Assembly: GCA_036630325.1 (NCBI GenBank)
Contig: CP142737.1
Coordinates: 186,001-250,000, forward strand
Origin: Vairimorpha necatrix
Taxonomy: Eukaryota
Direction of reading: 5' to 3'
DNA: 64,000 nucleotides
This document shows, piece after piece, positions 1 through 64,000 of this stretch (position 1 is its first letter; every line of letters starts with the position of its first letter). The notes below the pieces were generated by a model. That model made no database searches. It had not been told where the DNA came from and was given only the letters and a program-made list of their open reading frames with translations. The translations under genes were made by a program, and so were the position numbers.

Positions 1-54
1 ACAAGTAGAACAAAATATCTATTTTAATTTAGGTATATGTTAATCTTTCACTGT

Positions 55-1347
55 TCATTTTTCAGTGCATAAAAATTCGTCTCCCAGTCCTGAAATATAA
101 ATCTTCATAATACCATCCTCGTCATACCCGAGTGTACAGACAGAATTAGAAGTTACACTTAAAAGACCTGATAAATTATTAGGAAACTTACTATACAAAA
201 TATTATTCTCGGTCATAAGATATTTACAGTCTATCTTAAACTTCTTATTCATAAATTTAAAAAGATCTAAGGCAGTAGAATTCTCTCTATGCACTAAATA
301 TACCCATTTCTTAGAGCACACTGAACAGTCACTGTTCTTATCACTGGGATATAATTCATTATAGAGCTTATTCCCCAGTGTAAGGAAATAATACTTGTTA
401 GACTTCTCACTGAGGAGCATGAACGAAGCCACAATAGAATTAGTAGTACAAAGGGAAGGAATAATATTATTGGCTATATTCTGAAAGTCGAAGTAACTCA
501 GAACATCTATCCCTGCTGATTTAGATCTCATACAAGACAATCTGTAAAGTAACTTGACCTTGTAAATTTCATCCTTATCATAATCAGAGATCTTATTATA
601 TTTCTTAAGAAGGAAAGATATATACTTTATTAATTTCTTTATATCTCTTCTGATTTTATTATAAAATAAATCCAGAGAAACTTGGTCCTTATTTACTAGT
701 AAGTTACTAACTACAAATTTCTTGTAAAACTTCCTTGGTGCTCTAAATTTCTTGATGATTTCCTTGAAATCAAATTCGTCGTCAAAGAAGACACTTTTTA
801 CAAACTCAATACAATGCTCAAATTTAGTAGGAATAGATCTTATAGTGCACAAATTGTATGTCTTCTGATTGGGTTTAGGAAGGCAATCAAAGCATTCATT
901 AGAATAGTCAAAAATACAAGATTGTCCTTTAAATCCACTTGATCCGCCATCTATAAGTTTTATATTTCCCAAAAAGCATCTCAGATTGACATATGAACGA
1001 GTCTCATTATTATCAAGACAATTATAAACCACATCAAACTTCTTAAAAAAATCTAGATCGTATTTGAAAATAGATTCAGTTATTGTTGTAACATCCCAAT
1101 TTGTGAGATCTTTGATCTTCTGTCCTACTACTTCAGATTTATATTTGCCAATATCTTGTTCAGTAAAGAAAAACTGACGATTTAGATTTGTAAGTTCTAT
1201 AGTATCAAAATCTATAATAGTGATCTTTAGTTCTGATGATAGACATAATAATTTAGATAATTCACATCCTATACCACCAGCACCAACAACTAGAACATTC
1301 TTCACATGGGTCTTATGTTCCGAGACAGAATAAATATTTTCAACCAT
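55..1347 (-). CDS. UBA2: Ubiquitin-like activating enzyme E1, SUMO E1 catalytic subunit (Uba2-like)
   Basis: GAGGIGCEL nucleotide-binding motif, TNLNRQF, active-site CTIRSIP..HCI, NIIPSLCTTN and CxxC pairs. GCCCTTTT precedes the ATG. Uba3 is not fully excluded. Confidence 0.8.
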   Translation of the reverse strand: MVENIYSVSEHKTHVKNVLVVGAGGIGCELSKLLCLSSELKITIIDFDTIELTNLNRQFFFTEQDIGKYKSEVVGQKIKDLTNWDVTTITESIFKYDLDFFKKFDVVYNCLDNNETRSYVNLRCFLGNIKLIDGGSSGFKGQSCIFDYSNECFDCLPKPNQKTYNLCTIRSIPTKFEHCIEFVKSVFFDDEFDFKEIIKKFRAPRKFYKKFVVSNLLVNKDQVSLDLFYNKIRRDIKKLIKYISFLLKKYNKISDYDKDEIYKVKLLYRLSCMRSKSAGIDVLSYFDFQNIANNIIPSLCTTNSIVASFMLLSEKSNKYYFLTLGNKLYNELYPSDKNSDCSVCSKKWVYLVHRENSTALDLFKFMNKKFKIDCKYLMTENNILYSKFPNNLSGLLSVTSNSVCTLGYDEDGIMKIYISGLGDEFLCTEK

Positions 1348-3304
1348 AAAAGGGCAAAATATATAAGATTTAATAGTAATTAATAGACAATATAATATGA
1401 GATAAATTAAGTTATAAGATCATATATATAAGAGTATAAATGTTAGCCAATATACAACTGACGTCAAGATATATAAGCATAAGCTTCATGGAAAAATATT
1501 TACAAGAAATAATATAAGATTATATGTAAATGATCATTAAGCAAGACCCACGAGAATTACGACCTTAAAACTTACGATAGTTAATATATTTATTGAAAAA
1601 AAATAAATTCAATTTCCTATTCTGATTCTCAAACGGCGAATCATAATTGACCATTGATTATTACAATAGTATACAATATGTCGAAGAATTAAATTAGATT
1701 ATAAAAAGTACAACAGCTTCGCGATTATAATTGTAGATAAATATATGTTAAAATTTCCATCGAAAGGTATGAATTGTAAGCTTTTATAATTTGTGCTGTA
1801 GAGACGAGAAAGAAGCACAAATACGACTTGTATGAAGTTCATGTGGGTATTATTTACAGACTTATGTTTAATATTGCTCCTTGTATGTTGACTCAGAAAA
1901 TAATTATAACTAATTTTCACGGCAAACACCTAAAAGTAAGATTAAAACTTTAACGAAAGCATACATACAGACAAGAGTCAAAAATTTTAAATTGTAAAGT
2001 CCTACTTTGCCAGGCAAAATGTTCTTGGTCCCGATAAAGGAATTCATAGGTGAATACGCACGATGAAAATTTCTTATTAAAATAAACAAACATTTACGGC
2101 ATTATACTCAAATATATCAGATTGGAAGAAAAACCTATGAATATTGCAGCCAAGGAATATTGTCACTCCGAAATTGTTCTTCAAATTCGATTTAACCCCA
2201 AAAATGAATTGCAAAAAATTAAGCATCAATGTACAAGATTTACTGTGTATATTTTATATCAGCCCTAGAAAAATAGGGCAAAATATATCAAAGACTATAA
2301 AAGACTAACTTAATTAGAAATGCATTACAGTTTAGATATACTTTCCATGTATAAAAAAATATATAAAAGAAGGAAATTTAGCTTTTATATAACATTGGTA
2401 CAAAATATATATTTTAACTAGCTTTACTTATTTTTATAGGCTCGCTAAATTGTCTAAGTATTAAGTATTTGACTTTTACTATGATTTACAATAAATGTCT
2501 CTATATAGCAAATTAAGAGTTTAAGAATAGTCTTTAGATAGACGGTTTATATAAATTGTAAATGTACGGGTAATCTGAAAATATTGAAACACCACTGCCT
2601 TTGTTATATAGATACCAAATGACAAAGCTTAGTGATTTCTTTGGTTTATATTAACAATCTTGTATTTACAAATTTCAATGATAACATTGGTTTTTAAAGC
2701 TCTATATATGTTTAGAAAGCATTGGTTTTATAATTTGTGGGTATTGTTTAAATATTCTGACTTATCATACTAATACTTATAAGTGATCACTAAAACATCG
2801 AAGAATTTAAAATTATAGTGACATGTCAAATATCTCTATGTGTTATACAATAATATTTGGCATGTCTTCTACACTGTCAACATAGTTTCTCGAAGTCTGG
2901 TTAGGTGTCATTTTTTAAAATGATTTGATTTTTAGGACAGAGTTCTTTTTGAGGAATTAAATAAAAGAAGTCTTAAATATTAAAAATAAACATGATTGTT
3001 CAATTTTAAAGATTCTATATTATATAATTACAAAAAATCTCTTGTTTTTTTTCTAGTAAATATTTTATATATAATCTGTATACAAATATTGATATTTTCT
3101 CTTTTAGGCTTCTTGGCAGATTCTAAGCTTGTTTGTTGATTTGGGGATGAAATATGAGGGTTCATTTGTCTAAATTCTCAAAGTATTACCATTTTATCAA
3201 ATAATAATCAAGTCAGTATTTTTTTATTAATTAAATATTATTTTTCTGTTGATTAGTTTCTTAATTATTATATGTATCTTATAGAAAGTACCCTTATAAT
3301 TAGA

Positions 3305-4978
3305 ATGATACAATCACAGGAGTTCGAAATAGAAAATACACACAAACCAAAGATATTTATCACCACATCGGGAATATCTGAAAAAGAAAAGTGTCTAATT
3401 AGGAAAATTCTTCCTTCGCACATTGTATTAGAAGATGAACTCACTACTTTGACTACTTATCTAATATCTTATAAATCAATAATCTCTGATAAATTCATCC
3501 AAGCCATGGCTTGGAATATAAAATATATCAAAGTAGATTGGCTATACGATACTGGATCAAATCCCAATAAATATATTCTAAAACCACTAGAAGGAATAGA
3601 ATTCTCTTCAAATGATATCACTAATGATATTTTTATAAATTTTCTATCTTTACAAGGCGCCGTATACAACGAAAACTTGACTATTAGCACTGGATTCTTC
3701 ATTTCAAATGTCAATGAAGGCGAAAAAATAGATTTCTGTAAAAAACACGATATACCGATTATTAGATCTGAAGAAATTTTTAAAAATAAGTACAAACTAA
3801 TACAAAGGCCTTTTAAAATCAAAGCATATAAAATAGACTGTGATAAAATTTTTAATGATAAATGTTTTTATATTGATCCTGAACTTAATTTGTCGTTATT
3901 TAATTTATTAAAAAGATTTATATTGGAATTCGGAGGTAGTAGATTGTCAGTAATAGATAGAAATGTAAACTATATTTTATCAAATAATATAAAAAATTTT
4001 TTAAATACTAAATGTAAAATATTACATTATCAATATATATTTGACTGTATAGACCATAAAGCCGAGTTATTTCCGAATTCCTATATAATAAATAAAGGAA
4101 TCAAGTCAAATATACTAAATAATACGATATGTTGTATAGAAAAATCTATAAAGAAAGATAGTCTACAAATAATAAATAAACTAAAAGCTTTGGGCTGTTA
4201 TATAAAAGAAGATGACAATTTATCATGTACACACATGATTATAAAAGATAAAAACGAATATAAATCTGTAGGTCTAAAACCATATAAAATGGTCACAGTC
4301 GACTGGATAGACCAGTGCTTATACACCCTTAAACATGTAAGAGAGGATAAATATTTAGTAAAAGAATCAAACTTAAGCTTATTCGCACTTACAAATAATA
4401 AAACAAATATAAAACGAATAAAAACTGCAGCTACAAGACAAAAGATCTTCCAATTTACAGGTCTGCCATCTTTTTTAAAAAATAAAGCTATAGAAATGTT
4501 GGAAAAATTCAATATAAAATATATAATAAGCGAAAGATATGAAGAATGCACTCATTTAATCATGGGGAATGTAAGCACATCGGAAAAATTCCTCTGTGCT
4601 CTTGCAAACGGAGCTTGGATTTTAACACCCGAATTCATAGAAAACTTTGATAATTCAATACACTTTGATTATGAACAATATGAATGGAAAAGTGATGAAA
4701 ATACAGACGACAAAGATAAAAAAATAATAAATTCTATAAAAAAATGGAGAGAAAGGAACATAAAGACGGGATATCCGGCATTTTATAAATGGAAAGTAAA
4801 GTTATACGCAACAGAAGCAAAAAGGCAAAATTTTACAAGGGTAATTGAAAATGGAGGGGGTCAAGTTGTAACAAATGAGACATTTACACATTGTTTTATA
4901 GCTAAAGATTATAAAGACGCAGTGAAAGAAAAGAAAGCGTATAGTACAGACTATATATTCGCATATTTATTTAAATAA
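3305..4978 (+). CDS. TOPBP1: Multi-BRCT checkpoint/replication protein, TopBP1/Dpb11/Rad4-like
   Basis: Several BRCT signatures (YIKVDWLYD, ILHYQYIFDC, CTHMI...VTVDWIDQC). The C-terminal pair CTHLI..SEKFLCALANGAWIL..YEW..WR..AF..WKV resembles TopBP1 BRCT7-8. Start moved from 3272 to ATG 3305, which follows a CCC motif. Confidence 0.7.
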   Translation: MIQSQEFEIENTHKPKIFITTSGISEKEKCLIRKILPSHIVLEDELTTLTTYLISYKSIISDKFIQAMAWNIKYIKVDWLYDTGSNPNKYILKPLEGIEFSSNDITNDIFINFLSLQGAVYNENLTISTGFFISNVNEGEKIDFCKKHDIPIIRSEEIFKNKYKLIQRPFKIKAYKIDCDKIFNDKCFYIDPELNLSLFNLLKRFILEFGGSRLSVIDRNVNYILSNNIKNFLNTKCKILHYQYIFDCIDHKAELFPNSYIINKGIKSNILNNTICCIEKSIKKDSLQIINKLKALGCYIKEDDNLSCTHMIIKDKNEYKSVGLKPYKMVTVDWIDQCLYTLKHVREDKYLVKESNLSLFALTNNKTNIKRIKTAATRQKIFQFTGLPSFLKNKAIEMLEKFNIKYIISERYEECTHLIMGNVSTSEKFLCALANGAWILTPEFIENFDNSIHFDYEQYEWKSDENTDDKDKKIINSIKKWRERNIKTGYPAFYKWKVKLYATEAKRQNFTRVIENGGGQVVTNETFTHCFIAKDYKDAVKEKKAYSTDYIFAYLFK

Positions 4979-5384
4979 TATAGTAAAAAAGCAATAAATA
5001 TATTAAATTAAAAAAAAATTTATAATTGAAAAAAAAATTAGATATTTTAAAAAAAGTAATATATAACAAAAGTAAATAAATGATTTATTATAAATGAAAT
5101 AAATGCAATTATTATAAATGTACCTTAAATATCATTTAACAATAAAAAAAACTTACTATCCTATAATAAATAAAAATTTTATATAGAATAAATTAGAATT
5201 TACAAAATAAAAAAGATTGCAAATGTATACATATGCATATTACAAATAAACAAAATTATACACAATAAAAATAAATCTTTTCAATAGAATAAATCATTTT
5301 TTTCATAATGAAAATTTTTCTTTTATTATTTATTTATTTATTTTCTGAAACACTTTGTATATAAATCAGGTATAAATAAACAAT

Positions 5385-7355
5385 ATGAAATATAAAACAT
5401 TATGGATAATATTTTTCACTACATTTATTATCAGAACTTATAAAATAGAAAAGGGAAACTTTGTAATATGGGATGAAGCACACTTTGGTAAATTTTCATC
5501 TAGATATCTATCAAGATCTTTTTATTTTGATGTTCATCCTCCATTGGGCAAAATGCTCACTGCAGTAGGTGGATATTTATTTGAACAATCTCCAGATTTT
5601 TCATTTGACTCCGGATCAAAATATCCAAATAACTTCGACTATGTAGGAATGAGAAGATTTCATGCATTCATTGCATCTTTAATGCCCGTCTTTAGTTATC
5701 TCATACTTAAAGAACTCGGTTACAAGTACAACTTAAGAATTTTAATGACTATGATTTTTATATTTGAAAATGGATTTACGTCAATAGGAAGATTAATTCT
5801 ACTTGATTCACATTTATTAACTTGTACTTCTGCTGTTATTTATTGTCTAACTAGACTTTATAATAGAAATTACAAAATGAAAGATTTATTGTTATTGGGT
5901 ATTAGTCTCGGACTAGTCTTGAGCATTAAGTGGATAGGATGTCTGACTACAGCTGTAGTAGGAATATTCATTATATATACACTATACAAACAAATAAGCA
6001 CCAAGGAACCACTCAATAACTTCATTCTGAAATTTTTTAGATTTGCCAGTTTTCTGATAATAGTGCCAGTCACAATATATGTTCTACTCTACTATATTCA
6101 TTTCAATATAGTGCATAAAAGTAGCACAGATGAAGGTCATATGAGTTCATTCTTTCAGTCAACACTTCAAGGAAATTCTCATATAAAAAATCGAAAATAT
6201 ATTGCTTACGGAACGAAGATAACAATAAAAAATGACAAGTATGGCGGAGGATATCTTCATTCACATGACCAAGAATATCCTAATTATAAAATCAGTCAAG
6301 TTACTAGTTATTATCATAAGGATAATAATAACAACTGGGCATTACAAAAGGTGTCGGAAACGGATAAAGATGCATTATTTGTTAAAAATGGCGATAAAAT
6401 AGTATTATTACACATGGAAACTTCTAAATATTTAATTGTAGAAGATTCTAAGGCTTATTTTTCTGACGGACTCCTTACAGGTACAAGTAAAGATCATTTA
6501 AGCGAAGATAACATTTTTATTATCGAGATAATTAAAGATACAAATATTTTAGAAGATAAAGTAAAAAGTTTGACCACTAAGTTTAAACTTAGACATCAAA
6601 ATACTGGCAATTATATTACTAGTACTACTCAAAAATACCCAGAGTGGGGATTTTCACAAGGAGAAATCATCTGTTCAGAAGATGATAGCGGATCTATATG
6701 GACAGTAGAAGAAAACATTTCAGATAAAATATCCAAAGATGTAAATCCTCAATACGATGAAGTTTACAAATCCATTTTTATTAATAATTTCATAGAACAT
6801 AACATATTACAATATAACGTAAACAAGTCATTTATCCAAGATGATGACTTAGAACCGGAAATTATAACATCTAAACCATATGAATGGCCTTTCTTATTAA
6901 GAGGACTAAGAATGACCAATTGGAACGATGATAAATTGAAATTTTATATGTTTGGTAACCCATTATTGTGGTATTCATCTACCGTAAGTATATTAGTGAC
7001 ACCGGTAATATATTTTGTAAAGTATATTAGATACAAAAGAGGCATAAAAAAATTTAAAAAATTAGAATTAGAAGCATTTGAAGTTTTTATTTGTATTTTC
7101 GGATACTTTATGCACTATATACCATTCTTTAAGGTATCTCGCGTTCTATATTTTCATCATTATTATCCCGCATTGTTTTTTGCTTTGCTGTCATTATGTT
7201 ATGTTTTAAAACATATGAGTCATAAATACTTACAGATTTTTATAGGTGCTAGTATATATTTCTATTTTTTATTTTCACCGCTAACATACGGATTTATAAA
7301 TCCTGATAGGATTCGAACTTTGAGGTTTATTCAATCATGGAATTTTTTAGAATAA
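5385..7355 (+). CDS. PMT2: Dolichyl-phosphate-mannose:protein O-mannosyltransferase, PMT2 subfamily
   Basis: WDEAHFGKF (PMT2-type), FDVHPPLGK, ILLDS, MIR domain (YLHSH, QVTSY, WGFSQGE), RVLYFHHYYPAL and multiple TM segments. Confidence 0.92.
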   Translation: MKYKTLWIIFFTTFIIRTYKIEKGNFVIWDEAHFGKFSSRYLSRSFYFDVHPPLGKMLTAVGGYLFEQSPDFSFDSGSKYPNNFDYVGMRRFHAFIASLMPVFSYLILKELGYKYNLRILMTMIFIFENGFTSIGRLILLDSHLLTCTSAVIYCLTRLYNRNYKMKDLLLLGISLGLVLSIKWIGCLTTAVVGIFIIYTLYKQISTKEPLNNFILKFFRFASFLIIVPVTIYVLLYYIHFNIVHKSSTDEGHMSSFFQSTLQGNSHIKNRKYIAYGTKITIKNDKYGGGYLHSHDQEYPNYKISQVTSYYHKDNNNNWALQKVSETDKDALFVKNGDKIVLLHMETSKYLIVEDSKAYFSDGLLTGTSKDHLSEDNIFIIEIIKDTNILEDKVKSLTTKFKLRHQNTGNYITSTTQKYPEWGFSQGEIICSEDDSGSIWTVEENISDKISKDVNPQYDEVYKSIFINNFIEHNILQYNVNKSFIQDDDLEPEIITSKPYEWPFLLRGLRMTNWNDDKLKFYMFGNPLLWYSSTVSILVTPVIYFVKYIRYKRGIKKFKKLELEAFEVFICIFGYFMHYIPFFKVSRVLYFHHYYPALFFALLSLCYVLKHMSHKYLQIFIGASIYFYFLFSPLTYGFINPDRIRTLRFIQSWNFLE

Positions 7356-8482
7356 AAAAGACCCATTTTAAAATTTTTATATCTTATAAAGTTATCATTT
7401 GTATATAGTAATAAGAATTGTATGTCTAATAGGGACATATTAAAACCATATATACATGCAATATATTAGTAAGAATTTTGTCTTTTGTTTGTATACGTCA
7501 TTTTTCACTTTAAAAACGATTACAACTATCTAAAATTTTTTATTTACTTATGTGGTTCGGAGTTAATGACTCTATAAAATTTAATCAAGATCTATTAAAT
7601 AGCCTCTGTAAAGGCTATACATAATTGCCCTCAGTCTACTTATTTAGTATTTGAAGACTGCAGACATTAAATAGTTATACAGCTTTAATGTTTATTGTTA
7701 CAGCCCCGCGGTTTAAATACTATAATACAGATTATATTTAACCATAATTTTTTATAAATTAACGCTATGTTTATTGATACATAACTACTGTAACTCAATG
7801 TATGTCTATTTAATTTGTTCTCTATTTCAAGGTCGTTTTTCATTTTTTTTTTGTTCCGTAATGCAAAAGTGTTTTGATCTTAGATTATGTCAAGAAAAAT
7901 ATATTTCAAACCATATTGTCTAATTTCATACATACCTATTATTTATTCCAATATCATTATGGTAAGTTTTATTGCATTTCTGCTTAAAAAAGACAAGGAA
8001 TACTTATATTAAATTATTCGTTTGTAATGTTTTTCGTTTTTAATTTATAACAATATGTAGTTTATAGATATTTTATGTCTATACTTCTTTTTTAAAAATT
8101 AACAAAATCTTCTAGATTTATATTGTATACATAGGCAATATGTAGTTACAAAAGTGGATAAAATATGAGCCGATACATAGTAATAATATAATTGTTTTCC
8201 TACTAGAACTTTTGGCGTAAAAGACAACATGAAATATTTGACTGCAATAATTGCCCAAATTCCGTATATGTTCTATAATCATTGACGTTTTCTTCATTAT
8301 TGTTAATTATTTAAATAAACTTTCGATATTTTCTGCAGTTAAATGCCAATAAAAGATAAACAAAAAACATTTTACAACTTATTATTTTCTTAATAACTTA
8401 ATTTACAAATTTTTTTTAACATGACAATAAAAAAGTTTTAAATAAAAATAAATTCATTAAATGACAAAGATTAGTTTGATTA

Positions 8483-8709
8483 TGTGGACTGATGGTTTCC
8501 CATCAGTCCGAGAAGAATGTTTTAAACTAATGTTTTTATTATTCTTCATACCCTTCTGGGTATGATTTTCTTTTATATTTATAGGCGGGAAAAATATTAT
8601 ACATTTTCCCTCCATAAACATAGTTGGGAGAAGGAAGAGAATACTTATAGAATCGTATTCTCTGAGCTCCAGGGCAATCTTAGGACCACTGGAGATCTGT
8701 CACTTGACA
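8483..8709 (-). repeat. 3' LTR of element 1
   Basis: Direct repeat of 10681-10907, adjacent to the PPT. Confidence 0.95.
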
Positions 8710-8731
8710 CTCCCCCCTTCTTTAAAGCCTC

Positions 8732-10747
8732 CTAGGTTCCCATTTGACGACACATCTTAAAGTACTTGCAGTAAATAGTGACTGCGTCCTTATTTAGGTT
8801 ATATGAATTATAGGCTCGCTTTATTTTGGCTACAGGGGTAATATATGACTTTCCCCTTTTATCAATCACTTTCTTCTTGAGGTTTATCGGCGGGTTTCGC
8901 CTTTGTATTGTGTTTTGTAGTTTATGAACACCTAATTTCTCATTTTTTATAACTATTCCTGTTTCCTCTCCTGGTTTAATCATCGTGTAAATGATATGTG
9001 TGTAGTGAGGCACTTCTAAACCTTCGTCGTAATTTTTACGCCATCCATTTATCATAAAATTAAAATTGAATGGTATATTTCTAAGCCCAGGGGGTACACT
9101 ACGCCCGTGAACATTTTTTATTAGTCCGTTATATGGCGACTGTTCTCTGTATTTCTCCCAGGTACTTATCTGACGATGCCTTAAATTCAAGCCCCATCTT
9201 ATACATTCAGGTGGATCATGTAATTCTTCAATGTAAGGAGTTGGGTAACCAACTTGTTTTTTAATTATGTAAAGTTTTCCCGGGTTCACATATATTCCTT
9301 TGTCCCTGAAAAATCCTTTGTCTAAAGCAATCGGGATAGTACCCGTCGAACAAGTTTCTCCAGTATGGGTTTCTTTCACCAGCTCTACGGGCTTGACTCT
9401 TATCGCTTCATTTTGACTTATTAGTCTTCTATGTTGAATGTTCTTTAATGCTGTAAGATCCTTTGGCACTTTCAAATCTATGCTACGATGTACACTTGAG
9501 CTTTGGTCTTTAATATGGAATGTTATAGAAGGTTTTATATCAAGTTTATTACTTTGTTCTTTTTCTTCTTGAACTAAATTCTCTCCGCCCATTTCTGTTA
9601 TATACGTGTCTGGTTTTTTCACCATAGTTGTACAGACAGATTTCTTTGTTCTGTCATATTCCATTTTATCGAGACTTTTTAGTAGATTTAGTTTCTTGGT
9701 ATCTTGTATGCCAATGATGAAGTTTTCCGGTAATTTCTCTTTTACATGAGCCTCGATCTTTAATTTTTTCTTGATCTTTGGCTTTTTGATAAAAACTTGT
9801 GTTTTCCCTTCTGCTTCAACCTGGTCTCCTTTTCTATCTACCTTAAGCGTATCTATTATTGGTTTTAATTCCAATTTCTGAATCATTGTTTTACTTTTAA
9901 GATTCACTCGAGATCCGGTATCATTAAGAGCGGATATTTGTGTTGTTCCCGAATATAAATTTATCCTCGGGCGGATATCTTGTAATTGAGTAGTATTTTT
10001 TTCTTTCCCCAACTTTAAAAGCTTGGCAGAATATACTTGTTCTGCCTTTTGACCAATGAGTTTATTATTTTTCCTTTCTCGTTTAGTGGCTTCATATGTT
10101 GGTTTCCTACTAAGTGTTTTCTTTTTGTTTAAATAGTTATTTATAAAAGTTTGTTTGTTCTCAACTAATTCCAGCAATTCCAACCAATCTTTCGTTTCTT
10201 CAATAGACTCCTTCAACCTATCAGGGGAGTTCTTTCCTATAGAAATCTTTGATCTGGCAAAATATTCAGGGTTTCCTTTTGCACATCTTTTGAGGTCGTA
10301 AGCGTAACTTAAAATGTCGCCTTCTTTTGGACCCTCCACGTATAGATGTATGAACCTATCAGTTATATCTTCTGCTAGTTTTTCTTTTAAATACTTTTTT
10401 TTAAACTGGGTTTTGAATGAATCATAGTCTGTAATTTCATCACCCTCGAACGCTCTGAACCATGTTAACGCCTTGCCTTTAAGTTTAGATTTGGCAATAT
10501 CTAGCGTTTTCTCTTGCGTATACACGTCCTCAATTTCGCGGAACTGAGTTAAAAAATCTTCGGCTTGTTTTGGATTTTCGCCGTTAAATTCTGTCCACCT
10601 CTTGCTCAGACATATTTTCTTCATGTGAGTGATAAGACTATTTAGGTGATCGTTCAAATCCTCGTCACCGTTACCACCATTGTGGACTGATGGTTTCCCA
10701 TCAGTCCGAGAAGAATGTTTTAAACTAATGTTTTTATTATTCTTCAT
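8732..10747 (-). CDS. Gag (retrotransposon capsid) plus protease-like and degenerate RT-like segments
   Basis: N-terminus aligns by eye with Gag of 46702..50538 (LKGKALTWFRA vs LKGKAELWFRA; SAKLLK; RPR). ALNDTGS is protease-like. No YxDD, RNase H or integrase motifs. The ORF is open from 10819, but ATG 10747 follows CCC/GGG and is conserved in the solo LTR. Confidence 0.8.
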   Translation of the reverse strand: MKNNKNISLKHSSRTDGKPSVHNGGNGDEDLNDHLNSLITHMKKICLSKRWTEFNGENPKQAEDFLTQFREIEDVYTQEKTLDIAKSKLKGKALTWFRAFEGDEITDYDSFKTQFKKKYLKEKLAEDITDRFIHLYVEGPKEGDILSYAYDLKRCAKGNPEYFARSKISIGKNSPDRLKESIEETKDWLELLELVENKQTFINNYLNKKKTLSRKPTYEATKRERKNNKLIGQKAEQVYSAKLLKLGKEKNTTQLQDIRPRINLYSGTTQISALNDTGSRVNLKSKTMIQKLELKPIIDTLKVDRKGDQVEAEGKTQVFIKKPKIKKKLKIEAHVKEKLPENFIIGIQDTKKLNLLKSLDKMEYDRTKKSVCTTMVKKPDTYITEMGGENLVQEEKEQSNKLDIKPSITFHIKDQSSSVHRSIDLKVPKDLTALKNIQHRRLISQNEAIRVKPVELVKETHTGETCSTGTIPIALDKGFFRDKGIYVNPGKLYIIKKQVGYPTPYIEELHDPPECIRWGLNLRHRQISTWEKYREQSPYNGLIKNVHGRSVPPGLRNIPFNFNFMINGWRKNYDEGLEVPHYTHIIYTMIKPGEETGIVIKNEKLGVHKLQNTIQRRNPPINLKKKVIDKRGKSYITPVAKIKRAYNSYNLNKDAVTIYCKYFKMCRQMGT

Positions 10748-10907
10748 ACCCTTCTGGGTATGATTTTCTTTTATATTTATAGGCGGGAAAAATATTATAC
10801 ATTTTCCCTCCATAAACATAGTTGGGAGAAGGAAGAGAATACTTATAGAATCGTATTCTCTGAGCTCCAGGGCAATCTTAGGACCACTGGAGATCTGTCA
10901 CTTGACA
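10681..10907 (-). repeat. 5' LTR of element 1
   Basis: Direct repeat of 8483-8709, followed on the minus strand by a TGG-starting PBS. Confidence 0.95.
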
Positions 10908-11105
10908 GATTACATTCAAAAAAACTAACAGAATGGCCCGCGCTCAAACAAGTTATTGTAGGATACGAACAAAAATGATTATAGTTTTATATGATGAATA
11001 ATCAATGATATTAAATTACTATGGAAATATATAAAGTTTAGGGTAGAACTTTATTTTGTCTCATAAACTTTATCATTTATCTAGAAAAAAAATATTTTAA
11101 TTTTT

Positions 11106-12301
11106 GGCTCTACTTCATTTTCTTGCCTCCCTAATAAAACATCAATAAAAATATACAAAATCTCGTTATTTTACGAAACTAAACATTTTTTCGATGGGTC
11201 AAGAAAACGAAGTTAAAATATTTTTTGACGACTTGAGAATTTTTTTTTGTTTTTTCAGATTCAACATTAAGGGGTTATAAAAAAATTAATTTTTTAACCC
11301 CTTAATGTTGAATTTGAAGAAGACATCTCGTAAAATGAATATCTATGAAGATGTGTGCCGTAGAAACAATGAAGCAGCAATTTATTTTATGACAATGGTC
11401 ATAAAACGATCGATTGCTTGCAGACATTGTTCGACATTCGAACGAATTGTTCTTATAAACATTGGTGATTGTTTCGGACACACTGACGGTAAAGCTTATC
11501 GTTGCGTTAATATAAAATGTAGATTGAAGAGAGTACTTAAAAATGGTACTAAGTTAAAGGTATAAGCGTTCCATTTCACAAAATCCTCAGAGCATTCTAT
11601 TATTATGTATATATTATATCCCTTACCAAGCAATAGATCTTTGCAAAATATGTGAGAAGTCATGTACCAAAATCAATGATACAGTGATGGAAGTCGTTGC
11701 TTCCAAAGGAGATGATAGCCACCAAATTGGAAGTCCATCTGTTTGTGTAAAATTTGATGAAACTGCCATATGTAACGAGGTCATTGTATCCAATCCTTCT
11801 TTAACTTTAAATTCTATGCCTGGAATTCAATAGATTTTTGGCGGCACTGTAGAAGGTGATTTTAGAGACTTCGTTTTTTAAAGGAACCTAATCGCAAATC
11901 AACTACTAATGAAGATTTTTTTAGACGCGGAGTAAAGATTGGCTCCATGATTATTACTGATGGTTCCCCTTATAACTTCCAGCCTCTAGAAATTTTGAAA
12001 GCGAACATTTTATAGTATATCACTCGCTTGGCTTAATAAACGCGGATGGAGATCACACAAATCATATAAAATTTGTGGTCCCATTTGAAAAACGAATATA
12101 GATCGAGAAGTGGACTTAATCGGTTTATGATTAAATCATTTTTAAAAGAATTTTCATGGAGAAAAGAAATATCAATCATTTTAATATTGATGATCATAAG
12201 CTCTCATGCATTAAAATTATAGAACTTTGTAGGTTGGATTGAATAATAAATTTCTTCTAAATATTTGTTTTCTAAGGAGGGCAAGAAAATTAAGTAGCGC
12301 C
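11106..12301 (+). mobile_element. Merlin (IS1595/ISXO2-like) DNA transposon, decayed
   Basis: Imperfect 27-bp TIRs (GGCTCTACTTCATTTTCTTGCCTCCCT vs revcomp GGCGCTACTTAATTTTCTTGCCCTCCT). N-terminal CxxC zinc-ribbon ORF 11305-11565. Disrupted motifs VKFDETA, IFGGTVEG, IITDG, HTNHI. Confidence 0.8.
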
Positions 12302-14507
12302 AAAAACTCCATATACTATGCGTTTACTTTGTATTAAATATGATGTATCCATTGCAATCGTCAATTTCTCCATCAAACTATGTTAATTTACATACATGTG
12401 GTTTACATCTAGTTTTAAACGTGCCTTAAGATTGAACATTGAGGTTTAATGTTATTTAGTTATGCATTAAGAAAATTTTTATCAGCATTAATCAGTCTTA
12501 TGTTTGCACTCCAATCTGAAATCTTTGGAGCTTAATTAGAGTCAAGAACAAATAGAAAATATAGTCTTGTAAACTCAAACTATACATTCGGCAACAATCT
12601 GACAAAAAATCGTGGCAAAATAGTCAATATGACTAATATAATTCAGTATAGCTAAACTATCAGCACGAGAAGGAATAGTTGGTGTTTTTATAGCAAGCTT
12701 TGACAGTTTTGGAACGATGATGTCTCTTACACATAAATTTAGATTATTGAGGATAAATATAACAATTTTGCATCGTTCTAAAGCTCTTAAATTCATAATG
12801 ATTGACGGAGCAGTTGTTGAAGAAAATTATTTTTATTTTTACAATAGCAAGTTTAATAATGACGTTTAGCAGAATAATTTCATGATCAGATGGATCGAGG
12901 CTTTGAAGATGGTTTAAACACTAGCCAAAGTTTATTTTTATCTTTTGTTTGCGATAAAAACCATCATAGGCCAAAACCGTCTCATATAATGTTAGTTTGT
13001 TTCGGGAATTGTAAAAAGACGAGAAAAATAATTTTCATTTTCTTCGGTCTGACCTATTTATGTTTGTTAATTTTGAAGACAAAAATTGATTTAGATATAA
13101 AAAACGAATTGTAAAATTAAGCACACCGAAACTGGATTCTAGAAACTGAATTTGATCTCGAGTATCGAGAAATTTTTAATTGTATATTTCAATTTAATTG
13201 TAACTATTGCAGTATTAATATGCCTGATCATACTTAAACTTCATAAAACAACGTGTCTTAGAATTATAGCGAAATTAATATCATTTAATTATTCGTCTTT
13301 AAATCAAAAAGTTTCACTTTCTCAATATCAACATTTTCGCATTGTCGGTCCAAACAAACTAAATAGTTTTTGCTTGATAAGATTTTGGATATTATTTCTT
13401 GTATAGAATTAAACATACAAACAAGTCAATTTAAAAGATCCCCAAATATAGTGCAACTATGGGGTTGATAGAATGGGCGATGTGTGTATATGGCCGTTGG
13501 TGGACATTAGCTATCCCCATGTAAACCTAAAACTAATCGAATTCTGTATTAATAAATATATTCATAAATGATTTTCACTACCAAAAACATTTGCATGCTC
13601 CCCATCTGCATTCATAGCTATGAAAATTTGTCGCACCGGCACAGATTTTTATCCCACCTTGTACATAGAGGACAATATAAAACCTTCAATCGATGTCATA
13701 TCGACTTTTGATACGGCTTTGGCATATATAGTTTAACAAAAGGTTTACAGCTCTAAGAATTTACTTTAAAGATTTGTGTTGTCTATATTAAGATCGGGCT
13801 TCAAGCATGGGTAATACTATTATCATTCTGTCATGAACGTTTTAACGAATATCGACAATAAATGTCTTATTCTATTTAAAATTATTGTAAAGTTGTTATA
13901 GACGTAAATATTTAAGGTTTTTTTGATTTGATTAGAGGATTTATTTTGAATTTCTGTTTTTTCTTGTTTTATTGTTAAAAAGTTATCTAATTTTAATTAA
14001 TTTAGGACATATACAACACATCATATAATTTAATGCTCATTAAAATTTTTTATAAATATCATTTTTAATTTATTTTTCATAAATAACAAATTACTACTAA
14101 TAAAAGTTAATCTTAATAAGATAAAATTTTAAAGATTCGTGTAAGTATATGGGCTCTTTTTCGTGATAAATATTTTATTATAATATCGTTTGATTTTTAA
14201 ATAAGGATTATCATTCTGAGATATTATAATCAAAAAATACTAAACTGTAAGCTTTTTTGATATCAAAAATCAGATATGGGGCGATTTGTTCTTTTAATTA
14301 GATAATTTTTCTACTTACATAAACTTATAGAATATGCGGTATAAATTGAAATTTAATTATAAATAAACATTTATATAGTATTCTTACCCAATGATTTTAA
14401 TTAAAACATATATTATTGTCATATATAAATTTTATCATCCTATTAAATTTTATAAAAATTTATTGCTTTGGCTATAAATTACATTTGAAAATTTGATAAC
14501 CCTATAA

Positions 14508-14978
14508 ATGATCTTCCTATTTTTACATATTGTATTTTCCAGTAGACAAATTAAAAATGAAGAAATAGACAAAATTTTAGTTTTAACACGTAGCGGAAAG
14601 GCTCATATGATAAACATGAAGAATAATTCTCCACTAAATAACAAAGATTTTTATATGCCAAATCATCTGTGCATTTCTGAAGAAACAAAAAAATCTAACG
14701 AATTAAATCCATTGCTAAAACAGCCCAAGACACTAATACTAACAAACAAGAAAACTTATCGTTCACTATTGCTAATAGTTTGTCTGTTTATAATTTTAAT
14801 TGCGTCAATTGCTAGTATAGTAGGAATAATATATTGTTTCAGGGACAATATCATATATTATGTCAAAAAATGTCATAAAATTATTCTTCTATTGTATAAG
14901 CTCTTTTTAGACTCTGAAATAAGCAATAGGGCGCCTTCATCAGTGACCGAAACTATCATTAGTGATGTTGAAACTTGA
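14508..14978 (+). CDS. Hypothetical membrane protein (short signal peptide plus one TM helix)
   Basis: ACCCTATAA precedes the ATG. MIFLFLHIVFS signal-like N-terminus, hydrophobic LLLIVCLFIILIASIASIVGIIYCF, and AATAAA at the stop. Confidence 0.7.
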   Translation: MIFLFLHIVFSSRQIKNEEIDKILVLTRSGKAHMINMKNNSPLNNKDFYMPNHLCISEETKKSNELNPLLKQPKTLILTNKKTYRSLLLIVCLFIILIASIASIVGIIYCFRDNIIYYVKKCHKIILLLYKLFLDSEISNRAPSSVTETIISDVET

Positions 14979-15757
14979 AATAAATGTTTTTTGACTAAAA
15001 ATACCACATAATCAACAAATATACCGTTTATTGAGCTAAACAATGTAAATATATTTTTTATTGGGTTATACATGCTTTAGATGGTTTCCGTTCATAATGC
15101 GACACTTTGAATGCTTTAATAATTTTTTTTTGAAAAAAAAACCATTTTGTTGCGCTTGTAAAACATAGCCAAATTATTGTTGCATGTTACTTATTTTCAA
15201 TCAAAGGGCGTGTTATTATTCTTTTTGCACATTATAAAAGCAAACAATAGACTATATTTATACACAAAGCAAAAGTTTGTGTAATAATATCATGATAAAA
15301 TAACTCGTGAAATAATAACTTGTTGGATTTGAAATACAGCCTTGATATTTATAAGCCTGAGATTCATTCCACTTTGTATTTATACAAATCTATGTAAAAT
15401 CTTAGAACTTTGCTGTTGTTCGTTCTATTAAATGAGTAAAAAATATAAATCTCTGAAAATATGTTAAAATAATACATAAAAAAGTATTTATATTGCTTTA
15501 AGAATCTTAGATATGCATGTTAGAAAGCAGTTTAAAATTAAATACAAAAGAAATATATTACATTACATTCCACGTAAATTTTTTACAACATCTTCCATGA
15601 TAGCGTCGACGAAATGTCATGACTTGGTCTTTAAAAAAAAGCGGTACAAATAAACTATCAATGACGTCATATTGAGCAAAATGTAAAAATGTAGATAATG
15701 AATTATTTAGTATCATAAAAAATCCAAATACGTAATTTAGATGCCTATATAACATCT

Positions 15758-15977
15758 TGTCAGGGGAAAGATCTTTGATGGCTCTAAGATTGCCGGAGAT
15801 CGTAGAATACTATTATATAAGTATTTTCTCCTTCTATCCATAATGTTTTAGGAGGGAAAATGTACAAGATTTTCCATCGACAAACATGAATGAAACTCAT
15901 GCCCAGAAGGGTATGAAGGATATTTAAAATTAAGTTTAAAACATGCTTTCAGGACTGACGGGAACAATCAGTCCATA
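15758..15977 (+). mobile_element. Solo LTR related to the element 1 LTR
   Basis: Colinear with the reverse complement of 8483-8709 (CTAAGATTGCC, GGAGGGAAAATGTA, CCCAGAAGGGTATGAAG, AGTTTAAAACAT, GGACTGA..TCAGTCCA). Flanked by TSD CATCT (15753-15757, 15978-15982). Confidence 0.88.
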
Positions 15978-17392
15978 CATCTAATATGAATATTTATATA
16001 TAACAGTTTTGCAAGGTATTTACTTGTTGGGGACTGCGATTAACTGAGAATAGAAAAATAACACCGCAAGCACATGGCAGATGCACATATTGTGCTTACT
16101 GCTAGAAAAACTGATGTAACAAAAAACACTTATGCTTGATTGTTTTTAAATGTAAAAGTTAAAGACCTTGAAGAACGTAATGCCTAACGAATGTGTTCAA
16201 AAAAAAAACAGTACATATTAAAAATTTAAAAAATTTAACAACACTTACCAAAATTAGCAGATACTAAAATTAAATTTTTATAACAACTACAAATTCCTAC
16301 TAAACGTTTGGTCAAGCAAAGAATGGTTGGTCGAAAATGCTATATAATATATTTTAATTAAAGGTTTTATCCAGAAAACCCGCGTTTCTTGTGTGTTAAT
16401 ACTATCTAAAAATTTTAATTATAGTCATCTATTAAAAATCTTTCTAACATGATACTTCTTTTTTTCAACCTTTGTTTGCCACATTTTATGATGTTCTAGT
16501 ATAATTTATCGAGGCATAAATCTTTTGCGTAAAAACCTGTACATAAAAATATATTATACAAAGTTTCGATTTTTTATAAATATCATATATCATATGCTGA
16601 TAATCCCCCAAATGGCGATAATAAATACTTAGTGGTTTTTTTTATAAATACGTATATTTTCATAGTTTAAATATGAAATTATTTTTTTTCAGGTTCTTCT
16701 ATAAATCAAATTTTACTATAATATAAAATTAAATCATCTTCTATATAAGCTTTTAATAATACACTCGTAGTTTCTTTTAGTTAAACCCCCAAACTTTCAT
16801 TACGCTTTGCGTTTTCTTAGTAGAGTTAAACATGGCATTTCATTTATTCTTAATTAGGATCTTTAGATAACGACTTAAGTATTGATGTTAGCATGTTCCC
16901 TTTAATTAGTAGTAGACAAAAAGCATTTAATAAATCTACAAATATTTTACTAATTTTTAAACAATCAATATTGTAAAATCGTTCTTATTTAAATTTAAAG
17001 AATAAATTACATTCGATTTTAAAAAAAATTAATAAAAAATCTCATAAGAAACAAAGAGAAACAATTTTGCATTTTTAGTATAAAGCCTAATATTTTTTTA
17101 TATTTTGAATTCAAGATTAAAAACACATTGCTAATTTAAACGAAATACATTAGACAATCGAGACCACCGCTGTACAGTCCCAAGTGCACAAAATATTTAA
17201 CAGACCGAACTAAGACAGCTCAGATAACGTAAAATATCTATAGAGTACATCGGAGAAGCTGATATGGAAATTATAAAAAACATTATGCGACTAAAATATA
17301 TATTAAAATATCTATAATATATGCGATTAATAGATTATATTTTTTTGTACTAGAATCATCGATAACGCAATACACAAATAATTGATGTTTTT

Positions 17393-18527
17393 TGCGCTAC
17401 TAAGAAAATCGCCCCCCTCCTTCAAAGAAAATCAAAAAAAAATTTCTTTCTTTATCTTCAAAAGACCTCTTGATTTTTTACTTTTTTGTATATTTTTTTT
17501 GATACGCTTTAAAGGAGGGGAGGCGATTTTCCAAGTCATGTTCTTTCCCCCTTTTCTTACCTTTCATGCTAGCAAGATTTTTGGAAAAGGCAGGAGAACT
17601 TGATCCTTGATCTCCTATGTTTCAAGATAATATTCACGCAATTGAACTTTTAGAAGAATTAGATGTAATAAAGCCTACTATTCTATGTGTTTTGAAGTCA
17701 TGCCTAGGAAACATGTATATTGCTAGAGTTTTTTCCTTTATTGATGAGAAAGGGTGCAGATGTGCAGTAAAAAAATGCAAAAAAAATGTATTTTAAAAAA
17801 GCACGAAAATTTATTAAACACCCTCGAATTAAAAAAGATTCAAGGGATTTATATTGTTAGATCTTTTCTTACTCAAATACAAGCTATTAATTTTTGCAAA
17901 ATAGCCGAGTCAACATACATTGCAATCAAAAATATATAAATGGATCTTATAAGCGAAACTTCTTGGAAATAGAAATTATAGGGTACAAGTCGATGAAACT
18001 TCCATTATCAATGGCTTGGTGATTGATATTTCACCGTCTTCTCACAACGATACTCTTAATATATCATGTATACTTGGAGGAGCCGTAGAAGGCGATGGAA
18101 CGAATTTTTATGTTACATTAATTTTTAACAGAAAACATGAAACTTTAGTTGAAGAATTTAAAAATATTTACTCCTGTAACTATTATTGTTACTAATGGAT
18201 ATCCAGATACCCTAAAGCCGTGGCTAATCTTTATCTTCGCATGAGATAGTATACCATGGCAAAGGATTAGTAAACAACGAGGATGGACTTACAAATCAGA
18301 TTTAAATTTTTTTTTTTCGCAATTGAATAAGATTATAAATAAAGATTTGAGTTAAATCATGATTGTTATCGCTATTTTTTGAAAATAATTATCTTGGCGC
18401 AAGAGACATTGTCAATATAACCAAAATTTTTAATTCCTTATGTCTTTGCTTTACTTTTAGAAAAAGTTCAGTTATTTGAAAAATAATAAAAAAAAATTTT
18501 TAATAGAGGCGATGTTACCAGTAGGGT
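17393..18527 (+). mobile_element. Merlin DNA transposon relic
   Basis: Left end GCGCTACTAAGAAAATCGCC resembles the 11106 element TIR, with a degenerate right end near 18505-18527. Fragments VQVDETSIING, ILGGAVEGD, IVTNGYP, TNQI. Confidence 0.7.
17404..17531. repeat. ~40-bp-arm inverted repeat (foldback) at the Merlin left end
   Basis: GAAAATCGCCCCCCTCCTTCAAAGAAAATCAAAAAAAAAT pairs with 17492-17531 (revcomp GAAAATCGCCTCCCCTCCTTTAAAGCGTATCAAAAAAAAAT). Confidence 0.85.
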
Positions 18528-19299
18528 AATCTTTTTTAAATGATATAACTTATAAGAAACTATTATATAAGAGTAAAGAATGTTAAGCAATTAAATTATA
18601 ATAACTTTAAGTGTTATATTTTGCGAATTTATTAAAAAAACTTTATTAAGACCACTTCTCTTATGCCGTTATACCAACGTTAGTTACAATATTCAATATG
18701 TTGTGCACATTTATATTGATTTCTCGCCAATATTGTTAAAGATTAATGAGAAAGATACATATTGAAATGGAAATGAGAAATTGGGTTTAGATTGTAAGCG
18801 TGTAAATATGATGCATACAGCATTCTTACAGTTTTGTATTAATTTTTTCATTTTTTTTTTGTTATAATTGAAACTGGACCAGTTAAGCTCTGTATGATAT
18901 TTGAGTCTAGATTTGACATTAAAATAAAAGGTAAATATTTTTTTCAATGACATTATCACCTGTTAATTTGTTTTTGTTCGGATTTCAAGATATTCTTTTA
19001 AAGTTATATAATGAGATCGACTGGCTATAGCTTTTACTTAGTGAAATTGACAAAAAAATAATTAGAAATAAACTTGGAAAGAGAAGGTTGATAGTTTAGT
19101 TTTAATTTGTTACGTCATAGTGATTTAAAATATTTTACAATATCAAAAAACACAGCACTTCTTCACTATATTTTTCATATTGCACATTATCATTTCATTC
19201 ATTATACGGAATAATTTTTCTGTGTTATATGCATGATACACAACGCCAAAGATAAATTATGAAAAATCCTAAGAATCATAAATATTTATTTAAATATCA

Positions 19300-20094
19300 T
19301 TAAAATATTTGACCTACCCAATTAGTTGAATTGTCCTGTATACAAATAATATTTTCGCCTCTTCTTATATTCATACTATTAGTTGATAAATTATGAGAAA
19401 TAAGATCCCCTCCATAATTTTCTGATTTATAGATTTGTTTCATTTTTGATTTTTTTGTGACAATTTTTCGTAATCTGTCATCGACTTCACTCAACAATTT
19501 ACTATCAAAAATTGTTAAATATTCCCATGAACATCCCTTTTCTAATGAAATTTTAATATTTTCGTCAATCAAAGATCTAAGACCATTTAAATCTTGTTTA
19601 GTAAATTTATAAAATTTTGCATCATTAATTTTGTAAATTAAATTATACGAATTATATGCTAAAACTTCTAAGTATAAAGCAGAGTTGATAATATTATGCA
19701 AGAAGGGTTCGTTATTGGCAAACCGTAATACATATTTAAAAAATTTATCGAAATTGAATATTCTTTTTTGTCTACGTTCATATTTAGATTTTGGTATCTT
19801 CCTCATTATATAAATAATTTCATCTTTTTCTTTTAATAGTCTAAATATAAACCGTGATATATTTAAAATATCATTATGTATATAAAAACACTGACTGTTC
19901 ATTTTATAATCGACTTTTTCTAGTAACTTACACTTTTGTTCTTTGTCTTTTGTATTAATTGCATCAAATAACATATTAAAAAGGTATATTTTTTTATCGG
20001 CACTCATATTTTCTAAAGCATCTTTTTTATTTGAAAAGCTCGACTCTACCGTGTTGCCAATTGAGAATACGTTAACTATGATGATTAACCACAT
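19300..20094 (-). CDS. Hypothetical secreted protein
   Basis: Long ORF in very AT-rich DNA. ATG 20094 follows GCCCTAAAA and gives a signal-like MWLIIIVNVFSIG. Confidence 0.7.
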   Translation of the reverse strand: MWLIIIVNVFSIGNTVESSFSNKKDALENMSADKKIYLFNMLFDAINTKDKEQKCKLLEKVDYKMNSQCFYIHNDILNISRFIFRLLKEKDEIIYIMRKIPKSKYERRQKRIFNFDKFFKYVLRFANNEPFLHNIINSALYLEVLAYNSYNLIYKINDAKFYKFTKQDLNGLRSLIDENIKISLEKGCSWEYLTIFDSKLLSEVDDRLRKIVTKKSKMKQIYKSENYGGDLISHNLSTNSMNIRRGENIICIQDNSTNWVGQIF

Positions 20095-22142
20095 TTTTAG
20101 GGCGAAAATAGAAATTATTAAATAATAAAATATTATTAACGACAATATATATTAAATTGCGAAAGATGTTATATACACTAAAATCAAGATTTTATCGTTG
20201 TTGCCTAAATTTTTATAAACACGTCACATTGCGCAATATTTTTTTGATTTTTTTAGAAAGTATTGCAGAACAAAGATATGTTTATAATATGTTCTAAAAT
20301 TTTTATTTAATGACGTCTTTTCTGTAAATACATATTAAAGAATGTATTTTTTGTATAATGATAATAGAGATATACGACTTTATAATCTTTAAATTCACAT
20401 ATTAATTAAATAATATAATAAATCACCGAAAAATGACATTTATTATATTTACAATGATTAATTCAACAAATAAGTTTTTATAACATATATAATTGTCGTG
20501 TATAGTTAATAAAGTGTCAATTAATTACTATCCATACTGAATATTTAGTTTTACATTTATTATATACGAAAATATCAAAAAATTATGTTTTTACTTTAAA
20601 TGGTTTATTAATGGTACTTTTCAGATAGAACAGCATCTAAGATGCGCCTATTATATTTTAAATCAATTGTTTTAAAGTTAAAATCAATATTATTTTGATG
20701 TATTTTCATTCTTGAATTAACTTTCCATTCCTCAATTCATAATTTGCGCCTTTTATCAGCGTTAAAGAAACACGAAATAACTCTATAGGAGCTATATTTA
20801 AAATACAGTCTACTATTTTATACAGTTTGGCTACTAGTAGCATCCATAGATCTGGGCTTAGTGAGGTCGTAGTTAGAATATTCAATGGAATTAAAATAAC
20901 ATAGAAGAATAGTCCCCACACCGTAGCTAAAAACTTAAACATTCATTTGACATTGCCATGCAGGTCTTCGAGGTTACTAGTTAACTAGAGCCCGAATAAT
21001 GCCTTACCAAGGCTTTCACAGCTATGGGCGTTTGTCGTTTCGATCTATAATTGTCATGCCTTCTTACGACAGTATTATAATTCACAATTCTTTTAGACTT
21101 ATAAAACTTATGATACGACATTGACAAATATAATGGGGCAATTCTGTTAATACCTTATAAATTGTAGCCATCAGAATAAATGCCATACAAAACAGAAAAT
21201 TGCGCATTAGATTCCGCTCCATGAACTCTACCTTTATTCTATAATCTATGTTTCGGTATATTTAAATTTCGAAAACATCCATAATTTTTAGCAGATGGCT
21301 CATCTACTTTTCTAACTATTTTAATTATTACTATACCCAATTTTTAATTCATATAATACGAAACCTTACCCTTAATGAACATTTTAAGATAAATTATCGA
21401 TTGCTTAAAACAAAACAATGCAGAAAGATACTATAATGGGATGTAAATAAATGTCTTTATATAGAAAACTCCCAAATATTGCTGTGCTTATATTAAGCTA
21501 ACAACTTCCACAACATAATATAAACATAAATATTTTTTATTTATGATTTATGAGCTATCTATAATTTTTTCTGTTCTAAGTGTATATTTATAAACTTAGA
21601 TTCAAAAAAGTATGATAGCTTGATGCAGATTGGCCTTTAGTTACCCGATTTATATAAAAATTATACATAAACAAAACAGATGAGACATTATATATTTTTT
21701 GGCACGGAATACTCGAGCTATTGCACATCTTAGCCTTTCTATTCAATGTTTTTTATTTTTTGTAACTTTGAGTTAGTATAAACCATGCTTTGAATCCACA
21801 AGTTTCGAAGATCGTCCTCAAATTCCTAACTGTAAGATTCTTTCTCTACAGTATTTGCTACATCGAAATCTCTGTTAAAGGCTTTGTGCGCCATAAATTT
21901 TGGCTACAGCAGAATTCGTTATAGTTTGTAACATATAGCTTCCAGGCATTTCAACAACAAATATAACTATAGAGCATGCGAATATTTTGTAGGGCAGAGG
22001 TGGGCAAATACTTTAAAGCTGTGGGCCAAAATGAATTTTTTAAAATGTCTCCCGGGCCGGAGGACTATTTCGGCTTTGCTTTACACAAGCGGAAATTTTG
22101 GATGAAGTTTTTTCCCTGCCCATTTTTAACAAAAATATTAAG

Positions 22143-25100
22143 TGTATTTATTTATCATAATTGGGGATCAAAAATATAAGAATATATAACATCCCCCCTC
22201 CAAGACGGTTAGTCTCCTACATCACCATTAACCCCAAGCAGATTTTTCAAGTCATAATGTCTCTTTTTAACATATCGCCCATTAGATAGCTTCACAACAT
22301 ACGAGTCCCCAGGGCATATCACCATTATAATACCTTCGTCTAAAAACCTTTCCTTTTCATATTTATTACATCCTTTGATGTTTTCTTTCTTAGCTATCCT
22401 TACTCGTTGTTACTCAATAAACCGCTCTCTTTTTCTTCTAACAAATCTTTTACTGTAGTCTCCTTCTGGTCCATTTAATATCATCACCTTCCCCGTATTG
22501 TCTTTTACCGCTTCATTATGAGTACTTCTTATACCTTCATGGTAACTATTATTATAAATTTTAAAGCTTTCCATCACTATGTCTTCAAAACTCGCCGTCT
22601 CTTTACTCATTTTCAATATTAGTTCTCTAAGCGTTCCTATAACTCTTTCAACTCTACCATTGCTTCTATGAGACTCGACACTTACCTTATTATGGGTAAT
22701 ATCCAATTTTCTACACAAATCCTTAAAGTCAACATTATCAAATTCCTTCCCATATCCGTTATTATTTCCTTCGGCCTCCTGCCATTTCTACATAAGTTCT
22801 CAATAAACTGGGCCACAGAGGATCTCTTCTTATCGTATAATACACATCCCCACGCTATCCTCGTATGGTAATCTATCGCAACTAATACATATTTGCCCTC
22901 ATCTCTAAAATCAATTAAATCTAACGCTACTTTTTCTAAATACCTGCTTGTAGCAACAAAATCACATCCTCCAGACTTTTTCCTATTGTAAATTTGACAC
23001 TCCTCGCATATTTTTATCATTTTCACTATATCTTCTTTTATTCCTGGCCAATAATAATAAAACTTCATGGCATAATACATGCTTCCTAGTCCTCTGTTTC
23101 CATGCTCTTCATGATAACGAATCATAAGCTCATCTCTTTCTTTTATTTTAGGAATCAATGCTTTCCTCCCCGAATCAAAATTCCAGTATTCTTTACCGTC
23201 TATTGTCTCGACGTGCTTCAACCATTTACCTTCAATTTGACGCTCACTTCTTTTTTTTATCATTTCTTTTCTTGGATCAACCTCCATGTGTATCCTACTC
23301 AAAGCATCCGCCACGACCATATGTTCTGGTTTCCTGTAATCTATTTCAAAGTCAAATTCTTGGATCTTTTCAATCCATCGATTAATTCTATTATTATTAA
23401 AACACGGCTTTCTTCTTATTTCCGCCAATGCTTTGTGATCCGTTTCTACTTAAATTTTCGTCCTCTTAACTCATACTCAAATTTCTTTATTCCCCAATAT
23501 ATGGCATACATTTCCTTTTCACTTATACCATATCTAGTTTCTGTCGGGGTGAATTTCTTCAATGCCCATTGTACTGCCATCCACTCTTCTTTATCATTCT
23601 TCTGCATGAGTACTACGCCCATTCCTATATTGCTCGCGTCAGTTCTTAATAAAAATCCCTTGTCATAGTTTACAATTTTCAATTTACTTATACTTCTCAA
23701 CGCTTCCTTCAAATTTTCGAACTCTTTATTAAGGTCATCAGTCCAATTCAGCACTTTACTTTTACCTTTCAAGCTTTCAGTCATATATAATGTCTTCTAC
23801 GCATAATTCTTAATAAATCCTCGAAACCATCCACTCAGTCCTAAAAATCTTCTTATGTCAGACACATTCTGCGGCGTTGGAAACTCTAGTGCTTCGTTTT
23901 TCTTGATTTCAGACGGCATCATATCATCTCCGTTTATATAACTCCCAATAACTTTACTTCCTTTTGGCAATACTGAATTTTCTTTGAATTTATCCGCATA
24001 ATATTCCGTTCTAACAATTTCATCGCTTCTACAAATAATTTATCATGTTCTTTTCTAGTCTTCGCATGAATCACTATATCATCCATGTATACTTCTATTT
24101 TACCACCCAAATGTTTTTCATAAATCTTATTCATAATTCTCTGCATGATCTGAGGCGAGTTTTTAAACTCCATGACCATACTATTCCACTCATATACTAT
24201 CTTATCATATTCAAATGCAGTCTTATGCTTGTCTTGCTCTTCTATTTCAATTCCAATAAAAGCCTCCTTAAGGTCTATAACACTGAAAAATTTCGATCCT
24301 TGCGTGTTCCAAATGATATCCCTAATGTTCACTAATTCATAAGGGTCTTTCTCCACTAAATCATTTAATGCCATGAGATTGCTAACCAGTCTTATACTTC
24401 CATCTGGCTTAACTGAAGCTTTAATCGGATTTCTCCATTCCGACGTCGATCTTCTTATGACATTCCTTGTCTCTAACCTCTGAATATATTTTCTCAGCTC
24501 TTCTTTATGCGCTTGTGGCACCTGCTGACCTTTCCTTACAACTTTCTTACCTTCTTCAGTTCTGATTCTGCATTTTTCAATTTTACAATATCTTATTTTC
24601 TCTTCTTCGTTGTCTATAACGTTCCTAAACCTCTTTCTCATGTCTTCTAATGTTAGACCGTTCTTTTCTACCTCATCATAACATCTTTTATTTCATGTCT
24701 TCCATTCTTGTTTCTTTTGTCTTTTAGCATCCCATGTGTTCCTATAAGTCCTTTCGCCACAGCTACTGCTACCTTCTTCTTTAATACTCTCACATTCATC
24801 TTTATTCTTAACATTCTTATATCTATAATAACACATCTGACTCTTATGTCCCATTCTTGAACAATTATAACATCTCATTGTTCTTCTCTTCTCAAATATT
24901 CTTTCCTCTCTACTAATATTTCTAATCTCCTCTGCCACCATCTTTGTGACCTCCTCAATCATCCGTAATCTCATATCCTTTTCCTCCTGTACTTTAACCA
25001 ATTCCTCTAATTTGGTTTCCAAAACTTTCCAATGATCTCCAATCTTAATATTCTTAACCATAAATTCTTTCAACTCATCAGTTCCAAGATCATAAATCTC

Positions 25101-25283
25101 CTTCTTTACATTTTTCTCAAAATCATAATCAGACAATACTAATCCATAAACAATCCTCTTAAACTCTTCTAATAACCTTCTGGCCTCTTGACCACAGCCA
25201 ACACTTGTTAACTCACGATTCGGTATCGCCCCCATGTATTTATTTATCATAATTGCGGATCAAAAATATAAGAATATATAACA
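22143..25283 (-). mobile_element. Ty3/gypsy LTR retrotransposon with 49-bp LTRs (element 2), decayed
   Basis: 49-bp TG...CA repeats at 22143-22191 and 25235-25283 (1 mismatch). TSD TTAAG (22138-22142, 25284-25288). PPT GGAGGGGGGA (22192-22201, minus). PBS TGGGGGCGATACCG (25221-25234, minus). Confidence 0.92.
22209..25250 (-). pseudogene. gag-pol of element 2 (Gag-CCHC, RT, RNase H, integrase), broken by stops and frameshifts
   Basis: CYNCSRMGHKSQMC zinc knuckle, RT FSVIDLKEAF/YMDD, RNase H RTDASN, integrase zinc finger (HEEHG..CEEC), LDLID, ITDMG, SNGRVERVI. Gypsy order RT-RH-INT. Confidence 0.9.
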
Positions 25284-25482
25284 TTAAGTATCATTTCAAT
25301 TAGAATAAAATATGTCAAGTACCTTTTAAGGAAATATTATTATAAATAAATGGCTATTAGATAAACCACACAATAAAAGGTTTTATTTTGTTACTTATTT
25401 ATGTCTTAAAGATATTAATTATTTTATATTGACACATGGTTATTACAATTTAACATTTATATTGCATCTCTATATAATAGTA

Positions 25483-27043
25483 CCGGGTTTTCCGGGTTAA
25501 GAGATCCACCCCAAAAGTCGAATTTTGCGACTTTTTAAAAAGAAATTATTATACTAGTGTAAGCGATCCACCCCCAGCCAAATGGTAAAAAAATTATATT
25601 AGAAAAAATGAACCCTTTATTGTAATAAATATTTAAATTTCTATAAAATCTTCAAACAAATTTTCACAGTCTAGGCCTTCGTCTTCAATTTCAGCACAAT
25701 TAAGAACATCTTGAAGTTTATTGTTTAAATTAAAAGTATTGTTTTCATGAAAAATTGAATCTGTTCCACACAATCTAAAAGCCTTAGAAGCCATTTCGGG
25801 AGTTGTTTTTTTTAATGCATCCGCTATTGAATTCAAAATATATTTTAAGCTCGGTCTACGCCTATAACCTTTATTTGTATATTCCTTTGGCCCGTTTGCA
25901 AGCCATTCCTGCCATTTTCTTTTTAATTCGGCCTTAAATGAAGAATTTATCAAAACATCCAATGGTTGTAAATAAGACGTAGTTTGGGGTGGGGGGAATT
26001 AAAACGGTTTCAATGTTATTATTAGCAAAACTTTCCATAACTTTTTCAGTATAGTGAGATTTATAGGTGTCAGGAATAAGAAGTTTTTTTTTTCTATTTT
26101 CAAATGGCCCATATTTGTTTAAACATGCACGAATCCATAATAACATCAGATTTTGATCCATGTTCCCTGATTCAGATGTAACTACAAAAAGATTATTTGG
26201 CACAAAGCATTTTGGCGGGTTTTTAAGGCGTTTTAAAATGGCCATTCCCCTTAAAACAGTACCTTCTGAAGAAATAGTAATAACGACGGAAATTTTAGTC
26301 TTAAGATTTCCAGTTGTATATGCCTCAGTGTTTTTTTCGCCGGTAAATGATAATGTCCGCGATTGCATCATATTATTGTAAACAGGAGTTTCATCCATAT
26401 TATACACCACTGTTTGGCTGTCCATACAGTTAAATTTATGATTAAAGGCTTCAAAATAATTCAACACGGTTTCTTTAATCTTCTGAGGCCTTCTGTTGTC
26501 TTCCTGTCCAAAAGATGTTATTTTTCTAAATGAAAAATGATTTCTTCTTTTGAACCCCATCAACCAACTCATACTTGCCTTAAAATCTGTAATGGACAAC
26601 TTCTCTGCTATTTCAAAAGCCTTATCTCTAATATTATAAGTTGAGATAATTCGCTTCTTTTCACCTCGCTCTACCTTCACCCAATCCACCAACATTTTTT
26701 CAAGAGGAGGCCATTTGGCAGAAGTACCGGCACGCATTCTTTTAATATTTTTAATGTTGCTTTGGCCTAACATTTTAACTTCGGCCTTTTTTCCAATCAC
26801 GAAGCATTTTCCTAGTAATCTGCAACTCTAGAGCAGTCATACTTAAATTTCCATTGTTTTCCCGCAATCTTTGTAATCCTGCTAATTTTTCTTTTAGAGT
26901 GTAAGATTTCATTTTCATGGAGGTAAATTTAGAAAAAAAATTTAAAAGATATTTCAAATATTTTATATCCTTATAAGAGATCATCCCAAATAAGAGACCA
27001 CGGATCTCTTATATGGGTGGATCTCTTAACCCGGAAACCCCGG
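25483..27043 (-). mobile_element. pogo/Tigger-family (Tc1/mariner superfamily) DNA transposon
   Basis: 29-bp TIRs CCGGGTTTTCCGGGTTAAGAGATCCACCC / GGGTGGATCTCTTAACCCGGAAACCCCGG (1 mismatch), with TA on both flanks (25481-82, 27044-45). Confidence 0.92.
25633..26984 (-). pseudogene. pogo-type transposase (CENP-B-like HTH plus DDE_1), two frameshifts
   Basis: SYTLKEKL..HTH, FKASMSWLMGFKRR, NMDETP, PDTYKSH, (L)QPLDV across a frameshift, KAFRLCG. Confidence 0.88.
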
Positions 27044-27094
27044 TAAAAAAATTCAAAAAAGAAAAAAAAACATCAAACGTTAAAATATTTAATG

Positions 27095-28898
27095 TTAAAG
27101 CGAAACGTGAAATGTCGAATGTTCATCCGACATTATTTCTTCAAAATTAGGTTCTAAATACTTGTAGCAATCTTTAATACCAAGTGTAGATTTTCGTCAG
27201 TAATTTGTGATCGATACTTATTTTTCGTGGAAACCATTAAAGAAAAAGTTCTCTCACAAATATAAGTCGAACCAAATAAAACAAGATATTTCTGAGCATA
27301 GTTCAAAAAATGTTTGAAAAGTTCATTATTTTAACGCGCCATAGAAAGCACTCAAATCGTTTGAGTGAAAATTTTATTTTAGTAAATTATTTGATTGTAA
27401 GTCAATTAGTTCTAGTTGAATTTCAACAGGAGCTTCTTGCACGTCGAAATTGAAAAAATGGCCAATTAATGATAAAGGTTTTTCAATATCTTTGAAATCT
27501 TGAAATCTTTTTTGGAATTCAGAATGCAGGTCTTGTGTTATTGCACTATATTTAAATAAAACTGTATTTTTTAATGATTCTCGCCGTGCTTGCAATGAGG
27601 GGAAATGATTTAATAATTTATTATTAAAGTTTTCAGCAAATAATTTGAGTTTTGTCATAAATGCTTTGACGTTTGAGTGCATATTGAAAGCGAATTGGTT
27701 TTTACCTTGTAGATTTATATTTAGTTCATTCAAATATTTTACTATATCTACTGAAAACGAGAAATCGTTTAGCCAAGCCTCATTTTGCAATTCAGGAAAA
27801 TCTTGTAGTTTTTCTTTTATCGACAAGAATGATACTATTTATCAAGCAAATATTGAAATCTATGTAAAACTTTACCAATGCTAAGCCATCTCACTTCAGT
27901 GTAATAGGGAATTTCGTAGTAGTCACTTTCAATTTCCTTCAAAAATTCAAGAAACTGTCGATGATTTAAGGCACGTCCTCGGATAAAATTTACAACTTTG
28001 GTCACAACAGTAACGACGTGATTCAATTTCAAAACTTTTCTGCATAGCATTTCTTGGTGAATAATGCAGTGCAAAAATAAAATATCGTGTTCTGCTTGTA
28101 ACTTTTTTACTTTGTCGCGAATTCGTTTAAGTAAGCCTATATTTTTCCCTGTTAAACTAGGACAGCCCTGAGTGACGCTTACTATTTTATTCCAAGTTAA
28201 ACTAACTTCAACTAAACACTCTTCAACAGCGAGAAAAAGTCTTTACCAGTAGTTGTATTTTTCATTGGATGCACACTAAGAAGTTCCTCGCTAATTTCAC
28301 ATTTCTTATTAATGCCGCGAATAAATATTATAAATGACTTGTATCAGTAATATCGCAGGACTCATCTAAAGCCAGAGAACAATAGGTAAAATCAGCAATT
28401 TTTCTGCTTAGCTGATCAAGTAAGTTTCCTGAAATATACAATCCGGCGTACTATTGTTCTTCTCGAAAGGCTTAGATTTTCAAAAATATGTTTCTTTAAG
28501 GACAACATATCTCCGACACTTGTACCATGCATTGTTTAACAAATTCTGCTTCTGAAGACGGCTTACAGAACTTAGCAATTTTGTGTGCGAAAGCATAACT
28601 TGCTTTTGTAGTAGATTTCACAATATTAATTCGTTTGGTAAAAATTTTTTGATGCTGATTCAAGTTTTTTGTAAAGTTTTCAGCTATGTTTTGAAGTTCT
28701 TGTAAAAAAAGTGATGCATATTTTGGATGTTTTGTTGTAAAATGCCTGCTTTAATTGTATTCTTTGAAAACAGCAATTGTTTCCTGAAACTAAACAAATT
28801 GCTTTCTTATTAATGTTTGTAAAAAGATATTTTACCGTCCAAGCTTCATTGAAGTTTCTGCATTCCAAATCAACTTTTCTTTTTTTAGTTTCTCTCAT
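27095..28898 (-). pseudogene. hAT transposase (GTF2IRD2/Buster-like), frameshifted
   Basis: KKRKVDLECRNFNEAW, ALDES, HCIIHQE, EVRWLS, LNINLQGK, QLELIDLQ, FGSTYICERTFS, C-terminus ..STFHVSL*. Split over several ORFs. Confidence 0.88.
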
Positions 28899-30180
28899 TT
28901 TAAAAGGGCTACAAAAAAATAAGTTAAATAAAAACAATAAAAAAACACCTAAGTTTTAATAATTTACTTACAAAAAGTCTTCTTTTTCAATTTTATATAT
29001 GCAAACCAATGGTAGATTCGAACTAAAAAAGAGTGTCCGATCAGAATAAAATAATAATTAACAATACCTGGGCTGCGATCTGTCGCCCCCCCCCCCCCCA
29101 AACATTGAGAGGCTGAGAGGAGTGCAGCATATGTCTTCCACACATGCATTTTAAACCTAGCGGCGATCTACTTTGTGTGGATGAAATCCCCGCCATGAGC
29201 GATTGTCGCGAGCGACCCTCATCGTTCATACTAGTGCAATCAGCCAAACGCTTATTTTATTTCGCCTATTATATATACAGTTCGCATACTAATAATGTTT
29301 ATGTCAACAAAATCTTATAAAGAGTTTTAAAAAAATTGCGTTAGAATATTTCAGCGGGCCGGATAAAATTAGCAAAAGGGCCGGATCCGGCCCGCGGGCC
29401 GGCTTTTGCCCACCTCTGCTGTAGAGAGTAATGCTGTAATAAATCTTTTAGTATTAAATGTTCATCAGCCAAACACTCTTTTACACGCCAAAACCAACCT
29501 TTATTATCCACTTTCTTCCGTAAATTTGGACAATCGAATTACAAAATTCTGTAGTATGGAATCGCAAAAACATCTTATTATACTTTTTAAAGAAACTTAC
29601 TTGGCTTGTTTGAAACCCCGGCGTAATATCCAAGCAATTAGTATACTCCTTTTACTTATTCGAAGTAGCGACTAAAATACATATTATAGGTTTTAAGAAG
29701 CGTTTTGGAATTAGACGTAAATCTTTGTTAACCAAGCCATAGAAATCTATCAATATGAAAATTTACTTACACCTTTTATCATTTGGGAACATGCAACACA
29801 TCTTAGTAACAAATACAAAATTGTGCTCATTCGCAGTCTATCCCATCTTTAAATAGCACAATGCTTTCGACACTCTGCAGCGAGCATCTTTTCATAATTT
29901 AGTAATCTGTGGTTTCATGTTGACAATAAAATTATAACAAAATTGAAAGAAATTAAAAGACTCTGCGGCCTTAGTTCGTCGAAAATAATTGTTATGATTT
30001 TAAAGTCGTATTTGCCGCCTATTCTATTTGAAACAGTTTGATTATTTTCATAGTCATTAAAAGACAAAGTCACATTTTCAAACTACACATTTAAAATAAA
30101 TTAGCGAATTTTGGTTTTAAATTTAAAGAAAAAGATTATCAGATGGCATCTGATATAAAACCAATTAAAATATTTCGATT

Positions 30181-30891
30181 TTATTCTAAATGCATATTAT
30201 TCCAAACTGAGGAGATATTAGAATAAGAATTGACGTGTACCCCTAAAACATCAGAATTTAAAACGAAACCTGCTTCATAAATAACATTATTTTCTTTTGT
30301 ATCAATGATGTCTCTATGTATATTCCCTAGATTTTCATCATATTCAGTAATTAGTTGATCAAGATAAACTTTTCCATCATTATCATCCCCTGTAATATCA
30401 TAATATTTTTCATAAATCATCTTAATCTCATCAAAATTAAGTTCTTTAGTGTTAAAGTCAATACATATCAGAGTTTTATACAATTCTTTAGTTAACGATG
30501 CAATAATGAACGTTATTTTATCAATGCAATTTTCTTTGTTGCGCGAGGAGTTTGTATCCACGCCACCATTCAAAGCATATATATATTTCTTGACATTAAA
30601 TTCTTTCCTTTGCACTTTAAATTTTTCTTCATTAAGGCCCGTTTCGTCACTTATGTTAATTTCTATAGGAAATTTCATTTTATCCAAAGTAGAATCGAAG
30701 AGTATTGTTGCAATTTGAATTAATTTTTCTGAACGAAAATGGTCAATGTTATTCTTAATATGATTTGGATAAAGTACAGCAATGCATTTGTCAAATTCAT
30801 CAGTGTTTACTTCAGTTGTAGGTTGAGTTATTGCAGTCTTCATATTGAAGATAAAAAATCGAAAGCACAAACATCTTAGGGTTATGAACAT
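30181..30891 (-). CDS. Hypothetical, probably secreted protein (start uncertain)
   Basis: 236-aa ORF with a hydrophobic N-terminus. The CCC-preceded ATG at 30874 is out of frame by one base in a T6 run. Confidence 0.65.
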   Translation of the reverse strand: MFITLRCLCFRFFIFNMKTAITQPTTEVNTDEFDKCIAVLYPNHIKNNIDHFRSEKLIQIATILFDSTLDKMKFPIEINISDETGLNEEKFKVQRKEFNVKKYIYALNGGVDTNSSRNKENCIDKITFIIASLTKELYKTLICIDFNTKELNFDEIKMIYEKYYDITGDDNDGKVYLDQLITEYDENLGNIHRDIIDTKENNVIYEAGFVLNSDVLGVHVNSYSNISSVWNNMHLE

Positions 30892-31269
30892 TGTTTTATT
30901 TATAAAAAAACAATGAAATTTTAATTTATAAATTTGAAATAATAACTTATGCTAAATACATAAGTTTTCAGTTTCTCGATTTTTAGTATATTTAATTTTA
31001 CTGATTTTATTAATAACTTTTTCTAAAATTTATAAATTAAAATTAGCTAAAAAACTTTGAAATTTTGTTTTTTAAAGAACGCTCATTCTTCTTCTGCTAA
31101 ATTTTTGTTAAATGTTTGACTAAAATCAGAATTATTGTAAAAAAATGACTGGGTCAAAATTTTCAAAAGTACTTATATTTTTATAACCAAAAAACGGAAG
31201 AAAATACAAAAAATGATTTAAAAAAAAGTTATGTAATAAAATTTAAATAAATAAAGTATGACAAAAAAA

Positions 31270-32000
31270 ATAATATTACTAACTTAAAAGGTGACTTGAT
31301 TCCCCTTTCTTCTTTCATATAAAAGGTCAAATATATCTCATCAAGAAAATATACTAAAAATGTGATGTTATAAAGTTCTTTAATAACCCAAATTCCTTTT
31401 GATGTTGTTTAAATGGACACACAATTCCAATTTTCCAAATGTTTTGCTGTGTTTACAGTTGTATGATCCCTACTATGGTCTTTCGTGATCGTATAGACCC
31501 TCTGTATATCCAATTATATGGCGTGTTGAGATTATATATCCTCAAATAAAATCGGCAATGTATTGTCGTTTTTTAAATCACGAAGATCACCTCTTTTATT
31601 TCGGTTCTCTACGTCTTTGCGAAACACCAAAATTGTTTGACATATTTCTTGCTATGGCATTTTGGCCAATTTTACTTTGATCTATCTCTACAACGATTTT
31701 ATCTCATCTGCACACCTTAGGTAATAAAATATCCACCTTAAATTTTTAATTGATATAAAATTTTCCGGGTGTAAATTACTTTTTGTACGTTATAGGCCCC
31801 AGATTTAAAAATATGAGTACGTATACTTTCAAGATTCACAATAAGCAAATTCATCCTTAAAAAAGTAATTTAACTTCATATTTGAAAATATTGAAATATT
31901 TATAATAGAAAATCTTATTAATGCATATCGAAATTACACTTCAAAAAGCGTTTTCAATTATTACTTTGACTGCGTGACGCAATGGCCTGAGCCCGGACTT
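31270..32000 (-). mobile_element. Merlin transposase relic
   Basis: The minus strand near 31660-31705 reads DKIVVEIDQSKIG, the Merlin VEIDES motif. Boundaries approximate. Confidence 0.5.
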
Positions 32001-33118
32001 TCCTTATTTTTTACGTACTGAATTCGGCACAGACCTTAAGGTGGAGAAATGTTATTTACGAACAATATCCCCAAGAGTCGAAATTTTACTATTTGTTTAA
32101 TTTCATTCGGATTAACTTTTCTTGAGCTATAAACTTTTTTGTTTGTCTGATGATTTTTTCAAAAATATTATTCCCTTATGATGTCTGGTGACGCTTGACA
32201 GTAGGTCAAAATCTTCCACGGCCCATATGAGGCAATATGTTGGCTAGTGGAAGAAAAACTGCCCAAAACAACCATGGAATTTACGAACTGTTCCCGTATA
32301 ATGGTCTAAACTCCGGATAATTAGTATATAGATTGTCACCGGTTTAGGTGTAAGGGAAAACGGAATGTTGAACATCAATGGATGTTTTTGATAAACTTAA
32401 TTTTCTATTTTTAGAATATCTATATGAACTTATTTGTGTATTCTGTATTTATTCACTAAAAAGTGGTCTACACTAAACCTAAACAAAAATTCCCGCGTCA
32501 GCTTCCAGTATCTACAAGCTTAAAAAAATCGAAGCACTGAAAGTAAAATATCAACACAAAAAATGGAAGTTTTTGAAGAAGTGACTCGGGCCGAAGAAAC
32601 GATATAAGTAAAGGGGTTGTCAAGCGGTAAACTTACGCCAACCATCAGAATGCGCAGTCATAACGAATTATGCATTTGATTGGAGCAGATGAGATATTTG
32701 ATACTTTAAGTAATTCAAACAATTATGTTACAAATATACGTTCTACACATATTTGTACAATTTTTATTATATTTTTTTTTTTCGCCCAAAAATGCTACAG
32801 TTTGGAGGGAAGCAGTTGCAAAAATATTTCTTTAATTGTCCCAATAAGGACAGAATAAGTAAAAAAATAATAACAAATCTGGATATTCGAAAAATACTAA
32901 ACTTGTCTGGATACCGGCTTGACAACAGAGGTAATATGTAAAATCTTCATCGGAAAGGTATGATATAGTCAAATTGCACATGTTTGGTAGGAACAATAGA
33001 CGAGCGAACGTTAGAATTGAAAATTGAAATAGTAATTAACGCACTGTTACAGAAGATAACTGGTTTTTAAAAAAAACATGAAAAACGAAAGGATTTACAT
33101 GACTTTTGGTCAAAAATT

Positions 33119-34110
33119 GGCTAAAGTGAGCCTCAACTAACGAAAATGTATATTAAGGTTTTTGTTTTTTACCTTTTTTTAAAAAACGGAATAATGAATT
33201 TTGACTAGATAAGAAATCTATACAATCTAAAATATTTTGTTAAACTACAAAAAGAAACAAATAGGTAAAGTGTGTTATGGTAGAATGAGGTTGTTTAGAA
33301 AACAGGGTCGCCTCATCAAAAGTACATGGAAGGATTGTAGGCAGACAGTATCTATATGGAAAGATACTTTCCTTGAAAACTCTAAACTCGACCATATCAC
33401 AATTTTGCGGGTACTTATTTTTGGAATCTTGGCTATCCTCGTAAGTATATTAGCCAAATTTTAGATTGTTCTAAACGTTTGATATCCTTTATCTTAAAAT
33501 CTAAAAAAAATGAACATTTATGATAAAAATTTATCATCTTTGAACAAGACTGGCGAAAAAGATACTATAATAGAGATTAGTAAAATAAATTTGGTAGAAA
33601 AAAGTACAATAGAGGTAAAATAGTGAATGAGGTTATTTTTTTGGTCTATTAGAACGTTCTATTGATCGCAAAAATATTTAGATATATTTAAAGAAAGATA
33701 AAGAAACGCTTACGACGATTTTATTAAAATTTGTAAGTACGAAGAGTACTATAGATAGTGATATGTGGAGGGTTTACGATCCTTTGAATAAACATTTCAA
33801 TAGGCACCACATAATTAACCAATTTATACACTTTCGAGATCCTAATACTGGGTACATACCAATACCATAGAAGGTAATTGACGTTTAAACTAAATTCTAT
33901 ACTTATTAGAAATAAGTCAGCCATTATCGCCAAACTTTATTTATTTAGGTACATGCTTCAAAGAATTTATATTTTTGTTTTTAATGGTTAATTAAAATTA
34001 TTGTTCTAATTTTTAATTTTGCTATTACTCCACATTTTTTTTCACTTCATTGTTTAAAAAAGGGGTAAAAACCCCTATTGCATTTTCGTTAGCTAAAACT
34101 CACTGCAGCC
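33119..34110 (+). mobile_element. Merlin DNA transposon, decayed
   Basis: TIRs GGCTAAAGTGAGCCTCAACTAACGAAAATG vs revcomp GGCTGCAGTGAGTTTTAGCTAACGAAAATG. Fragments TWKDCRQTVSIWKDTF, KFGRKKYNRG, IDSDMWRVY, DPNTG.HTNTIEG. Confidence 0.8.
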
Positions 34111-34119
34111 AATTATATT

Positions 34120-34700
34120 ATCCCGCAGCCGTAAAATCTATGACATGATCATCGAGTTGTAAATCATAATGTCGGCTTTACCCTCGAAGCAAGAGAGACT
34201 TTAAATTTGATGGATGGAGTCTATCACATCTTAAATGTGATATAATAACTGAAAAAGGTATCAAAGAAAGTGCGTTCGGGGTTTCTGGAAGAATATAAAT
34301 AGAGAAGAAGATGGGCAATATATAAAAATATCTAGAGTCGCAGAGAGTTTTTTTAATTGAAATTATCAAATCTTTCTTAAAATAAAATGCTTTTTAATTG
34401 ACATTATTATTTTTTGTGTTTATCTCTAAGAGGCCCCTTGGAGTGAAAAAAGTTCGGGCCTAAGGCCGTTGCGCCGTCAAACGGGCAAATAGAAAGTTTA
34501 ACAGACATTAACCAAGACTATAAAAAAACGTATTTGAAGAGGGTTGATGGCGTTAAAAACTCTCGAAACTAACATAAAAAGATGGCTGAGTTCCCTTGAA
34601 AAAGTCGTTACAACTACAATTTAGCCAAACATAGTACAACAAAAGAGGGTTCATTCGACTTAACGAAATAAACTAGAATTGATTTTGTTTGTACTCAAAT
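34120..34700 (+). mobile_element. Degenerate retroviral-type integrase fragment (gypsy/Ginger-like)
   Basis: Frameshifted GQIES(F)NQTL, RWLSSLEKVV and NYNLAKHSTTK near 34480-34645. Confidence 0.45.
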
Positions 34701-35199
34701 TGTTACGAATCTACAGCTGATTGTTTGGAAGAAATTTAAATGGTTCTTAAGTCAGAAAATAAAAGAGATGTGTCGATTAGTGTTCTTGGTAAAAAAACTC
34801 AATCTTTTTCTATTGCTTCAAAATATCTTTTTAGAATAAATCGCCATTCATTGGTCCATATATCCAAATATGCTTTTGAAATTGGGACAGGATCATTGTA
34901 GCTAAAGACTTTGACAATAATATCAAAACGAAAAAAACCAAAACCATATACGTTTTTCTACGAAGAAATGATGACTGCAGAAATTCTCTCAAGCAACATA
35001 ATGAAATGTGAAACTGAATGAGATACACAAATTTTTTCTAAGTATAGGCTATTAACCATTAATATTAAAATACTATTTTAAAATTGCATTTGCGTACTTT
35101 TTATTTCTTTTTTTGTGTTTTTAAAAAGGGGCAACGCTGGCGTTTTACATTCATAAGCCCATTGAACTGCCAAAGGTTCTTAAAGTGTAGTTTTGCCTT

Positions 35200-35800
35200 A
35201 TTACTTTTCTAGGCAAAATGTACCTCTTGGAAAAAGACTAACCCCCTCAATTTGTTAGGTATGTATGTCGGGATCGTTAGGAAGTACAAAATCGTGGAAT
35301 GATTCACCACATATAATGGTCTAAATGCGACAGCTATGCTTTTGAAGGACTAGTGATTGCCCCAAGGAGAGTAGCAGTATTTCTACTAGCTACATAAACG
35401 GGAAAGACCCTTTCATGATCATTTCCACTTTTTATACTTACCACTGACATATGGTATGATTACCTCGATTATATTTTGCACGGAAGAATCGACTTTCCTT
35501 GATCTTAATCACTTTGGGAGTGCCGAATTCATTACGACCCTTTAACCTCCGACTAATAGTAGCCGCTTCGCAGATTATGCGATCTTGTAGACAAACCATA
35601 TGTACTTACGAGGTTCTGTCTATTTTAATTGCATCTGATATATCGAGTAAGGACCCCCCTACTGATATGCTCAAATATCATTCTTATAATTTTTAAAGAC
35701 TTGACATAGTGTTTTTATTAATAAAACTTCTTCTAACAGACTTTGAAGCTGTTTAGGAGTTAGTACAGTAATAAGCATATTTCTCTACAGTATTGAACTT
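35200..35800 (-). mobile_element. Merlin transposase relic
   Basis: The minus strand reads KVIKIKESRFFRAKYNRG..QW, VYVASRNTATL, VVNHS, DPDIHT*QIEG. Boundaries approximate. Confidence 0.65.
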
Positions 35801-38800
35801 TTAATCAACCTCATTGCCCTATAGAGTTGCATACATGACAAAATAGAGCTATTTTTATCAAGGAGCTGCTTGTCATAAGGCACACGTCGATTAATCATTA
35901 AAATGTTTCTAAAAAGGGATTTAAACATTTTTATTAGTAATAACAATTCCTTCTGTTTAACAAATTTTGTTCTTACTAATCATGTCGTTTTTTTATAGGA
36001 GATGTCAAGTAAATTTTTCATGCGAATTTCACACGGGGAGACAGTAAAAATGTATTTATTTTATGAGTCATCACATATACCCAATATAAATAAAATATAT
36101 CGTTTGAGAATAAGTCTAATATTAATAAAACGACATTGTTTTTGACGAAACAACAGGCTAAGTGGATGTAATAAGAAAATAATATATCAAATTTGTCGTC
36201 ATTTCAAATTTTTAAATTGTGTTATTCTAACTACTAGTTTGTAAATAAATTGAAATACATTAATAGAAGTAAAATCTGTCAATATGCAGAAATTCGTTCG
36301 GTCAGTACTAATCTGCTTTGAAAAAATCACGTATTATTTTTTATTCAGAATTGGCGAAACAATATTTATTTTTGAATTTATTTTCTAATTTTGTCATTTT
36401 GCGTAATGAACGATCGAAATCTTAGGCAATGGTATAAGGCAAAAAAGAATCTAATATACGTTTTTCCCCTGTTGTGAATTTTGATAGTAATTGTGCAATA
36501 TGAAAGTTTGTTTATTTAGATGTGCTGGTTTTCTATTTATTCAGAGACATTTACTATATCAATAAAATTTGGTTATATTTTTTACAATGAGAATATTTTT
36601 TTTCAGGATTATTCTGCTCACTGAAATATTGGCTAGATGAATATTAATTGATCAAGTTTATAATAATTATTACAAATGTTATAGGTTACACATTCACTGT
36701 CTCATATATAGGCATTAGCATTACACAGTTTTTAGTTTTCGTGAAAATATTTATGCTCGTAAGCTCGTGAATTCTTGTTGTTTCCTTTTGCACGCTACCA
36801 TTCGAAAACGGATTTATTGTATACTAAACAATCTTCAGGTTAGCCACGTCTTTCTTTCCATCAATTATTGATCATATACGTGTTCTATCCTAACTATAGG
36901 CTCTAAAAAAATTTCTGTACAATATACTAACATATAATTCGAAAGAATTCGGTTTACGGCACCACGATGTATTTTAAAAATTTGGTCACCACTCTATAAC
37001 ATTGTCGCATACGAAACTAACTTATCCGATGTTTGGGATTAGATGCAGATCGCTGCACGAAGACAATATTTTTTGATCTTTATTTACTATAGTAATCGTT
37101 TCTAGTTAGTTATTCCAACTTCCACATTTCTTCCAGCCAAATATACAAATTTCATGCTTAAAATGTTGTATTTGATATTTTTAAATAGAAATTATCGTAT
37201 ATCTTATATTCTCCCTTTATTTATGATTATAGTGTGTACTTCTGATCCTCATTTTGCTCCTATAACCCATATTTAACACGTAGTAAGAGTAAGGTATATC
37301 TAACTGCACAGTTAAGTGTTTTCATAAATGTACTGATATTCCGACGGACTTGGATATAAATCATACACGTCCCTAAGAAATCCATAATGAAGGCTGTTTA
37401 AATTGTGCATAGATATTACTTTATTTAATAATATTATTTTTTTTTATTATACAAAGCATTAAAATAAAGCATAATTTGCCCAACATGATGATTGAAGGTA
37501 AATCGATAAAAATAAATATCATTGCGAGGAAAATAATTTTTTGTGTAATTTTGCGCGCTATATAGACAGAAGAATTCCAGTAATGCGACTTGTTGTCAAA
37601 TATTTTCACTACTCTTTATAACTACAACAAAAAAGTTTATTATATGAGAAATTGAGACAATGAGGTAGCAAATTCATAAGGCAATACGTCCTAAAACCAT
37701 AATTTAACCAATAACTGAGTTTTTACACGGACAAAGGTTTTGAGGATAATAAGGTATTTCGACGTACGAAACAAACATTGACTGAAACTGATTATCGGAT
37801 CTATTGAAGATTCAATCTAAGCTCATTCGTCAGGGGTTCACCCCCCCCCCGATATCGGCAAAGTATCATATTACGTGGCAAATAAAATAATAATCGAGAC
37901 ATTAATGCAAATAAACCAATTTCAAATTTTTTTTCTTTATATTCAATTTAATTGTGATGTGTTACTCCATATTGTTTTCATAGGCGTATATATTATAACA
38001 TATCGTATATGTTTCTTTAAGCATATACGATATTAAATTTATAATATTAAGATCATATCAATGTGATTTATTTTTAGTATCTTAATCAAATTTTTATGTT
38101 TATTATTTCAATATTATATACCTTTACGACACTTTAGATTCCTAAAATTGAGCAAAAATGACATTACATTTCTTCCAAATCGTCTTATTCTGATTTAAAA
38201 ATTCATACAAAACATTTATATATGCATATATTATAACGTTTTTTATTCTTATATTTTAACAGGTAATTTTATTGAATAAATAACTATTCAGGGTAAGATT
38301 ATGTAATATATTGGATTGTCTCATATAAAATATAATCATTATATCAAGGTTATTTCGTTAAATTAATAATTTGTTGTGACTAAGTGGATTTATTAATTTT
38401 AGTTTACACAAAAGCGATAAATCTCGCATCCTAAGGTTGCATTATAACTCATATTATAAACTATTTGCATAAAATATTAACATGTGAAATTTATAGTTTG
38501 TAGATTGTCACAATGATTTAATTTAATATTTCTATACATCAGATGACTAGTAATAAAAGTTAAAAAACACGATATAATATTTGCAAATTTATTATTATTA
38601 AGCTTTCCACAGAGCATTTTTCATATGTACTTATAGAAAATTTGAAATTCAAATTTAATATAAAAGGAAAATGCAAATAGTTCCTCTTTTTTTCAATTTT
38701 GGATGATTTACCTACGTATCAAATATTATTATGGACAGATTCAAAGAGTATATTCTGTAAAAAAACATTAAAAGACTCTTTGAATATTCAATTAATACGG

Positions 38801-39993
38801 AAAGAATATTCCATTATGTAAATTTCGTCTTAAGAGCTTAAAATATATTCAATATTATAACTATATATTAATAACTATATTGGATACATTTTCATCATAT
38901 AAAAAATCATTGGTTCATTCTGGCAAAAAACTTTCTTAAAAATACTTCAAAATTTCATTTGTCATTAATTTTGAATAATATGTCGATTTTTAATTGTTAA
39001 ATTACTATGTTCCATCTAATAAGTAGTTTTTTTTTCTAAAAATAACTTCATGGTCACTAACGTTTTAAATGGCACGATGTGATTTCCAACACAATCTTAA
39101 CATTTTTATCGTCGTTAAGAGCATGTGTTGTTTCTGATGCGAAGATTGCATAGCTTCTATCCCATTCAATGGCGTTATTTATTTAAAGTTTCATTGTCAT
39201 TTCATCTTTTGCTTTTGCAAAAGTGCTATTCCTGTAAAGACTTAACCACAACTGCGTGAATATCTTTTAATTCATGTTTTTATTTTTAGATTTCAAGAAG
39301 CATGACTTATTTTTTTTAATTTTTAAGATATTTATTAACACTACAAATCAAAATAAAAATTTTTATAATTCTACAATTGTCTTACTTATACAATTACAAG
39401 CAAATTCACAACCTAAATCTCTTATTAGTTGTATAAGTATTATAGTGCGATTAACCTGCATTACATGAACTTCAATAGTTGGTATGTTCCAGAACAGAGA
39501 CAAACCAAGCTTGTCGGCTTAATTATAAAAATTGCATTATTTTTTCAATAGTTTTCGTATAAAGGTTTTGTTTTGTAAAACCACTGCTTTTTACATAAAT
39601 TTTACTCTTTAAATTCCATTAACATTGTAAAAGCCTTCCATTGATAACAGGCTTCAAAAACTAGTTATACCTTTCGGCCTAATTTTGATTTTGACACAAA
39701 ACACATTGATAGAAGCTATTCTACATTTTAATTATAGTTATAAATGACATTTATAATGTCAGCTTTTTATTGTTTTTTACAATCAATTTGCATTACCCTA
39801 GACTTGTGATCAATATGCTACCATATAACTGAATTTTTTTTATCCATACTTATAAGTTTAAATATAAAAAATTTATTTTTTATTCCATACTTATAAGTTT
39901 GAATATAAATTTTTTTTAACCCATATTATATTAGTTTTTAATATAAAAAATTTAAAATTTTTTAGACTATTACATTTTTATTTAAAACCCTTT

Positions 39994-41316
39994 TTAATTT
40001 GGTTTTATAATCACATCATTCCCCATTTGTACAAGTTCCAAATTTTTCTCATTAGCCACATGTAATAAAGACACAATACAAAAATGTATACTAATATCTT
40101 TTTTTTCTTTAGCATCATACATTTTCGGTACATTTTTACATATATCACTCAACTTAGAATTCTTATTAGTTTTTATATCTGTTAAAATATTATTTTTAAG
40201 TTTTTTTATATCCACTTTTTTTTGTTCTCTCCTAAAAATAAATGGCATTTTCGTATCTTCTTGCTGTATTTCGGTAATAACTTCATCAACAGGTTCATCA
40301 ATTATGACATTTGGTTCATTCAATAAACTATACATTTGTTCATCTTCTTCTACTAAATTTGTCGTTTTATTTTCATTAAATGTACCATTTAAAATATTAA
40401 AATGATACAAATCTTCTTTTTCTAAATTATAATCTTCTGGTAAATTATTATTTACATTTTTTCTTGATTCAATAGTACTCAATTCTATCAAAGAATTGCC
40501 GTTTTGTAATATTAGATCTTCATTTATTTCTTCCATAAAATTTATTAAAAATTTTTCACTTTTTTTTTCTGAGCTTAAAATTTTTTCATTTTTTTTACTT
40601 CTCAATTTCCAATGTGTTGGCCCTGCCCATTGTTTAAAATATGAATATTCTGTTTTTTTAAATATTGGTTTTTGTTGATTAATTTCTTCTAATTCTTCTT
40701 CATACTCGAAATCTTCATTATTAATTTCTATATTGTTTACATTTTCTATTTCCATATTGTCTTCTACTAAATTTTCAAATTGTCCAATTTTTAAAAAGGT
40801 AGGACATAAAATTTTCCCTTCTAAATTTATTTTTTCTATTTTCAAATTGCACATTTTTATTTCTTTTTGAGAATTACAAGAGTACATTCTTAGTACTCCG
40901 TCGTTTGATATATTTAAAGTGTTAAGTAATAAAAAATTTTCAGATTTTTTTTCTAAAGATAAAAAAGTTGAGTCTCTAAATATTTGTAGTTTTGTGTTTT
41001 TTATGTTTATATTTGATAAATTAGTTTCTATTGTTTTTATATCTTTTTTTTTAAAAAATTTTTTTTTTGAATCTTCAATATTAAATCCGTCTAATAATTT
41101 TGTAGCTTCTTCTGATACGTCGTCTACTCTCGTAGAGTAGACTTTTATACACCCGTCTAGTGTACAACTTGCTTTTTGGAAGTTTATACCTTTTAAGTCT
41201 TTAAATTGTTTCATATCTTTGAAGTGGGTTATTAGAGTAGATTTCCATGTATTTTTAGTAGTAATTTTGTTTTCTGCGACTACTTTAAGCCAAGAATTTA
41301 GATCATCATTTTGCAT
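39994..41316 (-). CDS. BRN1: Condensin kleisin subunit (Barren/Brn1/CAP-H)
   Basis: ENKITTKNTW, NFQKASCTLDGCIKVYSTRVD, WAGPTHWK, VDIKKLK, SLLHVANEKNL. ATG 41316 follows GCCCCTTAAA; the track start at 41328 is TTG. Confidence 0.92.
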   Translation of the reverse strand: MQNDDLNSWLKVVAENKITTKNTWKSTLITHFKDMKQFKDLKGINFQKASCTLDGCIKVYSTRVDDVSEEATKLLDGFNIEDSKKKFFKKKDIKTIETNLSNINIKNTKLQIFRDSTFLSLEKKSENFLLLNTLNISNDGVLRMYSCNSQKEIKMCNLKIEKINLEGKILCPTFLKIGQFENLVEDNMEIENVNNIEINNEDFEYEEELEEINQQKPIFKKTEYSYFKQWAGPTHWKLRSKKNEKILSSEKKSEKFLINFMEEINEDLILQNGNSLIELSTIESRKNVNNNLPEDYNLEKEDLYHFNILNGTFNENKTTNLVEEDEQMYSLLNEPNVIIDEPVDEVITEIQQEDTKMPFIFRREQKKVDIKKLKNNILTDIKTNKNSKLSDICKNVPKMYDAKEKKDISIHFCIVSLLHVANEKNLELVQMGNDVIIKPN

Positions 41317-41488
41317 TTTAAGGGGCAAATTATAATTTATATTTATAATACTTGTATTATAAATGTTTTATAAGTGTGTTATTTATCATTTATATTATGC
41401 ATATTCTTGATCATTTTATTTTTACACTTGTCATATTTTAATTTTCCCTCCTATTTTTTTATATTTTATTTTTTTCGTTTATCTTTTC

Positions 41489-42733
41489 ATGAATCCTCAA
41501 GAATGTCCTCAATTTCTTTCCTCGCCACAATCTTTAGATCCAGTCGAAATATTAAAAAAAAGGAAAATTATAAAAAAGAAAAGAAAAGTTTGTCACAAAC
41601 ATTTACTAAATTTAAATATTCTCTTGGAAAATGATCCTTCTAAATTGACAATGAGACAAAGAATTTTACAGCAGAAATTTCAGAATAAAAAAGAGAATAT
41701 GGAGAAATTAGAGTTAATAAGCACAGGACTAGAAGTGACGACAAATAAGAAGAAGAGAAAGAACAAGGCGTATAAAATAAGCATACCAGTGTGTAGTAAG
41801 ATCAGATTAGAATGTGATAAAGAGAATTATAACATAAATGAAGAAGGTAGTATCAAGGAAGAAGGTAATATTAAATTAGAAAACAATATAAAATTAGAAG
41901 GTAATATTAAATTAGAAGGTAATATTGAATTAGAAAACAATTTTAAATTAGAAGGTAATATAAAATTAGAAACCAATATAAAATTAGAAAACAATATTAA
42001 TGAAGAGTACAATATTAATGGAGATATTACGAAAGAAAATTGCATAAACAAAATCAATAATTTATGCATAATTAAAGATGACATAAACTTAATTTGCATA
42101 AATGAAGAAGATGACATAAAAGAAGAGCAAGTTGAAATTTACCTTTCTCAATTATTTAGCACCATTTTACATTTCCAAGAATATAAATTCGCTCTGAAAA
42201 ATGGCATAAAGAAAATCAAAGGAAATGAAATTTGTCTTTACAAAGGCACACTTCTGAAACTTAGACTAATTTCCAATTTACAAGAAATATTAAAAGAAAT
42301 CCATAAAATCCAAATATTCCTAGAAGATTGTGATATAATAGAACTTAATAATAACTTAATAATTCCTCATGACAATACACAAGTAAATGACTCATTACTC
42401 GAAGAAATAAATAAATTAGAAAATTTAAGACTTAATGAAAACAAACAAACTCTAAACAAAAGAAAGATGCAAAGAAAAAGGAAAATGTTATGTGAAGATT
42501 TTAGTAAGAAAAAGAAAGAAGATTTAATAAAGAAAAGAGAGTCATGCATAAATAAAGCGGCTTTTTATATTACGAAACTTGAGAATCTTAGTAGAGACGG
42601 GAATGAGATTTATAAGAAATGTGTTTATTATACAGATTTATTAATTAAAACATTTAAAGAAAAAGGCTGTGTGTGTAAAGTAGCAGGAGAAATAAGATGG
42701 TTTATAAATAATCAAGAAAGAGACAATTACTAA
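41489..42733 (+). CDS. Hypothetical lysine-rich (nuclear?) protein with hexapeptide repeats
   Basis: 414-aa ORF divergent from BRN1, with basic NLS-like clusters and EGNIKL repeats. Confidence 0.7.
   Translation: MNPQECPQFLSSPQSLDPVEILKKRKIIKKKRKVCHKHLLNLNILLENDPSKLTMRQRILQQKFQNKKENMEKLELISTGLEVTTNKKKRKNKAYKISIPVCSKIRLECDKENYNINEEGSIKEEGNIKLENNIKLEGNIKLEGNIELENNFKLEGNIKLETNIKLENNINEEYNINGDITKENCINKINNLCIIKDDINLICINEEDDIKEEQVEIYLSQLFSTILHFQEYKFALKNGIKKIKGNEICLYKGTLLKLRLISNLQEILKEIHKIQIFLEDCDIIELNNNLIIPHDNTQVNDSLLEEINKLENLRLNENKQTLNKRKMQRKRKMLCEDFSKKKKEDLIKKRESCINKAAFYITKLENLSRDGNEIYKKCVYYTDLLIKTFKEKGCVCKVAGEIRWFINNQERDNY
41836..42003 (+). repeat. Coding 18-bp tandem repeat (GAAGGTAATATTAAATTA, ~9 copies)
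   Basis: Encodes EGNIKL/ENNIKL repeats. Confidence 0.85.
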
Positions 42734-42835
42734 AAAAAACATATAAAAAAATAAACACGAAGTATCTAAAAAAAAATAAACATGAATATTATTATAAATA
42801 TATTTTATTCGAAAATAAACATGAAACTTATTATC

Positions 42836-42980
42836 AATTTCAAATTTTATTTCTATAAATTTCAAATTTTATTTCTATAAATTTCATATTTTATTTTATA
42901 AATTTCATATTTTATTTGACTGGTACTTGAAAATGTTCTGATTTTATTTGACTGGTACTTGGAAATGTTCTGATTTATTT
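42836..42980. repeat. Intergenic tandem repeats (22-bp and 32-bp units)
   Basis: ATTTCAAATTTTATTTCTATAA x~3 and TTTTATTTGACTGGTACTTG(A/G)AAATGTTCTGA x2. Confidence 0.8.
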
Positions 42981-42996
42981 TTTTAAAATTATGTTT

Positions 42997-43035
42997 TTTT
43001 GACATTTAGTATTAAAATGATACTAAATGTCAAAA
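42997..43035. repeat. Perfect 16-bp inverted repeat upstream of SerRS
   Basis: TTTTGACATTTAGTAT-taaaatg-ATACTAAATGTCAAAA. Confidence 0.85.
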
Positions 43036-43103
43036 CATTAATTTACTAAAAAAAGAAGTGCTAATTTTTGTAGTATAAAAAAGTTTATCTTTTTTATACC
43101 CTC

Positions 43104-44387
43104 ATGATCGATATAAATTTAATAAGAGACCCACAAACAAGAGAAAAAGTCATAGAATCAGAAAAAAGAAGATTTAAAGACACATCAAAAATATCAGAAA
43201 TTTATGAAAAAGACAAACTCAGAATAAAACTCAACTTCGAACTTGACAACATCAATAGAAAGAAAAACGAATTAAATAAAAAGATCAGTAAAGTTTTTAA
43301 AGAGAACAAGACGAACGGGAAAGAATTAAGCCAGGAATATGTCAGAGAATTAAAAGAAGAAGAAAATAAATCTAAAGATTTAGAAATAGAACTAGTGAAA
43401 ACAGAGAAAGAAATCAATACACTCTTGAAAAGTGTAGGGAATATTATTGACGACAGTGTAATAATTAGTAAAAATGAAGAAGATAATGGGCTTATAAGAG
43501 AATACAGAACAAAAAGAGAAGTAAAGAATTATAAAAATTACACTGATTTAATGTCGAAATATACCCACAGTGTCTCAGGGTCTAAGATCATAGGACACAG
43601 AGGATATTTCTTAAGCGGGCAGATCGCCAGACTGGGCATGGCCCTAAGCCAATACGCAATAGACTTTTTAGAAGAAAATGACTACACTTTTATTCAGACA
43701 CCTGTCATGATGAGAAAAGAAGTCATGTCAAGGACAGCCCAATTAAGTGATTTTGATGAACAATTATATAAAGTAGAAGACGACTTGTACCTCATAGCCA
43801 CTTCTGAACAACCTCTTTCTGCTTTACACATGGACGAAAGATTGACTGACTCAGATTTACCTAAGAAATATTGCGGCCAATCTTTGTGCTTTAGAAAAGA
43901 GGCAGGAGCCCACGGCAAAGATAATTCAGGAATATTCAGAGTTCATCAATTTGAAAAAATCGAACAATTCGTCATTTGTAAACCTGAAGAATCTAAAGAA
44001 TATTTTGATAAGATGATTTCTTTAAGTGAAGAATTTTATAAATCTCTTGATATTTCTTACAATGTAGTGAGTATTGTAAGTGGGGAATTTAATGACGCGG
44101 CTTCTATAAAATACGACTTAGAGGCATTTTTCCCTAATGCGAATAAATTTAGAGAATTGGTCTCGTGTTCTAATTGTACTGATTATCAATCAAGAGAATT
44201 AGAAGTTAGGTATGGAATATTAAAAGAGAATAATAAGAAAGTGTATGTTCATATGTTGAATGCCACATTGTGTGCTGTACAGAGGACTCTTTGTTGTATA
44301 GTGGAGAATTATCAAGAAGAGAACAAAATCATTGTACCTGAAGTTCTGAGGAAATACACTAAATTTGACGAAATCGAACTAAATTAA
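43104..44387 (+). CDS. SES1: Seryl-tRNA synthetase, cytoplasmic
   Basis: MIDINLIR, N-terminal coiled coil, YLIATSEQP, FRKEAGAHG, GIFRVHQFEKIEQF, ELVSCSNCTDYQ, HMLNATLCA. ACCCTC precedes the ATG. Confidence 0.97.
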   Translation: MIDINLIRDPQTREKVIESEKRRFKDTSKISEIYEKDKLRIKLNFELDNINRKKNELNKKISKVFKENKTNGKELSQEYVRELKEEENKSKDLEIELVKTEKEINTLLKSVGNIIDDSVIISKNEEDNGLIREYRTKREVKNYKNYTDLMSKYTHSVSGSKIIGHRGYFLSGQIARLGMALSQYAIDFLEENDYTFIQTPVMMRKEVMSRTAQLSDFDEQLYKVEDDLYLIATSEQPLSALHMDERLTDSDLPKKYCGQSLCFRKEAGAHGKDNSGIFRVHQFEKIEQFVICKPEESKEYFDKMISLSEEFYKSLDISYNVVSIVSGEFNDAASIKYDLEAFFPNANKFRELVSCSNCTDYQSRELEVRYGILKENNKKVYVHMLNATLCAVQRTLCCIVENYQEENKIIVPEVLRKYTKFDEIELN

Positions 44388-45099
44388 AATAAATTTATCA
44401 AAATGGTGTCGCATTTACACTTAAATGTATTTATGATATTAAGTCGTCGACATTTCTACAGTGTAACAAATTTTCATCATTAAAGCAGTGTCGAATTTAC
44501 ACTAAAATGTATTTAGGAAAACACACTGTTGACTTTTTACAGTGTTCCCCTTTGATAAATTTGACCAAGCTTATAAAACACAAGTGTTTACAATAATTTT
44601 GGGAGATCCTAAAACATTCCATATTAGCACGACAAAGTATTAAAAATTTGAAGTATTTGCATTCTGTGATTACTTTTAGTCAAGTCAATGAATTTTATAC
44701 ACTTGAGTATTTAATAGAAAATGTCTTTTTCAAGATTAATTGTTTTACATTATCTTTGCTTAATACTTCTGACTAGTACTTATCTACGAAATGTAACTAA
44801 TATTTTTCAGTAAGGCAATATAGTAAGTCGACCTTGGTTGGTTAAATCAATATTATTCAATCTTCTTCTTTTTGTCAAACACAAGAATATCAGGCTTATT
44901 GTGGATTAATAGGCACAAATTTAATTTTATCATTAAATCAATACAGGAAGAATTAATTAAAGAATATTTTTCATTATCTTAATACTTTTCTGAAGATTAT
45001 CCCATGTGATCTTAAATGAGAAGTGTAAACTTTGAAATGGATCTTTTTTTGACTTTTTTAAGTTTTACAAATCATCTTCATTTTGACAGGACCATAAAA

Positions 45100-45262
45100 T
45101 TTCATGCTAATTTATTTTTTTCAGAAATTTATGTTTCATGCTAATTTATTTTTTTCAGAAATTTATGTTTCATGCTAATTTAATATTAAATGATTTATGT
45201 TTCTTGGAAATTTATTTTTTTAAATGATTTATGTTTCATGCTAATTTATTTTAGAAATTTAT
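45100..45262. repeat. ~34-bp tandem repeat in the promoter region
   Basis: TTTCATGCTAATTTATTTTTTTCAGAAATTTATG repeated ~4-5 times with decay. Confidence 0.8.
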
Positions 45263-45278
45263 TCATTTTTTTGCCCTT

Positions 45279-45878
45279 ATGACTGGACTTATTAGTCAAG
45301 AAGAAAAAGTCTTCATTTCTTATTACTATGACTGTCTTTGTAATGATACAAACAGATTAACAAAACTCTACAATGATAAATCTATACTAACAATCTCATT
45401 TGAAAATGGTACTACTAGCACAGTATCAGAAGGATTCACTGCTCATTTAAAGCATTCTACTGGTTACCCAGTCTTTAAAGTATTTATTTCAAACATGGTA
45501 TCACAGAAAGTAGACAAAGATTTAATAAATTTAAACATTTTGGGCCAATTCGTATTTTTAAATAAAACTCAGAAAAGATTTAATCATAATTTACTAATAC
45601 AGAAAAATGAAGGAATTTTCTTAATAAAATCTGAGACTATAGTAATTTTAAATGAAGAAATTATTTATGAGAAATCTCAGAAATTTTATACTATGAAAAT
45701 TAGTAATAAAAATAAAAGTATGAGTGAAATAGTCAATGTTTTGGAGAGATTTGGGAAAATAGAAGAGATAAAAATTAAAGATGATAATTTTGAATGTAAA
45801 ATGGATCAATTAGATATTTCACATGAAGATTTATTGGGCAAAATAACGGAAACGGGATTAGTAGTAATTTCTAAATAA
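45279..45878 (+). CDS. NTF2-like domain protein with a C-terminal RRM-like region (G3BP/Bre5-like)
   Basis: VFISYYYDCL..RLTKLY.DKSILT, ILGQF, RFNHNLL (NTF2 fold), and LERFGKIEEIKI (RRM-like). GCCCTT precedes the ATG. Confidence 0.7.
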   Translation: MTGLISQEEKVFISYYYDCLCNDTNRLTKLYNDKSILTISFENGTTSTVSEGFTAHLKHSTGYPVFKVFISNMVSQKVDKDLINLNILGQFVFLNKTQKRFNHNLLIQKNEGIFLIKSETIVILNEEIIYEKSQKFYTMKISNKNKSMSEIVNVLERFGKIEEIKIKDDNFECKMDQLDISHEDLLGKITETGLVVISK

Positions 45879-45975
45879 ATTTTTAACTCAAAAATATAAA
45901 TTTATAAATCAAAAATATAATAGATTTGTAAGTTAAAAATATAAATTTCAATATAAATATAAATTTGTAATATAA

Positions 45976-46075
45976 ATTTATAAATCTATTATATTATTAC
46001 ATTTATAAATCTATTATATTTTTACATTTATAAATCTAATATATTATTACATTTATAAATCTATTATATTTTTTT
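45976..46075. repeat. 25-bp tandem repeat
   Basis: ATTTATAAATCTATTATATTATTAC x~4. Confidence 0.8.
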
Positions 46076-46106
46076 ACTATAGTTCTTTTTCTATGAGTAA
46101 AAAGTA

Positions 46107-46441
46107 GGGCGAATTTTTAATGGTTAAAAATTCCCCTTTCTTAAAAAAATGTTGTCTAACGAAGAAATTGAAAAACTTTACGAAAAAATAAAAGAAAAAA
46201 GATTCAAAATAAATTGCATTCAGTGTGGCTGGGAAACACGTAAAGAAGATAAAACACATGATTATCTAAGATGTAAATGGAAAAAGTGTCGTATGAAATT
46301 TTCAATCTGGAAAAATACATTATTTTCGGCTACAAAAATAAACCATCTATTAATATTAAAAATAATGAATTTATATACTTTGGGGATGATTAAAGAGCAT
46401 ATTGCTAGAGTTTTGAACTGTAGTGAAAAAAATGTCGAGAG
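46107..46441 (+). mobile_element. Truncated Merlin element (zinc-ribbon/HTH N-terminus) interrupted by element 3
   Basis: CIQC..RCKWKKCRMKFSIWKNTLF..IARVLNCS resembles the 33237 relic. The frame resumes after the TSD (ESVIRRLNKT*). No DDE part found downstream. Confidence 0.65.
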
Positions 46442-46701
46442 TGTCAGGCTGCAGACCTGCACTGACGATACGGCTTCCAGTTAAACAATAATAATTGGAC
46501 CTGTCAAACATCTCGAAGTAGTGTAAACAAACATTGAACATTTGACATGCACAAACTAAAAGTAGGAAAAGTGCATGCCACATGAAGTACTACTACTTTA
46601 GTAGAACTTTGGTTTCTTGTTTGTTTGTTTACATCTCAAAGAGTTTGACAGTTAATCTAATTAACTATTTAAACGGAATTTACCCCTAACACACAATTCC
46701 G

Positions 46702-49700
46702 ATGAGCAACAAAAAAGATAACAACTCAAATAAATATGTTAACTTAGACTCACCCTCTTCTACTTCGGATCAGGCTACATACCGGATCACAAATGGCGAC
46801 AACGAAGAGATTTGTAAAGAAGAAAATATGGATTCAATACTCTTAAAATTAAAAAATTTAATGTCAATGGAAAAGTGGATAACTTTTCAAGGACTAAAAA
46901 CTGAAGATCCAAAGACATTTTTAGGGCAATTCTTAGAATATGAGAAGCAATGGCCTCAGAGCACCCTATATGCAAAAGCGACTTCAATGCTTAAGGGAAA
47001 AGCCGAACTATGGTTTAGAGCGAACGAAGAATCGATGCTCACATATAAGCAATTTGTTGAAAATTTTAAACGTAATTTTATTAAAAGAGAATCAGAAATA
47101 GATAAAACTGAAAAATTCTGGGACCTAATCAGGGAAGGCCCAATTCATCCAGATATGCTGTCATACAGTTACAGCCTACATATATACGCTGGACAATCAG
47201 AATCCTTATTTAAAAGAAGTAAAGAGAAACTCAGAGATTTATTAGATGACGAATACCTTCGCGATGGTATAGAAAGATGTCATGATTGGAACGAGTTAGA
47301 GGAATACATAAAGTTAAAAGAAGAAAGATTAAACAAAAAAATTCGAATCTTCTATAAAAAACAATATAAAAATAAAAACGAATATAAAAATAAAAATGAA
47401 TATAAAAATAAAAATGAATATAAAAGTAGTGAAAGAAAAATAGACTACAGGGGTAACGAGACAAGAGTCAGCCCCGATTCAAAGCCTTATAAAAAAGAAT
47501 TATTTAAAAAGAATGAGCAAAAGAAAGCTCTAATTATCTCGGCAAAACTACTAAAAGTAAATGATCGAAGACCAAGAGTAAAATTAAATTTTGAAGATCA
47601 AGTTATAGTAGCATTATTGGACTCCGGGGCTAACGCATCAGTTATACGTAGAAAAGAAGCGGAAGAGCTGAGTGATGAAATTCTAAAGGAAAAAGGAGAA
47701 ATAAAAGGTTTTAATGGAACAAGCAGAGTGATAGGCTCATGTAAACTTAAAATAAAACCAAATAATCGCTCAGGAGCGGAAACAATTACCTTATTAGTGG
47801 TGAATGATATGGAGGAAGCAATAATTTTTGGAATAGAAGAAATCGAAAAATTAAATATGATAGACTATATTCCAATTAATCAAAAGAAAGTCGGTAAAAA
47901 AAGATCAATACCTAAGAAAAAAAGGATTGTATTAAACGCGGAAGTTACTACAAAGAAGGAAGATAGTAACACGGATTTGAATGAATTAATTAAGAACATC
48001 AAATGTGAAAACACACTGTTAAGAAAGAAGTATACACACACTCTTGAAAAATATACTAAACTATTCTCTGATGATAATTCTTTAAATAATATCGAGATCG
48101 AACACGCGATCGAATTAATAAATGGAGCTACTATGTCTCCATGCCCAAAGTATAAAAGATCCCCGGAAGAACACAAGATCATCCGAGAAGAAGTTAAGAA
48201 ATTCATTGAAAAGGGCATAATTGAGGAGAGTGAAAGTCAATATATATCACCAGTGGTACTAGTAAAAAAAAAGGATGGAGGTATTAGGTTTTGTATAGAC
48301 TTCCGACGATTGAATAAAATAACAATACCATATGAATATCCGATACCAAGGATTGATGAGACCCTGGATCAACTACAAGGGGCTAAAATATTCAGCACAA
48401 TGGACGTTGAATCGGCTTATAACCAGATATCTGTAAGGCAAGAAGATAGATTTAAGACTGCTTTCTACACACGAGAAGGAATCTATCAATGGAGAAAAAT
48501 GCCTTTCGGGTTAATTAATGCACCCTTTACATTTCAAAAGATCATGAATAAATACTTTGCGAAATATATGCACAAATTTGTAACAATATACTTAGATGAT
48601 ATTTTAGTATATTCAAACGATCATGATAGCCATCTACAACATTTAGAGACTATTCTGAGTATAATTAAGAAGGTAGGGCTGAAACTAAACAAGAAAAAAT
48701 GTCAATTTGTACAGGAAAGTGTGGAATTTCTTGGATTTAGTGTGTGCAACGGAGAGATTTCAATACCATTGCAGCAAAAGATGCGTTCAATCAATTGGCC
48801 CGAACCGAAGACAAAAAGAGATGTCAGGGCATTCAATGGATATTCTTCATTTTTTAGCAAGTTTATTAATAATTACGCAGATAAAATGAATCCATTATAC
48901 GATACGATTAAGGGAGCTAAAAATTCAAAACTGAAAATGACAGAAGAAGCTTTGCAAGCATTTAATAATATGAAAAAAGAAATCGCCAATGCATCTGGCT
49001 TGAAACTACCAGATTTTAGAAAGAAATTTTACTTATATACAGATGCATCGAATTTGGCATTGGGAGCAGTATTACAACAAGAAGATGAACATGGAGAATT
49101 GAGACCCATTATATGCATCTCAAGAACTTTGAGCCCAGCAGAAATTAACTACACGGTAACAGAAAAGGAGTGCCTAGGTGTAGTATGGGGAGTTAAAAAA
49201 CTACGAGTTTATCTGACACAACAGTTCATAATAAGGACAGATCATCAAGCATTAAAATGGCTACTAAATCTAAAAGAGACTACAGGTAGACTAATGAGAT
49301 GGATATTGACCTTACAAGAGTATAAATATATAATTGAATACATACCTGGAGAAGAAAATGTAATGGCCGATGCACTCAGTAGAATTGTGATGATAGCATC
49401 AAATACTCAAGAAGAGGAAAAGCTATCCGCCGACGAGAAGGTTCGAGTAATACTAAAAAGTCATCACGAGTGCGGACATGGCGGTGTTGATGCAACATAC
49501 GTACTCACATTGAGAGAAAAAAAATGGAAAGGCATGTATAAGGACGTGATCGAAACGATAAGAAGATGTAACATATGTAATCGACATTCACGTGGGGCCA
49601 CTAATTTACAGAAAATCAGACTTCCACTGATGAATCCCCTGGATAGAATAGGGATAGACCTAGTAGGTCCTCTACCGAAAAGTTATAATGGAAATAGATA

Positions 49701-50538
49701 CGTAGTAATCGCAACGGATTATGTAACTAGATGGTGCGAAGCAGAAGCGATAAAATCTAAATCTACAAATGTAATTGCTTTATTTATACTAAAGAAGATA
49801 ATTTGCCAACATGGACCCCCTAAGGAAATATTGTCTGATCAAGGGACGGAATTCACGAGTAGATTAATAAAAACTATATGTGGCATGATGAATTGTAAGA
49901 AATCGTTTACTTCAAGTTACAACCCGAAATGTAATGGGTTGGCAGAGCGCACTAATCAAACCTTGATAGGTAAACTAGCTAAATTAGTTGATGGTAGGTG
50001 GAAACAGTGGGATGAATACCTCCCCTATGCGATATTTGCTTACCGAATATCTCCAAGAAAACAATCTAAAAGGTCACCGTATGAACTTTTATATGGGAGA
50101 TTACCAAATTCGTTTTTAGAGGCTAAGATAGATGATAACATCCTTGAAGATAATGGCCTTATAGTCGAGAGATTAAACGAATTTCGGAAACTAATGATAA
50201 ATGAAGAAAAAGAAATACGTGCAAAAGAAATAACAAAGGTTAAAAAAGGTAGAAGCCCTGACGATATTGAAGAAAATGATTACGTAAGAAGGAAAAAACT
50301 GTTAACTGAAAAAGAGAATAAGTTAGATGCAAACTTTGATGGAATCTATAAAGTCATAAAAAAAGGGAAGAATGGAAACTATGAAATTGAAGGTTTAAAT
50401 GGAATGCGATACTCAGTGAATCGAAAAGACTTAATGAAAATTGAAGAGTCAGATCCAATAGATTGGATTCTTTCGAAGGAGGGGAGAGTGTCAGGCTGCA
50501 GACCTGCACTGACGATACGGCTTCCAGTTAAACAATAA
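46702..50538 (+). CDS. Gag-Pol polyprotein (Gag, protease, RT, RNase H, integrase)
   Basis: LLDSGA protease, RFCIDFRRLN, MPFGL, YLDD, TDASN RNase H, HHECGH..CNIC, IDLVGP, SDQGTEF, NGLAERTN. Single uninterrupted frame. Confidence 0.97.
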   Translation: MSNKKDNNSNKYVNLDSPSSTSDQATYRITNGDNEEICKEENMDSILLKLKNLMSMEKWITFQGLKTEDPKTFLGQFLEYEKQWPQSTLYAKATSMLKGKAELWFRANEESMLTYKQFVENFKRNFIKRESEIDKTEKFWDLIREGPIHPDMLSYSYSLHIYAGQSESLFKRSKEKLRDLLDDEYLRDGIERCHDWNELEEYIKLKEERLNKKIRIFYKKQYKNKNEYKNKNEYKNKNEYKSSERKIDYRGNETRVSPDSKPYKKELFKKNEQKKALIISAKLLKVNDRRPRVKLNFEDQVIVALLDSGANASVIRRKEAEELSDEILKEKGEIKGFNGTSRVIGSCKLKIKPNNRSGAETITLLVVNDMEEAIIFGIEEIEKLNMIDYIPINQKKVGKKRSIPKKKRIVLNAEVTTKKEDSNTDLNELIKNIKCENTLLRKKYTHTLEKYTKLFSDDNSLNNIEIEHAIELINGATMSPCPKYKRSPEEHKIIREEVKKFIEKGIIEESESQYISPVVLVKKKDGGIRFCIDFRRLNKITIPYEYPIPRIDETLDQLQGAKIFSTMDVESAYNQISVRQEDRFKTAFYTREGIYQWRKMPFGLINAPFTFQKIMNKYFAKYMHKFVTIYLDDILVYSNDHDSHLQHLETILSIIKKVGLKLNKKKCQFVQESVEFLGFSVCNGEISIPLQQKMRSINWPEPKTKRDVRAFNGYSSFFSKFINNYADKMNPLYDTIKGAKNSKLKMTEEALQAFNNMKKEIANASGLKLPDFRKKFYLYTDASNLALGAVLQQEDEHGELRPIICISRTLSPAEINYTVTEKECLGVVWGVKKLRVYLTQQFIIRTDHQALKWLLNLKETTGRLMRWILTLQEYKYIIEYIPGEENVMADALSRIVMIASNTQEEEKLSADEKVRVILKSHHECGHGGVDATYVLTLREKKWKGMYKDVIETIRRCNICNRHSRGATNLQKIRLPLMNPLDRIGIDLVGPLPKSYNGNRYVVIATDYVTRWCEAEAIKSKSTNVIALFILKKIICQHGPPKEILSDQGTEFTSRLIKTICGMMNCKKSFTSSYNPKCNGLAERTNQTLIGKLAKLVDGRWKQWDEYLPYAIFAYRISPRKQSKRSPYELLYGRLPNSFLEAKIDDNILEDNGLIVERLNEFRKLMINEEKEIRAKEITKVKKGRSPDDIEENDYVRRKKLLTEKENKLDANFDGIYKVIKKGKNGNYEIEGLNGMRYSVNRKDLMKIEESDPIDWILSKEGRVSGCRPALTIRLPVKQ
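47364..47424 (+). repeat. 18-bp tandem repeat in gag (YKNKNE)
   Basis: ATATAAAAATAAAAA(C/T)GA x3.5. Confidence 0.85.
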
Positions 50539-51881
50539 TAATTGGACCTGTCAAACATCTCGAAGTAGTGTAAACAAACATTGAACATTTGACATGCACA
50601 AACTAAAAGTAGGAAAAGTGCATGCCACATGAAGTACTACTACTTTAGTAGAACTTTGGTTTCTTGTTTGTTTGTTTATATCTCAAAGAGTTTGACAGTT
50701 AATCTAATTAACTATTTAAACGGAATTTACCCCTAACACACAATTCCGATGAGCAACAAAAAAGATAACAACTCAAATAAATATGTTAACTTAGACTCAC
50801 CCTCTTCTACTTCGGATCAGGCTACATGCCGGATCACAGAGAGTGTAATAAGGCGACTCAATAAAACATAAGAAAAAATAAATAATTTAAAGTAAAATGA
50901 AACGTGTAAATAGTTAGACATTACTTGTCCATTATGTGTATCAACGTGCACAACTTTGATACTTTTTACATAACACTTATAGTCCATGAGATTCATCAAA
51001 TGACTTATTTTCTGGGGATGTTTGAATTTGAGAGTCGTTTAAATTTTGGCAATCAAAATTCATGTGATTTATTATTACGTCATTACGCGGGGGATTGAAT
51101 AAGCACTGAGAAAATTGAAGGGCAATTTAACACAATCTCATCTTGCCATAAATTAGGATGCACAAATTAATCAAGTCCATGCGACGAGAACCGTTGTATT
51201 TAAGCGAAAAAGATAAACGGGTATTCTTGAAGTTGATTTATGAAACTTGTGTGGAGAGCAACCTCCTGGGTTTTCAAAAAGTCGTAAATTAGTGCCACTC
51301 TAGTAATTGCAGTAATTCTATGAGAAAAGGCCCTGGCTTTTATTTTTTAGACGGGCTTCTTCGAGATAAATAGACCAAGTAAAGAAAAGCTTTCTTGGCC
51401 TAATTGATTGGGATTCTGTAACACGGTGGACGAAATTAGTGTGAGACTACGTATAAATAAGCCCATAAAATTAAATATGTAGGTAAAGATTATAGTGCCT
51501 ATATTTGTATTGTATAATAAAGTCTCTCTTTCAGACTCTATTATCATGCTTAATAATCATATTGGCTATAACTTTTTTAACAAGCCTATGGTAATTGTTC
51601 TTTTGAGCAATGTCAAATGAATACGGCGGAGCTTGCTGCACTCAAAACTTTTTAAAGTAGTAGAATAAATAATATTCGCACTTGTTTGAACTTCTGTACA
51701 ACCTAATGAAGGGTTCTTCTTGTCCTTTAAAGTAAATTCATTCTTACACTTTTTTTTATGTTTTTTAATTTTTTAAGGTTTATATACTTTTAATTAGTTT
51801 GTTTCTTTGAACAAACAAACTGTTTTATTCATGCATAAAAACTATAAAAAGACACAATTTGCATAAAATATTGATTTTTTA

Positions 51882-53978
51882 TTATATGCTATTTTTTATC
51901 ATCTCAACAAATTTTGCATAAGACGGCATTCCATGAAGACTATCTTCATAAAAATGTGTAAAGAATATTTCTCTTTGTAAATTTGCACTACCATCGTCTT
52001 TTATAAAAACATAAAATGGATTAAGAAATCTGTCTTTTTTTAGATCATTGATTATTTCTATAACTCTCATACTAAAATCATTTTCTGGTGGATCAAATAT
52101 AAATCTACCAGTCATTTGATCAGGATCGAATAATAAGTCGGAAATTTCTTGTGGACAATCTTTACCAATAAAGAAATATATGGTCACACCTGTATCTAGT
52201 AAATACAGTCCATTAGTTTCTAAACAATCGAGAGTTAGATTTTGTTGAGAAATTTCTTCATGATGTAAAGGCAATAAAGTAGGGTAAATTATGGTATCAA
52301 TTAGATTTGGATATGAGTTACCTAATAAATACATGTAGTAAGATCTAAAATCCAGAGGAGTATAAGATACAGGCCGCAGAGGAATAGATTTACAAAGAGA
52401 TAGGACTAGTAGAGGAAGATGACTCAGTTTGTCAGGTAGATTGTTGACATTGAATGAATTTGTAGTCTTAGAATAAGCTCTTAAGATGGAAATAAGACTG
52501 GCCGAAATATAAGCCGAACCTGATTCCTTTTTCTGGATTTCATGATAGAAAGATTTAAGAGCCAGAGATCTAGAAATAGCGTAAGAATCTATTGATTCAT
52601 AAAATGGAATATCATAGACAGGAATCTTGAAGTTTATGACTCTGATCATCCTTGTCCCATTTTTAGTAGTGCGCATAAGTGCGACTTGGACTGAAATTCC
52701 ATCTGCCTTGATATTGTCGACTACTTCTAAATCAATATTGAATGTATGTGGTGGTAAGAACCCAGGGAAAGAGAGTAAATCGATAGTTCTCTGAGTCAGA
52801 GATCCATTATATTCCTTGATGAATACATCTTTACTAGTTTTTATTCTACACACAGAGTCGTGACTCATCCTAAGATCGAAATAATCCACCAAATCTTTAT
52901 TCAGTTTTGTAGCGAAGACCAGATCTGATCCGTCGAAATTTGGATAATAATAAAGCATACCACCAGTAGATTTAGATAAGACAGACAGAGTAGGCAGATC
53001 TATATTCAGTTTAGGGAATAAGAACTGTGTAACAGAGATCAAATGTTTAGAAAATAATTGAGAAAGTTCCTTATAGAAGATATTGTCAGTTTTCAGAGAT
53101 TTACTTGGATTTATGGCGCCCGGCCCGAAATTAGGCGGAGTGCACAAAAAAGACAAGATCATGGCGCCAGATTTACAGACGATAGAGTGCGCAGTCTTGA
53201 GACAGTCCCCGTAATTATTCTTTGTACTTTTCATTTCTAAGAAGTGTCTAGTCAAATTATCAAATTGAATTTTCTCGTTGAGACTGAAAAGATAGTCGTC
53301 TTTTATAAAATAAGGCACAAATGACGTGTCAGTTATGACTGTAAGATTCATTTTCTTATCTAACAAATGTATTTCAGAATTGAAGAACATGAACATCATT
53401 TTTGATCTCGGGTCAAATGCAGATGAGTCTATAGAATCCAGTATTGTATTTATAATGACTTGATACATTTCATTTTTAAGACTCTCGTAAGTTATTTCTA
53501 TTAAGAAACAAAATGTCAAGGGAGATGGAGATCTCACCAGATATGTGTCAGGAGCATATGTGTCGTATACAGTAGATCTCAGTTCTACTCTGTCATACGA
53601 GTTATAATTTGTTATAGCATTTTCTTCCAGTTTAAATTTGTCTGTATTTTGATAAGCCATTTTCCTGTTAGTCATGAAGAAAGGCGAAGTCAGTTCGTTC
53701 AGACTGAGACAAATATTGCATTTCCACTTGAAACCAGGAGATAATATTTGGATAAATGGATTTATGTACGATTTGCAAGATGAGCATCTTATGATCTCCT
53801 CGTCTGAGATGGGAATATCTTCCTCGTTGAATAATTCAGGAGATATGTTTACAGTAAAAGGAATGTCTGATTTTTTCATTATTGTTAGATTTGTAGGGAT
53901 GCTTGTTATTGTGGAAGTGTAGTACTTTTTTTCGTCTATTAATGAGTAGGAATATTCCTTTTCTTCCATGTTTGGCAT
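51882..53978 (-). CDS. SEC24: COPII coat cargo adaptor Sec24
   Basis: IRCSSCKSYINPF..WKCNIC zinc finger, trunk domain (PPNFGPG, STGGMLYYYPNF), RMIRVIN, gelsolin-like GLYLLDTG, FYED..SY. ATG 53978 follows ACCCTCAA. Confidence 0.95.
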   Translation of the reverse strand: MPNMEEKEYSYSLIDEKKYYTSTITSIPTNLTIMKKSDIPFTVNISPELFNEEDIPISDEEIIRCSSCKSYINPFIQILSPGFKWKCNICLSLNELTSPFFMTNRKMAYQNTDKFKLEENAITNYNSYDRVELRSTVYDTYAPDTYLVRSPSPLTFCFLIEITYESLKNEMYQVIINTILDSIDSSAFDPRSKMMFMFFNSEIHLLDKKMNLTVITDTSFVPYFIKDDYLFSLNEKIQFDNLTRHFLEMKSTKNNYGDCLKTAHSIVCKSGAMILSFLCTPPNFGPGAINPSKSLKTDNIFYKELSQLFSKHLISVTQFLFPKLNIDLPTLSVLSKSTGGMLYYYPNFDGSDLVFATKLNKDLVDYFDLRMSHDSVCRIKTSKDVFIKEYNGSLTQRTIDLLSFPGFLPPHTFNIDLEVVDNIKADGISVQVALMRTTKNGTRMIRVINFKIPVYDIPFYESIDSYAISRSLALKSFYHEIQKKESGSAYISASLISILRAYSKTTNSFNVNNLPDKLSHLPLLVLSLCKSIPLRPVSYTPLDFRSYYMYLLGNSYPNLIDTIIYPTLLPLHHEEISQQNLTLDCLETNGLYLLDTGVTIYFFIGKDCPQEISDLLFDPDQMTGRFIFDPPENDFSMRVIEIINDLKKDRFLNPFYVFIKDDGSANLQREIFFTHFYEDSLHGMPSYAKFVEMIKNSI

Positions 53979-54264
53979 TTGAGGGTCATAAGCAAACAAA
54001 TTTATAGGCAAAAGATAAAATAGATCAGAATCAAACAAATTCTATAGCACTGAATCTTATACCAACTACACTATAAGTATAGATAAGTTGGTATACAAAA
54101 ATTTATTAGATTTAATTTTGAAATAATATTAATCTTATACATTGAATTAACAAGATATTCCTAGTCCTTCTCACGCTATTTTCTCCTGGACGATAAAGAT
54201 CTAATAGTCTATGTGGATTTAATATAAGTCTAAATTTAGTTATATATTTAAGATTTATTAGTGC

Positions 54265-56040
54265 TTATATTTCTTCTCCAGCCTTGCCTTCTTGTTCATA
54301 TTCTTTATAATTCATTATTATTTGATTAGAAGTCGTAGCATCAGTCGCCTTTTTATCTTCCCTTTCTTTCAGGAATCTAGGGAATCTTAGTGAATATCCT
54401 TTGTCCTCATACAATCCACAGCAATAAATCGGAGACACAGAGACAGCAGCCGCCTTGACTTCCCACACAAACTTGGGAGATATCCACACATCTGGTTTAG
54501 TCTGGTCTTTATACCTTACAGAACTAGGAGTAGACACTACAAAATTATTCAATTCTTCATACAACTTATTCAGTGTCGAGTCATCAAATCCTGTGCCTAT
54601 TTTACAGACAGTCTCAAATATTTCATCTTCTTCATTATAACTCGCAAGTAGAAATCCACCATACCATCCTGTTCTCTTACCTTTTCCATAATAAGCTCCT
54701 ATAACAACAAGATCAAATGAATCTGACGCATTGTCAATATAATCCTTTTTTAACTTGATCCACGAATTACATCTCAAAGATGGTATGTAATTTGATCCTT
54801 CTCCTAATATCTTGATCATTATACCTTCATAATTGCCACTACAAGACATTTTAAAGAATTCGTCAATTTCTTCAATATTTTCACAATTTATGTGTTCTGA
54901 GAAATAAAACTGGCCTTCTACTTCCGAGAACTCCCTGTACAAAACTTCTCTTCTTTCTTCTAGAGTTTTATTTATGAGTTCTTTACCATCAAAAAACAGG
55001 ATATCAAACACGAAGACACAAATATTCACTCCTTCTCCCTTAGAGAAATCTTTTCTTCTTCTAGTAGACAATTTCTGGAAACTTAAAATCTTCTTCAAAT
55101 TTGGATCATAAGCCACTACTTCCCCGTCAATCACGAAATCTTTATCAGTATTAGATTTTATTATGACGTCACTGTACTTGTCACTTGTATTCTCTAGATT
55201 TCTACTATACAAAGTCATCTTCTTATTATGACGATGAATTTGTATTCTTTCTCCGTCATATTTGTTTTCACATGTAAATTTGTGATTTTCTACTCTTTTA
55301 AATGCACTAGATATATTTTTAGTAGGTTGAGCCAACATTGGTTTTAGAGGTATACCTGGTACAATATCAAAATCAGAATCAAGTGAAGATATTCCCTTTT
55401 CTAATATTACTTTAGTAAGTTGTTCTAAATCTGGTCTCCGATTGTAAGCTTCTTTAATTTTGTCCATATAACTATCATCAAATACTTTAGCTAACGCTGT
55501 CAAGACTGTTTTTGGCCTGAATTTGATCTTCAGATTTTCCTCAAAAAGTCGAAACATAAATTTCACTTCTATTGGTGAACACAATGAAATCAAGTCAAGC
55601 ATTTTCCTCATTTTTGATGTTCTAGATTTTACTCCATTAATTTCTGAAATATTTCTTAAGCCTTCTACTACATCTTTGACACCTAGAGTTTTCTTAGAGA
55701 TGAACAACCTCTTGATTCTATAAGTCATGCCTATAGTACCAAAATCCCCTGTTTTACAATATTCACTTTTCAAATGTTGAGTTGTTTTACCAGTGGACTC
55801 TTTTAAGACATCGAAGATTATTTTCTCACCTAAGTTTAATTGTTGATTTTGGTATTCTGGGTAGATTGTATGAGTACAGAGGTATAAGACATAAATGAGA
55901 TCATCTTTCTTTTTGGAGATGATTGATGAATAATAAGAAGATAATATGTCAGTGATTTCTAGTCTACCAGATATTTGACTTATTTTTTCCATGATCTTGC
56001 TAAAATATAAAAATGAATTGACTTCTGGATTGTCAGACAT
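54265..56040 (-). CDS. CDC9: DNA ligase I
   Basis: KPMLAQP, ENKYDGERIQIH, IDGEVVA, FVFDILF, EGIMIK, WIKLKKDY, DLVVIGAYYGKGKR, SLRFPRF. Confidence 0.96.
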   Translation of the reverse strand: MSDNPEVNSFLYFSKIMEKISQISGRLEITDILSSYYSSIISKKKDDLIYVLYLCTHTIYPEYQNQQLNLGEKIIFDVLKESTGKTTQHLKSEYCKTGDFGTIGMTYRIKRLFISKKTLGVKDVVEGLRNISEINGVKSRTSKMRKMLDLISLCSPIEVKFMFRLFEENLKIKFRPKTVLTALAKVFDDSYMDKIKEAYNRRPDLEQLTKVILEKGISSLDSDFDIVPGIPLKPMLAQPTKNISSAFKRVENHKFTCENKYDGERIQIHRHNKKMTLYSRNLENTSDKYSDVIIKSNTDKDFVIDGEVVAYDPNLKKILSFQKLSTRRRKDFSKGEGVNICVFVFDILFFDGKELINKTLEERREVLYREFSEVEGQFYFSEHINCENIEEIDEFFKMSCSGNYEGIMIKILGEGSNYIPSLRCNSWIKLKKDYIDNASDSFDLVVIGAYYGKGKRTGWYGGFLLASYNEEDEIFETVCKIGTGFDDSTLNKLYEELNNFVVSTPSSVRYKDQTKPDVWISPKFVWEVKAAAVSVSPIYCCGLYEDKGYSLRFPRFLKEREDKKATDATTSNQIIMNYKEYEQEGKAGEEI

Positions 56041-57407
56041 TTAATGTGGGTAAGAAAACAAAGAATTAGACAATATAAACAATATAATTAATATGATAAG
56101 TAGTTGTATTGAATACAATTAAAACAAACTTGGGAAGTATTTATTGAATTACAAGGACATTAATAAGAGTTAAAGCCAAGAGATAGAAAATATATTAGCT
56201 TGAAATTGCCAAGATGTTGACACGATTGTAGAAAAAAAACTTTGAAAGTAAAAACAAATGTCAAATTCTATGGTGTTCATATCGTCTTGTATATTAAATT
56301 TGTGAAGTTGCTTTGGCCAAGTGGTCGAAGACAGATTTCGAAGCCCAGGGCATGAAAATATTGTAATGAAATGAATTATTTAGAACAAGGATGATGGAAA
56401 TATCCACGATAATCACTAAGTTAAAATAATGAAACTTGTATACGTTAAGTCATAAGGGGATTAGCATCTAGTGTAGAAACTCAGCTTAATGCAGAAGATA
56501 TAATATTATAACCACTTATCATATATAGTAAAGTATCTACTAGTTGTAGCCCATGGCTGGTGCTTTCTAAGATGGCATGGAATTTAGTAACCAGAAGAAG
56601 TAGAGCAATAGAAAGTCTCGAGGACACTATCATAGAGGATTCATTATCATGGGATTGAAACTAGTGGTCAATGCAGTCGCATCAAAATGCGGACTTTTGA
56701 TGTGACTGTGTGTGCAATACAGATGATTGTGGAGACCTTTGAGCTAGTGCGAAGATGTACTCAAGATTTATTTAAACGCACGAGAAGTATTTTCGTCGCA
56801 AGAAGATAATGGATGCAATTTTAGATATCAATGGAAAGCGTATTTCGTGCCTAAGCCCTATGGCCACAGCAGAGCTTGCAGCTATTGTAAGTTAATAGTA
56901 TGTGTCAAATGTTTTATTTGGATTTTCCATCCCCTCTTTCGGAAATGTTTTTAAATACTTTTTGTAGCCAATCAAATCTGTCCATTTGTAAGAATATGAT
57001 TGGTCAGTATTTGATCGGCTACGACAGTATGAATTTTAGTAAGTAAGAATCTCACAGTAACAAATGAAGGACATTTTCAATACAATCCTCAAAATTCCTA
57101 TGTAAAGGTCTTTTTACCTCAACTTGCACAGAAAACAAGATGAACTTTGTGTAGTATTTTCTACTTGCATTAGATTTTGTTTGTTTTTTAACAAATTCAA
57201 AGATGCACTTTACTGATAATGCTGGATTACATTTTATATGATTCCTAGATATTATCATAGACATAAAGAAACTTTTTATAATAAGTCTAAACAGCTTGAC
57301 AAAATACTCATATAAATTACAAAAGTATATACTATTTTAGACGCAATAGTAGTTAAAATATTATTTGTACTAAATTCAAACATTCTTTTCTTGATTTTAC
57401 CCCATAA

Positions 57408-59288
57408 ATGACAGATACAAAAAAGTTGGATTTTCTTCAGTATTTGTTAATTCACAAATATAATCAAAAAATCCCCACCAACGAAGAAAAAAGTCTAGAA
57501 AATTATCTCAAAGATTTATCTATCAGTAAAGATCTCGATATTCCTAAAGATATTAATTTACAAGACTTACTAAATCCAGATCCTTTAAACATAAAGCAGA
57601 CCCTGTTTAATCTCAATGACTCTCTAGATTCCTCTAATAATTTAGTAAATGACATAATTTTCTGTCTTATAAATTCAGACCCACTCACTTTGAAGATTTT
57701 CAAGGACAAAGATCTTCCCCTCTCAAATCTCAGAAATATTTACGACTCCGCTTTCAAATCCAACAAGCCTTTTCTTAAGAATTTCAATACTAAAGATAAA
57801 AAGCCAAAAGAACCAAAGAATCAAGTTTCTTCTCCCCTGGTGACTCGTTTCTGCCCAGAGCCCTCTGGCTGTCTTCACATTGGTCATGTCAAGGCTCTTC
57901 TTGTGAATTACAATCTTGCCACTAATTCTAATGGTAAGTTATTATTGAGATTTGATGATACTAATCCTATTAAGGATTATGAGAGATACGAGAAAGAAAT
58001 ACTTAAAGATTTAAAAACACTGAATATTTCTGTGTCTAGTATCACTCACAGTAGTGATTATTTTGATTATTTAGTAGATAAAGCTTTATTTTTAATTAAT
58101 AGAAATTTGGCTTATGTCGATGACACAGACCAAGAGACAATGAGAAATGAAAGGTTCAATGGAATAGAATCAAAATCAAGGAATAATACTGTAGACTACA
58201 ATTTAGAGATATTTAATAAAATGTTACAAGGAGAAATAAGCACTTTTTGTTTAAGGGCCAAGATAGATATGTCAAATTTGAATAAGACGATGAGAGACCC
58301 AGTAATCTACAGATGCACTAATAAAGAACATTGTAGAAATGACAAGTACAAAGCATACCCGACTTATGATTTCGTGTGCCCATTAATTGACTCTTTAGAA
58401 GGAGTGACACTTGTGGCCAGAGCTGACGAGTACAAAGATAGAAATGAACAATACAAGTGGTTTCTGAATGTTTTAAATTTAGACAGTGTTTTATTAAGAG
58501 ATTTCTCTAAATTAAATCTGGCTGATACTTTACTAAGTAAAAGGAAGATAGAGAAATTAATACAAGATAAAGAAGTCTCAGGCTGGGATGACCCGAGATT
58601 GTCTACAGTACAAGGAATAAAGAGACTTGGTCTAGAAATGAATACCCTTAAAGAATATATAAATTTACAAGGGTCATCAAATAAGACTAATATTATAACA
58701 TGGGATAAGATATGGGCCATGAATAAGAAGATGATAGACCCAGTAAGCCCCAGATTCATGGCAGTACCCAGAGAAGGGTGTTTTAGAATTAAGATTAATA
58801 ATCTAGATAAGGATTTTTATAGAGAAATCCCTTTACATAAAAAGAATCCTTCTTTAGGAAATAAAAGAGTCTTTTTTTCTGGGTCTCTCCTCATTTCTCT
58901 GGAAGATGCCTTGTCTTTAGAAATTAATGAAGAATTTACACTTATGAATTGGGGAAATGCGATAGTAAAAGAGAAGATTATGAATGAGAAGATTATTAAA
59001 GTAGATTTAAATCTAGAAGGAGATTATAAATCTACTAGTAGTAAAATATCCTGGATTTCTGAATTGGGGAGTGTTTTAGTAAAGACAGTGGAGTATGAGA
59101 ATATTCTGAAGAATGACGAGATCAATCCTGACTCTAAGAAGGAGATCTTTTATTATGCGGAGGAAGCAGTGATTTTCTTAAAATTAGAAAGACATTTACA
59201 ATTTGAAAGAATAGGGTTTTATTATCAAGATAGTCCTTTTATATTTCATTTAGTCCCCACAACCAAGCAGAGAAGAAATCTAAAATAA
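57408..59288 (+). CDS. GUS1: Glutamyl-tRNA synthetase, cytoplasmic
   Basis: VTRFCPEPSGCLHIGH, LRFDDTNP, MRDPVIYR, YPTYDF, LSKRK, GWDDPRL, QFERIGFY. ACCCCATAA precedes the ATG. Confidence 0.95.
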   Translation: MTDTKKLDFLQYLLIHKYNQKIPTNEEKSLENYLKDLSISKDLDIPKDINLQDLLNPDPLNIKQTLFNLNDSLDSSNNLVNDIIFCLINSDPLTLKIFKDKDLPLSNLRNIYDSAFKSNKPFLKNFNTKDKKPKEPKNQVSSPLVTRFCPEPSGCLHIGHVKALLVNYNLATNSNGKLLLRFDDTNPIKDYERYEKEILKDLKTLNISVSSITHSSDYFDYLVDKALFLINRNLAYVDDTDQETMRNERFNGIESKSRNNTVDYNLEIFNKMLQGEISTFCLRAKIDMSNLNKTMRDPVIYRCTNKEHCRNDKYKAYPTYDFVCPLIDSLEGVTLVARADEYKDRNEQYKWFLNVLNLDSVLLRDFSKLNLADTLLSKRKIEKLIQDKEVSGWDDPRLSTVQGIKRLGLEMNTLKEYINLQGSSNKTNIITWDKIWAMNKKMIDPVSPRFMAVPREGCFRIKINNLDKDFYREIPLHKKNPSLGNKRVFFSGSLLISLEDALSLEINEEFTLMNWGNAIVKEKIMNEKIIKVDLNLEGDYKSTSSKISWISELGSVLVKTVEYENILKNDEINPDSKKEIFYYAEEAVIFLKLERHLQFERIGFYYQDSPFIFHLVPTTKQRRNLK

Positions 59289-59434
59289 ATATACTTGATT
59301 AACTTAATAAAATATTTAAATTTGGTATAATAGTTTAATTTAAAATAAAATAAGACATTTATACATAATTAAATATTTACAAAATACAGTTTTTACATAA
59401 TTAAATATTTATTTTATTTATTTTCCCTTTTAAA

Positions 59435-59860
59435 ATGAAGGAAGAAATAACTAAAAATGAAAATATTAGTGACGAAGAATCAGAAGCACTAGATTTAAAT
59501 ACTTCAGACTCAGAATACAATGAAGACTTCTCTAAATACCAAGGGGCTATTGATGATCTCCCTGAGGAGGAACTCCTCAGGTATGAGACATTTAGAAGAT
59601 CAAATTTCCCTAAAAATGTAGTGAAGAAATTTATAGCCTCAGTCATCGGCCAGGCTGTAAATCCGAATTTGGTCATAGCAGTCAGTGGACTGGCGAAGAT
59701 CTACGTGGGGGAGATGGTGGAATTAGCCAAGGAAATACAAAAAGAGAAGAATGAAGAGGGGGCGCTTCTTCCTTCTCATATTCATGAGGCCCATAGAAGA
59801 ATGTATGGGAAGATCCCTCACACTACAGTTTTTAAGCAAGCCCCATGGGATCAACATTAG
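59435..59860 (+). CDS. TAF11: TFIID subunit TAF11
   Basis: RYETFRRSNF, IAVSGLAKIYVGEMVE, LLPSHIHEAHRR histone fold. Confidence 0.93.
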   Translation: MKEEITKNENISDEESEALDLNTSDSEYNEDFSKYQGAIDDLPEEELLRYETFRRSNFPKNVVKKFIASVIGQAVNPNLVIAVSGLAKIYVGEMVELAKEIQKEKNEEGALLPSHIHEAHRRMYGKIPHTTVFKQAPWDQH

Positions 59861-60033
59861 AATTAAACTATATATATTTAATAATACTAATATATTTTAT
59901 ATATTAAATATAGTATTATTATTATACTATATTTAATATAGTGTAATTATTATAAATATTGTTTTCTTCTTATTATCTAATCGTACTATATAAAATATTA
60001 TTATTATATAAAATATTATATATATAAGTTATT

Positions 60034-63000
60034 TTAACTTGTATTAATTTCTAATTGCTTAAATTCTTCTATGTGTTTTATGTCTTCTATAAACTTTTCA
60101 TTAAATCCAAATTTGTTATACATAAATCTCATTACTTCTTTATTCGTCTCCGCCCTAAGTAACTTAAGGAATATCGTCTCTCTACTTCTATCTTTAAGAA
60201 GTGGGTTAAAGAACTCTATAAACTTATCATATCCTTCTACACTACTACTAATCTTCTCATAAACTACAGTAGTAATAAAATGACTACTCTCTGATAAATT
60301 AATAATAATATTCCTACTAATATTCTTAATCTCTTCATTCTCATCATAAATCAAATTAGTAAGATAAACAGAATTAGAACCAAGTCTGAGAATATTCCTC
60401 CTTAGTAAATTATAAATAGTCAGGAGGGAATTCTTCCTTACAGAAATGTCTTCATCTTGTAAACAGTCAAATAATAATTTAGTGTCATTTTCTACTAAGG
60501 AATTGTAAGACAGAAGGAAGTCGCCCATGGCAATGACAGCATTGGCTCTAATTTTGAGATTTCTATTAGTGAAAGATTTAAGGAATAAAATCTTATGTTC
60601 TAGGAAATATTCTGAACTTATACACATAAGCATAAATAAAGCCAAGTGACTTACTTCTTCCAAATCAACATTACTAATATTAATAGATTTGTCTTGATTA
60701 AATTTGTCTTGATTAGATTTGTCTTGATTAGTCTTGTCTTGATTAAATTTGTCTTGAATAGATTTGTCTTGATTAGATTTTTCTTGATTATTATTATCAT
60801 GGTTTTCAGTATAATTAGATTTGTCTTGATTAGATTTGTCATGGTTTTCTCTATTATTAATATTATTTGTAATGAAATTGGGTATCATTTGACTGAATTC
60901 ATAAAGTAAACTCTCTTTGTTATACAAAATATCATGCTCTTTTAAATAAAAGAAGAAATCTGAGATTTCTTCTTCTGTTTTATCTTCTAATAAATCTTCT
61001 GATTCCTTAAAAATCTTTGATTTTTCTTCATCTTCTTCTAAAAAAGATTGTAAACTGATTCTTGACGCATTTATACTCTTCCTTCTCTCTTTAATTTCTT
61101 CAGGTACTGTCATATTAATCTTCTCTTTCTTATTTTTATATACTTTCTCTAATATCTCTAAATATTTCATATGACTAATTCCTATACATCCGACACTATA
61201 CACTAATTTTAATAAATTAATATTCTTATGACTCATCTTAACAAACAAAATCTTAATAAAATGTTCAGGATTTTTACTAATTTTGTATATCAAATTTATA
61301 CTGTCTTGAATTACACAATAATCTAAAAAGATCATTTTTATTAGATTGTGTATTACAAGATTACATATTTCTGAATTATTATCTTCTTTTTTCTTTATTT
61401 TACATTTCAATATATTTGAGTAAATCTTTAATCCTTGACATAATTCTTCTGTATTTTTTACACTGAATAATATTTCAGTGACAATATTTAATAATTTAAA
61501 ATATCTTGAATTTTCTATATATCTACCTAAGCAATATAATAAATAAGAAGATGACTCTGAATATGAAGATTTACTTGACATAATTTCAGATATTAAATCT
61601 TCATAAATATTAATTATACCTCTTTTATATAATTCTCTAATTATTTTTAAATATGATTCAGAAGGTTTTTCAGTTATAAATTTCTTAAGGAAATTAATTA
61701 TTGAGATTTTTCTGGATTTTAATCTTATGATAATATCTTTAAAACAAGAAATTATTGAGTCATTTTCCCAAATCAAATCAAAAGTCTGAGAGAAGGAATC
61801 TTTAGATCCTTCTATGTCGAAATAAAGACATAATTTGACAAAATCAAGGAAGATTTGATTATCTTGTACTTGACCAGAATTTAATAAACTCATGACTTTA
61901 TCTAAGATTGATTTTATGATGTCATGGAATTCCTTTAAATCTTTATAGTATTTTATTCTATCATTATCTACATTATTATCTATTTTATCAAGATCTATTT
62001 TATCATTATTTAATTTATTATTCACATTGTCTTTTACTACATGAGTCATATTTATATTATTTTCATCTTTATTTTTTATATTATTATTCACATTGTCTTT
62101 TACTACATGAGTCATATTTATATTTTTATAATCATTATTTACTCTGTTATTTAAATGGGCTTCTTTGAGACTCTCTTCAGTTATAAAAGGATTATTAATT
62201 AATAAATTATTACAAATTGACACTGCTTTCTTTCTTACTAATACTGTCTTATCTAATATCCTCTCTCCTATACTCTTAATTATCTCATTTCTCTTCTCTA
62301 ATGGTATACTATTATTCTCAAATAATTGTCCCAACAAGGTCAGGGCTCTATATCTCACATTAAAATAAATATCATTTAATCTCTCTTTTAAAATATTCAA
62401 AATATTATTAATTTCTTCTAAATCTTCTTTATAACATTCTACTACATTATAAATTATCTCTAAATAACAATTCCTTAAATAATAATATTCTGAATCTAAA
62501 AATATATCAAAATATTTATAATTTAGAAATTTGATTTTTTGACTTTGACTCAAATTTACTAAAACTTGTCCCGTATTTTTCAATATTTGCGAATTTGTTT
62601 GTTTCACTGATGATCTAATAAATACGTCACTAATTTCTGGTATAAACATCAATATAGCATAAACTATTTCTGATGAACTTTCGTTCATCATAAAATTATA
62701 CAAATAATTAGTAATATTAATATGTTCAGAACATATTCTAATATTTTCAAGTATTAATAATTTTATCTCGTTGTTCTTTTTTTTATCTTTTGATAAATCT
62801 AAAATTAAAAAAATGATTTTTGTAATCCATTCGATTTCTTTTGAATTTTTTAGATTTTTGAAATATTCTAAAATTTCGAGAATTAAAAGATCTTCGTAAT
62901 TATTTTTTAGTTTTGTGGTTAATTGGAAAATTAAAGGGAATGATAAGGAATAATCAGAAGAGTTTTCTTTTATAAGTTTGAAGATTTTGGATTTGTTTTT

Positions 63001-63099
63001 GTAGTCGTCTGAGATGTTTATTAAAGAAGAGTATTTTTCGTAATTTTCCTCTACTTTTTGTTTATGCAGGTTTTGAATAATTTTTTCTATTTCTAACAT
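60034..63099 (-). CDS. YCS4: Condensin HEAT subunit (Ycs4/Cnd1/CAP-D2)
   Basis: LDSEYYYLRN, ERLND..VRYRAL, RILDKTVLVRKKA, LFMLMCISSEY, IRANAVIAMGD, LQDEDISVRKN. ATG 63099 follows GCCCTCATTTTTT. Confidence 0.9.
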   Translation of the reverse strand: MLEIEKIIQNLHKQKVEENYEKYSSLINISDDYKNKSKIFKLIKENSSDYSLSFPLIFQLTTKLKNNYEDLLILEILEYFKNLKNSKEIEWITKIIFLILDLSKDKKKNNEIKLLILENIRICSEHINITNYLYNFMMNESSSEIVYAILMFIPEISDVFIRSSVKQTNSQILKNTGQVLVNLSQSQKIKFLNYKYFDIFLDSEYYYLRNCYLEIIYNVVECYKEDLEEINNILNILKERLNDIYFNVRYRALTLLGQLFENNSIPLEKRNEIIKSIGERILDKTVLVRKKAVSICNNLLINNPFITEESLKEAHLNNRVNNDYKNINMTHVVKDNVNNNIKNKDENNINMTHVVKDNVNNKLNNDKIDLDKIDNNVDNDRIKYYKDLKEFHDIIKSILDKVMSLLNSGQVQDNQIFLDFVKLCLYFDIEGSKDSFSQTFDLIWENDSIISCFKDIIIRLKSRKISIINFLKKFITEKPSESYLKIIRELYKRGIINIYEDLISEIMSSKSSYSESSSYLLYCLGRYIENSRYFKLLNIVTEILFSVKNTEELCQGLKIYSNILKCKIKKKEDNNSEICNLVIHNLIKMIFLDYCVIQDSINLIYKISKNPEHFIKILFVKMSHKNINLLKLVYSVGCIGISHMKYLEILEKVYKNKKEKINMTVPEEIKERRKSINASRISLQSFLEEDEEKSKIFKESEDLLEDKTEEEISDFFFYLKEHDILYNKESLLYEFSQMIPNFITNNINNRENHDKSNQDKSNYTENHDNNNQEKSNQDKSIQDKFNQDKTNQDKSNQDKFNQDKSINISNVDLEEVSHLALFMLMCISSEYFLEHKILFLKSFTNRNLKIRANAVIAMGDFLLSYNSLVENDTKLLFDCLQDEDISVRKNSLLTIYNLLRRNILRLGSNSVYLTNLIYDENEEIKNISRNIIINLSESSHFITTVVYEKISSSVEGYDKFIEFFNPLLKDRSRETIFLKLLRAETNKEVMRFMYNKFGFNEKFIEDIKHIEEFKQLEINTS
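60684..60850 (-). repeat. Coding 15-bp minisatellite (NQDKS) in YCS4
   Basis: GATTAGATTTGTCTT variants, about 10 copies. Confidence 0.9.
62015..62124 (-). repeat. 66-bp-period duplication in YCS4 (NINMTHVVKDNVNN x2)
   Basis: TTATTATTCACATTGTCTTTTACTACATGAGTCATATTTATATT at 62015 and 62081. Confidence 0.9.
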
Positions 63100-63372
63100 A
63101 AAAAATGAGGGCATCAAAAAAGACATTTTAAAATATTATGAATAAATGTGATTTATTTATAAATTTGTAAAATCAATTTGTTTTTGCATTTACAATTTGT
63201 TTGTTTATGCAGTTATTAATTTGTTTGTTTATGCATTTACAATTTGTTTATTCTTTAGCATAAATAAAAAATACTAGTTTATTTTTTAGCATAAATAAAT
63301 ACTAGTTTATTTTTTAGTAATAAAAATGTACTGGTTTATTTATTAATACAGTACTAATAAATTTTTGATTCT

Positions 63373-63948
63373 TTATTTGTTCTTATTTATGTAACATGTA
63401 AATCCTTTATCTCGTCTCTTTATCATTATAGGTGGATCAGTCTTCCCTAGACAGTTCAATATTTCTATACATTTGTATCTCGGCACTCCGCTTTTTTTGA
63501 TTATTTCTTCCCATAAGATCCCGTCCTTGTGGCTCTCTAAAATCTCGAGTATTTTGATCAAGTGGCCTTTACTTGATTTTTTAATATTTGAATCTGCCAG
63601 GGCTCTGCTCAATAAATCATTTTTAGTATCAAATAATAAACTTGTGTCTAGCAGAGAATGAGACATGTCTGGTGGTATAATTTCTTCTATTTTGATTCTT
63701 TCTTCTTGTAAATGTTTCTTATTTATTTTACTGGTTTCTTCTTTTTTTAATATTTTGCTGACTCTTTCCAAATCTGGTGTGAGTCTTTTATAAGAGACTT
63801 TTTCTTCTTTAGTTTCTTTTTCTATAGAATATGTGTCTATTGAGACTAATAAAGATTCTAATTTATAATTAAATATTTTTAATTGTTCATTTTGTGTTTC
63901 TATTTTTTTTATTTTTGCCCTAATGTCTTTTAAGAAATTTTCAAGCAT
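63373..63948 (-). CDS. Hypothetical protein (N-terminal coiled coil, possible C-terminal winged helix)
   Basis: 191-aa ORF, GCCCTCTTTTT before the ATG. ILEILESHKDGILWEEIIKKSGVPRYKCIEILNCL looks HTH-like. Confidence 0.7.
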   Translation of the reverse strand: MLENFLKDIRAKIKKIETQNEQLKIFNYKLESLLVSIDTYSIEKETKEEKVSYKRLTPDLERVSKILKKEETSKINKKHLQEERIKIEEIIPPDMSHSLLDTSLLFDTKNDLLSRALADSNIKKSSKGHLIKILEILESHKDGILWEEIIKKSGVPRYKCIEILNCLGKTDPPIMIKRRDKGFTCYINKNK

Positions 63949-64000
63949 AAAAAGAGGGCATAAATAATATCTAAATATAATTAAAATGTCTATATTAATA

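What the first reader, a model, noticed from the sequence alone, without database searches (positions are those of the whole stretch)
8483..10907. Young non-autonomous element that keeps a long open Gag-protease-'ghost RT' ORF
Seen: identical LTRs and a perfect TSD indicate a recent insertion. One stop-free ORF of ~670-695 aa fills the element up to the PPT. Gag is recognisable and NDTGS is protease-like. The RT region survives only as echoes (YPTPYIEEL, PPGLRNIPFNF vs YPIPRIDET, PFGLINAPFTF in element 3), with no YxDD, RNase H or integrase. Inference: heavy amino-acid decay with no stops in AT-rich DNA suggests selection for translation itself. Possible reasons are cis-preferential packaging, escape from mRNA decay, or a restriction-like Gag. 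It resembles TR-GAG-type parasites that borrow RT and IN from a helper.
Basis: partly seen in the sequence, partly recalled or inferred. Interest (0 to 1): 0.7.

Follow-up and report, generated by a model that had tools for sequence, protein, structure and literature searches.

The report
Parasitic retrotransposon keeps meaningless open frame
A short jumping gene in a microsporidian parasite has lost the enzymes it needs to copy itself and borrows them from full-length relatives, yet the ruined enzyme region, whose amino acids now change at random, has stayed free of stop codons, which suggests that being translated from end to end, not the protein made, is what keeps such elements alive.

Summary
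Confirmed and extended. The genome holds 13 family members in two subfamilies 81% alike (10 with an open ORF) and 4.0-kb single-ORF relatives sharing LTR, PBS and PPT; element 3 is not the helper. Between subfamilies the 312 codons after the protease have dN/dS 1.02 (95% CI 0.7-1.5; helpers 0.02-0.09), yet 0 stops against 13.6 expected (P about 1e-6) and only codon-sized indels. An unrelated short family repeats this (0 stops vs 8.5), and 11 of 12 readable large length changes are in frame. Selection therefore acts on the frame. The likeliest cause is decay of RNAs with early stops (UPF1 present, UPF2 not found); co-translational packaging is the main rival; neither was tested. It works like TR-GAG/Gag-Pro elements, and like frame-keeping defective viral RNAs. 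The scan's index showed no earlier report of it.

The parts
10908..10912 (.). Target-site duplication GATTA, copy beside the 5' LTR
10681..10907 (-). 5' LTR, 227 nt, TG...CA; holds the start codon and the first 22 codons of the ORF
10684..10707 (-). 10-bp hairpin with a 4-nt loop at the inner end of the LTR (also 8486-8509); stem kept with paired changes in the helper-type LTRs
   Evidence: I4; folds of 7 family members; function inferred
10666..10679 (-). Primer-binding site, 14 nt complementary to the 3' end of this genome's tRNA-Leu(UAA) with CCA added; read as protein
   Evidence: 11 of 11 gene-encoded nt match, the only exact match among 50 distinct tRNA sequences; the 3 CCA nt read from the sequence
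8732..10747 (-). Single ORF, 671 aa plus TAG
10148..10624 (-). Gag capsid-like domain (aa 42-200); conserved against helper-type elements (dN 0.16-0.17, dN/dS 0.10)
9980..10147 (-). Basic Gag C-terminal region (aa 201-256); no zinc knuckle family hit
9677..9979 (-). Aspartic protease region (aa 257-357); DTG at 9922-9914 and IIG kept, glycine-rich flap and the residue before DTG changed in this subfamily; dN/dS 0.37 between subfamilies
9464..9676 (-). Protease-RT linker (aa 358-428)
9056..9463 (-). Ghost RT, N-terminal half up to motif B (aa 429-564); first catalytic Asp replaced, YxDD and RNase H deleted; dN/dS 1.19 between subfamilies
   Evidence: RT-like features also
8735..9055 (-). Ghost integrase C-terminus (aa 565-671), joined in frame to the RT remnant, with a second in-frame deletion inside; zinc finger and catalytic core deleted; dN/dS 1.76 (not different from 1)
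8732..8734 (-). The only fixed stop of the family: TAG in place of the helpers' Trp codon, in frame, 8 codons before the 3' LTR and 29 codons before the helpers' stop
8710..8723 (-). Polypurine tract, as in the helper-type elements
8483..8709 (-). 3' LTR, identical to the 5' LTR
8478..8482 (.). Target-site duplication GATTA, copy beside the 3' LTR

Best explanation
A non-autonomous Ty3/Gypsy element that arose long ago from a single-ORF Gag-PR-RT-RH-IN element by two in-frame deletions. It still makes a conserved Gag, is primed by tRNA-Leu and is copied and integrated by the RT and integrase of 4.0-kb relatives with the same LTR, PBS and PPT. The 300-odd codons behind the protease code for nothing in particular; they stay open because an RNA of this family must be translated to within a short distance of its 3' end to be replicated. 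Most likely an early stop leaves a long untranslated tail and the RNA is destroyed by a UPF1-dependent premature-stop decay before it is packaged: the parent has one ORF running from LTR to LTR and so never needed a guard against such decay. Shown: ancestry, deletions, loss of catalytic residues, recent mobility, neutral amino-acid change, lack of stops and frameshifts, recurrence in a second family (about 0.9 that selection is on the frame). Inferred: trans-complementation, expression, and RNA decay as the cause.
For: A vs B after the protease: 312 codons, dN 0.44, dS 0.43, dN/dS 1.02, CI 0.7-1.5; amino-acid identity and BLOSUM score equal the neutral expectation; no hydropathy trend; same regions between helpers 0.02-0.09. 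0 stops vs 13.6 expected (P0 7e-7; 10.5 and 2e-5 for the 242 RT+IN codons); the other five frames of the same DNA hold 9-27 stops. Only two 3-nt gaps in the ORF, 1- and 5-nt gaps in the LTR upstream of the ATG. The one fixed stop lies in the last 29 helper codons, and even the last 106 codons hold none (about 4.6 expected, my proportional estimate), which fits a distance threshold better than a gradual benefit. Second family L074 vs L129: 234 ghost codons, dN 0.33, 0 stops vs 8.5, no internal indel; its protease was removed by an in-frame 327-nt deletion. 11 of 12 readable large length changes in frame, against 39-45% for microhomologies. An A-run in the ghost RT slipped in 3 of the 7 B-type sequences compared with L007, each a broken single copy. 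A full UPF1 (864-codon frame, zinc and helicase domains) is in the genome.
Against: No expression, RNA-stability or packaging data exist here. UPF2 was not found (an insensitive search), UPF3 was not searched, and a published survey lists UPF2 and UPF3 as not found in the microsporidia whose rows I saw (PMC5709506 supplement), so canonical NMD is doubtful. In the second family the ghost has dN/dS 0.39-0.57, below 1 (p 0.001-0.03), so some amino-acid constraint exists there. In yeast, mini-Ty1 and mini-Ty3 without functional gene products move in trans (PMC4974528), and wheat non-autonomous Angela elements thrive with many stops (PMC9744471): the rule is not general. Gag between A and B is nearly identical (dS 0.065, dN/dS 0.68, not significant), so its constraint rests on the helper comparisons and the second family.
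Confidence: 0.52

Rival explanations
1. Co-translational capture in cis: nascent Gag binds the RNA that encodes it while the ribosome is still translating; the long tail keeps Gag tethered to its own RNA, so that RNA wins entry into particles shared with the helper.
For: Explains both the conserved Gag (dN/dS about 0.1 against helpers; 0.13-0.14 in the second family) and a sequence-blind open tail; needs no UPF2/UPF3. Human L1 proteins act in cis this way (passage in PMC3945221). The A/B/A mosaic L006 points to co-packaging of two subfamilies.
Against: Late stops should cost little, yet none is fixed in the last 106 codons except the terminal one. Ty1 proteins show no cis preference (PMC3945221).
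Confidence: 0.22
2. The tail is needed as protein but in a sequence-tolerant way (a basic, disordered RNA-binding or spacer region in a Gag that has no zinc knuckle).
For: Tails are lysine/arginine-rich and net positive; dN/dS 0.39-0.57 in the second family.
Against: Charge and hydropathy are close to what base composition alone gives, with no significant direction of change; substitutions are not conservative; the tails of A/B, L043 and the second family come from different pieces of pol; every part of a 312-codon tail would have to matter.
Confidence: 0.14
3. The tail or Gag is diversifying under conflict (with the helper or host silencing), or serves the host as a restriction factor.
For: Point estimates above 1 for the RT+IN remnant (1.4, CI 0.9-2.25); Argonaute is present.
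Against: No estimate differs significantly from 1; copies are dispersed, young and mobile with different target sites, not a fixed host locus.
Confidence: 0.08
4. No selection: mutation bias, in-frame microhomology or assembly habits keep the frame open.
For: Microhomologies are in frame 39-45% of the time, above one third; some 1-nt homopolymer deletions in other copies may be assembly errors.
Against: The stop expectation uses the element's own substitution matrix, and stops come and go freely in the other five frames; young copies gain stops and frameshifts readily; contigs of a public run match the ghost region with 0-3 differences.
Confidence: 0.04

Closest known systems
Microsporidian single-polyprotein Ty3/Gypsy elements (Parisot et al. 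2014, PMC4202319; passages read)
   Same: Parent type: one Gag-PR-RT-RH-IN ORF, TG...CA LTRs, 5-bp TSD; named profile hits include Anncaliia, Pancytospora and Enterospora proteins.
   Different: This element lacks RT and integrase activity. The words 'non-autonomous' and 'nonautonomous' do not occur in that paper's main text.
TR-GAG elements of plants (passages in PMC8704663, and PMC13570524; the original description is recalled, not read)
   Same: Short, two LTRs, a single Gag-bearing ORF, moved by an autonomous relative.
   Different: Here the ORF runs on for about 470 codons past the capsid domain through neutrally drifting pol remnants to the PPT; host is not a plant.
Wheat semi-autonomous RLG_Sabrina_SA (Gag-Pro) and non-autonomous RLC_Angela (PMC9744471, passages); einkorn RLG_Quinta (Gag plus DUF1; PMC11302176, passages)
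   Same: Long-lived co-evolution with an autonomous partner, shared LTR ends and PBS, Gag retained. Quinta's Gag-plus-unknown-domain ORF is the nearest layout.
   Different: Angela's dead coding region carries many stops and frameshifts, the opposite of this case; the passages seen give no test of frame selection and no origin for DUF1.
Defective interfering RNAs of coronaviruses and arteriviruses (de Groot 1992; van der Most 1995; Molenkamp 2000: titles seen in the reference lists of PMC8255065 and PMC4395149; texts not held)
   Same: [quoted passage not shown]
   Different: Those are RNA-virus replicons tested in culture; this is an integrated retrotransposon, and the evidence is evolutionary over about 0.44 substitutions per site.

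Membership tests
Ty3/Gypsy LTR retrotransposon (microsporidian single-ORF type) | Direct LTRs with TG...CA ends and a short target-site duplication | tested here: met
Ty3/Gypsy LTR retrotransposon (microsporidian single-ORF type) | tRNA primer-binding site and polypurine tract | tested here: met
   tRNA-Leu(UAA) match; PPT
Ty3/Gypsy LTR retrotransposon (microsporidian single-ORF type) | Domain order Gag-PR-RT-RH-IN in the parent | tested here: met
   L031 Pfam scan; remnants in the same order
Autonomous Ty3/Gypsy element | RT catalytic motifs, RNase H, integrase zinc finger and DDE core | tested here: not met
   deleted or replaced
Non-autonomous LTR retrotransposon | Several dispersed copies with their own target-site duplications although enzymes are missing | tested here: met
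   10 of 11 uninterrupted copies examined have a matching 5-bp TSD, all different
Non-autonomous LTR retrotransposon | An autonomous partner sharing LTR ends, PBS and PPT | tested here: met
   7 intact 4.0-kb elements, LTRs 83-86% identical to this copy's; actual complementation not testable
TR-GAG | Single ORF encoding Gag between two LTRs | tested here: met
TR-GAG | No RT, RNase H or integrase coding sequence | tested here: not met
   in-frame RT and integrase remnants make up 243 of 671 codons
Gag-Pro semi-autonomous element (Sabrina_SA type) | Intact protease behind Gag | tested here: inconclusive
   DTG kept and dN/dS 0.37, but flap changed and no Pfam protease hit in this copy; subfamily B passes
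Defective interfering RNA | Helper-dependent deletion derivative that keeps an open frame | tested here: met
Defective interfering RNA | Translation in cis shown by experiment to be needed; interference with the helper | not testable with these tools
   only the evolutionary signature was measured
Defective interfering RNA | Derived from an RNA-virus replicon | tested here: not met
   an integrated LTR element; works like, is not, a DI RNA

The most novel reading that the evidence does not exclude
In this microsporidian no LTR-element RNA can be replicated unless ribosomes read it almost to its 3' end, enforced by a UPF1-only decay pathway or by translation-coupled packaging. Every lasting parasite of these elements therefore carries a long ORF selected for frame alone: natural, replicated 'random-protein' genes, kept open over thousands of copying rounds, that are raw material for new functions, and a read-out of RNA surveillance in a lineage where UPF2 and UPF3 have not been found.
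Probability: 0.45. Interest if true: 0.8.

Novelty: new variant of a known kind. Interest (0 to 1): 0.66.

Why it matters
An open frame is normally read as evidence that the protein matters. Here about 310 codons evolve at dN/dS 1 and still reject stops and frameshifts, in independent lineages of one genome: a clean natural case of selection on translation itself. It carries to retrotransposons a rule known by experiment from defective viral RNAs, contrasts with yeast Ty and wheat elements, makes testable whether microsporidia run premature-stop decay with UPF1 alone, and warns that such ORFs will be annotated as host 'hypothetical proteins'.

Tried and rejected
Homologue search with the 671-aa protein: none at E<=0.001 among 8,000 candidates of 369-1,175 aa; no evidence either way. 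Structure prediction: tail pLDDT 26.6, but the Gag-protease control also gave 33.1, so uninformative; no fold search run. RNA: no RNA holder listed. UPF2 family search rang nowhere, controls included. Element 3 as helper: rejected, its LTR is not a repeat of this LTR and the protein is 25% identical. A frameshift at the ORF end: rejected, the stop is an in-frame TAG. A non-tRNA primer site: a first screen found no match because the tRNA-Leu gene itself ends in CCA and my script did not add the second CCA; corrected. An overlapping or antisense ORF explaining the high second-position change: no other frame of 120 aa or more in the element, stops in all five other frames. Selection towards hydrophilic residues: no significant trend. 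A replicating frameshifted lineage: L012 and L021 share +1 in one A-run but are not sisters (53 differences; L012 is 14 from the intact L008); L118, L120 and L134 have the same flank as the decayed L117, i.e. DNA duplications. A Gag-protease protein with an unassigned tail from another source (P0003): its DNA was not retrieved. Literature: 10 searches listed no paper on frame-only selection in an LTR element; the library lacks most subscription papers, and I read passages, not whole texts.

Full report
Setting. The window is AT-rich with long single-frame eukaryotic genes in a 15-Mb, 12-contig genome; named hits of a Gag-protease profile include microsporidian proteins. I treat the host as a microsporidian.

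The element. LTRs 8483-8709 and 10681-10907 are identical over 227 nt, with GATTA on both sides. The ORF starts at an ATG inside the 5' LTR, shared by all 12 intact relatives used, and ends 22 nt before the 3' LTR: 671 aa. The primer site matches tRNA-Leu(UAA), the only exact match among 50 distinct tRNA sequences from 59 loci fetched around the 63 tRNA matches. A hairpin at the LTR's inner end keeps its stem, with paired changes, in 7 of 7 family members folded.

The family. A search of the genome gave 43 matches, a lower bound. Thirteen are short elements with this layout: subfamily A (L001-L004, L047; 98-100%), subfamily B (L007-L012; 81% to A), the A/B/A mosaic L006 and the decayed L021. 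Ten have one open ORF. Of 11 uninterrupted copies, 10 have a matching 5-bp duplication, each different, and 7 have identical LTRs. Seven intact 4.0-kb elements with a 1,228-1,230-aa Gag-PR-RT-RH-IN ORF share LTR (83-86%), PBS and PPT. The short elements equal these minus two large pieces: from RT motif B to the end of the integrase core, and about 47 codons within the integrase C-terminus; both joins are in frame. A and B share the joins, a 4-codon gap and the terminal TAG, so they decayed from one founder. Synonymous distance to the helpers in Gag (1.6-1.9) is as large as between helper subfamilies (1.0-1.2): the copies are young, the lineage is old. Gag and LTR are far closer between A and B than the rest, which points to recombination.

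Amino acids are free. Pairwise codon models, L001 vs L007: protease dN/dS 0.37 (CI 0.2-0.7), linker 0.32, RT remnant 1.19, integrase remnant 1.76, all 312 codons after the protease 1.02 (CI 0.7-1.5); a second pair and another frequency model agree. Between helpers the same regions give 0.02-0.11. Against helpers, dN is 0.14-0.17 in Gag but 0.73-0.87 in the RT remnant, where helpers differ by 0.04-0.06. Identity and BLOSUM scores equal the neutral expectation; hydropathy shows no significant drift. A language-model search still sees RT features in the tail (best 0.92, 137 shared features: a distant likeness).

The frame is not free. With the pair's own substitution matrix, 13.6 stops are expected after the protease and 10.5 in the RT+IN remnants; none is seen (P0 7e-7 and 2e-5; three pairs agree, but they are not independent). 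The five other frames of the same DNA hold 9-27 stops each. A and B differ by two 3-nt gaps in the ORF, and by 1- and 5-nt gaps upstream of the ATG. By contrast 47 comparisons of young copies with their nearest intact relative gave 20 stops and 44 small frameshifts against 9 in-frame indels (some double-counted, a few upstream of the true start, and 1-nt homopolymer gaps may include assembly errors). In the 21 broken copies there, no disabling change is shared apart from one site hit in opposite directions, but families are small and this test is weak.

It recurs. I fetched 60 further stretches chosen mainly from the 93 Gag hits; 50 showed an LTR pair. An unrelated short family (L074, L129, L116, L126) has a Gag at dN/dS 0.13-0.14 and a tail at 0.39-0.57; L074 vs L129 show 0 stops in 234 tail codons against 8.5 expected and no internal indel. 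L129 has one stop in Gag; L116 and L126 are frameshifted. Large length changes whose frame could be read: two in A/B, two in L043, one each of 327, 882, 309, 861 and 846 nt, a 123-nt duplication and the RT-RH loss of L093 are in frame; the 826-nt gap of L118 against the decayed L117 is not; L123 could not be read and was left out. That is 11 of 12; with 45% expected from microhomology the chance is about 1e-3 (my arithmetic).

Mechanism. Shown: frame-only selection. Inferred: its cause. The single fixed stop sits 29 codons before the helpers' stop and none lies further up, even in the last 106 codons; with about a dozen copies drift is strong, so the cost of an early stop must be high. That fits RNA decay triggered by a long 3' tail better than a gradual tethering benefit. 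UPF1 is present; UPF2 was not found and UPF2/UPF3 are listed as not found in the microsporidian rows I saw of PMC5709506 (supplement; main-text passages), so the pathway would be non-canonical. Co-translational capture by nascent Gag remains open; L1 does it and Ty1 does not (PMC3945221, passages). That single-ORF elements are short of Gag, so that a Gag donor may help its helper, is my inference. A folded or functional tail has no support; the fold predictions were uninformative.

Comparison. It works like TR-GAG, Sabrina_SA and Quinta elements (passages) but is not a TR-GAG by the no-pol criterion. Non-autonomous Angela elements decay with stops and mini-Ty elements need no gene products (PMC4974528, passages), so the open ghost frame is the unusual part. 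The nearest precedent is in defective interfering viral RNAs (titles only; PMC7736815 gave only reference-list hits). Ten literature searches listed no such report for an LTR element. Earlier scan notes: none by sequence, none holding all my words; notes on this genome agree that Gag starts inside the LTR, and those on a palindrome in place of the PBS led me to finish the tRNA check, which shows a normal tRNA site in this family.

Verdict. Real, statistically strong, replicated within the genome; a new variant of non-autonomous LTR element with an untested mechanism. Interest 0.66.

Noticed in passing
window 46437-50783 (+): Element 3: intact single-ORF Ty3/Gypsy element of another family (1,278 aa, all domains), at least 4 more near-full copies at 98-99% and many related solo LTRs, several near contig ends. 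One copy (L121) lacks 861 nt of integrase in frame.
   Followed up: partly
window 22143-25284 (-): A 3.1-kb broken Ty3/Gypsy element with repeats of only about 50 nt (D11), RT and integrase pieces and a weak zinc-knuckle hit; looks like the tiny-LTR family in earlier notes. Such families were not covered by my survey.
   Followed up: no
window 15829-15929 (+): A 78-80% match to part of this family's LTR in opposite orientation (I1 and I6): probably an old solo LTR.
   Followed up: no
window 25449-27077: Tc5/pogo-like transposase ORF (25934-26827) between 63-nt inverted repeats.
   Followed up: no
window 11101-12306: 41-nt inverted repeats around a decayed stretch right beside the element (I1): a likely DNA-transposon remnant.
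   Followed up: no
L038 (G000:C10:657000-664400): A subfamily-B copy interrupted by a 4.0-kb element of its own helper family inserted in opposite orientation.
   Followed up: partly
L047 369-2914 (-): Subfamily-A copy with a 123-nt in-frame duplication over the LTR end and PBS, ORF still open, and non-matching flanks.
   Followed up: partly
L093 428-3422; L088, L090: Gag-protease-integrase elements lacking RT (and RNase H in L090, L093) with one open frame of 865-888 codons; L093 is only about 70% like the nearest full-length element. They could supply integrase in trans.
   Followed up: partly
L043 362-2430 (+): A third short derivative of the same helper family with other breakpoints (keeps an integrase zinc-finger remnant), single copy, 548 codons open to the helpers' stop; a 1-nt gap behind the PBS cuts it from the LTR start codon.
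   Followed up: yes
L178 705-3296; L064 31-2472: UPF1 and Argonaute genes of this genome.
   Followed up: partly
P0003: 536-aa protein from a metagenome contig of 2.7 kb: Gag, protease and about 170 unassigned residues; may be a similar element in another organism.
   Followed up: partly

What the first reader, a model, noticed from the sequence alone, without database searches (positions are those of the whole stretch)
22143..25283. Gypsy retrotransposon with ultra-short 49-bp LTRs that look like a minimal host promoter plus terminator
Seen: a gag-RT-RH-INT element bounded by 49-bp repeats, minus strand TGTTATATATTCTTATATTTTTGATCC(C/G)CAATTATGATAAATAAATACA. They have TG..CA ends, an exact TTAAG TSD, a PBS abutting the 5' copy and a PPT abutting the 3' copy, so these are the true LTRs. 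Each holds an AT/TATA-rich stretch, a CCC-like motif, the gag ATG and AATAAA; the 3' copy has CCCC and the 5' copy has CCGC. Known: LTRs of coding Ty3/gypsy elements are usually hundreds of bp, and common LTR finders default to minima around 100 bp. Inference: this may be an overlooked miniaturised LTR family made possible by the very short microsporidian promoters and UTRs.
Basis: partly seen in the sequence, partly recalled or inferred. Interest (0 to 1): 0.85.

Follow-up and report, generated by a model that had tools for sequence, protein, structure and literature searches.

The report
Microsporidian gypsy retrotransposon with 49-bp LTRs
This is a broken copy of a very small jumping gene in a microsporidian parasite whose end repeats really are only 49 bases long, roughly half the shortest such repeats I found in print, and relatives in other microsporidia have equally tiny ends.

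Summary
Window 22143-25283 (minus strand, 3141 bp) is a Ty3/gypsy-type LTR retrotransposon. It is bounded by 49-bp TG..CA repeats (48/49 identical) and a TTAAG duplication. A TGG-starting primer-binding-like site abuts the 5' copy and a purine tract abuts the 3' copy.

A contig from an independent sequencing run joins the two flanks and skips exactly 3146 bp (element plus one duplication). That fixes the ends and excludes misassembly.

It is not a one-off. A metagenomic sister element has 39-bp LTRs with its own 5-bp duplication. Other relatives show 38-, 47- and 49-bp LTR ends. Sixteen relatives of about 1000 aa sit on contigs of 3.03-3.28 kb. More distant microsporidian relatives have 58-, 75- and about 175-bp LTRs.

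The LTR carries a T-rich stretch, a CCC motif and an ATG, which matches the published microsporidian core-promoter pattern, plus AATAAA. That these work as promoter and terminator is inferred; no RNA data were available.

- This copy is dead: three frame changes and three in-frame stops.
- The clade has no protease and no recognisable capsid fold.
- Two other LTR elements in the window have 227- and 350-bp LTRs.

Prior description could not be excluded, because the key 2006 paper and supplements were unreadable.

The parts
22138..22142 (.). Target-site duplication TTAAG (plus strand), on the element's 3' side
   Evidence: The empty-site contig keeps one copy.
22143..22191 (-). 3' LTR, 49 bp, TGTT...ACA. 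Holds a T-rich stretch, CCCC (positions 26-29), ATG (34-36) and AATAAA (40-45).
22192..22216 (-). Polypurine tract GGAGGGGGGA (22192-22201) inside a non-coding block (GACTA.CCGTCT..GG.GGGGA) that is conserved in four lineages
22212..23449 (-). Integrase region: H2C2 zinc-binding domain, rve core and C-terminal part. It is split over three pieces (22685-23449, 22413-22787, 22212-22409) by a frame change and a TAA at 22410-22412. The final stop is at 22209-22211.
   Evidence: Sister contigs have one more letter at 22752 and other letters at 22411-22413.
23449..23796 (-). RNase H domain (RT_RNaseH_2 / RT_RNaseH). It ends at a frame change at 23449.
   Evidence: Sister contigs have one more letter at 23449.
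23800..24692 (-). Reverse transcriptase (RVT_1 at about 23940-24410) and its connection. There is a frame change near 23937-24039 and an in-frame TAG at 23797-23799.
24693..24695 (-). In-frame TGA between the gag-like part and RT. Full-length relatives read straight through here.
24696..25250 (-). Gag-like ORF (185 aa): four predicted helices and a CCHC zinc knuckle (24831-24872). Its first ATG lies inside the 5' LTR. The second Met codon (25233-25235) spans the LTR end and the first bases of the PBS-like site.
   Evidence: No capsid fold match.
25217..25234 (-). Primer-binding-site-like sequence TGGGGGCGATACCGAATC, directly after the 5' LTR. It is translated as part of the ORF (MGAIPNR).
   Evidence: The same peptide occurs in the best named relative. 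The primer tRNA was not identified.
25235..25283 (-). 5' LTR, 49 bp, with CCGC instead of CCCC at positions 26-29
25284..25288 (.). Target-site duplication TTAAG, on the element's 5' side

Best explanation
This is a dead copy of a compact (3.1 kb) microsporidian Ty3/gypsy-type LTR retrotransposon family whose LTRs are genuinely only 38-49 bp.

Shown:
- The element is a discrete 3141-bp insertion with TG..CA ends and a 5-bp duplication.
- One long reading frame starts inside the 5' LTR and runs through the PBS-like site. It encodes a helical CCHC protein, then RT, RNase H and integrase. It stops 17 nt before the purine tract and the 3' LTR.
- Relatives in other microsporidia have the same plan and equally short LTRs.

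Inferred:
- The first ~30 nt of the LTR (T-rich/AAATTT-like stretch plus CCC motif) act as a host-style core promoter.
- Transcription would start a few nt before the ATG, at about LTR position 28-33. That leaves U3 of about 27-32 nt and an R(+U5) of about 16-21 nt.
- AATAAA in the 3' LTR directs polyadenylation in or just beyond the LTR.
- A tRNA primed at the TGG site makes a very short strong-stop DNA, which transfers through this short R.
- Integrase makes the 5-bp duplication.

The clade has no aspartic protease and no recognisable capsid. Its polyprotein therefore either works unprocessed or borrows a protease from other gypsy families, such as the protease-bearing 350-bp-LTR element in this window.

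Confidence is about 0.9 for the structural part and about 0.5 for the promoter/terminator mechanism.
For: Ends. An empty-site contig skips 3146 bp.

Family.
- L003 has 39-bp LTRs with a TTATA duplication.
- A 49-bp LTR is seen at the L005 3' end, and in reverse at L001/L002 next to TGGCACCC.
- L006 and L008 show 38- and 47-bp ends.
- The junctions GGGGA|TGTT and ACA|TGG are invariant in the 4+4 aligned ends.
- Sixteen of the 85 longer relatives are 976-1039 aa on 3035-3283-bp contigs. In 15 of them the contig exceeds the ORF by only 25-163 bp.
- The second Met, at the LTR/PBS junction, is conserved in at least 90% of 14 full-length relatives.

Sister copies 97-99% alike sit in two runs from two studies.

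More distant microsporidian elements with intact ORFs have 58-bp (L020, 1088 aa) and 75-bp (L030, 1153 aa, protease significant) identical LTRs.

Signals.
- AATAAA occurs in 7 of 7 LTR lineages. The chance per LTR is 0.03-0.26.
- CC[CG] lies within 8 nt upstream of an ATG in 4 of 7 lineages. The chance per LTR is 0.003-0.036.
- The published microsporidian pattern is a 5'UTR under 7 nt with an AAATTT-like plus CCC-like signal directly upstream of the ATG (PMC2803860, sections 7-8).
- Very short R regions exist in retroviruses: MMTV 11 bp and RSV 21 bp (passage in PMC3601003).

No protease.
- None of 14 relatives hits a retropepsin family at E<=1.
- D[ST]G occurs in the knuckle-to-RT linker in 1 of 14.
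- That linker is modelled as disordered.
Against: - No transcript data. No RNA holder was listed, so the start site, the poly(A) site and the size of R are guesses.
- The primer tRNA was not identified.
- In the window's LTR, AATAAA ends 4 nt before the LTR end. The usual ~20-nt spacing would put cleavage in flanking DNA.
- The order of AATAAA, CCC and ATG differs between lineages.
- The window copy is defective, and its 5' LTR has CCGC in place of CCCC.
- There is only one copy and no solo LTR in the 64-kb window, and no whole genome was available.
- Of the four sister elements with both LTRs on one contig, only L003 shows a duplication. L020, L030 and L026 do not. These are metagenome consensus contigs whose flanks may be chimeric.
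- The L006 and L008 LTR lengths rest on one end plus the TGTT/ACA pattern.
- The seven LTR lineages are related, so the chance figures are not independent.
- Two of 14 relatives give a weak Peptidase_A17 hit (E 0.047).
Confidence: 0.78

Rival explanations
1. The 49-bp repeats are real LTRs, but they serve only as integrase ends plus a repeat for strand transfer. The promoter lies elsewhere: downstream inside the element as in LINEs, or read-through from neighbouring genes, which is common in microsporidia. The resemblance to host promoter signals would then be a by-product of AT-rich sequence.
For: No RNA data exist. Microsporidian transcription overrun and multi-gene transcripts are documented (PMC2803860, abstract and section 7). 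The motif order varies between lineages, and CC[CG] near an ATG is seen in only 4 of 7.
Against: Anything upstream of the start site in the 5' LTR must be regenerated from the 3' LTR, so an external promoter would not travel with the element. AATAAA occurs in 7 of 7 lineages, and T-rich plus CCC directly before the ATG occurs in the window, L005, L030 and L008, well above shuffles. Many lineages keep long intact ORFs, which argues for self-sufficient expression.
Confidence: 0.15
2. This is a one-off deletion derivative of an element with ordinary long LTRs.
For: The copy is degenerate. Other LTR elements in the same window have 227- and 350-bp LTRs.
Against: Sister elements from other organisms have 38-49-bp LTRs with the same junctions. 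About 1000-aa relatives sit on about 3.1-kb contigs. The N-terminal peptide encoded by the LTR and PBS is conserved. The two long-LTR elements belong to different families: RT identity is 29% for the 350-bp-LTR element, and no segment of the focal element matched the region of the gag-only 227-bp-LTR element (its only Pfam hits are weak gag/capsid ones).
Confidence: 0.02
3. The structure is an assembly artefact, with a chimeric join creating false terminal repeats.
For: The window copy differs by single-letter length changes from sister contigs at two places. This could be assembly error in the coding part.
Against: Contigs from two independent runs cover the element's interior and both ends at 97-99% likeness, and one contig shows the precise empty site. 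The duplication, PBS-like site and purine tract are all in register.
Confidence: 0.01

Closest known systems
Microsporidian Ty3/gypsy elements: the Nbr families of Nosema bombycis (Xu et al. 2006) and the microsporidia-specific groups of Parisot et al. 2014
   Same: They share the RT-RH-IN order, a single polyprotein ORF instead of separate gag and pol (passage in PMC4202319), and the host phylum. The closest named relatives of this RT are microsporidian: Vairimorpha necatrix 77%, then Nosema granulosis, Enteropsectra and Pseudoloma.
   Different: The texts I could read give no LTR lengths (PMC4202319 section 13 and passages). A secondary summary says nearly all Nbr elements encode Gag, protease, RT, RNase H and integrase (passage in PMC2474625). 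This clade has no protease. Xu 2006 is not held and supplements are closed, so short LTRs may already be recorded there or in repeat libraries.
Ty3 of Saccharomyces and canonical Ty3/gypsy (Metaviridae) elements
   Same: They share TG..CA LTR ends, a 5-bp target duplication, a tRNA-type PBS starting TGG next to the 5' LTR, a purine tract next to the 3' LTR, and pol order RT-RH-IN.
   Different: From recall, not from a call: canonical elements are about 5 kb with LTRs of hundreds of bp, a capsid-fold Gag and an aspartic protease. Here the element is 3.1 kb with 49-bp LTRs, no protease and no capsid match.
Shortest LTRs found in print: FRetro129/SMART and FRetro64 of Oryza brachyantha (Gao et al. 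2012, PMC3281118, passages read)
   Same: Very short terminal repeats with TGT...ACA ends and a 5-bp duplication. FRetro64 is a coding element.
   Different: FRetro129 has 85-bp repeats and is non-coding (292 bp). FRetro64 is a 5234-bp Ty1/copia element with 76- and 90-bp LTRs. The window element's LTRs are 49 bp (sisters 38-39 bp), in a 3.1-kb Ty3/gypsy-type coding element.
Microsporidian core promoter and 3' signals (Peyretaillade et al. 2009, PMC2803860)
   Same: The pattern is a T/A-rich AAATTT-like signal followed by a CCC-like motif directly upstream of the ATG, 5'UTRs under 7 nt, and AAUAAA near the stop codon. The window LTR contains TTTTTGATCCC, a string also present in one of the paper's Table 1 entries.
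   Different: Those are host-gene signals mapped by RACE in Encephalitozoon cuniculi. Here the same pattern sits inside a mobile element's LTR and has not been mapped.

Membership tests
LTR retrotransposon (general) | Two direct terminal repeats with TG..CA ends, flanked by a short target-site duplication | tested here: met
   49-bp repeats, 48/49 identical, reading TGTT..ACA, with TTAAG on both sides. An empty-site contig skips 3146 bp.
LTR retrotransposon (general) | Primer-binding site next to the 5' LTR, complementary to a host tRNA 3' end | tested here: inconclusive
   TGG... follows the LTR directly in the window, L003, L002rc, L008, L020, L030 and L026. No tRNA was found in the window or in any locus scanned. 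A pattern search in two MAGs gave only the site itself and a chance hit in a coding gene.
LTR retrotransposon (general) | Polypurine tract next to the 3' LTR | tested here: met
   GGAGGGGGGA lies directly before TGTT. GGGGA|TGTT is conserved in 4 of 4 aligned 3' ends.
LTR retrotransposon (general) | LTR divided into U3-R-U5, with a transcription start and a poly(A) site inside it | not testable with these tools
   No RNA holder was listed. Only sequence motifs are available.
Ty3/gypsy (Metaviridae) | RT, RNase H and integrase homologous to the superfamily, in the order RT-RH-IN | tested here: met
   Pfam RVT_1 1.8e-27, RT_RNaseH_2 4.2e-27 and Integrase_H2C2 2.3e-11, plus a sub-threshold rve match (E 2e-05; 25.2 bits against a 32.6 cut-off), in that order. 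Fourteen of 14 relatives carry all of these at E<=1.
Ty3/gypsy (Metaviridae) | Aspartic protease between Gag and RT | tested here: not met
   None of 14 relatives hits a retropepsin family at E<=1, though 2 of 14 show weak Peptidase_A17. None of the 51 best longer hits lists a protease Pfam family. D[ST]G occurs in the 52-129-aa linker in 1 of 14. The linker has pLDDT below 50 and no beta domain.
Ty3/gypsy (Metaviridae) | Gag with a retroviral-type capsid fold | tested here: inconclusive
   The model shows four helices plus CCHC (mean pLDDT 75). Foldseek against the PDB gave no match at E<=0.001. No Pfam gag family was found. The CCHC knuckle is present. A missing match is not proof that the fold differs.

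The most novel reading that the evidence does not exclude
A whole clade of microsporidian Ty3/gypsy elements may have compressed the LTR to 38-49 bp by adopting the host's ultra-compact core promoter and poly(A) signal, and may also have lost protease and capsid. If so, these about 3.1-kb elements would be the smallest self-sufficient LTR retrotransposons known. They would replicate with a strong-stop DNA of only about 20 nt, and standard LTR finders would miss them systematically.
Probability: 0.35. Interest if true: 0.78.

Novelty: new variant of a known kind. Interest (0 to 1): 0.62.

Why it matters
- Detection. LTRharvest's defaults are a 30-nt exact seed and a minimum LTR of 100 bp (Table 1 of PMC2253517). 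Structure-based annotation with such settings cannot report these elements as LTR retrotransposons. Their ends, ages and solo LTRs will then be missed in microsporidian genomes, where transposons explain much of the genome-size variation.
- Mechanism. A natural 38-49-bp LTR that still holds integrase ends, a start codon and expression signals sets a much lower bound on how small U3, R and U5 can be. It offers a minimal system for testing strand transfer through a very short R.
- Life cycle. The absence of protease and of a recognisable capsid in an otherwise conserved, often intact polyprotein raises a question. Can an LTR element replicate without particle maturation, or does this clade parasitise the protease of other families?

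Tried and rejected
- Source genome.
- Window searches. The 64-kb window holds no further copy of the 49-mer within 3 mismatches and no further copy of the element.
- Primer tRNA. ARAGORN found nothing in the window or in 16 loci. A 13-nt pattern search in two MAGs hit only the site itself and a chance match inside a coding gene.
- RNA. No RNA holder was listed. Runs X3 and X4 laid nothing.
- Depth. In one search the depth peaks at the LTR bins, and short contigs appear to join LTR-proximal pieces. Both hint at many copies and deleted derivatives. The tool warns that contig depth is not copy number and that such joints are unreliable, so neither is used as evidence.
- Other collections. The viral-contig scan found no relative.
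- Gag. Foldseek against the PDB gave no hit at E<=0.001. The exhaustive search with gag found only 17 proteins at E<=0.001, mostly fragments.
- Flanks. The joined flanks show no inverted-repeat structure.
- Literature. They found no statement of LTRs below 76 bp and none on microsporidian LTR length. Xu et al. 2006 is not held, and Xiang et al. 2010 was seen only as a reference. Supplements are closed, and Parisot et al.'s tables and consensus file may list LTR lengths.
- Unused tool.
Full report
WHAT IS THERE. On the minus strand, window 22143-25283 is a 3141-bp element bounded by two 49-bp direct repeats (25235-25283 and 22143-22191). They differ at one base: CCGC in the 5' copy, CCCC in the 3' copy. 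None of 100 shuffles of the window gave two matches to the 49-mer. Each repeat reads TGTT...ACA. TTAAG lies on both sides. TGGGGGCGATACCGAATC follows the 5' copy directly, and GGAGGGGGGA precedes the 3' copy directly.

Between the repeats lie, in order: a 185-aa ORF with a CCHC knuckle, reverse transcriptase, RNase H, and integrase with its zinc-binding domain and core. An A precedes TGTT on both sides. A 50-bp repeat with a 4-bp duplication therefore fits equally well.

THE ENDS ARE REAL. No whole genome was held. I looked for public runs instead, and two runs from two studies hold parts of the stretch. Laying their contigs on 21600-25800 gave contigs covering the interior and both ends at about 97-99% likeness. 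Run X2 also yielded a 328-bp contig that joins 22136 to 25283 and skips 3146 bp. That is exactly the element (3141) plus one copy of the duplication (5). It is an empty site, not a solo LTR, which would skip 3092. This fixes the boundaries at the TG and CA of the 49-bp repeats and rules out misassembly.

THE COPY IS DEAD. The reading frame is interrupted by in-frame stops at 24693-24695, 23797-23799 and 22410-22412. It also changes frame near 23937-24039, at 23449 and within 22685-22787. Full-length relatives read through the first stop. At 22752 and 23449 the sister contigs differ in length by one letter, and they differ in letters at 22411-22413. At least some of the breaks are therefore private to this copy or to its assembly.

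IT IS A FAMILY TRAIT.
- Protein relatives. The RT's relatives are microsporidian: Vairimorpha necatrix 77%, Nosema granulosis, Enteropsectra, Pseudoloma and others. Of the 85 listed longer relatives, 16 are 976-1039 aa on contigs of only 3035-3283 bp. In 15 of these the contig exceeds the ORF plus stop by only 25-163 bp; the sixteenth exceeds it by 261 bp. In the window element the corresponding figure is 99 bp.
- DNA relatives. Relatives were fetched from metagenomes and from MAGs contaminated with microsporidian contigs. L003 has two 39-bp repeats (TGTT...ACA, 38/39 identical) 3124 bp apart. It has its own TTATA duplication, TGGCACCC... after the 5' copy and GGCGGGGA before the 3' copy. A 49-bp LTR is seen after the purine tract in L005, and on the other strand in L001/L002 next to TGGCACCCGATG. 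L006 (3' end) and L008 (5' end) show 38- and 47-bp ends, inferred from one side only.
- Conserved junctions. GGGGA|TGTT and ACA|TGG are invariant in the aligned ends. A non-coding block (GACTA.CCGTCT) upstream of the purine tract is conserved.
- Conserved N-terminus. The N-termini of relatives read M-x-N-K-x-M-G/A. That is the LTR's ATG and AATAAA, followed by the ATG that spans the LTR end and the TGG. The second Met is at least 90% conserved in 14 full-length relatives.

A CONTINUUM OF SHORT LTRS. Searching the two MAGs with the family alignment gave more distant gypsy contigs:
- L020 has identical 58-bp LTRs, an intact 1088-aa ORF and weak protease hits.
- L030 has identical 75-bp LTRs, an intact 1153-aa ORF and a significant aspartic protease.
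- L026 has 172-176-bp LTRs and a 1221-aa ORF.

None of these three shows a matching duplication; they are consensus contigs. The window itself holds two other LTR elements. One is a 4397-bp gypsy element (46442-50838) with 350-bp LTRs, a GAGAG duplication, a 1278-aa ORF including a protease, and an ATG inside its LTR. The other is a 2425-bp element (8483-10907, minus strand) with identical 227-bp LTRs, a GATTA duplication and only a gag-like 695-aa ORF. Short host promoters therefore permit tiny LTRs but do not impose them.

NO PROTEASE, NO RECOGNISABLE CAPSID.
- None of the 51 best longer hits lists a protease Pfam family.
- None of 14 full-length relatives hits a retropepsin family at E<=1. 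Two show a weak Peptidase_A17 hit.
- The 52-129-aa linker between knuckle and RT is unconserved and has D[ST]G in 1 of 14.
- In an AlphaFold model from a 14-sequence alignment (mean pLDDT 72), residues 141-216 fall below pLDDT 50 and form no beta domain.
- The gag-like part models as four helices plus the knuckle. It matches nothing in the PDB at E<=0.001.
- Gag evolves fast: only 17 hits at E<=0.001 among 1.84 billion representatives.

HOW IT LIKELY WORKS (inferred). Peyretaillade et al. 2009 (abstract and sections 7-8 read) mapped microsporidian mRNA ends. [quoted passage not shown]

The window LTR reads ...TATATTTTTGATCC(C/G)CAATT-ATG-ATAAATAAATACA. That is this same pattern followed by AATAAA. 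Across seven LTR lineages AATAAA is present in 7 of 7 (chance 0.03-0.26 each). CC[CG] lies within 8 nt upstream of an ATG in 4 of 7 (chance 0.003-0.036 each). The lineages are related, so these figures are not independent.

The most economical model has four steps:
1. U3 is about 27-32 nt and holds the core promoter.
2. Transcription starts just before the ATG.
3. R(+U5) is about 16-21 nt and runs to the LTR end.
4. Poly(A) is added in or just beyond the 3' LTR.

A tail of flanking RNA would not disturb first-strand transfer, because the strong-stop DNA anneals to R. R regions of 10-21 bp are documented in Sire, MMTV and RSV (passage in PMC3601003). None of this is shown here. No RNA run was listed and the primer tRNA was not identified.

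COMPARISON AND NOVELTY. By RT, RNase H and integrase homology and order, the element belongs with Ty3/gypsy and with the microsporidia-specific single-ORF groups of Parisot et al. 2014 (passages). It departs from the canonical plan in three ways: LTR length, loss of protease, and lack of a recognisable capsid.

The shortest LTRs I found in print are 85 bp in the non-coding FRetro129 and 76/90 bp in the copia element FRetro64 (passages in PMC3281118). LTRharvest's default minimum is 100 bp with a 30-nt seed.

Ten full-text searches found no mention of microsporidian LTR lengths. However, the primary Nbr paper is not held, supplements are closed, and repeat libraries could not be consulted. Prior description cannot be excluded. 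I rate it a new variant of a known kind, of moderate to high interest.

Noticed in passing
window 46442-50838 (+): A second, apparently intact Ty3/gypsy element of a different family (RT 29% identical). It has 350-bp LTRs with 2 mismatches, a GAGAG duplication and a PBS-like TGGCGACAACG after a 2-nt spacer. Its single 1278-aa ORF includes an aspartic protease, starts inside the 5' LTR and ends inside the 3' LTR.
   Followed up: yes
window 8483-10907 (-): A 2425-bp LTR element with identical 227-bp LTRs (TG..CA), a GATTA duplication, and PBS-like and purine tracts. Its only ORF is 695 aa with weak Retrotrans_gag and Ty3_capsid hits and no RT. It looks like a recently inserted gag-only, non-autonomous element.
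   Followed up: partly
window 25449-27077: A pogo/Tc5-like DNA transposon lies 165 bp from the focal element. It has imperfect 63-nt terminal inverted repeats (31-nt core 97% alike) around a 279-aa ORF with HTH_Tnp_Tc5 and a partial DDE_1 domain.
   Followed up: partly
window 21600-25800, contigs of run X1: Short contigs appear to join LTR-proximal pieces while skipping most of the interior (for example 22209 to 23348 and 23401 to 25222). These may be miniature deleted derivatives of the family. The sides are only 30-74 nt, and the tool warns that such joints are unreliable.
   Followed up: no
L001 1-61 and L002 1043-1103 (reverse strand): The 5' LTR plus PBS of one family member lies head-to-head against an RNase H fragment and another member. 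This suggests nested or clustered insertions of these elements in that metagenomic microsporidian.
   Followed up: partly
window 45093-45282 and 45897-46073: AT-rich tandem arrays (periods about 17 and 25 nt) lie just upstream of the 350-bp-LTR element.
   Followed up: no
window 22192-22216 and the matching places in L003, L005, L006: A non-coding block (GACTA.CCGTCT, then the purine tract) between the stop codon and the 3' LTR is conserved across lineages whose LTRs are otherwise unalignable. It may be an extended plus-strand primer signal.
   Followed up: partly
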